Positions 1 through 31,361 of a stretch of 31,361 nucleotides of DNA are shown here, piece by piece (positions within the stretch are counted from its first letter, which is position 1; each line of letters begins with the position of its first letter). The notes beneath the pieces are model-generated. The model made no database searches, was not told the origin of the DNA, and was given only the letters and a program-made list of their open reading frames with translations. Both the position numbers and the translations under genes were made by a program. Source of the DNA: a virus. Its lineage: Duplodnaviria > Heunggongvirae > Uroviricota > Caudoviricetes. The stretch is taken from positions 316,732-348,092 of IMG/VR virus record IMGVR_UViG_3300037512_000782. The stretch is one strand, 5' to 3'.

Positions 1-23
1 CTTTGTTGATATTGAAAAACATA

Positions 24-941
24 TTATCCTAGTTTATGCTGGTCGACGTCGTAACCGAGTTCGATCAGTTCCTCTCTTGGTATGTATCCGCAGTTGCGCA
101 CGTTCATGTTGTATAGGTCGAGCAAGTACAGGAGCTGTTCACGATGATCCTCAAGGAACTGGATGAACGCCGTGTGGTTGTACTTGTCCTCGTTGCGCAG
201 ATGGTACTTGTGGCGGATGCCGTTGTTGCCGTTTTCGAGTGCGATGACCGGGACGCCAGTGTAGTAGCACTCAAGGCCGATGAAGCCGTCCTCGCCGCCC
301 CACGTCCCAAGGAACTCGCTGGAGAAGGTTTCCTCTCTTCCGTACAAGGTAGCGTTAAGTTGTCTCAGATATCCGAGCGCGGCTAAGTTCATGCCGAAGT
401 TGCACGTCCATACGACGCCGGAGTCGACGAACATGGCCTCGTACAAGATTTCGGTAGGTACGTCGTGGAATATTCCGCAACTGCTTTCGGCGGTGTCCCT
501 CTGGTCTTGCCAGTTGTACATCGCTTCCTTGCGCTTGCCTACTGATACCTTTGGCTCTTTGCTGTCAAGCACCGCCATGTGGGACTTTATCAAGTCTGGC
601 TCCGGTATGCAGTCGCCGTCTATGAACACGACGGCGTCGATGTCGCCGTGCTTGATGATGTAGTCAACGGCGCAGTTCCTCACATGTCCGGTGAGGAACC
701 AATCGACTCCGTGGGTCATCGTAGGACGGCCTACGTAGTCTGGCTTCTGGTAGATTGGATAGTATTGGATAAGCGGGTCGTTGCCGATAATCGACTGAGC
801 TTCCACGCTTTCCTTAGCAGTCGGTCGATCGGCCATGTACAGTACGTGACACGGCTTCACCGACATCGCATGTATAGCGGCCTTCATTTCGGCCAGATAC
901 TTATTCTGACCTCTTGCTGGTATCGCTAGTAGCAGATTCAT
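24..941 (-). CDS. Glycosyltransferase, GT-A fold (GT2 / galactosyltransferase-like)
   Basis: VFIDGDCIP DxD motif preceded by RNCAV; downstream WTCNFGM and F-x-G-x-WGGED acceptor-site motif typical of GT2/GT7-C domains. Confidence 0.85.
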   Translation of the reverse strand: MNLLLAIPARGQNKYLAEMKAAIHAMSVKPCHVLYMADRPTAKESVEAQSIIGNDPLIQYYPIYQKPDYVGRPTMTHGVDWFLTGHVRNCAVDYIIKHGDIDAVVFIDGDCIPEPDLIKSHMAVLDSKEPKVSVGKRKEAMYNWQDQRDTAESSCGIFHDVPTEILYEAMFVDSGVVWTCNFGMNLAALGYLRQLNATLYGREETFSSEFLGTWGGEDGFIGLECYYTGVPVIALENGNNGIRHKYHLRNEDKYNHTAFIQFLEDHREQLLYLLDLYNMNVRNCGYIPREELIELGYDVDQHKLG

Positions 942-1059
942 CGTTTACCTCGTTGGATGAAATATCCTCGACTGGGTATTCGTCGTCGGCCAGTGACGGC
1001 CCACGGAAGAACGACCAGTCGTTCGGATCACGAGGCAAATTTAGCAAAATGTTCATCAT
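901..1059 (-). CDS. Small acidic 52-aa peptide (MMNILLNLPRDPNDWSFFRGPSLADDEYPVEDISSNEVNDESATSDTSKRSE), not in ORF track
   Basis: Manual translation; ATG 9 nt downstream of a consensus -10 box; fills the gap between promoter and GT gene and overlaps the GT start by 41 nt. Confidence 0.5.
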   Translation of the reverse strand: MMNILLNLPRDPNDWSFFRGPSLADDEYPVEDISSNEVNDESATSDTSKRSE

Positions 1060-1068
1060 ATTGCAAAC

Positions 1069-1097
1069 AATATATACTATTCGCCTCGTTTTGTCAA
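1069..1097 (-). promoter_or_regulatory. Sigma70-type promoter TTGACA-N17-TATATT
   Basis: Minus strand reads TTGACA AAACGAGGCGAATAGTA TATATT; intergenic. Confidence 0.8.
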
Positions 1098-1108
1098 GAG
1101 GGAAATAG

Positions 1109-2014
1109 CTATTTGTGGCTATTTTCCTCTTCCAAGTCCATCTTCGCCGTATTCATAAGGATTGAATACAGCTGTTCGTCGAGGCAGAACTTGTCCTTGT
1201 TCAGTTCAACGGACTTGACGATGTTGCCGTCCTTGTTGCGCTTACCAGCGGCCTTCCAGTCCTCGTACATTTCCACGAGGGCGTAGAGGTTCATCCCGGC
1301 CACGCCATTCTTGTAGAACTGCGGATGGTGGTCGTTGTGGGCGTAATGGTGCTCAAGGGTCTCCGACAGCTCTTCGAGAGACTTGGCGTACTCTGGGGAG
1401 CCGTAGGTCATGTCCTTGAGCTTCAGCGTGGCACGGTCAAATCCAGCCTTCTCTGGCTGTTGTAGCTTCGACAAGTCGTGTGCCGCCGCCCTGAAGGTAA
1501 TCTTGTTGCAGAAGTGCTGGATATTCCTAGCTACTTGCTGGCGGTGTTCTTCGGTTGCTGCTGTAGAGTCGATCACGTCGTCCTCGGTGGTAGGCTGATT
1601 GCTAATGTTTATACAATCCTCGTACACGCCGAAGCAGTAAATCGATATAGAGTTTTCCGGAAGTACGGCTTGTTCGCCAGCTCGGTTGGTAATTGTGAAG
1701 AGTTTCGCGTCGTTTCTGATGTACAGATAGTCGGAGAACCAGAAGTCGAAGTAGGTGGCGCGAGTCAGGTCGATTTTGTTGTCGCCGACATGGATGAAGC
1801 GCACTTCGTCTGAATCGTATTTGTGGATAGTAGACTGGATCTGGTACAACCACGACGACATTGCGGCGATGCCCAAGTGGTGCGGCATCGTCTCGAAGGC
1901 TTTTGCGTAGGTCTGTCCCAGGCTGCCCTCTTCGTAGTACATGTCGCCGTTGAATTCGTTGGAGACGAATACGTTGCCTTCTTCGTCTATGTACACAAGT
2001 TTTCCACGTGTCAT
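1109..2014 (-). CDS. Two-domain protein with C-terminal HD-like (DUF5662-like) domain
   Basis: C-terminal H...HDLSK...HHYAHNDHHP...EMYEDW metal-ligand pattern; N-terminal ~140 aa unrecognised; acidic T/E/D linker. Confidence 0.65.
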   Translation of the reverse strand: MTRGKLVYIDEEGNVFVSNEFNGDMYYEEGSLGQTYAKAFETMPHHLGIAAMSSWLYQIQSTIHKYDSDEVRFIHVGDNKIDLTRATYFDFWFSDYLYIRNDAKLFTITNRAGEQAVLPENSISIYCFGVYEDCINISNQPTTEDDVIDSTAATEEHRQQVARNIQHFCNKITFRAAAHDLSKLQQPEKAGFDRATLKLKDMTYGSPEYAKSLEELSETLEHHYAHNDHHPQFYKNGVAGMNLYALVEMYEDWKAAGKRNKDGNIVKSVELNKDKFCLDEQLYSILMNTAKMDLEEENSHK

Positions 2015-2199
2015 TTGTTATCTCTCTGGTTGTTTTCTGATTGTTCAAAGTTATCGCAAAGGTCATTCAACATGTCGGTAATGATGTCATTCACGATCTT
2101 CGGTATATCGATGCCGAACACGCGCTTTGCGACCAAGTGTATCAGCAACACTTCAGCCGAAAGCCCTACTGCATATAGGATAAATAACAATATCAGCAT
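2011..2199 (-). CDS. Small membrane protein
   Basis: Hydrophobic N-terminus; start reassigned to MLILL at 2199 (GAGG RBS); ATGA overlap with next gene. Confidence 0.6.
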   Translation of the reverse strand: MLILLFILYAVGLSAEVLLIHLVAKRVFGIDIPKIVNDIITDMLNDLCDNFEQSENNQRDNK

Positions 2200-2207
2200 C
2201 GATTCCT

Positions 2208-2744
2208 CTAGTAATACCAAACGGCGTAACAGCTCGTCTTGCCGTCCTTCTCGGTCGGAGGCTCGCTGTCGTAGTCGTCGAATCCGTGCTCAAAATTACT
2301 TGTTTCTTCCACGAGCGTCGCATAGGAGATCGGAGCATCCTCTTGTTCCATCCAGCAGATGAGGTTGGATACGCCCCAGTAGTTGGATTCACACTCATCC
2401 TTGACGCTCTTCGGCATTTCGTCCACGACGTACTTGCCGTCGAGTGATCCGTCGTAGAACGGCTCGATCTCCTTCGGATGGCGGAGGAACCAGAGCACGG
2501 TCTCCTTGCTCAGTTCTACGGAGTCTTTCTGGAAACCTAGTACATGGTTGAGGAAGTACTTGTCGTATCCGATGTACGCTGTATCTGCGTCGATCAGCGT
2601 CGCGTCATGTCGGCCCTTGTAGCCGAATCCGTCGGCGAACAGTTCGCCATTGACAAAACGGGCGAACGCCTCGTTATCGGCGCACACAAAGCAGTGTGCC
2701 GACGAGGAGTTCGTCTCGAAGGTATTGGGTCTTACAGTGCGCAT
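2208..2744 (-). CDS. FETNSSS-motif family protein #1
   Basis: N-terminus MRTVRPNTFETNSSSAH; TAATG coupling to upstream paralog. Confidence 0.85.
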   Translation of the reverse strand: MRTVRPNTFETNSSSAHCFVCADNEAFARFVNGELFADGFGYKGRHDATLIDADTAYIGYDKYFLNHVLGFQKDSVELSKETVLWFLRHPKEIEPFYDGSLDGKYVVDEMPKSVKDECESNYWGVSNLICWMEQEDAPISYATLVEETSNFEHGFDDYDSEPPTEKDGKTSCYAVWYY

Positions 2745-3220
2745 TATTGGTTTCCGAAGTATCCGAACGCCACTATGCCGTTCAACGAGTCATAGAATGT
2801 CTCGTAGTGGTAATGGTCGGAAATGTAGTAGTTATGCACGTTGCCGATGGAGTCGCTGATGAACGACTGGCGGATGTTGGCAATGACCCATTCCTCGTCA
2901 GTGTAGTCAGCGCGGCAATCCTCGTCTACATAGCTCCATTCGCCAGTGCCCATAAGAGCTTTCTTGAAAGTATCGAACGTAGGAATCTGCCCACAGAGCT
3001 TATTCTCGAAGTATTTCTCCATGTACGGACTCCAAGTAGAACGGTCTCTCTTGTAGATCGAGATGAACTGTTCATAGAGTTCTTCCGCAGTCTGCAAGGA
3101 TTCCCAATGCAAGAACAGCTCCATGTTCTTGAACTTCTCGTAGTTCTCTGTGGTACACATGCAGAGCACATGGGTAGACGAGGAGTTCGTCTCGAAAGTA
3201 CCAAGTCGTACAGTCTTCAT
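2744..3220 (-). CDS. FETNSSS-motif family protein #2
   Basis: MKTVRLGTFETNSSSTH; C-terminus IVAFGYFGNQ; AAGGAG RBS. Confidence 0.85.
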   Translation of the reverse strand: MKTVRLGTFETNSSSTHVLCMCTTENYEKFKNMELFLHWESLQTAEELYEQFISIYKRDRSTWSPYMEKYFENKLCGQIPTFDTFKKALMGTGEWSYVDEDCRADYTDEEWVIANIRQSFISDSIGNVHNYYISDHYHYETFYDSLNGIVAFGYFGNQ

Positions 3221-3229
3221 ACAAACTCC

Positions 3230-3667
3230 TTAGCATCCACCATAGTAGCCAAACGCGACGACTTCGGTGCCCTTGATGGTAGCGTGTCTCTCGAACGTCT
3301 CGTACTCGTCGAAGCCAAGACGGTTGAACGGCTGGAAGCTTTCGTCGCGGAGCCAGTCGGACACATAGTCGGTCTCTTCGCTCTTCTTGTCCCAGTCGTC
3401 GGTAGAGATGATGCGGATAACTTCAGAGAAGGCGGCAACGTCCATCGGCTGACGGTTGTGCTCTTCGCACCATTGAAGGTAGTCGCTCCAGGTAGAATAA
3501 CTGTCGTCGCGGAACTTTTCGAACAGTTCTTCTGCCGAAATGAGCGTTCCGCCACTGTACACGTACTTGCCAGCCTTGTAGGCTTCGTAGGTCTCCGGAT
3601 CCGTGATGCAGATCGCGTGGGTCGCGGAAGAGTTGGTTTCAAAGACATTCGTTCTGATGGTTTTCAT
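3230..3667 (-). CDS. FETNSSS-motif family protein #3
   Basis: True start MKTIRTNVFETNSSATH at 3667, 1 nt after upstream stop; C-terminus VVAFGYYGGC. Confidence 0.85.
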   Translation of the reverse strand: MKTIRTNVFETNSSATHAICITDPETYEAYKAGKYVYSGGTLISAEELFEKFRDDSYSTWSDYLQWCEEHNRQPMDVAAFSEVIRIISTDDWDKKSEETDYVSDWLRDESFQPFNRLGFDEYETFERHATIKGTEVVAFGYYGGC

Positions 3668-3668
3668 G

Positions 3669-4199
3669 TTAACCCCAACCATATTTGCCGAAGGCTACGA
3701 CATTCACGCCTTCGATCGTTTGTTCATAGGAGAACCATTCCTTCTCGTCATCGTCCTTCCATTCCTCGCACGTCTGCATTCCGTTTTCGGACAGCCATTG
3801 GCCAATGAATTCGAAAACTTCGCGATTGAGGTGAGTATTCTCGCCGAACTTGTCTGTAATCTCTTTCTTGAAGCTTTCAGTAAGTTCGTATCTGTCGTGT
3901 GAGTAGCAGCGCCGTGCTACCTTGTAATTCTGGATAACGAACTCGAATTCCTCGGCAGTCAGCTTTTCGGCGCGGTTCTCCGCGAGGTACTTCTCGTACT
4001 CGTCACTCTTGTAATCGCCATCTTGGTCGCCTTCGAGGAACATCTTGTACATATCGGACACGGTGAACAAGTCCTCGTGTTCAGTGCTGTACATGCCTTT
4101 GCCGTTCTCGAAGTCATCCCATCGAGATGCGGCAACCATGGTTAATGAGTGTGTCGATGACGAGTTCGTCTCGAACACACACGGTCTGACAGTTTTCAT
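3669..4199 (-). CDS. FETNSSS-motif family protein #4
   Basis: MKTVRPCVFETNSSSTH; C-terminus VVAFGKYGWG. Confidence 0.85.
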   Translation of the reverse strand: MKTVRPCVFETNSSSTHSLTMVAASRWDDFENGKGMYSTEHEDLFTVSDMYKMFLEGDQDGDYKSDEYEKYLAENRAEKLTAEEFEFVIQNYKVARRCYSHDRYELTESFKKEITDKFGENTHLNREVFEFIGQWLSENGMQTCEEWKDDDEKEWFSYEQTIEGVNVVAFGKYGWG

Positions 4200-4201
4200 C
4201 G

Positions 4202-6151
4202 CTAGTCCTCCAGCCAGTCGTTGAAGCTTGCGTCGCTTGGCATGCGCCAGTCGGCACGAGGAGAAAGGGACAGAGTACCAACCTTCGGGCCGTCAGGTAC
4301 GCAGCTACGCTTGAACTGCTGCGTGAAGAAGCGGCGGAGGAAGGTCTTGAGGGCCGTCTCCAGTTCGACTTCGCTGAAGTCTCCCTCGAACGCATACTTG
4401 GCGAGGTAGAGGATCTTGTCCGGCGTCGCACCGTACTTTACGAAGTGGTACAGATAGAAGTCGTGAAGGATGTAGTCGCCGAGGATGGATTCGGTCTTCT
4501 GCGTGATGTTTCCGTCCTTGTCGGTCGGAAGAAGCTCTGGGGAGACCGGAGTAGCGAGGATGTCCATGAGGACTTTGGACAGTTCGGCCTTGTCGCATAC
4601 CAAATCGGCATAAAATCTGACCAAGTAACGGACAAGCGTCTTGGGGATGTCGCAGTTTACGGAATACATGGACATGTGGTCGGCATTGTAGGTACACCAG
4701 CCGAGCGCGATTTCGGACAAGTCGCCAGTGCCGATGACGATGCCGTGTTCCTTGTTGGCCACGTCCATCAAGATCTGCGTACGTTCACGAGCTTGCACGT
4801 TTTCGTAGGTCACGTCGGCAATGTTTGGATCGTGCCCGATGTCCTTGAAGTGCTGGAAGCAAGCTTCCGTAATGTCGATGGTACGGAGTTCCACGCCGAG
4901 ATATTCGGCCATCTTTTCCGCATTGCCCTTGGTGCGCTTGGTAGTACCGAAGCCGGGCATGGTGATGGCGAGAATGTCCTTCGCTGGACGGTTCAAGAGC
5001 TTGTAAGTCTGGTAGATCACCAGCAATGCCAACGTGGAGTCAAGACCGCCAGAGAGTCCAATGACGGCTCGCTTGGTGTTGGACGCCTCAAGGCGCTTGG
5101 CAAGGGCAGCGCACTGGATGTTGAAGATTTCGCAGCACACTTCATTGCGGTGGTCACGAGTGCTCGGTACGAACGGAGTCTTGGCAACGTAACGATGCTT
5201 GAGTTCGTCAGACGTCATGATGAACGGAGCTCTGGCCGCACGGATGTCATACGGAGTAGAAATGAAGTCCTGGAAGTCGCCTTCGGAGATGCGCTGCATG
5301 GTGAGGCGCTTCACGTCGATATCGGCGTAGATGATTTCGCTCTCGCGAGAGAAGCGGTTTTCTTCGGCAAGCTTGCTGCCGTTCTCGGCGATGATCAAGT
5401 GGCCGCTGCAGACCATGTCGGTCGTGGATTCGTGGACACCAGCGGAGGCGTACACGTAGCCAGCCATGCAACGTGCGGACTGGTTGAGGACAAGGTTGCG
5501 ACGGTAGTCGGCCTTGCCTACGAGCGCGTCGCTTGCGGACAAGTTCACGATGACCTGTGCGCCAGAGAGCGCAAGGTATCCGCTTGGCGGATTCGGCACC
5601 CAGAGGTCTTCGCAGAGTTCACAGCCGATGACGAGGTCTTCGTCGGTCTTGATGAGGTTGGTGACCGGGACTTTGGCCCATCCGCAAAGCTTGCACACCT
5701 TCGGAATGCCACGGAGGAGTTCACGACCGCTGCTGAAGTAGCGCTTCTCGTAGAACTCGCGCTGGTTCGGAAGGTAGACCTTCGGAGTCACGGCGACGAT
5801 AGCGCCGCTTTCGATGAACACCGCGCAGTTGTAGAGGCGGCCATCGATGCGTACGGGTGCGCCGACGGCAACGATGATCTTCTGGCATTCGTTCATGGTG
5901 AACGCCTTGATGCGTTCGAGCGCTTCCTCGGCCTTATTGAGGAGCTGTTCTTGATGGAACAAGTCATTGCAAGTGTAGCCAGTGATGCACAGCTCCGGAA
6001 ACACGATCATGGTGGATTGCTCGTGGTACGCCTTGTTGATGCATTCGAGAATCTGGTCGGTGTTGTACGTTGTGTCGGCCACCTTCATCTTTGGACAAGC
6101 TGCAGCAAAGCGGTAAAAGCCGTGTTTGTTCATGGTGATATTTTCGTTCAT
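4202..6151 (-). CDS. nadE: Glutamine-dependent NAD+ synthetase
   Basis: N-terminal nitrilase-type glutaminase domain (FPEL, PKVYLPN..EFYEKR, ELCEDLW) plus synthetase domain (GLSGGLDST, ENVQARERT, GTGDLSE, QQFKRSCVPDGPKVG..SLSPR.DWRMPSD). Confidence 0.96.
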   Translation of the reverse strand: MNENITMNKHGFYRFAAACPKMKVADTTYNTDQILECINKAYHEQSTMIVFPELCITGYTCNDLFHQEQLLNKAEEALERIKAFTMNECQKIIVAVGAPVRIDGRLYNCAVFIESGAIVAVTPKVYLPNQREFYEKRYFSSGRELLRGIPKVCKLCGWAKVPVTNLIKTDEDLVIGCELCEDLWVPNPPSGYLALSGAQVIVNLSASDALVGKADYRRNLVLNQSARCMAGYVYASAGVHESTTDMVCSGHLIIAENGSKLAEENRFSRESEIIYADIDVKRLTMQRISEGDFQDFISTPYDIRAARAPFIMTSDELKHRYVAKTPFVPSTRDHRNEVCCEIFNIQCAALAKRLEASNTKRAVIGLSGGLDSTLALLVIYQTYKLLNRPAKDILAITMPGFGTTKRTKGNAEKMAEYLGVELRTIDITEACFQHFKDIGHDPNIADVTYENVQARERTQILMDVANKEHGIVIGTGDLSEIALGWCTYNADHMSMYSVNCDIPKTLVRYLVRFYADLVCDKAELSKVLMDILATPVSPELLPTDKDGNITQKTESILGDYILHDFYLYHFVKYGATPDKILYLAKYAFEGDFSEVELETALKTFLRRFFTQQFKRSCVPDGPKVGTLSLSPRADWRMPSDASFNDWLED

Positions 6152-6160
6152 GTGTGTACC

Positions 6161-6412
6161 TTAGTAGAAAAACACGTACGGACGACCGCCGATTACGGTC
6201 GGGTGCGCGGATGGTTTGTGGGTGGAACGAGGCTCGCTGCACTCGTTCTTCTTTTCAAGTTCGATCTTGGCACGGTATTTCTCGATACAAGCGTCATCGA
6301 GGAGGCAAGAATGCGCACGGTCGGCCTCGGCAGCAAGCCATAAGGACAGACCGATGAACACTACCAGCACAATCAAGAAGACAATATTGAGTTTCCAGAA
6401 ATCCCGATCCAT
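6161..6412 (-). CDS. Small membrane-anchored protein
   Basis: Single N-terminal TM segment; fills gap in operon. Confidence 0.6.
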   Translation of the reverse strand: MDRDFWKLNIVFLIVLVVFIGLSLWLAAEADRAHSCLLDDACIEKYRAKIELEKKNECSEPRSTHKPSAHPTVIGGRPYVFFY

Positions 6413-6420
6413 ATTGAATC

Positions 6421-6939
6421 CTAATCGTGGTTGTCGTTGTCGAGAACGACTTCACCGCCGCCGAACACGAAGCCGTAGAGTTCTTCCGGATCGTCACGCA
6501 CCATCTTTGCGAGGTACATGCAGTCGTCAGATTCGTGAGGTGCGCTCTGGTGGTCGATGTAGCCGGATACGTGCGCCGTAGGTATCTTGTCGTCGTCCCA
6601 CGGATCCACTTCAAACCAGATGGCATGCTGATTGCATTCGGCATCCAGCTTGTAGTTGACGGTTACGCCGTGCGTGGCGAACACTCGCTGGACTTCGGCC
6701 AATACACGTTCGCACTCTTCCTTGTTGGTTTTGCAAATGTAGGAATACGCGATGAGCGCATAGTCGAGAAGCTGCTCAGGCGTAACGAGGGCTTCGCCTT
6801 CTGGGCCCCAGCCGTACTCACCGTCGCAACCGACTTCGATGACGTAGTTGTCCTTGTCGCCGGGTGTGATCGTGTTGAACGTGATGGTGTGCATCGACGA
6901 TGAATTTGTCTCGAATACTTTGTTACGGATAGTCTTCAT
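6421..6939 (-). CDS. FETNSSS-motif family protein #5 (distinct subtype)
   Basis: MKTIRNKVFETNSSSMH; body with GEYGW, GYIDHQS, FVFGG..LDNDN unlike the other copies. Confidence 0.85.
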   Translation of the reverse strand: MKTIRNKVFETNSSSMHTITFNTITPGDKDNYVIEVGCDGEYGWGPEGEALVTPEQLLDYALIAYSYICKTNKEECERVLAEVQRVFATHGVTVNYKLDAECNQHAIWFEVDPWDDDKIPTAHVSGYIDHQSAPHESDDCMYLAKMVRDDPEELYGFVFGGGEVVLDNDNHD

Positions 6940-6945
6940 ATTGAC

Positions 6946-7620
6946 CTACGTGTGGAAGAAAGAAAGTGTACTCTTGTTGACGAGCAAGTCCTTGGCGTCG
7001 TAATCTTTGTCGTCGCCCACGTCGGTAGAGTACATGCCTTCGGTCGACTTCTTGTAGTCATCCCAGATAAGGTTGCAAGCAAGACCGACTTGACGAGAAA
7101 TCACTACGACCTTCTCGTCAATGTAACCTTGGTGTAGACGGCAGAACTCCTTGAACTCGGACGGACGCATGGTGTCGTAGTAGTTGTTGAGAGTACGGAA
7201 GCAGCATTCGTAGTTATTGTCCTCGTCCAAGACAACGTAATCGACTTCCTCGTTGACCAACTGATTGTAAGGGATACGGTGTCCCTTGTCGTCTACGACA
7301 TACACGTTGACACCCTTGGGCATCGGAAGCGCCATGTTGGCGTAGGCATACTTGAGGTCGTTGAGGACTTGCGTCATCGAGTCCGGGAACTTGCTTGCGC
7401 AGTGTACGGCCATCGTGCAGAGATATTCGATGATATCCTTCACGTCGCTCGTGCATGTGCCACTGCCACCGCAAGTCCAGTAGTGCTTGACCTCGACTTC
7501 GAGGATGCCGTCGGCATTCAGCTTGGGAAATTCTTCCGGCGAGCGCAACTCTTCGGAGAAGGTGATGCTATGCTCTGAGCTGGAGTTCGTCTCAAAGACA
7601 TGTTTTCTGATGGTACGCAT
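6946..7620 (-). CDS. FETNSSS-motif family protein #6 (longest, divergent)
   Basis: MRTIRKHVFETNSSSEH; TAATG coupling. Confidence 0.85.
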   Translation of the reverse strand: MRTIRKHVFETNSSSEHSITFSEELRSPEEFPKLNADGILEVEVKHYWTCGGSGTCTSDVKDIIEYLCTMAVHCASKFPDSMTQVLNDLKYAYANMALPMPKGVNVYVVDDKGHRIPYNQLVNEEVDYVVLDEDNNYECCFRTLNNYYDTMRPSEFKEFCRLHQGYIDEKVVVISRQVGLACNLIWDDYKKSTEGMYSTDVGDDKDYDAKDLLVNKSTLSFFHT

Positions 7621-8057
7621 TATTCACCCTTGTAGAAAGAAAGTGCCATGATTTCAGTGCCGTTGACCGTAGTTGTGGCAGTAGTCCAGTCGCAGCTGTA
7701 TCCAGCGGTGCAGTAGTCCCTCTGGAGAGTGTAGATAAAGCTATCGTACAGCATGACGTCGATCTCGACGTTCAACGCCGGGATGTTGTGCCAGTCCTCT
7801 ACCCACTTGCAGAAAGTTTCACAAGACGGCATGCGCTTGGCGACTTCTTGCTCGTCGAAAACCATTAGCTTGGTCTGTTCCTTGACATGTTCAGTGAAGA
7901 ACGGGTAAAGATCAGCGATGGGAACCATCTTCTTGTCTTTGGCGTTGTACACTGTACGGCGCTTGACGAAGTCCTCGTATTCCTTCGGCGTGACGAATGT
8001 GACGCAATGCGTCGACGAGGAGTTCGTCTCGAACACGGATTGACGGATAGTACGCAT
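7620..8057 (-). CDS. FETNSSS-motif family protein #7
   Basis: MRTIRQSVFETNSSSTHCVTF; C-terminus VNGTEIMALSFYKGE. Confidence 0.85.
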   Translation of the reverse strand: MRTIRQSVFETNSSSTHCVTFVTPKEYEDFVKRRTVYNAKDKKMVPIADLYPFFTEHVKEQTKLMVFDEQEVAKRMPSCETFCKWVEDWHNIPALNVEIDVMLYDSFIYTLQRDYCTAGYSCDWTTATTTVNGTEIMALSFYKGE

Positions 8058-8059
8058 TA

Positions 8060-8509
8060 TCAGTTGTCCCTATAGAGTGACAGAGCGAACAAGTCTTCGT
8101 CGCCCTTCTGTTTGACCTGGTCTTCGCAGAATCCGGACACCAAGAATTCATCATCGGCATGCAGATAGCGGAGGTTCCGACGGATGCAACTTACGGCAGC
8201 ATCGTCGGCTTCCATGACGCTCACGCCCTTCAGCACGTTGTCCCAGCTGTTGATCCAAGTGACGAATACCTCTTGGGTAGGCGTCAGCGCACGTACGGCG
8301 TCTTCTGGGGCCTCGCCCTTGAGGACAGAATCGTTGACCATTTCCATGAAGCGAGGATACATTTCCGACGCCGGAACGAGTTTTTCCTCGTAGATGTCGT
8401 ACACCAAGGAACGGTCGCGGAACCCATCGAGTTCCTTCTTGGTCAAGAAGGTGACGCAATGTGCCGATGACGAATTCGTCTCGAATACAGTTGGACGGAC
8501 GGTACGCAT
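8060..8509 (-). CDS. FETNSSS-motif family protein #8
   Basis: MRTVRPTVFETNSSSAHCVTF; C-terminus LFALSLYRDN. Confidence 0.85.
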   Translation of the reverse strand: MRTVRPTVFETNSSSAHCVTFLTKKELDGFRDRSLVYDIYEEKLVPASEMYPRFMEMVNDSVLKGEAPEDAVRALTPTQEVFVTWINSWDNVLKGVSVMEADDAAVSCIRRNLRYLHADDEFLVSGFCEDQVKQKGDEDLFALSLYRDN

Positions 8510-8512
8510 AGC

Positions 8513-8923
8513 CTACTCCGATACGTATGCGGAAACCGCATGGAACTTCTGGTCGCCAATAGTGCGTTCACTCTCTTCGATGTCGGCAACGCCGCCATAG
8601 GTATAGATGCCGGAACGGCGGCACGTTTCCCAGATGGCGTTATTCGCGTCTTCGTTGTCGTCGAACGGATCCCAGTCGTTGTCAATGAACTTCTTGGCCG
8701 CTTCGATGAACTCTTCGAGCGTAGGAATTTTGTCCATGTGACGATCCTTGCAGTCGAGCTGGAAGGATACATAGAAGTCTTCCCAAGTGGCCGGACTGTT
8801 CGTGAAGAAGTTGAACAGACCTTCATTGTTCTTGAAGTTCTGGAACTCTTCGTCCGTCATCAAGGTCACGCAATGCGTGGAGCTGGAATTGGTTTCGAAA
8901 ACCGATGTTCTGATAGTCTTCAT
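8513..8923 (-). CDS. FETNSSS-motif family protein #9
   Basis: MKTIRTSVFETNSSSTHCVTL; first gene after internal promoter. Confidence 0.85.
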   Translation of the reverse strand: MKTIRTSVFETNSSSTHCVTLMTDEEFQNFKNNEGLFNFFTNSPATWEDFYVSFQLDCKDRHMDKIPTLEEFIEAAKKFIDNDWDPFDDNEDANNAIWETCRRSGIYTYGGVADIEESERTIGDQKFHAVSAYVSE

Positions 8924-8932
8924 AATGCCCTC

Positions 8933-8961
8933 AATATAGCAAAATTAGATGGAGTTGTCAA
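8933..8961 (-). promoter_or_regulatory. Sigma70-type promoter TTGACA-N17-TATATT (extended -10 TGC)
   Basis: Minus strand TTGACA ACTCCATCTAATTTTGC TATATT; overlaps the 3' end of the Nif3 gene; 9 nt from ATG 8923. Confidence 0.8.
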
Positions 8962-9742
8962 TGTCGACGAACTCGGCCTCGACTCCCCAGCTAGCGACCA
9001 GCTTGGCGATGTTGCGCACACCGAATACTTCGGAACGGTGATGGCCAGCGGCGATAACTGCGATGCCGTATTCCTTGGCGAGGATCGGCGTGGACTCGCG
9101 GATTTCGCCAGTCACGAGCATGTCGTAGCCGTGCTTGATGACTTCATCGAACTCAGAAGCGGCGCTTCCAGTGCAGACGGCGACATTGTATTTCTTGCCG
9201 GACTCGAAGTTGAAGGACTGGTAGCCCTTGGGGAATACCTTGTCCAGAAGTTCGGTCGTGATGACGCCAGTTCCACCATAGCCGATGTTGTTGTACATGA
9301 AGCGTTCCGCGTCGAGCCAAGATACATACGAGTCGCACTTGGTTTCATGTTTCTCCACGCTCTTTTCGAGGCCGAGGTGCATGAACACCGTGGCGTTGTT
9401 GCCGTAGGTTTCGTGCGCATCGAGCGGCAAGTGGTAGCCGAACAACGATATGCCGTTCTGGATAAGCAAGCGGACGTAGTTGCCGAACTGCGAGTTGTCT
9501 ATGCACTTGTTCTTGTCGGAGTTCCAGAAGCCGTTGGGATGATGCACGAAGATGACGTCGGCACCACGCTTGATGGCTTCCTCGATGAGTTCCTTGCTAA
9601 GGCTTACCCCAGTGACGACCTTCTTGATTTCGCGTGTCTTGTCGCCGACGGCGTCGACGATGAGTCCGTTCGGACAGAAGTCCTTGAAGTCTTGGGGACG
9701 GAGATGGATGTTCAGATTGGTTTCGAGTGTAAGAAGGTTCAT
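8945..9742 (-). CDS. Nif3-like dinuclear metal-centre protein (YbgI family)
   Basis: D.CPNGL.V, VTGVS, ADVIFVHH, YHLPLDAH..YGNN, TGE, AGHHRSEVFG family motifs. Confidence 0.92.
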   Translation of the reverse strand: MNLLTLETNLNIHLRPQDFKDFCPNGLIVDAVGDKTREIKKVVTGVSLSKELIEEAIKRGADVIFVHHPNGFWNSDKNKCIDNSQFGNYVRLLIQNGISLFGYHLPLDAHETYGNNATVFMHLGLEKSVEKHETKCDSYVSWLDAERFMYNNIGYGGTGVITTELLDKVFPKGYQSFNFESGKKYNVAVCTGSAASEFDEVIKHGYDMLVTGEIRESTPILAKEYGIAVIAAGHHRSEVFGVRNIAKLVASWGVEAEFVDIDNSI

Positions 9743-10089
9743 TACTTCATCTCCTCGCGAGCTTTGTCGCAGAGAGTGTGGAGAAGACGGACGCTACGGT
9801 CTTCGTATGCGTCGATCGGCAAGGCGATCTTGCTGGCATCGTATTGCTGGTGAGTCGTCGATACGTGCTTGAGGAATTTTGCCAACGACTTTTCGCCAAT
9901 CACTTTGTCCGAAATGGCGAAGTAGGCTTGGCCGTCCTTCCAGTACAAGGTGTGGAGCCAGTCGCCATCTTCACTGACGCATTCGACGACACCGTCGGAT
10001 TCAAGGAAGACGACACTGGGGAAATAGGCGCGGATGTTGATCTTGTAGGTCTCAAGACCCATCGTGGGTTCTTTAATCTGTCTTGCCAT
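9742..10089 (-). CDS. Hypothetical protein
   Basis: Start reassigned to MARQIKE (AGGAGG RBS); TAATG coupling to Nif3 gene. Confidence 0.7.
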   Translation of the reverse strand: MARQIKEPTMGLETYKINIRAYFPSVVFLESDGVVECVSEDGDWLHTLYWKDGQAYFAISDKVIGEKSLAKFLKHVSTTHQQYDASKIALPIDAYEDRSVRLLHTLCDKAREEMK

Positions 10090-10099
10090 GTTGGCCTCC

Positions 10100-11020
10100 T
10101 TATTCTGCGATAATCTTCTTGTTTCTATACCAGCTGCCAGCGATGAGGCCGTCAGGATGCACGACGATTTCACGGAGAATCTTGTCGTCCTCGGTGCCTT
10201 CGAGGTCGTGCAACAGCTTCATGTTGGAATGGGACAGCGTAATGTTCAAGCCCTTGTAATTCCAAGTCTCGTAGACATAGTAGTCCTTGAGCACTTGTTC
10301 AACGAGCGTGGAGTTGTCGTAGAGGAAGTGCTTGAGCTGCTGGTACAAGTCATCCGTCGGCGCATTGTCGGTCACGTTGATGAGCCTACGGAAGCTGAGG
10401 TCGTCGATGTGTCCGATGTAATGGTCGATGTAGTCCTTGATCTCGTCGATGGACTGGAGTCCGTGCGGATGAAGGACGCACTGGAGACGGATCTTGGTCT
10501 TCGGATGATCTGCACGGTACTGGTCGAGCATGTCGAGGTCGAGAGCGCCGATGCCAGTATAGTCGTCGGCACCTACCTTGTGACGGGAGATGTTGACCCA
10601 GTCTGGATCGAGCTGGCTGTCGATGGTCTTGCTGAAGTTGGTGTTGATGTTGAGGAACACCTTGTAGTTTCCCTTCAAGAAGTCCACGACCTCGGCAGCG
10701 ATGGGGCTGAGGGACGGTTCGCCGCCAGTGATGCTAACCGTGGCCAGATGGCCTTGGCTATCGAGTTCGGCGATAAGTCTCATAAGATTGGCGGTCAGCT
10801 TGTCGGGGTTGTCCTTGAGGTGGCTTTCCTTCTCGATGCAGAACGGACAGCGAGCGTTGCAGCGGTCGGTGATCTTGATATGGACATGTTTCATCCAGAA
10901 GTCGTCCATGATGCGCCACTGCTTGCCGAACAGCGTGATCGGGGTATCGTACAGTTTTTCGTTGCTTTCCAGAACTGGGTTGAACGAGTAGTTCTTGATG
11001 TCGTGAATTTCCTGAATCAT
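10100..11020 (-). CDS. Radical SAM enzyme (rSAM-2)
   Basis: CNARCPFC (CxxxCxxC), SITGGEP, NTN, NISRH; start MIQEIH with AGGAG RBS. Confidence 0.92.
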   Translation of the reverse strand: MIQEIHDIKNYSFNPVLESNEKLYDTPITLFGKQWRIMDDFWMKHVHIKITDRCNARCPFCIEKESHLKDNPDKLTANLMRLIAELDSQGHLATVSITGGEPSLSPIAAEVVDFLKGNYKVFLNINTNFSKTIDSQLDPDWVNISRHKVGADDYTGIGALDLDMLDQYRADHPKTKIRLQCVLHPHGLQSIDEIKDYIDHYIGHIDDLSFRRLINVTDNAPTDDLYQQLKHFLYDNSTLVEQVLKDYYVYETWNYKGLNITLSHSNMKLLHDLEGTEDDKILREIVVHPDGLIAGSWYRNKKIIAE

Positions 11021-11028
11021 AGTATCTC

Positions 11029-11547
11029 CTAGTCGTCGCTGTTGGCCCATGCGTGACCGAAGGCCACAATGGTAGTGTTACGGTTTACCTTGCATTCCTT
11101 CTCAATGTAGTGGCAGTCGTCGTTGCCTTCATGTGAATGGTAGAACCCTTCGTAGAGGCAATAGCTGTTTTCGCGCAAGAACTTATGGATAAGGTCGATC
11201 AGTTTGTCGTCAACATGGTACTGGGTAACCTTTACCTTCTTGAGTTTCTTGATAATGTAATCGGTACTCCAGTAGTAGATTTCGGAAGCAATAATCAAGA
11301 AAGTGTCGGTGTTGATTACGCGGCACTGGTTCTTGGCGACAAATTCAGTGTAGCGCTTGTCTTCCTTGAACTCGGTGATTACGCGCTTGATGGACACGAT
11401 TTTCTCAAGAGTCGTGTCGAAGAAAGCCTTTCCGGACTTAAACTGGTCATACTGCGCCTTCGGCAGTGCGTAGAGTTCTTCGCCGACAGTGGCGGAATGT
11501 TCTGAGCTGGAGTTGGTTTCAAATACTCCACGGCGTATGGTTTTCAT
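11029..11547 (-). CDS. FETNSSS-motif family protein #10
   Basis: MKTIRRGVFETNSSSEH; C-terminus IVAFGHAW; directly upstream of rSAM-2. Confidence 0.85.
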   Translation of the reverse strand: MKTIRRGVFETNSSSEHSATVGEELYALPKAQYDQFKSGKAFFDTTLEKIVSIKRVITEFKEDKRYTEFVAKNQCRVINTDTFLIIASEIYYWSTDYIIKKLKKVKVTQYHVDDKLIDLIHKFLRENSYCLYEGFYHSHEGNDDCHYIEKECKVNRNTTIVAFGHAWANSDD

Positions 11548-11550
11548 TTG

Positions 11551-11814
11551 TTACTCCTTTATATGCAATTCCACTGCGAGGGTTTCTCGATCAGTGATCC
11601 AGTAGTTGTGAGTAGGGTCGCCTTTGTGCATTGCTTCGGACAAGGTCTTGGCGACACCCTTCGGCAACTGAATAGCGGCTCGGAAGCCGACATCCCAGAT
11701 GCCCCAAGTGGTCGTTTCAACGCTGAACCCAGTGAAGAACGATTGGATGGTTCTCGGAAAATTTTCACCGGGCCTCGCGACGGCGCTTCTGCAGATAATG
11801 TACTTTTTCGGCAT
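11551..11814 (-). CDS. Hypothetical protein
   Basis: Start reassigned to MPKKY (AAGGAG RBS). Confidence 0.65.
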   Translation of the reverse strand: MPKKYIICRSAVARPGENFPRTIQSFFTGFSVETTTWGIWDVGFRAAIQLPKGVAKTLSEAMHKGDPTHNYWITDRETLAVELHIKE

Positions 11815-11824
11815 GTTAATCTCC

Positions 11825-12217
11825 TTAAAGGAAGTCAATACCGTCGGAGAAGATAGCAACATCTTCTGGCATTTCATTTGTATTGATCTTTTCGGTTTCG
11901 GTAAAGATGAACGGCCCGTTAATACGGTTAATCACCTTTGCGACGCCATCGTCACCTACAGGCCAGACTTCGAAAAGCTCATACTCAAATTTGCGTCTCT
12001 TCCAACCATCATATTCTTGCGGAACGTAGGTCTTACAGAATTCCTTCGCAGTGATTTTGAGCTTTCCAGTGTTCTGATCAACGAGCTTCTTGTTGGAAGT
12101 AAGCATATAGAAATTGTCGAAACTATATGACTTAAATCTGATCAAGAACTTCTTGAGGTTATCAGCTTTTGACACGGTCTTTGCTGTAGTCTTTTTAGTA
12201 GTCGTTTTTGCTTTCAT
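11825..12217 (-). CDS. Hypothetical protein with Lys/Thr-rich N-terminus
   Basis: GAGG RBS; tiles operon. Confidence 0.7.
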   Translation of the reverse strand: MKAKTTTKKTTAKTVSKADNLKKFLIRFKSYSFDNFYMLTSNKKLVDQNTGKLKITAKEFCKTYVPQEYDGWKRRKFEYELFEVWPVGDDGVAKVINRINGPFIFTETEKINTNEMPEDVAIFSDGIDFL

Positions 12218-12237
12218 TGTTCAGCTTCCTCGTCGGT

Positions 12238-12564
12238 TTAATCAACCACTCGCTTGAATCTGTAGCCAGCATCGCGTTTAAACCCTTCTATGCGGCGTTC
12301 CTTTTCTTTCTTCGCCTCATCAAGCGTATTGAAGTGATGAGGGCCGAAAGGCGTTTCCCATTCATCTCTCCAATCCTCCCATACTTGGATGATGTAGGTT
12401 CCGTTTTCAAGTTCGACGATACGGACTTGGTGTTCGAAGTCGTCACCGGATGGATGATCCGCCGTCTGTTTCTTGTGGTCAATTATGACATACACAAGAA
12501 CCGCGACGAAAATGAAGAAAATCGCAATGCATGCGCTAAACGCAGCCACATCACCATTAGTCAT
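12238..12564 (-). CDS. Membrane-anchored hypothetical protein
   Basis: N-terminal TM helix; ATGA overlap with upstream gene. Confidence 0.7.
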   Translation of the reverse strand: MTNGDVAAFSACIAIFFIFVAVLVYVIIDHKKQTADHPSGDDFEHQVRIVELENGTYIIQVWEDWRDEWETPFGPHHFNTLDEAKKEKERRIEGFKRDAGYRFKRVVD

Positions 12565-12824
12565 TTTGATTTCTCCTTTGAATGTTGCATGCGCATTGAT
12601 TCGATACAGCTATGGTATACTACCGCAATGTACGTGATAATTCGATTCTCGACTGGATCAAGCCGAACAATCGAGTCGTCACGACTAGTGTCGATGATCA
12701 GCGTGGGAGTCTTCGCTCGTGTACGCTTGATTTTCACGAACACGGAGTTTCCCAAGCTGTCTTCGAGCTGGTTGACGAAGTGCCTACGCGCTGGTTCCGA
12801 TACGAACTTGAACACGAAACGCAT
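12561..12824 (-). CDS. Hypothetical protein
   Basis: Starts 1 nt after rSAM-1 stop; tiles operon. Confidence 0.6.
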   Translation of the reverse strand: MRFVFKFVSEPARRHFVNQLEDSLGNSVFVKIKRTRAKTPTLIIDTSRDDSIVRLDPVENRIITYIAVVYHSCIESMRMQHSKEKSK

Positions 12825-12825
12825 C

Positions 12826-13848
12826 TTACCATCCTTGCGTGGTGATCTTCAGAAGCTCGGCGATGTTCTCCTTGCCAGTGAAGTCGTAACGCTTGTCGAG
12901 CGCGGCGGTGCTCATACGAGCCACCTTCATGTTCGGCACGTCGATATACATGGTGCAGCAAGTGATGTTGCCTTCGCCGTCGGTGACGTCGGTGTCGCTG
13001 CCCTGGAAGAGAGTGTTGAATTCCTTGTCGGAAATGTTCAGCACGGTCTTGGGGTCGACTTGTTCGAGGCCGAGACAGTCGAAGGAGATGCACTTGCACT
13101 GCTTCTTGAGTTCCGGCAAGTAGGCGACGAGCCACTGGATCTTCGTCTTGATCTTGTCGGACTGGTTTTCGAACAAGATGTGACCACGGCGCAAGTCCTT
13201 GTAGCCGAGCACGAGGATCTTGTGGCCCTTGACGAACTCAACGTCGTCTTGGGAGAAGATGCCAGCGATTACGTGGATGACAACGTTGTTGCCCAGTTCG
13301 TTGATGATGGACAAGTCGTCCTTGTTGGTGGAGTCAGTGAGCGACACGCCGATTCCGTGGATGAGTTCTTCCTTGACGTACTTCAAGAGCTTGGACTTGT
13401 AGCGCTGGAGGTGCTGCTGGTTCACGGTGATGTTGGCGATGACTCCTTGTTCCTTCAAGACCTTGAGCATCCATTCCAAGTCAGGGTGCGCAAGGGCGTT
13501 GCCGCCGCCGATTGCACATTCGGTGCCAGCGTGGAGCGAACGGAACACGGGTTCCATGCCGACGAGGTCGCCGTGGGCTCCCTTGATGGTGGAGTTTTCG
13601 TGACAGTAGATGCAGCCGCCGTCGCAGTAGTCCGTGATCTTGATGTCGAAGTTTTCGGGGAAGCTGTAGGTGAAGTGGTCTTGGTCGTCTTCGACCCAGA
13701 CGTTGGCACCGTTCTTGGGATTCTTTTCCCAGTGTCCGGTGGACTTGACCTTGGTTCCGTCCTCGAAGATGACAACGGAATGGTTGCCGTTGATGTAGTG
13801 TCCGAGGACTTTCTTAGAGATAAGCATAGTGAGTTTTTTCATTTCCAT
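12826..13848 (-). CDS. Radical SAM enzyme (rSAM-1)
   Basis: DIKITDYCDGGCIYCHE (CxxxCxxC), AIGGGN (GGE variant), NITVN, GIGVS; start probably at 13848 or 13842, just below the -10 box. Confidence 0.92.
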   Translation of the reverse strand: MEMKKLTMLISKKVLGHYINGNHSVVIFEDGTKVKSTGHWEKNPKNGANVWVEDDQDHFTYSFPENFDIKITDYCDGGCIYCHENSTIKGAHGDLVGMEPVFRSLHAGTECAIGGGNALAHPDLEWMLKVLKEQGVIANITVNQQHLQRYKSKLLKYVKEELIHGIGVSLTDSTNKDDLSIINELGNNVVIHVIAGIFSQDDVEFVKGHKILVLGYKDLRRGHILFENQSDKIKTKIQWLVAYLPELKKQCKCISFDCLGLEQVDPKTVLNISDKEFNTLFQGSDTDVTDGEGNITCCTMYIDVPNMKVARMSTAALDKRYDFTGKENIAELLKITTQGW

Positions 13849-13854
13849 GTCCAA

Positions 13855-13883
13855 AATATAGCACAAATCGGCGTATGTGTCAA
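13855..13883 (-). promoter_or_regulatory. Sigma70-type promoter TTGACA-N17-TATATT heading the rSAM/FETNSSS locus
   Basis: Minus strand TTGACA CATACGCCGATTTGTGC TATATT. Confidence 0.82.
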
Positions 13884-13898
13884 TACCATACGCCGATT
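13866..13898. repeat. Perfect 12-bp inverted repeat with the -35 box in its 9-nt loop (terminator or operator)
   Basis: AATCGGCGTATG (13866-13877) / CATACGCCGATT (13887-13898). Confidence 0.8.
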
Positions 13899-13919
13899 AT
13901 TTAATAAAAATATGTAAAA

Positions 13920-14723
13920 TTACGTTAACGTAATTACCATTCGGTCTGCCAAGACCTTCACCGTGCAGAAACCAGTGGCTCGTTCGCTGGTGGCGACATA
14001 GGTCGAACCGTAGAACTCGAAACCGCCGATGTCGTTGGGTTTCTTCAGCCGTTCGATCGGCGTCATGTCGCTGCCCACGATCTTGAACGCATCCGTCTTG
14101 CCGATATCCAGCGTGATTACCGCGCTAGAATACACCTTGGCCGAAGTGAAGATGGCATCCGTATTCTTGGGGTCGTAGTGTTCGATAATCCCAGAGACTC
14201 GGATATCCGCCTTGATGATGGCAGACATGTCCACGCAGACGCCAGAATCGTCGGTGAAACTGAATGTCATGTGGCCAGCCGGAACCTTGGACACTTCGAG
14301 CGTATTGGGCGCTTCGGTCAGCTTGGGCGGCGGAAACGAGAGCGCAGTGTAGTCGTATCTGAACCCGCTGGATTCGTTGTTCTTGACATACCAGTTGATG
14401 ACCTCGTTAACGAAGTTATCCAAGCACTGGTTGTACTCGTCGGGAGTAAGCTGCGACCGATTCGTCGGGCAGATGTTTCCGACAAATGCCTCGCTGAAAT
14501 TCGACTTGAACGCGAAATGCACATCGAACGTGATGTAGTTGTACTCGCCACGGAATGACACATATTTAATCTTGCTGCCAGATACGTTCGGATCCTCCCA
14601 TTCATCCAGTCGGATCGTCCAACCGCCGGGAAGATTATATCCATGCTCGGAGAACGTTTTAAAGAAGTCGTAGAACCTCTTGATACCGTCCGTAATTCGG
14701 AATGAACTATACTTTGGAACCAT
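13920..14723 (-). CDS. Hypothetical protein
   Basis: Long ORF; start likely MVPKY at 14723, 2 nt after upstream stop. Confidence 0.7.
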   Translation of the reverse strand: MVPKYSSFRITDGIKRFYDFFKTFSEHGYNLPGGWTIRLDEWEDPNVSGSKIKYVSFRGEYNYITFDVHFAFKSNFSEAFVGNICPTNRSQLTPDEYNQCLDNFVNEVINWYVKNNESSGFRYDYTALSFPPPKLTEAPNTLEVSKVPAGHMTFSFTDDSGVCVDMSAIIKADIRVSGIIEHYDPKNTDAIFTSAKVYSSAVITLDIGKTDAFKIVGSDMTPIERLKKPNDIGGFEFYGSTYVATSERATGFCTVKVLADRMVITLT

Positions 14724-14725
14724 AT

Positions 14726-15040
14726 TTACCACCACCTTGAATGACAATAGAACTCGAACGGATGAAGGCTGATCGAGCCTTCATGGCGCTTCTGCAGCGC
14801 ATAAGTTCCATCTTTCCTCAGATACATGTTTTGACAATCCCACTTAACGACCTTCGCCGTAAAGCCAGAGTTGTAGTAGCAGTCGCCGTCTTTCGTCGTC
14901 TTGTCAGACGGGTTGCGCTTGAAGTGGAACAGCGTGTCGTTCTTCGTAGGGTTCCATACGATGAACTCCTTGCAATTCCCTTCGGCGGCGTAAGCGCTAG
15001 ATATCGCCAGCGCTAGAAGCAATGCAATCAGCAGTCGCAT
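14726..15040 (-). CDS. Secreted/periplasmic protein with signal peptide
   Basis: MRLLIALLLALAISSAYA signal peptide with AxA cleavage site; 4 Cys. Confidence 0.7.
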   Translation of the reverse strand: MRLLIALLLALAISSAYAAEGNCKEFIVWNPTKNDTLFHFKRNPSDKTTKDGDCYYNSGFTAKVVKWDCQNMYLRKDGTYALQKRHEGSISLHPFEFYCHSRWW

Positions 15041-15395
15041 TATCTATTCCTTGTTTGCGTTTCCAGTCCGCGAGAATCTTGCCGTACTGCGGCGGGATGT
15101 CCGATTCCTGGCACTTGCCCTCTACCAGCTTCTTGCGCCAGTAGTTCCAAGCGGTGAACCAGACTCCGTACTTCTCGTGGAACTCGTTCTTGTAGTTGAC
15201 GACGTACTGTTGGCACTGCTTCCGATGGGACTGGAAGTACTTCTTGCACTTCCGCGAGTTTGTTCGCTTTCCCTTCTCGGTCTGTCTGTACCGACGGTTC
15301 GCCTCGTTGTTCAGTCGGCGCTTCCTAGAGATCGGATCCTCGTCGACCAGTGTGTTGTTTTCGGTTTCAATCCTCTGTCCTTCGTTCGTTTTCAT
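14997..15395 (-). CDS. Basic helical hypothetical protein (possibly nucleic-acid binding)
   Basis: Arg/Lys-rich segment NRRYRQTEKGKRTNSRKCKKY. Confidence 0.6.
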   Translation of the reverse strand: MKTNEGQRIETENNTLVDEDPISRKRRLNNEANRRYRQTEKGKRTNSRKCKKYFQSHRKQCQQYVVNYKNEFHEKYGVWFTAWNYWRKKLVEGKCQESDIPPQYGKILADWKRKQGIDNATADCIASSAGDI

Positions 15396-15705
15396 CTTTC
15401 ACCTCATTCTTTGGCAGAGTGTACTGTTCTGGATGAAGGAACGCCGGGTCTACCTCTATGCCAGCCTTCTTCATCTTCTCAATCATGTTTTTCAATACAA
15501 TTTTGCTTCCAGACAGATCGTCGTACGAATTGTCTTCGAATCGTGCTTCTTCCGCAGTCGCGTCTTCTCGTTCACAGAACGCATGTACGCTCTTCGGTAT
15601 GGACGAAAGGATTTCGATGCATCCCTTCAAGTACCACGCATATTCGCGGTCGGTAAGCTCGCCTCGGCCATGACGGCACAGCGGACATGTGCAAGTGAGT
15701 CCCAT
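15367..15705 (-). CDS. Hypothetical protein with N-terminal CxCxxC
   Basis: MGLTCTCPLCRH; tiles operon. Confidence 0.6.
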   Translation of the reverse strand: MGLTCTCPLCRHGRGELTDREYAWYLKGCIEILSSIPKSVHAFCEREDATAEEARFEDNSYDDLSGSKIVLKNMIEKMKKAGIEVDPAFLHPEQYTLPKNEVKDENERRTED

Positions 15706-15713
15706 GGGCGTAC

Positions 15714-16079
15714 CTACCGTTTGATGTCTGCTTTCAGTTTTTCAAAATGACGTTTGTACGCGCCAGCCGCATCGATAGAATCTTTAAGGTACGACTTGTA
15801 TACGCGCAAGCATTCCATCGACGCGCTGTCCAGCCCCTTGTCGACTTCCTCCGCGCATGCCGGACGGTTTTTCACGATGTCCTCGTACTCATAGGCAATC
15901 ATCTTTTCTTTGCTCGGCGTGATGAGACAGAGGATCACGAGCATCACCGCAAATACGAGGCTAGTCCACACCAGCTTTGGTGTCGGTGGGGTGAGTACGC
16001 CCAACCCAAACGTAAAAATCGTGACCGTGATAAGGGAAATTAACAAATAGACGAAGGTATTAAGATACATGTCAACCAT
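15714..16079 (-). CDS. Membrane protein (2 TM)
   Basis: Two hydrophobic segments; GGAG RBS before MVDMYL. Confidence 0.7.
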   Translation of the reverse strand: MVDMYLNTFVYLLISLITVTIFTFGLGVLTPPTPKLVWTSLVFAVMLVILCLITPSKEKMIAYEYEDIVKNRPACAEEVDKGLDSASMECLRVYKSYLKDSIDAAGAYKRHFEKLKADIKR

Positions 16080-16080
16080 A

Positions 16081-16446
16081 TTACTTCTCCAAGTATTCAA
16101 GCGTGGCGCGTTTGACGTTGCTGTACTCTATCCAGTCGTCGTCATCCTTGTTGTAAATGCGGTAACGATTTCCACTATCGTCCACCAGATAGCGTTCGGT
16201 CTTGTACTCAATCACCGTACCGTCGTCTTCGGTGATAGTCACCTTCACCGGGTCGTGCATATTGATCAGACACACGACCAGCGGAATGCCGAAACCAAAC
16301 ATTCCGAGCGTCAGCACCGCAATGCAGCATGCGTCGCCCGTGTCAATCGATTTGTAATGGACGCAGTGGTAGATCATGAAAATCAATACCAGAGCACAGA
16401 CGAGCGTGAAAAATCCGAGCCAGTACATAGCTCCCAACATAGTCAT
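16081..16446 (-). CDS. Membrane protein (2 TM)
   Basis: Start reassigned to MTMLGAM (ATGA overlap, AGGAG RBS); two TM segments then beta-rich tail. Confidence 0.7.
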   Translation of the reverse strand: MTMLGAMYWLGFFTLVCALVLIFMIYHCVHYKSIDTGDACCIAVLTLGMFGFGIPLVVCLINMHDPVKVTITEDDGTVIEYKTERYLVDDSGNRYRIYNKDDDDWIEYSNVKRATLEYLEK

Positions 16447-17126
16447 TCTCCTTTCATGTCTTGCATGAACTGTTGTTTGAACACTTCTTTCGGAACCGTC
16501 TCCGCATGGTCTCGTTCGAGCCATCCGTCTTCGGTTTCCTTGTAAATTACCTTGAGGTCGCCGTCTCGACTGAATCGCGTGTAGCCGAAAGGCTTCTCCT
16601 TGACCGTCTTCATGTTGTCGAGCTGGTCTTCCTCGGACGTTCGCACACCACGTCCTAGCGCTTTTTTTGCACATTCCTCGCAGAGGTTGGTGATCCATCC
16701 GCCAGTAGTCCAGATGACGCGCTTGCCGTCTGCCGTACGAGGTTCCTTTCCGCAGTCGTAGCAGATCCAGCTGGACAACGACTCGGCTATGCCGTTGAGC
16801 GAGTCCTCGCCAGTGGATACCGACGTGTAAACACGGAGCTCTCCGTACTTCTCCTTGACATCCATGAACTCGAACTTGGCCTTGGTCTCGTCATCCCAAG
16901 AATCGTACAGCTTGAACAGACGAGGAAGGTAGCGGTTCTTCCACAAGTCTTCCCAGCCGTTGCCGTCCCAGTACTTGTAGTAGTTGTTCTCGATATCCTC
17001 GGTATCGGTCTGGTACGCTGGCTCACGGCTTCCGTATGCCTTGCGGAACTTCAAGAACGGATACTTGTTGAGTAAGTCCAGCATGTCCTCGTCGGAGATC
17101 GGATATTTAGGTGTGAATGCGCCCAT
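16443..17126 (-). CDS. Phage-type hypothetical protein with KEKYGxLRxY motif and C4 zinc site
   Basis: VKEKYGELRVY...CYDCGK...GWITNLCEEC; start reassigned to MGAFTP. Confidence 0.75.
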   Translation of the reverse strand: MGAFTPKYPISDEDMLDLLNKYPFLKFRKAYGSREPAYQTDTEDIENNYYKYWDGNGWEDLWKNRYLPRLFKLYDSWDDETKAKFEFMDVKEKYGELRVYTSVSTGEDSLNGIAESLSSWICYDCGKEPRTADGKRVIWTTGGWITNLCEECAKKALGRGVRTSEEDQLDNMKTVKEKPFGYTRFSRDGDLKVIYKETEDGWLERDHAETVPKEVFKQQFMQDMKGE

Positions 17127-17275
17127 TATCTGCGTTTCCTTCTGGTAGCTCGGTTCTGCTTGAACGGATTGAGTGAGTACGGCATAGGAACGATACGACA
17201 ATTCGGGGGAACCATCTTTACCCTAGCTGGCATGATAAGCGCCAATGCGTACTGTAGTGGATCAAATTCACTCAT
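17126..17275 (-). CDS. Small 49-aa basic-tailed protein (MSEFDPLQYAL...NRATRRKRR), not in ORF track
   Basis: Manual translation; ATGA overlap at start and TAATG overlap at stop. Confidence 0.6.
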   Translation of the reverse strand: MSEFDPLQYALALIMPARVKMVPPNCRIVPMPYSLNPFKQNRATRRKRR

Positions 17276-17508
17276 GATTTCCTCTTCTTTGGGTATAAGT
17301 TACTCGCGGTTGGTTCAAGCCACTTGGTAGTTCCGAAAAACCTTACCGTAAGGTTGTCTGGCACTTCTCTGTCTTCGTCGAGCTGTATGTACTCGATATG
17401 GGTATTGATCTTGTCACACGCTTCCGAAAATACGCCACGTTCCTTGACGTGGCCGTTACCCTTGGCAAGCCATTCGGAAAGTGTCTTGTATGTCACTCGT
17501 TTACTCAT
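17272..17508 (-). CDS. Hypothetical protein (WLAKGNG motif)
   Basis: Start reassigned to MSKRVT (GAGG RBS). Confidence 0.65.
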   Translation of the reverse strand: MSKRVTYKTLSEWLAKGNGHVKERGVFSEACDKINTHIEYIQLDEDREVPDNLTVRFFGTTKWLEPTASNLYPKKRKS

Positions 17509-17935
17509 TCGGAACCTCGAATAGCCAGTTCGGTTTGTCGAGCGAGACATACATCGTTCCAGACAACGGAGTCGCCGTACAGTTGCGCTCTCGGCACATC
17601 TGCATGAGGATGTAGAAGAAGTCGATATCCGGAATCTTCACGCGGCGCTCTGTACAGAACTCTTCAACATTCTTCTGCCACCAGTTGTGATTGATTACCA
17701 CATGGCTAGGGACTACAGCGGCTTTCCAGTCTGCATGTAGCGGCTTCGTTCCGTTGAACTGGTCGAAGAACGGATCGTGTTCCGACGGCAGCATATCCGG
17801 AATGAATGTCTGGTCAAACACGACCTTCTGCAGAAATTCACGGACGGACTTGATACGGTCTTGCGTGAACTTGATGCGGTCTTCCTCGGTCACCTTCTTG
17901 TTGGTGGCTGGCATGTAGAAATATTCAGAGATCAT
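17501..17935 (-). CDS. Hypothetical protein
   Basis: GGAG RBS; tiles operon. Confidence 0.7.
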   Translation of the reverse strand: MISEYFYMPATNKKVTEEDRIKFTQDRIKSVREFLQKVVFDQTFIPDMLPSEHDPFFDQFNGTKPLHADWKAAVVPSHVVINHNWWQKNVEEFCTERRVKIPDIDFFYILMQMCRERNCTATPLSGTMYVSLDKPNWLFEVPNE

Positions 17936-18010
17936 TGCGGCTCCATTTAAGCTTTAGCAAGCGTTAGCGATCGGGCCTACGTCTTTATATTCGTAGCGTC
18001 TGACCATATT

Positions 18011-19012
18011 CTACCTCATGTCATCGGTCTTTTTATTGACACGTTCGATGTAGGAGACCAAGCACTTCGCATAGACCTTCACTTCGTCGGTCATCTTGAC
18101 GAAGGCGTCGACGATGTCCTTAACGGTCTTTTCATTCGACAACTTTATGGAGTTGTTAGACGGCTTCTTAATATGATGGCCGTCTAGTCCATAGTTTTCA
18201 ATGGTCTGCACGATTTCAAACAGGTCAACTATTTCCTTCTCGTGTTCGTAGAAATAATGGTCAAAGCAGTCTTTGACGACTTCCGTCAATACATAGAAAT
18301 TCCCGTCGCCGTCCATCGACACCGTGGCTTCCTTGTCGCTACAGAGGATGTACTTTACACCTCCGTAGCAGACGACGGTGTAGTTGACACAAGTAGTCAT
18401 GTCTTCCGGTAAGATGAATTCCTTGGTATGGTCGATGACGACGCCGTACTTTTTGTCGTCGTTAATACAGATGCCAGCGTCGTCAAGTCGTCTGTGGATT
18501 TCGAAAATCTCGTTGATCTGGGAAAGCGACGAGTGCAGCTGGTATGCGGCTGTACGCATCTTGTCGATATAGCTCTGGCGTTCCCAGTCGTCGCCCTTCT
18601 TGGTAGTGTCGATGAGTTTGTCCAGCTTCTTGAACACGCTCTCGCTGTCCATAGAGAACAAGGAGTTCGGGTTGGGTGCGCCCACGTACACGGCGGTATT
18701 GACCGTCTCGCCGAGCTTGTGCGTAATCTCGCAACGGCGAGATTCCTCGATGAGCGTCGTGAAGATGCGCTTCACGGACTCCTTCATCGCTTCCCTAGTA
18801 TCGTCGCTCACAAGGCCCTCGGTAAAGTCATAAACCATGTCGATTACTTTGTGTTCGCGACGTTCATCGACGATCGGAAGTTCGCCGAGCTGCTTGTACT
18901 CGGCGATCTGCTTGACCACGTCCATTCTGCGTACGATGTTCTGTACGATTTCCTTGTCGATGCCGTCGATTTCTTGACGGCAACCTTCAATGAGTTCTTC
19001 GGAATGAGACAT
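18011..19012 (-). CDS. Chorismate mutase type II (AroQ-like) domain fused to unknown C-terminal region
   Basis: RQEIDGIDKEIV...RRMDVVKQIAEYK....PIVDERRE...IF..LIEESR matches CM_2 consensus. Confidence 0.8.
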   Translation of the reverse strand: MSHSEELIEGCRQEIDGIDKEIVQNIVRRMDVVKQIAEYKQLGELPIVDERREHKVIDMVYDFTEGLVSDDTREAMKESVKRIFTTLIEESRRCEITHKLGETVNTAVYVGAPNPNSLFSMDSESVFKKLDKLIDTTKKGDDWERQSYIDKMRTAAYQLHSSLSQINEIFEIHRRLDDAGICINDDKKYGVVIDHTKEFILPEDMTTCVNYTVVCYGGVKYILCSDKEATVSMDGDGNFYVLTEVVKDCFDHYFYEHEKEIVDLFEIVQTIENYGLDGHHIKKPSNNSIKLSNEKTVKDIVDAFVKMTDEVKVYAKCLVSYIERVNKKTDDMR

Positions 19013-19725
19013 TAGCGTTCTCCCTTGCCGTGGTCATAGGTGCCACGATCGATTTCCTTCAAGACATGGGAATAGTCTTCGGTATTATGCGTATAGAAGT
19101 GGAAGTAACGGTTGACCGGATGGACGATGATGTCGGGGTCGACGACTGAAATGACATGGATGTACCAGTTGTCGCTGCTCATGTCGCCGAAATCCTTTAT
19201 AGCCACGTTGAACACGAGCTTGAAGATGTTGTTGAAGTGGTAAGGGAACGAGATGGGGAACATTTCGTCCGCGATGTCGTTCAAGAGGCGCTGCAAGCAG
19301 GGCGGCTTGTCTTCCTTGGTAACGTTCGTCAGATCGGTTTCGGACTTGACAACGACGAACCTCACTCGGCGGTCGTCGTCGAAGAACGTGGTTCCGTCCG
19401 GCTTGGTGATGCGGTAGAAACTCAACGGCAAGTCTTTAAATGTCTCGAACTTCCAGCCCACGTACTTGTCGGTCTTGTATCGAGCAGGGTATTCGGACGG
19501 CTTCTTCAGTTCGGACTTCTCGATGGGTGCGAGACGGTCTCCCCACAAAGCCTGACACAGCACGTTCGACGCAAAGTGCCACGACGCGCCGGAATGGTTG
19601 TCCGATTCCATGGCCTTGTAAGCCTTCTGTGCGGATCTCACGCAGCCAGAGAAGTATCCGCCCCAGCCGTCTTTATGTTCCTTTTCCAGAAATTCCGCAA
19701 AGCGGTCAAATTCTTTATCGTACAT
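19012..19725 (-). CDS. Hypothetical protein (HSGASW motif)
   Basis: GAGGT RBS; first gene after promoter; TAATG coupling. Confidence 0.75.
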   Translation of the reverse strand: MYDKEFDRFAEFLEKEHKDGWGGYFSGCVRSAQKAYKAMESDNHSGASWHFASNVLCQALWGDRLAPIEKSELKKPSEYPARYKTDKYVGWKFETFKDLPLSFYRITKPDGTTFFDDDRRVRFVVVKSETDLTNVTKEDKPPCLQRLLNDIADEMFPISFPYHFNNIFKLVFNVAIKDFGDMSSDNWYIHVISVVDPDIIVHPVNRYFHFYTHNTEDYSHVLKEIDRGTYDHGKGER

Positions 19726-19751
19726 CTGTCTACCTCATTAGTTATGGTACA

Positions 19752-19780
19752 AATATAGCAACAACACTCATGCTTGTCAA
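19752..19780 (-). promoter_or_regulatory. Sigma70-type promoter TTGACA-N17-TATATT
   Basis: Minus strand TTGACA AGCATGAGTGTTGTTGC TATATT in divergent intergenic region. Confidence 0.82.
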
Positions 19781-19817
19781 GCTGTATTCGTAAAAAAGGC
19801 TAATTTCGGCACAGAAA

Positions 19818-19826
19818 TGATAAACT
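19818..19826 (+). promoter_or_regulatory. TGATAAACT motif, candidate phage late-type promoter
   Basis: Identical 9-mer 6-7 nt upstream of both plus-strand block starts (19833, 29536). Confidence 0.5.
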
Positions 19827-19832
19827 AGGGGC

Positions 19833-21905
19833 ATGATGTACGACTTCCATTACTATCTTTGCTCTCTCCCCAGCTCGCCGCTCGTAGAGGCCGTCCGTGC
19901 CTTGTACGAGGCTTCCGAAGGCGACGCCAGAAAATACATGAAGAAGATGCTCCAGTCCTTGGGGCTAGAACAGGAACTCGCCCAAGGATACGGCGACAAC
20001 TGGGCGGAAACCGCGTTCAACAAGATTAGGAACGCCTTCGTCCACCAAGGATGTGACGTCTACTTCGTGCCCGGTATCGCCAGAATCGCCTACGGCGACC
20101 TACACTTCGACAGCGAGGACGAGGACACGCAGAAGCTGGCGCTTCTGAAGAACTTGGTGAAGTTCATCACGATAGCCCACAAGGCGCAGTTCACTAGAAA
20201 CTTGGAAAAGATCGACGTGGTTCAGGAAGGGCCACAGAAGGGAATGAAGGTCAAGTCCAAGCCGCTTACGCTAGACCAGCTGTCCACGATGTTCTCTAGG
20301 GAGCAGAAGGAAGTGACTGGCAAGGCACGTGAGCAGTTCGCCAAGGAGCATGCGAACTCCGAAGGCAACGGATACAAGATAATCGAATTGAAGAATTTTG
20401 AACAAGCGCACCAGTTCCTACCGTACTGCACGGCGGACAAGTGGTGCTACTTGCAGAACGAGAGTACGTTCGACTCGTACGCTGGCGGAGGCAACAAGCT
20501 CTACTTGGCGCTAGCCCCAGGCTTCGAGAAGCTGAAGCCCGGTGACCCAGGGTATGGACGTTCCATGATCGGTTTCGACATGGGCCCAGTTGACGAGAAC
20601 GGCAAGTCGGAGCTGTGCGTCTGCACCAACCGATACAACCACGCGGAGAACTTGGAGCACGAGGAAGGCGCTGGCTCCGGCGACTCCGCCTATGACGAAA
20701 TTCAGTTGTCCAAGATTCTCGGATTCCCAGTATGGGAACGTTGTCCGGGATACACGGTCGACGAAATGCTCGCCAACGGCCTCATGAACATGGAGACGAT
20801 GAAGACTATCGTCACCACCGACGACGAACTGACGAAGCTCGCCAGAGACAAAAAGTATCAGCTAGAATTCTTGAAGAAATACCGTGTGGAAGCCAAGGAA
20901 GAATGGCGAGCGCCTGGGTTCTGTGTCAGCTTCTGCAAGATAAACAAGCGTGGATTCCATACGACGGAATGGTTCGCGATGTTGACGGACGAGCCGGATC
21001 ACTTGCTATGGTTCAAGGGGTTCAGCCGACTGAACGCCGACGTATACTCACTTGAGGTCGGTTCGCATAAATACATGGTCGTGTTCCAGACTGGCAAACC
21101 GCTTTCGAATGACGTATTCTACAAGGTCGGCGGCGACCATTTCCCGATTGCCGTATGCAAGATGATCGACGGCGAGAAGCGCTACAACTACCTCGACTTA
21201 GCCGGAAATTATATCAGCAAAGACTGGTTCGCCCATGTAGGGGCGTTCGACGTATACACCCAGTTTGCTTGTGTACAGCGTGACGACGGCAAGGAGAATG
21301 TAATCAATAAGGCCGGAAAGATAGTACTGGGCGAGTGGTATGACAGTATAAAGAGAGAGTACGACAAGGGATTCTACTTTGTTGCGGATGATAAGGATGT
21401 TGGGAAGAAATTGCTTTACACATGGGAGATGAAGCCGTTCTGTGGCTACGTCGACGAAATGAAACCATTATCCGGTGTCGGCGTCCTCGTCAAGTCCAAC
21501 GGAAAGTACAACGTGGCCATTCCGAGTGAGTGCTGCATGCTGTGCAACCTCTGGTTCGACGCTATCGACGAAAGGGTATACACCGCACAAAACGGTTCGT
21601 ATGTCATTCTAGTGTTCGATAAGGATCAAGGATACAACTTCATCGACATCGGAACGCACAAGCAAGTCCTCGACAGATGGTATCAGTCCATAAAGTACAT
21701 GGAGCATGGATACTTCTTGGTCAAGGAAGGCGGCAAGCTGAACATTTACGAACCGATCTTGAACAGCTTCGTGCTTCCGCAGTGGTTCGATGACCGTGGC
21801 GCTCCACAGATTCTCGACGAACACAAGTTCGCTGGCTTGTGGATAGGCGACAGGCCAGTGCAAGTCATCGACGGCAAGATTGTTCCATCATCTAGCGAAG
21901 TTTAA
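19833..21905 (+). CDS. Large protein with shared N-terminal ALYE tag and C-terminal WG-like beta repeats
   Basis: N-terminus DFHYYLCSLPSSPLVEAVRALYE; repeats such as YNYLDLAGNYISKDWF, ENVINKAGKIVLGEWY, YNFIDIGTHKQVLDRWY. Confidence 0.75.
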   Translation: MMYDFHYYLCSLPSSPLVEAVRALYEASEGDARKYMKKMLQSLGLEQELAQGYGDNWAETAFNKIRNAFVHQGCDVYFVPGIARIAYGDLHFDSEDEDTQKLALLKNLVKFITIAHKAQFTRNLEKIDVVQEGPQKGMKVKSKPLTLDQLSTMFSREQKEVTGKAREQFAKEHANSEGNGYKIIELKNFEQAHQFLPYCTADKWCYLQNESTFDSYAGGGNKLYLALAPGFEKLKPGDPGYGRSMIGFDMGPVDENGKSELCVCTNRYNHAENLEHEEGAGSGDSAYDEIQLSKILGFPVWERCPGYTVDEMLANGLMNMETMKTIVTTDDELTKLARDKKYQLEFLKKYRVEAKEEWRAPGFCVSFCKINKRGFHTTEWFAMLTDEPDHLLWFKGFSRLNADVYSLEVGSHKYMVVFQTGKPLSNDVFYKVGGDHFPIAVCKMIDGEKRYNYLDLAGNYISKDWFAHVGAFDVYTQFACVQRDDGKENVINKAGKIVLGEWYDSIKREYDKGFYFVADDKDVGKKLLYTWEMKPFCGYVDEMKPLSGVGVLVKSNGKYNVAIPSECCMLCNLWFDAIDERVYTAQNGSYVILVFDKDQGYNFIDIGTHKQVLDRWYQSIKYMEHGYFLVKEGGKLNIYEPILNSFVLPQWFDDRGAPQILDEHKFAGLWIGDRPVQVIDGKIVPSSSEV

Positions 21906-21921
21906 TACAAAGGAAAAGGAA

Positions 21922-22563
21922 ATGAGTATTTACGTTGTTGGTTCAAAGAGCAAGAAGTTCCTACCGCTTGACGGATTTCACAAGAAGTTCATCGTGGACG
22001 AGAAGCACGAAGGCGACAACATCGACTATCTGAACCCGTGGTACTGCGAGCTGACTGGCTTGTATTACCTATGGAAGCACGACGAGGACGACATCGTCGG
22101 CCTTGAGCACTACAGAAGGTATCTGACTGTAGACGGCTGGCATCCCATCAAGCGCACCGAGGCGGAGAACTACTTGAAGAAGTACGACGTGCTCTGCGTG
22201 AAGGTCGGCTATCCGTACACTGGCATCAAGGATTACCTTATCAAGAACCGCAAGGCCGAGGCGACCAATTCCTACATCGCCTTGCTGGCATCCATGTACG
22301 GACGCGGATACGCAGACCACTGCATACGTTATCTGAACGGACACGAGCACGTACTCGGCAACATGTTCGTCGCTAAGCGCGAGACCGCCAACAAGTATTG
22401 CGAGTTCCTGTTCAAGTCGATGTACACCTGGTTCCGTCTGCAGCAGAAGATGGGCATACCAGTAGAAGGACGTATCGTTGGCTATATGGCCGAATTTTTA
22501 TATGGTGCATACATCGATTGGTTTAAACTCAAAACAAAAACTCTCCATTTACGGATGACGTAA
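21922..22563 (+). CDS. DUF4422-family glycosyltransferase (GT111-like)
   Basis: GDNIDYLNPWYCELTGLYYLWK...IVGLEHYRRY...NMFVAK...R..GY.AE; start reassigned to MSIYVV (AAGGA RBS). Confidence 0.88.
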   Translation: MSIYVVGSKSKKFLPLDGFHKKFIVDEKHEGDNIDYLNPWYCELTGLYYLWKHDEDDIVGLEHYRRYLTVDGWHPIKRTEAENYLKKYDVLCVKVGYPYTGIKDYLIKNRKAEATNSYIALLASMYGRGYADHCIRYLNGHEHVLGNMFVAKRETANKYCEFLFKSMYTWFRLQQKMGIPVEGRIVGYMAEFLYGAYIDWFKLKTKTLHLRMT

Positions 22564-22580
22564 CCACTATACCATTAAAT

Positions 22581-22614
22581 AAAAAAAAGCCACCGAAACT
22601 CGGTGGCCTTTTTT
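22581..22614. terminator. Bidirectional rho-independent terminator
   Basis: A8-GCCACCGA-aac-TCGGTGGC-c-T6 between convergent genes. Confidence 0.9.
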
Positions 22615-24100
22615 AGTCTTTGTAGTGGCAGTCCTTGAGGAACTGCTGGTTGTCCTTCTCGATGTTGAGGATAACGTCCTCGATCTTCTTCAAGTCGCTA
22701 GCTCTGAGCTTGCATGCCCAGTGGCCGTAATGGTCGCCTTCTTGCAGCTCGTATGTGCAACGGTTGGTGCCAACGTTGAGCGAACCGCCGTAACGGATGT
22801 TGCTCCCGGCTTTGATGGCCTCAGCCCAAGAAGGGAAGCGTCCCTTGTCCGTAGCGTAGTGGAACGGAAGATTAATCTTGATTTCGTCTCCGTGTTCACC
22901 GCCGAGTTCGTCCTTGTAGTAACCTTGAATTGCTCCGTAGATTTCCACTGTCTTCTTGGTGAGCGTACGATCCTTCTTGGGAACTTCGAGAGTCACGTTG
23001 CACTTGAAGCTGATGTCGTGGCACTCGCCGTACTGCCAACCATGCGTTTTGTTCACGGTGCCGTGTTCCTTGAAGAACTTGTACACAGTGCTGAATGGGC
23101 TCTTGCTGAAGAACTCGTCGTAAGCGTCCGCGACCTTGGCCTTGGTGGCTTCGACGGCGGCGTCGATGCGCTTGCGCTCGGCTTCCGGTAGCTGCTTGTA
23201 TCCACGAGGCTTCTCGAACTTGTTGAGTCCGTCGCCGAACTCGATGCCGCGCCATGTGAGACCGCCGTGCTGTTCGGAAATCGCGTCAAGACGTTCCGTG
23301 TTGTGCTTGATGACCTTCTTGACGAAGTCAAGGAACACGTCGGGCTTCACGCCGTACGGATGCTTGGGGTGGTCGTAGTCCCATTCGGCAACTAATTCCT
23401 TCTGGTAAGCGATATTGTGATCCTTGGCATACTTGAGGAACGGAGAGCAGCTGTCAAAATAGAACAGGGCCGTCGTATGTTCCGTCTTGGCTCGCATGTT
23501 AATATCGCGCCCACGGAAAGTGTTGTAGAAGTGGTCGATGTTTTGGCTGTATTCCAGCATCGGAAGCAACGCATGCACGTTCGTATTGTTACACGGTGAA
23601 TCGTAGAAGTACCTGTCGTCTCGATTAACCCGGAAACCGAGTCCGGAAAGTTCCTCGAAGAACTTCTTGCCTTCTTCGGTATCGGCCCAGAATTCGAGCG
23701 GAAGGTCAGTACCTTCTGGGATATCGTGACCCTTCTTGAACGGCCCCATGCACTTGACGATGTCCATGTAGTGCTTGAAGCCACAATGCAGCGTACATGT
23801 GTTGGAGTCCAGTGTCTGCACTTGGTCGCCGACAGTAGCCTTCACGAAAACATGCTGGTCGACTCGGCAGCTTTTCTTGAGGTCGGTCATGTTGACGTCG
23901 ATGGTCAGTTCTTCGCCGTCGATCTCGCCGACGAACTTGAGCGAACCCTTCGAGCTGTACACGACGGCTTCGCGGAGCTTCGCTACTTCCTCGATCATCT
24001 TGAGTACGTTTTCCTCTGGGTGATAGTCATCGCCTTCGAGGACTTGGAGCAGCGGGGCTGCCTTGTAGAGTTCATTCTCTGCTAGAGGTTTCTTAGCCAT
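22613..24100 (-). CDS. Hypothetical protein (~495 aa)
   Basis: Start reassigned to MAKKPL (AAGGA RBS); strong codon bias. Confidence 0.8.
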   Translation of the reverse strand: MAKKPLAENELYKAAPLLQVLEGDDYHPEENVLKMIEEVAKLREAVVYSSKGSLKFVGEIDGEELTIDVNMTDLKKSCRVDQHVFVKATVGDQVQTLDSNTCTLHCGFKHYMDIVKCMGPFKKGHDIPEGTDLPLEFWADTEEGKKFFEELSGLGFRVNRDDRYFYDSPCNNTNVHALLPMLEYSQNIDHFYNTFRGRDINMRAKTEHTTALFYFDSCSPFLKYAKDHNIAYQKELVAEWDYDHPKHPYGVKPDVFLDFVKKVIKHNTERLDAISEQHGGLTWRGIEFGDGLNKFEKPRGYKQLPEAERKRIDAAVEATKAKVADAYDEFFSKSPFSTVYKFFKEHGTVNKTHGWQYGECHDISFKCNVTLEVPKKDRTLTKKTVEIYGAIQGYYKDELGGEHGDEIKINLPFHYATDKGRFPSWAEAIKAGSNIRYGGSLNVGTNRCTYELQEGDHYGHWACKLRASDLKKIEDVILNIEKDNQQFLKDCHYKD

Positions 24101-24102
24101 GG

Positions 24103-24696
24103 TTAGTCCTTTTTGTTGTATTTGATTTTGGAGAGGCGGTCGAGCGCAGCGTCGATGCACGGCTGGTGCTTCAAGGATTCGAGCAAATGCTCGATCGTAC
24201 GCGCATGCTTGAAGATGTCGCCAAGAACTTGTCTGTCTTCGGCAAGTTCAGCGTCTTGCTCGTTGAGCTGGTCTACGGATCCGCTGTCGACCATTTCGTT
24301 GTGTATGCCGCCGCGAGAAACTACGGTGTAGACGTGGTAGTCTCTTCCGATAAAGTAATGACGCCACCAGACGCCGTTGGTCGACATGTAGTTGGCCTTC
24401 ACCAAGTCACGGAATCCGTCGTTGAGCATGCGACAAAGCTCGTCCCAGTCCTTCTCGTAGGCATCGTTCAGAGTTGTGTCGCCTGGGTCGATTCTCCACC
24501 AGAGGCACTGTTCGGAATAGGCGCTCGGCTCTCGCTGCTCGACTTCGTACCAGTCCTCGCAGACGTGGTCGTACTCGTCACAGCCGCCGTCCTCGTCGCC
24601 TTCGTGGCAATACCCAAGGTAAATGTACTTCGACGTTCCTTTCTTGTCGTACTTGTCGAACATGTTGTCGATAAAGCGTGTGTATTTGTTTTCCAT
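24103..24696 (-). CDS. Hypothetical acidic protein, paralog of 27718-28116
   Basis: Shared N.YT..ID..F..Y, W..IDP.D..L and RDY.VY motifs. Confidence 0.75.
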   Translation of the reverse strand: MENKYTRFIDNMFDKYDKKGTSKYIYLGYCHEGDEDGGCDEYDHVCEDWYEVEQREPSAYSEQCLWWRIDPGDTTLNDAYEKDWDELCRMLNDGFRDLVKANYMSTNGVWWRHYFIGRDYHVYTVVSRGGIHNEMVDSGSVDQLNEQDAELAEDRQVLGDIFKHARTIEHLLESLKHQPCIDAALDRLSKIKYNKKD

Positions 24697-24703
24697 AGAT
24701 TAC

Positions 24704-25381
24704 CTACTTTACAAGTTTGCGCTGTTCGCGAACGAACTTGATGAACTGCCCGACGGTGATATCGGACATGTTGGTAGTAATAAAGCGCGACGCGAAGACC
24801 CTGCTAGACAGCGGATCCATGTACAGAACCTTGTGGGACATATCGTTGCACTTACGTTCAAACACGATGCAGTTGCTAGCACGTTTCCATTGCACGCTTA
24901 CGTTGTTAACAATCTGCCCTTGCAAGTCTTCGGTCGGCGCATAGGAGTCGCAGAAGTTCGGCCCGGCAGAAACATATTTGATAGGCCAGAACTGGTTGAG
25001 CACCGACAGCGCAGTGTCGAACGAAAGTGGTTCGTCCTCACGCTTGTATAGCTCCTCTGCATTGATGATCTTGGCTCGCTGCTGGTCAATATCTTCCTGA
25101 TGCTCTTTACTGCGGCGATCCATCTCGTCCTTGCACATCTTGCACCATCCGTGATCTACCTCGCCAGAACGCGGAACCTCTTTACCGTCCTCGGCATAGC
25201 GGATGACGCCAGCCGGACAGCAATAGGCTGCGTCGCGGATTTCGGTATCGTACTTGGCGTAGTCGGTGCCGACGACCTCGCACTTATGGGGAACACGGAA
25301 AATTGCGTCACAACCAGCTTCGCAAGCGCCACAGCCGACACATTCGTCGTAGGTCTCGTCAATCCAGACTTTAGTAATCAT
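24704..25381 (-). CDS. 4Fe-4S ferredoxin domain fused to unknown C-terminal domain
   Basis: KVWID....ECVGCGACEAGC...F....AAYCCPAGVI in first ~62 aa. Confidence 0.85.
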   Translation of the reverse strand: MITKVWIDETYDECVGCGACEAGCDAIFRVPHKCEVVGTDYAKYDTEIRDAAYCCPAGVIRYAEDGKEVPRSGEVDHGWCKMCKDEMDRRSKEHQEDIDQQRAKIINAEELYKREDEPLSFDTALSVLNQFWPIKYVSAGPNFCDSYAPTEDLQGQIVNNVSVQWKRASNCIVFERKCNDMSHKVLYMDPLSSRVFASRFITTNMSDITVGQFIKFVREQRKLVK

Positions 25382-25390
25382 AGTATTCTC

Positions 25391-25675
25391 CTAGTAGCGG
25401 ATAAGTCCCGGCATGCACTCGTCGAATTCTTGGTGGTACTTGCCGTTGTCGCCAGCCTTCATGGCCTTCTTGATAAATTCAATGGCGGTTTCCTCGGTTT
25501 CGAACAACGGATCGCGAACAAGCGGACTGTACATCGTCATGGGCCCCATGACGACTTCGGCGTACCAGTAGTCATACGGCTTCCAGCGGAACCAGCCAGC
25601 CTTCCACTGGGGAAGGTAGCCTCCGTCAGTCTTCTTTACGCGGTGCTTCTTGTCGATGTATGTCGGAAATGCCAT
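25391..25675 (-). CDS. Hypothetical protein
   Basis: TAATG coupling; aromatic-rich. Confidence 0.7.
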   Translation of the reverse strand: MAFPTYIDKKHRVKKTDGGYLPQWKAGWFRWKPYDYWYAEVVMGPMTMYSPLVRDPLFETEETAIEFIKKAMKAGDNGKYHQEFDECMPGLIRY

Positions 25676-27069
25676 TATACGAATCCTTTGTACTTTGCGA
25701 ACTGCTGAATATCGTCCAGCCGTTCCTTCAAGTGCTTGATGCCGCTGAAGCCCACTTCCTTCTGTCTTGCTCGGCCACCTTGAATGATCATCTGCTTCTC
25801 GTCATCGTGCTTCTGGGCCTCGTGGAACCATTCGTACGTGCCACACATGACGGTGAACTTGGCCGGAACAACGTATTCTAACACCAAGCGGTCGTTATGC
25901 CCAGTGTAGTAGATGCGCACCTTGACAGACTTCTTCGCCCAGGTGACCTTCGACCCCTTGACCTTGGGGAACTTGTACGGAATGCTGAGAAACGCGAGGT
26001 AGTGGTCGATGTGCGGATACTCGACGCACCAGTCCTCCGTCTCGTGGAGAAATTCTGCGCCTTCGAAGTAGTCCGGAAGCTTCGTGTTGTAACGGCGCTC
26101 GAACAGACTGATAAGGTTCTTGGTGTGGCGGTCGATGACCTCGTCCTTACGTGCCGCAAGAATGCCGTCGACGTTCTTGGCCTCGGCAGAACCCTTCGGA
26201 TAGACGGGGCCGTCCTTCGTCCAGCTTGTGGCCGTACGCCAGCTGTCTGGCATTCCGTGGCGCTTGGCTTCCTCGCCGTATACGTCGAGCATGCGGTTCC
26301 ACGAGGAGCTGACGATGCCGACGGCGGTTTCCAAGTCCGTCTCGATGTAGAAGTAGGTGTTGATGGAGCCCTTGAGGCAACCAGTGAACTCAGGGAACAT
26401 CCGCTGCATCAATTCGTTCTGGCGAGAATGGTGCTCGTACACGCAGTAATTGACGAGTACGGTACGGCGGGAAGTGATGCAGAAGCCGTAATGCATTTCG
26501 TCAATGTCCTTGCTCAGCGAGAAGTCGTTGATGTCTGAGTTGTACACAAGCACCGGATGATCCTTCGACATGGCACTGCAGAGGGACATTTTGTCTTGCG
26601 GCATAGCGACGAATCGGTCAGCGTCCAAGTGTATGTCGCTGAACGCATAGGGAAGCAAGGCGGCTCTCGCCTTCTCGTAGAACTCCTTGTTGCCTGGGAT
26701 GGCCAGCCATTCCTCGACCAGCATCGGCAGCGTACCAGCCTTCGCTTCGTCGGAATCGAGCTTCGTCACGGAGTTGAGCCAGAGGTCGAAGTATTCTCGG
26801 TCGAAATACTTGCTGAAGTCGAACGTCCGAGTCTTTCCGCCGTAGGTGCAAGAAATGCCGAGCTCTTGCTTGTTCTTCTTTACCGGAATGTCGAAGGAGA
26901 TCGGCGAGCCTTCCCTCGCGCCCTCGTAGTGGAACGTGGCGATGTTGTCGTCCACGGTGACTTGGATGAGCTTCACGTCGCCTTCTTTCTCCATGCGGTT
27001 AAGGAATACTAACGCGCACTGTCTGTACTTGGCGGCCTTAATAATCTCGTTGTCCTTGTAAACCTTCAT
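25675..27069 (-). CDS. Hypothetical protein (~464 aa)
   Basis: Start reassigned to MKVYKD; strong codon bias. Confidence 0.8.
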   Translation of the reverse strand: MKVYKDNEIIKAAKYRQCALVFLNRMEKEGDVKLIQVTVDDNIATFHYEGAREGSPISFDIPVKKNKQELGISCTYGGKTRTFDFSKYFDREYFDLWLNSVTKLDSDEAKAGTLPMLVEEWLAIPGNKEFYEKARAALLPYAFSDIHLDADRFVAMPQDKMSLCSAMSKDHPVLVYNSDINDFSLSKDIDEMHYGFCITSRRTVLVNYCVYEHHSRQNELMQRMFPEFTGCLKGSINTYFYIETDLETAVGIVSSSWNRMLDVYGEEAKRHGMPDSWRTATSWTKDGPVYPKGSAEAKNVDGILAARKDEVIDRHTKNLISLFERRYNTKLPDYFEGAEFLHETEDWCVEYPHIDHYLAFLSIPYKFPKVKGSKVTWAKKSVKVRIYYTGHNDRLVLEYVVPAKFTVMCGTYEWFHEAQKHDDEKQMIIQGGRARQKEVGFSGIKHLKERLDDIQQFAKYKGFV

Positions 27070-27200
27070 TACTTTATCTTCCTTTTTGGTGCCTTTGCCG
27101 GGTTTCTGCTGAAGTCCTCCATACACATGAGGAATCCGTACTTATCCGTCACGACCTTCTGTCCGGCGGCCCTAATTCTTGCAATTTCGATTGCGCTCAT
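27069..27200 (-). CDS. Small 43-aa basic protein (MSAIEIARIRAAGQKVVTDKYGFLMCMEDFSRNPAKAPKRKIK), not in ORF track
   Basis: Manual translation; ATGA and TAATG overlaps at both ends; AAGGAG upstream. Confidence 0.6.
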   Translation of the reverse strand: MSAIEIARIRAAGQKVVTDKYGFLMCMEDFSRNPAKAPKRKIK

Positions 27201-27706
27201 TTCTTGATCTCCTTGTCCCAGTCCACCCATTCGCCTTCTTCGCGTTCATACAGATTGTTCCACCAGCTATGACGGATGCTGATGTTGTAGTTGACCTTAT
27301 CTTTACTAGCCTCGACTGCGGCGGCAATAGCCTTGTCCTTGTCGGTGAAAGTCTCTTCGTAGTCGCCGACAAGCCCATGGGCGTCTGGGTACTCGTAACG
27401 CAGTTGGTACTTGTGCTGCGATTTCTTACGTACTTCCATCATTTCGGTATACGCCTTGTACTGCGTCACGATGTCTGGATGGTTCGCCTTGAGCCACATG
27501 TCGAAGTCCATCTCCTTGTAGTTCGGATTTCCGTATGGCTCGTAGTATTGACCGCATGCCAGCTTGTCCGCCTGTTCGGCACTGAACAAATAGATTCCGC
27601 ACTGGTTCGGCTTGATTTCGTCGGACGGAGAACGGTGACAGCAGAATGTAGTCTCGTTGACCCATCGTCCGTACAAGCAAGTGGAGCAGCATCGTTTCTT
27701 TTTCAT
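27197..27706 (-). CDS. Hypothetical protein with Cys-rich N-terminal domain
   Basis: Start reassigned to MKKKRCCSTC (GAGGT RBS). Confidence 0.7.
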   Translation of the reverse strand: MKKKRCCSTCLYGRWVNETTFCCHRSPSDEIKPNQCGIYLFSAEQADKLACGQYYEPYGNPNYKEMDFDMWLKANHPDIVTQYKAYTEMMEVRKKSQHKYQLRYEYPDAHGLVGDYEETFTDKDKAIAAAVEASKDKVNYNISIRHSWWNNLYEREEGEWVDWDKEIKK

Positions 27707-27717
27707 GGCAACCTCTA

Positions 27718-28116
27718 TTAGTCTGTGTACGAAGACAAATCTAGCAATAATCTTTCGGACTTCGTGATCGCCGGAGTGCTGGTGACGCACGAATACACTT
27801 GATAGTCCCTAGTGACATAGAGCCACAGATACTCGTTGTCTGCACACTTTTTGCGCTCTTTGTCGAGGTCGAATATCCCAGAAATGCGGTCGTAGACCAT
27901 ATCGTCAATCCAGTTCTTCTGTCGGTCGAACTGGATGGACAGTGACGAATCGTCTGGATCGATGGCGTTCCAAAGCTTGGAGGCTTCCGAAGTCTTGAAG
28001 TAATAATAGTCCCATGTAAAAACTTCCCGATTACCGTTGAATAGGAGAATGGTCTTCTTGTCGGAGCCGTAGGTCTCGAATAAGCGGTCGATTTCTTTAG
28101 TGTACTCGTTGGTCAT
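27718..28116 (-). CDS. Hypothetical protein, paralog of 24103-24696
   Basis: Shared motifs as above. Confidence 0.72.
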   Translation of the reverse strand: MTNEYTKEIDRLFETYGSDKKTILLFNGNREVFTWDYYYFKTSEASKLWNAIDPDDSSLSIQFDRQKNWIDDMVYDRISGIFDLDKERKKCADNEYLWLYVTRDYQVYSCVTSTPAITKSERLLLDLSSYTD

Positions 28117-28122
28117 GCTGCC

Positions 28123-29244
28123 CTACTCTCTGTAGACATAGTCTTGACGGTCTTTCGGAACCCACCTATCCACCCAAGCCTTGATGTCGTCGGTGACTGG
28201 CTGGTGGAGCTGGTCTCGCCAGTGCCAGATGAACTGGCGAACTTCGGTTTCCTTGTCGAAACGGTGGTCGAGCACGGTGTCGAGCAGTCCGTACTTGTAG
28301 ATGAGGACGTCCTCGGCAATCTGGTCGATATAACGGAGTTCGTCTGGAATCTCGTCTTCCATACGTTCGAATTCGTCGGCGGTGTACTTCTTGCCCTTGT
28401 AGTAGAAAGCGTCACGAGACAAGGCGAAGTTGATATCCGGGAGCGCCTTGCAGAAGTCCCTCGCGTCCTTGTAGGCGTCGATGAACCCTTGGCGGAACTT
28501 GCAGTTCTTACGCTTGCCGACAGTGTCGTGGAGAATGAAGCACCTGATGATGCCGAGCTGGTCTCTCTTGTCCTTGTAGGACGCAATGTCCGGATACGTG
28601 TCGTAGGGACGCAAGTCCGTCTTGAGCAGCGGTTCGCTCTTGAAGGTCTCCATTTCGGCTTGCAGATCCTTGGCGTACTGGACGAACTCGTCGTAGAAGC
28701 CGTTGTCGCCGTACGTAGTCACCTTGCACTTGTAGTTGATGCCGCGCTTGTGGCTGGGTATGCCGAACTCGATGGACATGTTGATCGTACGGGACACCTT
28801 CTTTCCGTAGCCGAGGTTGCGAGTGACAGTAATCCAAGAGAAGCGTGACTCCAGACTGCACGGGGTCGCCTTCAAGGTCGGATGGCCTTCAATGACCATT
28901 TCGCGGAGCTTGTCGAAGGCGACATCGAGGTAGCCGTACGGATGCCAGCAGTACTGGGCCGGGGAGCTGTTGCCAGTGTTGAAGTCGGTCGAGACGACGT
29001 GGAGCATCTTCATGCCAGTGATCCAGTTGCGCAAGTACTCGCGCAAAACTTCCTTCCAGTCCATGTCGCGGAGACGCTTCATGATTTCCTTTCCGCGATT
29101 GGTAAGCATCTCCCCAGTATGGAAATCGTGGAGATCCAGTATCTTCGGAGAGTAGTAGGCCGGATCCTCCGGCGTCCTTGTATCGAAGAACTCCCTACGC
29201 TCTTCTTCTTCTTCGGTCTTGCACTGTTCTATGCTTCTTATCAT
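28123..29244 (-). CDS. Hypothetical protein (~373 aa)
   Basis: Start reassigned to MIRSIEQ (AAAGGAG RBS). Confidence 0.78.
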   Translation of the reverse strand: MIRSIEQCKTEEEEERREFFDTRTPEDPAYYSPKILDLHDFHTGEMLTNRGKEIMKRLRDMDWKEVLREYLRNWITGMKMLHVVSTDFNTGNSSPAQYCWHPYGYLDVAFDKLREMVIEGHPTLKATPCSLESRFSWITVTRNLGYGKKVSRTINMSIEFGIPSHKRGINYKCKVTTYGDNGFYDEFVQYAKDLQAEMETFKSEPLLKTDLRPYDTYPDIASYKDKRDQLGIIRCFILHDTVGKRKNCKFRQGFIDAYKDARDFCKALPDINFALSRDAFYYKGKKYTADEFERMEDEIPDELRYIDQIAEDVLIYKYGLLDTVLDHRFDKETEVRQFIWHWRDQLHQPVTDDIKAWVDRWVPKDRQDYVYRE

Positions 29245-29255
29245 ACCGTCTCCTT

Positions 29256-29480
29256 TCACGAGTCGTGCCCGATGATGTAGTCCATAATCGCCCAAGAAAT
29301 GAACAGCAGGACGAGCGTGGACGTGACGCCGAGGAACGTCGAAGTCGTGAACTCGTCGCTCGGCAGCGAGAACACCCACAGCATGTCGACAATCATCGCC
29401 GACATGCAGACGAAGCACACCACCGAGCGCAGCAGCTCGTTACCCGGCTTGAGGAACCAGTATTTCAGTTTCTTTATCAT
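29256..29480 (-). CDS. Small membrane protein (2 TM)
   Basis: Start MIKKLKYW 9 nt below -10 box; two hydrophobic segments. Confidence 0.65.
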   Translation of the reverse strand: MIKKLKYWFLKPGNELLRSVVCFVCMSAMIVDMLWVFSLPSDEFTTSTFLGVTSTLVLLFISWAIMDYIIGHDS

Positions 29481-29489
29481 TTGTACCGA

Positions 29490-29518
29490 AATATAGCAAT
29501 TACGCCTATGCACGTCAA
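29490..29518 (-). promoter_or_regulatory. Sigma70-type promoter TTGACG-N17-TATATT
   Basis: Minus strand TTGACG TGCATAGGCGTAATTGC TATATT. Confidence 0.78.
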
Positions 29519-29519
29519 C

Positions 29520-29528
29520 TGATAAACT
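29520..29528 (+). promoter_or_regulatory. TGATAAACT motif, candidate phage late-type promoter
   Basis: Second copy, 7 nt upstream of ATG 29536. Confidence 0.5.
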
Positions 29529-29535
29529 GCATTGC

Positions 29536-30507
29536 ATGAAGAACTTCGCATCTTACCTAGCTAATCTGCCCAAGACGCCCCTTACTGAGGCAGTCATTGC
29601 ACTGTACGAATCGGCTTATCCGCTTATGGAAGGCGACAAGCACATGTGGATAGACTCTCCTAGTGCAATGAACCAGAAATTGTATGACTGGATACGATAT
29701 TGTGCAAACTTTTCCGGAGACTCGATTCCTTATAAGACCTTTGACGAATTAGTCGTTGCGGCAAAAGAGTATCGTTCCGAACTCGACATATACAAAAGAG
29801 TCATCAATGACGGTGTCGAAATCATCAAAGACGGTGTCGAGCATGGTTTGCTCCCTAAAGAATTGCTTTATGGTAGTACGTTTAATGACAGCGCTTTTGG
29901 ATCCACCAAAACATATAATGCGCCAAACCTAGAAGGTTTGGTTCTAAAGGTACTAGAGAACAACCAGTCATTAAGTGATTTAGTCAAACAATGTAGGTCA
30001 TTCCCTCAAAATGCGAATATGGACTTGTTTAAAAAAGTATTCGCCTTCGGCAGAGACGACTGTATCGACATGGATTCCCTATTCGCACTAATCGGGTCTT
30101 CTTTGCTGTTATACAATAGCAACGATTCCATATACGATCGGCGAGATAAAATAAGTGGACGGATTTGGCATGACGGATTGCTGTATGATGCGAATGCACT
30201 ATATGGCGATTTGATGCTAAAGTATCCTAAGCCAGAATATGACGAAGTTCCTATTCCAGAAAAGGAATACAAGCTTCTCAACTTGAAACATCGGTTAAAG
30301 GGTAATCACGAAGACTTGCCACGCACACGCAAGGTCGAGAAAAGCCAACCGATATCGTGGAATGACTGGATGAAGAATCCGCCACAAAACGTAATTGATG
30401 AAATTTTGTCTGACAACAAGTCGACGGCTAAACCGTTTGAAGGCAATGCCGCAATGCCAGAGCACATCGCATTGATTAAGCAACGTATGAATCAACTTGG
30501 TATGTAA
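29536..30507 (+). CDS. Hypothetical protein with shared N-terminal ALYE tag; AT-rich body
   Basis: MKNFASYLANLPKTPLTEAVIALYE. Confidence 0.78.
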   Translation: MKNFASYLANLPKTPLTEAVIALYESAYPLMEGDKHMWIDSPSAMNQKLYDWIRYCANFSGDSIPYKTFDELVVAAKEYRSELDIYKRVINDGVEIIKDGVEHGLLPKELLYGSTFNDSAFGSTKTYNAPNLEGLVLKVLENNQSLSDLVKQCRSFPQNANMDLFKKVFAFGRDDCIDMDSLFALIGSSLLLYNSNDSIYDRRDKISGRIWHDGLLYDANALYGDLMLKYPKPEYDEVPIPEKEYKLLNLKHRLKGNHEDLPRTRKVEKSQPISWNDWMKNPPQNVIDEILSDNKSTAKPFEGNAAMPEHIALIKQRMNQLGM

Positions 30508-30509
30508 TC

Positions 30510-31361
30510 ATGAATAACTTCGCCGATTATCTCAGCTCTTTGCCAAGGACTCCGGTCACGGAGGCCGTCACTGCCCTGTACGAAGGTCTTACCAAGTCCG
30601 ACTTGGCTCTCGGACGATATCTGAAAAGCTTCAACAAGGGCATCAAGGTGCCTCCGCTGCCACAAGGAATCAAGCCGAACGAACAAGCCGCCTACATGAT
30701 GCTGGCGAGGCATCCGCAAGACGTGGCCAAGCTGCTGGACATCGGAGTGACCTACGGCATCCCGGAAGACGGCGAAGAAGAGTTCGACGAGACTTACGCC
30801 GAGATCGACATCCAAGACACACTCAAGAAGATTGCCGAACTGACCTCCGACAGAAGCAGAGGCGCGGTCAGAGGAGCCACGGCAGACGTCGTTTACGTCT
30901 ACGAACACCTCGACCGCAAGGACGAACTCAAGAAGGCCGCAGACCTGTACAGAAACGGACAGAGCGACGCCGGATACACCGCGCTGAAGAACGCTCTGGG
31001 CGAAATCAACTTCGAATACCTCGTCTACCCTATCGTCAAGCTGTGGAAGACCGAAGACGCCTACCGCGACGACAAGCTGTTCATGCTCGACCCAGACATC
31101 AAGAGCCACCTTCTCCGTAACCGCTGGCTCATCCACGAGACTTCGGTCGATGCCGGACTCTCCATCCTCAAGAACGGATTCGACCGTGGAAACCTCGCTG
31201 GCGGCCTCGCCATGACGACTTGGGGAAGGCACCCCCAGACTGGCGACTACCTGTTCGCGCACGACGTCTTGGACATGCTCAGCCGAGAAAACTACAAGTC
31301 CCGCAGCTTCGGATCGTACGGCGACTTCGCCTTGGTGTTCCAAGGTTCCGGATACAAGGCG
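30510..31361 (+). CDS. ALYE-tag protein with putative ADP-ribosyltransferase-like domain (3' truncated; not in ORF track)
   Basis: Manual translation, open to the window end: MNNFADYLSSLPRTPVTEAVTALYE...WLIHETSVDAGLSILKNGF...YLFA...YGDFALVF. Confidence 0.7.
   Translation, partial: MNNFADYLSSLPRTPVTEAVTALYEGLTKSDLALGRYLKSFNKGIKVPPLPQGIKPNEQAAYMMLARHPQDVAKLLDIGVTYGIPEDGEEEFDETYAEIDIQDTLKKIAELTSDRSRGAVRGATADVVYVYEHLDRKDELKKAADLYRNGQSDAGYTALKNALGEINFEYLVYPIVKLWKTEDAYRDDKLFMLDPDIKSHLLRNRWLIHETSVDAGLSILKNGFDRGNLAGGLAMTTWGRHPQTGDYLFAHDVLDMLSRENYKSRSFGSYGDFALVFQGSGYKA

What the first reader, a model, noticed from the sequence alone, without database searches (positions are those of the whole stretch)
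2208..13848. Ten-paralog 'FETNSSSxH' protein array co-transcribed with two radical-SAM enzymes: candidate new protein-modification system
Seen: ten minus-strand genes (136-224 aa; starts 2744, 3220, 3667, 4199, 6939, 7620, 8057, 8509, 8923, 11547) all begin M-[KR]-T-[IV]-R-x-x-[VT]-F-E-T-N-S-S-[SA]-x-H with no indels, always at residues 1-17, while their bodies are highly divergent. They form blocks of 4, 5 and 1 in one co-directional locus with two CxxxCxxC radical-SAM genes, one heading the locus and one 8 nt from copy #10. Established: a constant N-terminal segment on many variable substrates next to radical-SAM enzymes is the architecture of RiPP and protein-maturase systems. Inference: the motif is a recognition or modification site (for example at Asn/Ser), a self-processing site (N-O acyl shift at Ser, as in pyruvoyl or Ntn proteins), or a common docking strand. 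In each case a panel of diversified effectors or subunits would be matured or assembled by shared machinery. I know of no characterised family with this motif.
Basis: partly seen in the sequence, partly recalled or inferred. Interest (0 to 1): 0.93.

Follow-up and report, generated by a model that had tools for sequence, protein, structure and literature searches.

The report
Phage radical enzyme with tagged proteins
A giant cattle-rumen phage carries 13 small proteins that all start with the same 17 amino acids, and across many unrelated phages such proteins almost always travel with (sometimes fused to) one iron-sulfur radical enzyme that probably grips and chemically alters that start, a system I found no paper describing.

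Summary
Observation confirmed: ten tagged genes at the stated starts, plus three more 140 kb away in this 348-kb rumen phage. Three corrections. Only one radical-SAM gene (rSAM-1, 12826-13848) belongs to the system; relatives of rSAM-2 have no tagged neighbours. The bodies are not unrelated: seven share one domain. The locus has separate promoters of one class.

Linkage is two-way: 114 of 115 well-flanked loci fetched by the enzyme alone carry a tagged gene. The pair occurs in cultured phages (Ma-LMM01, RM378, YS40) and in Lak megaphages, and is fused in three elements. The tag has no secondary structure and low confidence in the model, so it is not a buried strand. rSAM-1 resembles peptide maturases (SuiB, SkfB) but has no conserved SPASM/twitch cysteines. 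A predicted complex gives only weak support.

Best reading (0.45): rSAM-1 covalently modifies the tag. Main rival (0.30): the tagged proteins are exchangeable adaptors for it. No chemistry is shown. This scan reported the SPASM-bearing sister system many times on other DNA, and one unfollowed note on this tag; this is the His-containing, SPASM-less branch.

The parts
12826..13848 (-). rSAM-1, the cognate radical-SAM enzyme (340 aa): N-terminal beta-meander (res. 14-53), CxxxCxxC at 75-82, partial barrel, Cys-free twitch-like C-terminal hairpin (res. 299-313)
   Evidence: linkage
13855..13883 (-). sigma70-type promoter-like site (TTGACA-17-TATATT), 6 nt upstream of the rSAM-1 ATG
   Evidence: consensus match only
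8933..8961 (-). second promoter-like site of the same class, heading the 5-gene block
   Evidence: 22 such sites genome-wide versus 0-4 in shuffles
11029..11547 (-). tagged protein, 172 aa, type-A body
   Evidence: 47.6 bits
8513..8923 (-). tagged protein, 136 aa, type-A body
   Evidence: 28.6 bits
8060..8509 (-). tagged protein, 149 aa, type-A body; closest to the 8057 copy (33% body identity)
7620..8057 (-). tagged protein, 145 aa, type-A body
   Evidence: 37.6 bits
6946..7620 (-). tagged protein, 224 aa, separate body cluster (linked to two of the distant copies)
6421..6939 (-). tagged protein, 172 aa, type-B body
   Evidence: 73.2 bits
3669..4199 (-). tagged protein, 176 aa, type-A body
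   Evidence: 49.6 bits
3230..3667 (-). tagged protein, 145 aa, type-A body; the copy that was modelled
2744..3220 (-). tagged protein, 158 aa, type-A body
   Evidence: 34.8 bits
2208..2744 (-). tagged protein, 178 aa; body joins the type-A cluster by BLAST links but not by profile score
10100..11020 (-). rSAM-2 (306 aa): a real radical-SAM gene but a passenger, not part of the tag system

Best explanation
A two-part phage protein-maturation module. One dedicated radical-SAM enzyme (rSAM-1 family) recognises the flexible N-terminal tag of newly made client proteins. The first residues probably dock on its N-terminal beta-sheet, the T-N-S-S-S stretch enters the barrel, and the 5'-deoxyadenosyl radical abstracts a hydrogen, most likely from a Ser. 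This leaves a stable covalent change beside the invariant His17. The family has no conserved cysteine beyond the SAM cluster, so a redox-neutral or eliminative outcome (dehydration, bond scission, rearrangement) is likelier than anSME-type oxidation or Cys-dependent epimerisation. The clients are small acidic proteins with a conserved base and variable inserts, made from host-type promoters, probably a diversified panel acting on host targets. Shown: linkage, fusions, enzyme family, absence of auxiliary cysteines, predicted flexibility of the tag. Inferred: binding (weak model only), covalent modification, the residue, the chemistry and the host-interaction role.
For: Reverse linkage: 114 of 115 well-flanked loci fetched by the enzyme alone have a tagged gene, 113 within 1.5 kb, in 22 of 23 clusters at 80% identity; the exception has a tagged gene elsewhere on its contig. 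Forward linkage: 46 of 57 full-length loci, with the enzyme in trans in 3 of 3 near-complete genomes that lacked it locally. No third partner: the best other neighbour family is in 11 of 51 lineages, versus 43 for the tag. Pair present in Ma-LMM01, RM378, YS40 and Lak-A1; fused in phage Arash and two plasmids, with the tag always N-terminal. Ma-LMM01 gp128 and gp130 are in the same expression class B5 (PMC5780444 supplement). Tag register is fixed: Phe at position 9-10 in 228 of 251. Residues 1-15 have no secondary structure, pLDDT 59 and 73 for the first two blocks of ten. Top structural matches of rSAM-1 are peptide maturases, aligned from the N-terminus: SuiB Z 18.0, rmsd 4.0, 289 aligned; SkfB Z 17.9, rmsd 4.1, 276 aligned. 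Complex prediction gives weak support: 0.44 versus best control 0.01, runs agreeing in at least 74% of contacts, partner pLDDT at least 71. That mark was reached by 58 of 80 solved and 2 of 110 mismatched pairs, but at 0.60 or under by only 7 solved pairs and both mismatches.
Against: No biochemical data exist. In characterised RiPP systems a conserved N-terminal piece is usually the handle and not the modified site, and the SuiA leader itself sits in the SuiB active site (PMC8326336). Auxiliary clusters are described as essential for modification in SPASM maturases (same paper), and rSAM-1 has none conserved. Fusions fit a stoichiometric partner as well as a substrate. Viperin scores Z 16.1 (rmsd 3.1, 223 aligned), so a small-molecule substrate is not excluded. 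The YS40 partner lacks the His and RM378 lacks the Phe. Many linked loci come from a few related gut-phage clades.
Confidence: 0.45

Rival explanations
1. Adaptor model: the tag is only a docking handle. The tagged proteins are exchangeable specificity or regulatory subunits whose variable, acidic bodies bring rSAM-1 to different host targets (proteins, nucleic acids or defence complexes), where the radical chemistry happens.
For: Three natural fusions. Conserved base plus variable insert. One enzyme to 1-13 partners, with copy number differing between close relatives. Strong acidity: median pI 4.45 for the region from the motif onward, 12 of 13 full copies below 5.3 versus a median of 6.0 for other small ORFs. 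Sister branch sits beside Avs2-like STAND genes. Leaders are normally handles.
Against: Nine near-invariant side chains including three Ser and an Asn exceed what known leader handles keep (own knowledge). The clients fold directly after His17, so if the tag fills the barrel there is little room for another macromolecular substrate (inference).
Confidence: 0.3
2. Two-component enzyme: rSAM-1 activates the tagged protein by placing a transient or stable backbone radical on it (as glycyl- or aminoacyl-radical activases do), or works with it on a small molecule such as a nucleotide.
For: No auxiliary cluster, like glycyl-radical activases and viperin. Viperin Z 16.1; PFL activase Z 11.2. RNA-repair and nucleotide enzymes are the commonest other neighbours by eye, and NadE lies inside this array.
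Against: Hosts include aerobes and an oxygenic cyanobacterium, where an exposed stable protein radical is implausible. No glycyl-radical loop is visible in the ten C-termini. Thirteen divergent partners are hard to explain for one small-molecule reaction.
Confidence: 0.13
3. The tag self-processes (N-O acyl shift or Asn cyclisation, as in pyruvoyl, Ntn or intein proteins) independently of the radical enzyme.
For: Asn-Ser-Ser plus an invariant His and conserved C-terminal G-x-D or G-N motifs.
Against: It does not explain the near-perfect enzyme linkage or the fusions. The tag lies outside the folded core in the model.
Confidence: 0.05
4. Ordinary paralog array whose motif is a structural strand, with the radical-SAM genes as chance neighbours.
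For: True for rSAM-2. Bodies are homologous, so shared ancestry explains part of the similarity.
Against: Two-way linkage across phages of at least five bacterial phyla, fusions, and an unstructured tag.
Confidence: 0.03

Closest known systems
RRE-bearing radical SAM/SPASM-twitch RiPP maturases (SuiB-SuiA, SkfB, CteB, PqqE, EpeE, ChlB)
   Same: Best structural matches, aligned from the N-terminal sheet to the start of the twitch/SPASM region; a constant N-terminal segment on variable partners.
   Different: No conserved auxiliary cysteines. The N-terminal domain is beta-only in the model, without the RRE helices. Partners are folded 100-270 aa proteins, often in large arrays, with no protease or transporter conserved nearby.
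Anaerobic sulfatase-maturating enzyme (anSME/AtsB)
   Same: A radical-SAM enzyme acting on a Ser/Cys motif in the N-terminal part of whole proteins; structural hit Z 14.5, rmsd 3.8, 252 aligned.
   Different: anSME has two fully Cys-ligated auxiliary clusters (PMC8326336); rSAM-1 has none conserved. The clients lack the C/S-x-P-x-R motif.
Sister rSAM/SPASM plus F-V-[ST]-N-S-S-S tag system
   Same: Homologous enzyme (hhalign E 6e-20, 29% over 200 columns) and the same F-x-[ST]-N-S-S-S core. Found here on plasmids beside SMEK-STAND (Avs2-like) genes and, with fewer cysteines, in Vibrio phage D479.
   Different: The plasmid enzymes have a SPASM domain (10 Cys after the motif) and their tag lacks the His. 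This branch has the His and no conserved Cys, and includes fusions.
KpAvs2-Avap1-Avap2 (PMC11564622)
   Same: A radical-SAM protein plus a small partner in phage-host conflict, function unknown.
   Different: DUF6375 proteins carry no N-S-S tag, and their enzymes match the rSAM-1 profile only around the cluster motif (E 3e-7). No STAND gene was seen in the phage loci.
Glycyl-radical activating enzymes and prokaryotic viperins
   Same: Compact radical-SAM enzymes without a SPASM domain.
   Different: Only weak profile hits over the N-terminal barrel. No glycyl-radical substrate motif. The partner gene is obligatory here.

Membership tests
Radical SAM superfamily (rSAM-1) | CxxxCxxC motif | tested here: met
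   C75, C79 and C82 invariant in 65 of 65
Radical SAM superfamily (rSAM-1) | Partial TIM-barrel fold with Gly-rich SAM motif | tested here: met
   Model pLDDT 93; top Foldseek and VIA hits are radical SAM enzymes; G114-G116 conserved; PF04055 in 58 of 65 members, though below the cut-off for the window copy
Radical SAM superfamily (rSAM-1) | Reductive SAM cleavage | not testable with these tools
   needs biochemistry
SPASM/twitch RiPP maturases | Conserved C-terminal cysteines for auxiliary Fe-S clusters | tested here: not met
   No invariant Cys beyond the motif; 105 of 177 homologues have none in the last 110 aa; some have none after the motif; no SPASM Pfam hit in 65 members. The window's own subclade has extra, non-universal Cys (258, 297).
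SPASM/twitch RiPP maturases | N-terminal RRE (three strands plus three helices) | tested here: inconclusive
   Alignment to SuiB and SkfB spans the N-terminal sheet, but the model has no helices between residues 14 and 66
SPASM/twitch RiPP maturases | Short precursor peptide with leader and unstructured core | tested here: not met
   Partners are 136-224 aa, and the modelled one folds from residue 16 on
anSME / sulfatase | C/S-x-P-x-R motif in the substrate | tested here: not met
   absent from the tag
anSME / sulfatase | Two auxiliary clusters in the enzyme | tested here: not met
Glycyl-radical enzyme / activase | C-terminal R-V-x-G-[FWY] loop in the substrate | tested here: not met
   read from alignment A1
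His-Xaa-Ser (HxsB/HxsC) system | NCBIfam cut-offs and H-x-S repeats in the substrate | tested here: not met
   rSAM-1 no hit; rSAM-2 38 bits versus cut-off 268; the tag reads S-x-H once
Avap1/Avap2 | DUF6375 (PF19902) partner and Avap1-type enzyme | tested here: not met
   No PF19902 hit for the ten copies at E up to 1. The genome search was negative but had no positive control. Two true DUF6375 loci lack the tag. The KpAvs2 sequences themselves were not available.
Prokaryotic viperins | Full-length profile match | tested here: not met
   PADLOC pVip E 3e-5 over profile positions 4-107 of 257 only
Pyruvoyl / Ntn / intein self-processing proteins | Characteristic fold around the scissile Ser | tested here: inconclusive
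   No such fold among the listed hits; best Z 5.0, rmsd 3.0, 56 aligned

The most novel reading that the evidence does not exclude
An auxiliary-cluster-free radical-SAM enzyme installs a previously unknown modification on the Ser/Asn/His of a portable N-terminal tag, creating a protein-derived cofactor or reactive group that arms a fast-diversifying panel of phage proteins against host functions.
Probability: 0.25. Interest if true: 0.88.

Novelty: new variant of a known kind. Interest (0 to 1): 0.72.

Why it matters
Radical-SAM maturation of whole proteins is known from a handful of enzymes, and I found none described from phages. This module is widespread (3,407 protein clusters at 50% identity match the client profile; over 500 enzyme matches each in viral and metagenome contigs), has no Pfam, NCBIfam or PHROG description for the clients, and lacks the cofactors that normally close such reactions, so the chemistry may be new. 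It can be tested at once: cultured phages carry minimal versions (Ma-LMM01 gp128 with gp130; Arash gp146 as one polypeptide). If the tag is portable it would also be a short handle for site-specific protein chemistry.

Tried and rejected
Clients have no significant Pfam, PHROG, NCBIfam, PADLOC or PDB sequence hit; phrog_28997 matches only the motif, weakly. Fold searches of the client model gave nothing clear (PDB and BFVD none at E up to 0.001; VIA best Z 5.0), which does not show a new fold. Atlas hits are unnamed viral clusters. A search for longer fused forms found none, yet fusions were then found through annotated records, so that negative was a sensitivity failure. rSAM-2 was rejected as a member (three relatives, none with a tag; small sample). 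Avap2 was rejected as the tagged partner. A single operon is not established (internal promoter). A DNA-repeat origin of the motif was rejected. RNA runs: contigs of relatives, mostly 90-99% alike, in three rumen metatranscriptomes from two studies cover rSAM-1 and tagged genes, but cover is near-uniform and no silent control was laid, so transcription is not shown. Literature searches for the motif, for phage radical SAM phrases and for the Ma-LMM01 genes found no description; Iyer 2021 (PMC7824862) and Kaur 2020 (PMC7159879) do not describe it in the passages searched. The library lacks most subscription papers. The tree supports a clade of the 12 core enzymes (99/99), but long branches leave the order between His, fused and SPASM forms unresolved. 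One search fetched the wrong paper and was not used.
Full report
1. Observation. A six-frame scan finds the motif at exactly ten minus-strand positions in the window, each 24 nt inside the stated ATG. The alignment shows ten invariant positions in residues 1-17 and 17-28% identity of the other copies to the first. The codons differ between copies, so conservation is at the protein level. The window is the end of a 348,092-base linear virus record, 91% complete, with 42 tRNA genes and three more tagged genes at 176-177 kb among the tRNAs. Near-identical loci occur in rumen assemblies binned as Fibrobacter and Prevotella and in bovine gut runs; the host is not established.

2. The clients. No curated family matches. 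A profile finds 3,407 clusters at 50% identity, and Atlas clusters are mostly viral and unnamed. In 143 non-redundant copies R, F, E, T, N, S, S, S and H are kept in 135-143, and the Phe is at position 9 or 10 in 228 of 251 copies; the retrieval pattern favours these residues, so the figures are upper bounds. The bodies are not unrelated. Without the first 24 residues, seven window copies match an independent type-A profile (25-65 bits, best shuffle 9.3), copy 6939 matches a type-B profile (73 bits), and 7620 and 2744 are unresolved. The AlphaFold2 model of copy 3667 (pLDDT 91) has no secondary structure in residues 1-15, a strand from residue 16, a helical middle and a C-terminal hairpin. No solved fold matches clearly. 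Twelve of 13 copies have pI below 5.3. Copy number differs among close relatives: a locus with a 95% identical enzyme lacks two copies of the five-gene block.

3. Which enzyme. Of 84 loci fetched with the clients, 62 hold an rSAM-1 homologue (46 of 57 full-length ones), whereas rSAM-2 appears only in the two near-identical loci. Where rSAM-1 was missing locally, all three near-complete genomes had it elsewhere. In the reverse test, 114 of 115 well-flanked loci fetched by the enzyme alone carry a tagged gene, 113 within 1.5 kb, in 22 of 23 clusters; the exception has one about 37 kb away. No other neighbour family exceeds 11 of 51 lineages. The enzyme was not found in 400 sampled genomes of the phylum of a Eubacterium carrier, so it is a mobile-element gene. 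Three rSAM-2 relatives have no tag nearby or on their contigs.

4. Cultured phages and fusions. Microcystis phage Ma-LMM01 has gp130 (tagged) two genes before gp128 (enzyme), Lak-A1 has five tagged genes after the enzyme, and RM378 and YS40 have divergent tags beside theirs. Salmonella phage Arash gp146c is a fusion: residues 1-141 match gp130 (E 2e-9) and residues 167-359 match rSAM-1 (E 7e-17). Methylobacterium plasmid pVL1_2 and Deferribacter plasmid pDF308 carry like fusions. In infection RNA-seq gp128 and gp130 both fall in class B5, the class that holds replication and recombination genes (PMC5780444). By my column count they also share one co-expression branch in bloom data (PMC5584929); neighbouring genes share these classes too, so this is weak. 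In the window, rSAM-1 and the five-gene block each have a host-type promoter-like site of a class with 22 members genome-wide, versus 0-4 in shuffles. That fits non-structural expression but does not prove it.

5. The enzyme. The model (pLDDT 93) has a four-stranded N-terminal meander, the barrel and a C-terminal hairpin. Best matches are SuiB (Z 18.0) and SkfB (Z 17.9), aligned from the N-terminus, then EpeE 16.4, viperin 16.1, BlsE 16.0 and PqqE 15.7. The only invariant cysteines are the three cluster ligands, and several members have none after them. Invariant polar residues (H192, K210, K217, R221, D257, Q263, D303, S313) are candidates for catalysis. By the review PMC8326336, oxidative maturases use auxiliary clusters and epimerases use a conserved Cys; neither is available here. 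A predicted complex of rSAM-1, cluster, SAM and copy 3667 scored 0.44 against a best control of 0.01, which is weak support, and no interface was given.

6. Sister branch. Plasmids of Agrobacterium, Rhodobacter and Rhizobium carry a homologous enzyme (E 6e-20) with a SPASM domain, beside a small protein with the His-less form of the tag and a SMEK-domain gene; the Agrobacterium one is a STAND NTPase that hits Avs2 models. This is the system that earlier scan notes describe. In the few cases seen, His in the tag goes with loss of SPASM cysteines, YS40 being an exception. The published Avap1/Avap2 pair (PMC11564622) is a different family by the tests possible here.

7. Mechanism. I favour covalent modification of the tag (0.45). 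The tag is flexible, near-invariant over nine side chains, fixed in register to the N-terminus even in fusions, and served by one peptide-maturase-like enzyme that can lie in trans. The adaptor model (0.30) fits the fusions, the variable acidic bodies and the usual role of leaders. A protein-radical or small-molecule role (0.13), self-processing (0.05) and coincidence (0.03) are less likely.

8. Verdict. The feature is real, larger than the window, and correctly tied to radical-SAM chemistry, but to one enzyme only. It works like a leader-directed maturase acting on whole proteins, yet fails membership of the SPASM/twitch RiPP, anSME, glycyl-radical, Hxs, Avap and viperin families on tested features. 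I found no paper on it within a library that lacks most subscription journals. New variant of a known kind, interest 0.72.

Noticed in passing
G000:C1:175968-177820 (about 140 kb before the window): Three more tagged genes (196, 203, 156 aa) on the plus strand inside the tRNA region, with no radical-SAM gene nearby; clients in trans.
   Followed up: partly
window:4202-6151: Glutamine-dependent NAD synthetase (CN_hydrolase plus NAD_synthase) inserted within the array; not a conserved neighbour of the enzyme elsewhere.
   Followed up: partly
window:8945-9742 and 10100-11020: NIF3/DUF34 gene and rSAM-2 between the tagged blocks. rSAM-2 relatives (52-91%) occur in unrelated phage contexts; function unexplained.
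   Followed up: partly
   Followed up: no
window:18011-19012: 333-aa ORF with an N-terminal chorismate mutase type II domain (E 2e-17), unusual for a phage.
   Followed up: no
window:19012-19725: Weak hit to the Thoeris inhibitor Tad3 (E 0.0045, below cut-off) over residues 5-71.
   Followed up: no
window:24-941 and 1109-2014: GT2-like glycosyltransferase, and a protein with a C-terminal DUF5662 domain; a third promoter of the same class lies at 1069-1097.
   Followed up: no
L258:3482-7918, L259:3463-7918, L261:3467-7918: Plasmid cassettes: SMEK-domain gene (Avs2-like STAND in L258), small His-less tagged protein, rSAM/SPASM; the sister branch in a defence-like setting.
   Followed up: partly
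L263:1504-2807, L264:1495-2906: Two DUF6375 plus radical-SAM pairs upstream of a long ORF (Avap-like layout); the L264 DUF6375 protein has its own His/Ser-rich N-terminus, unlike the tag.
   Followed up: partly
window:11549-12233: A relative in run X3 joins across this stretch, lacking two small ORFs between rSAM-1 and copy 11547; relatives in two RNA runs lack 2034-2208.
   Followed up: no
P0240: A 288-aa database protein with two tagged units in tandem (tags at residues 1 and about 166), possibly a read-through or mis-called fusion.
   Followed up: no
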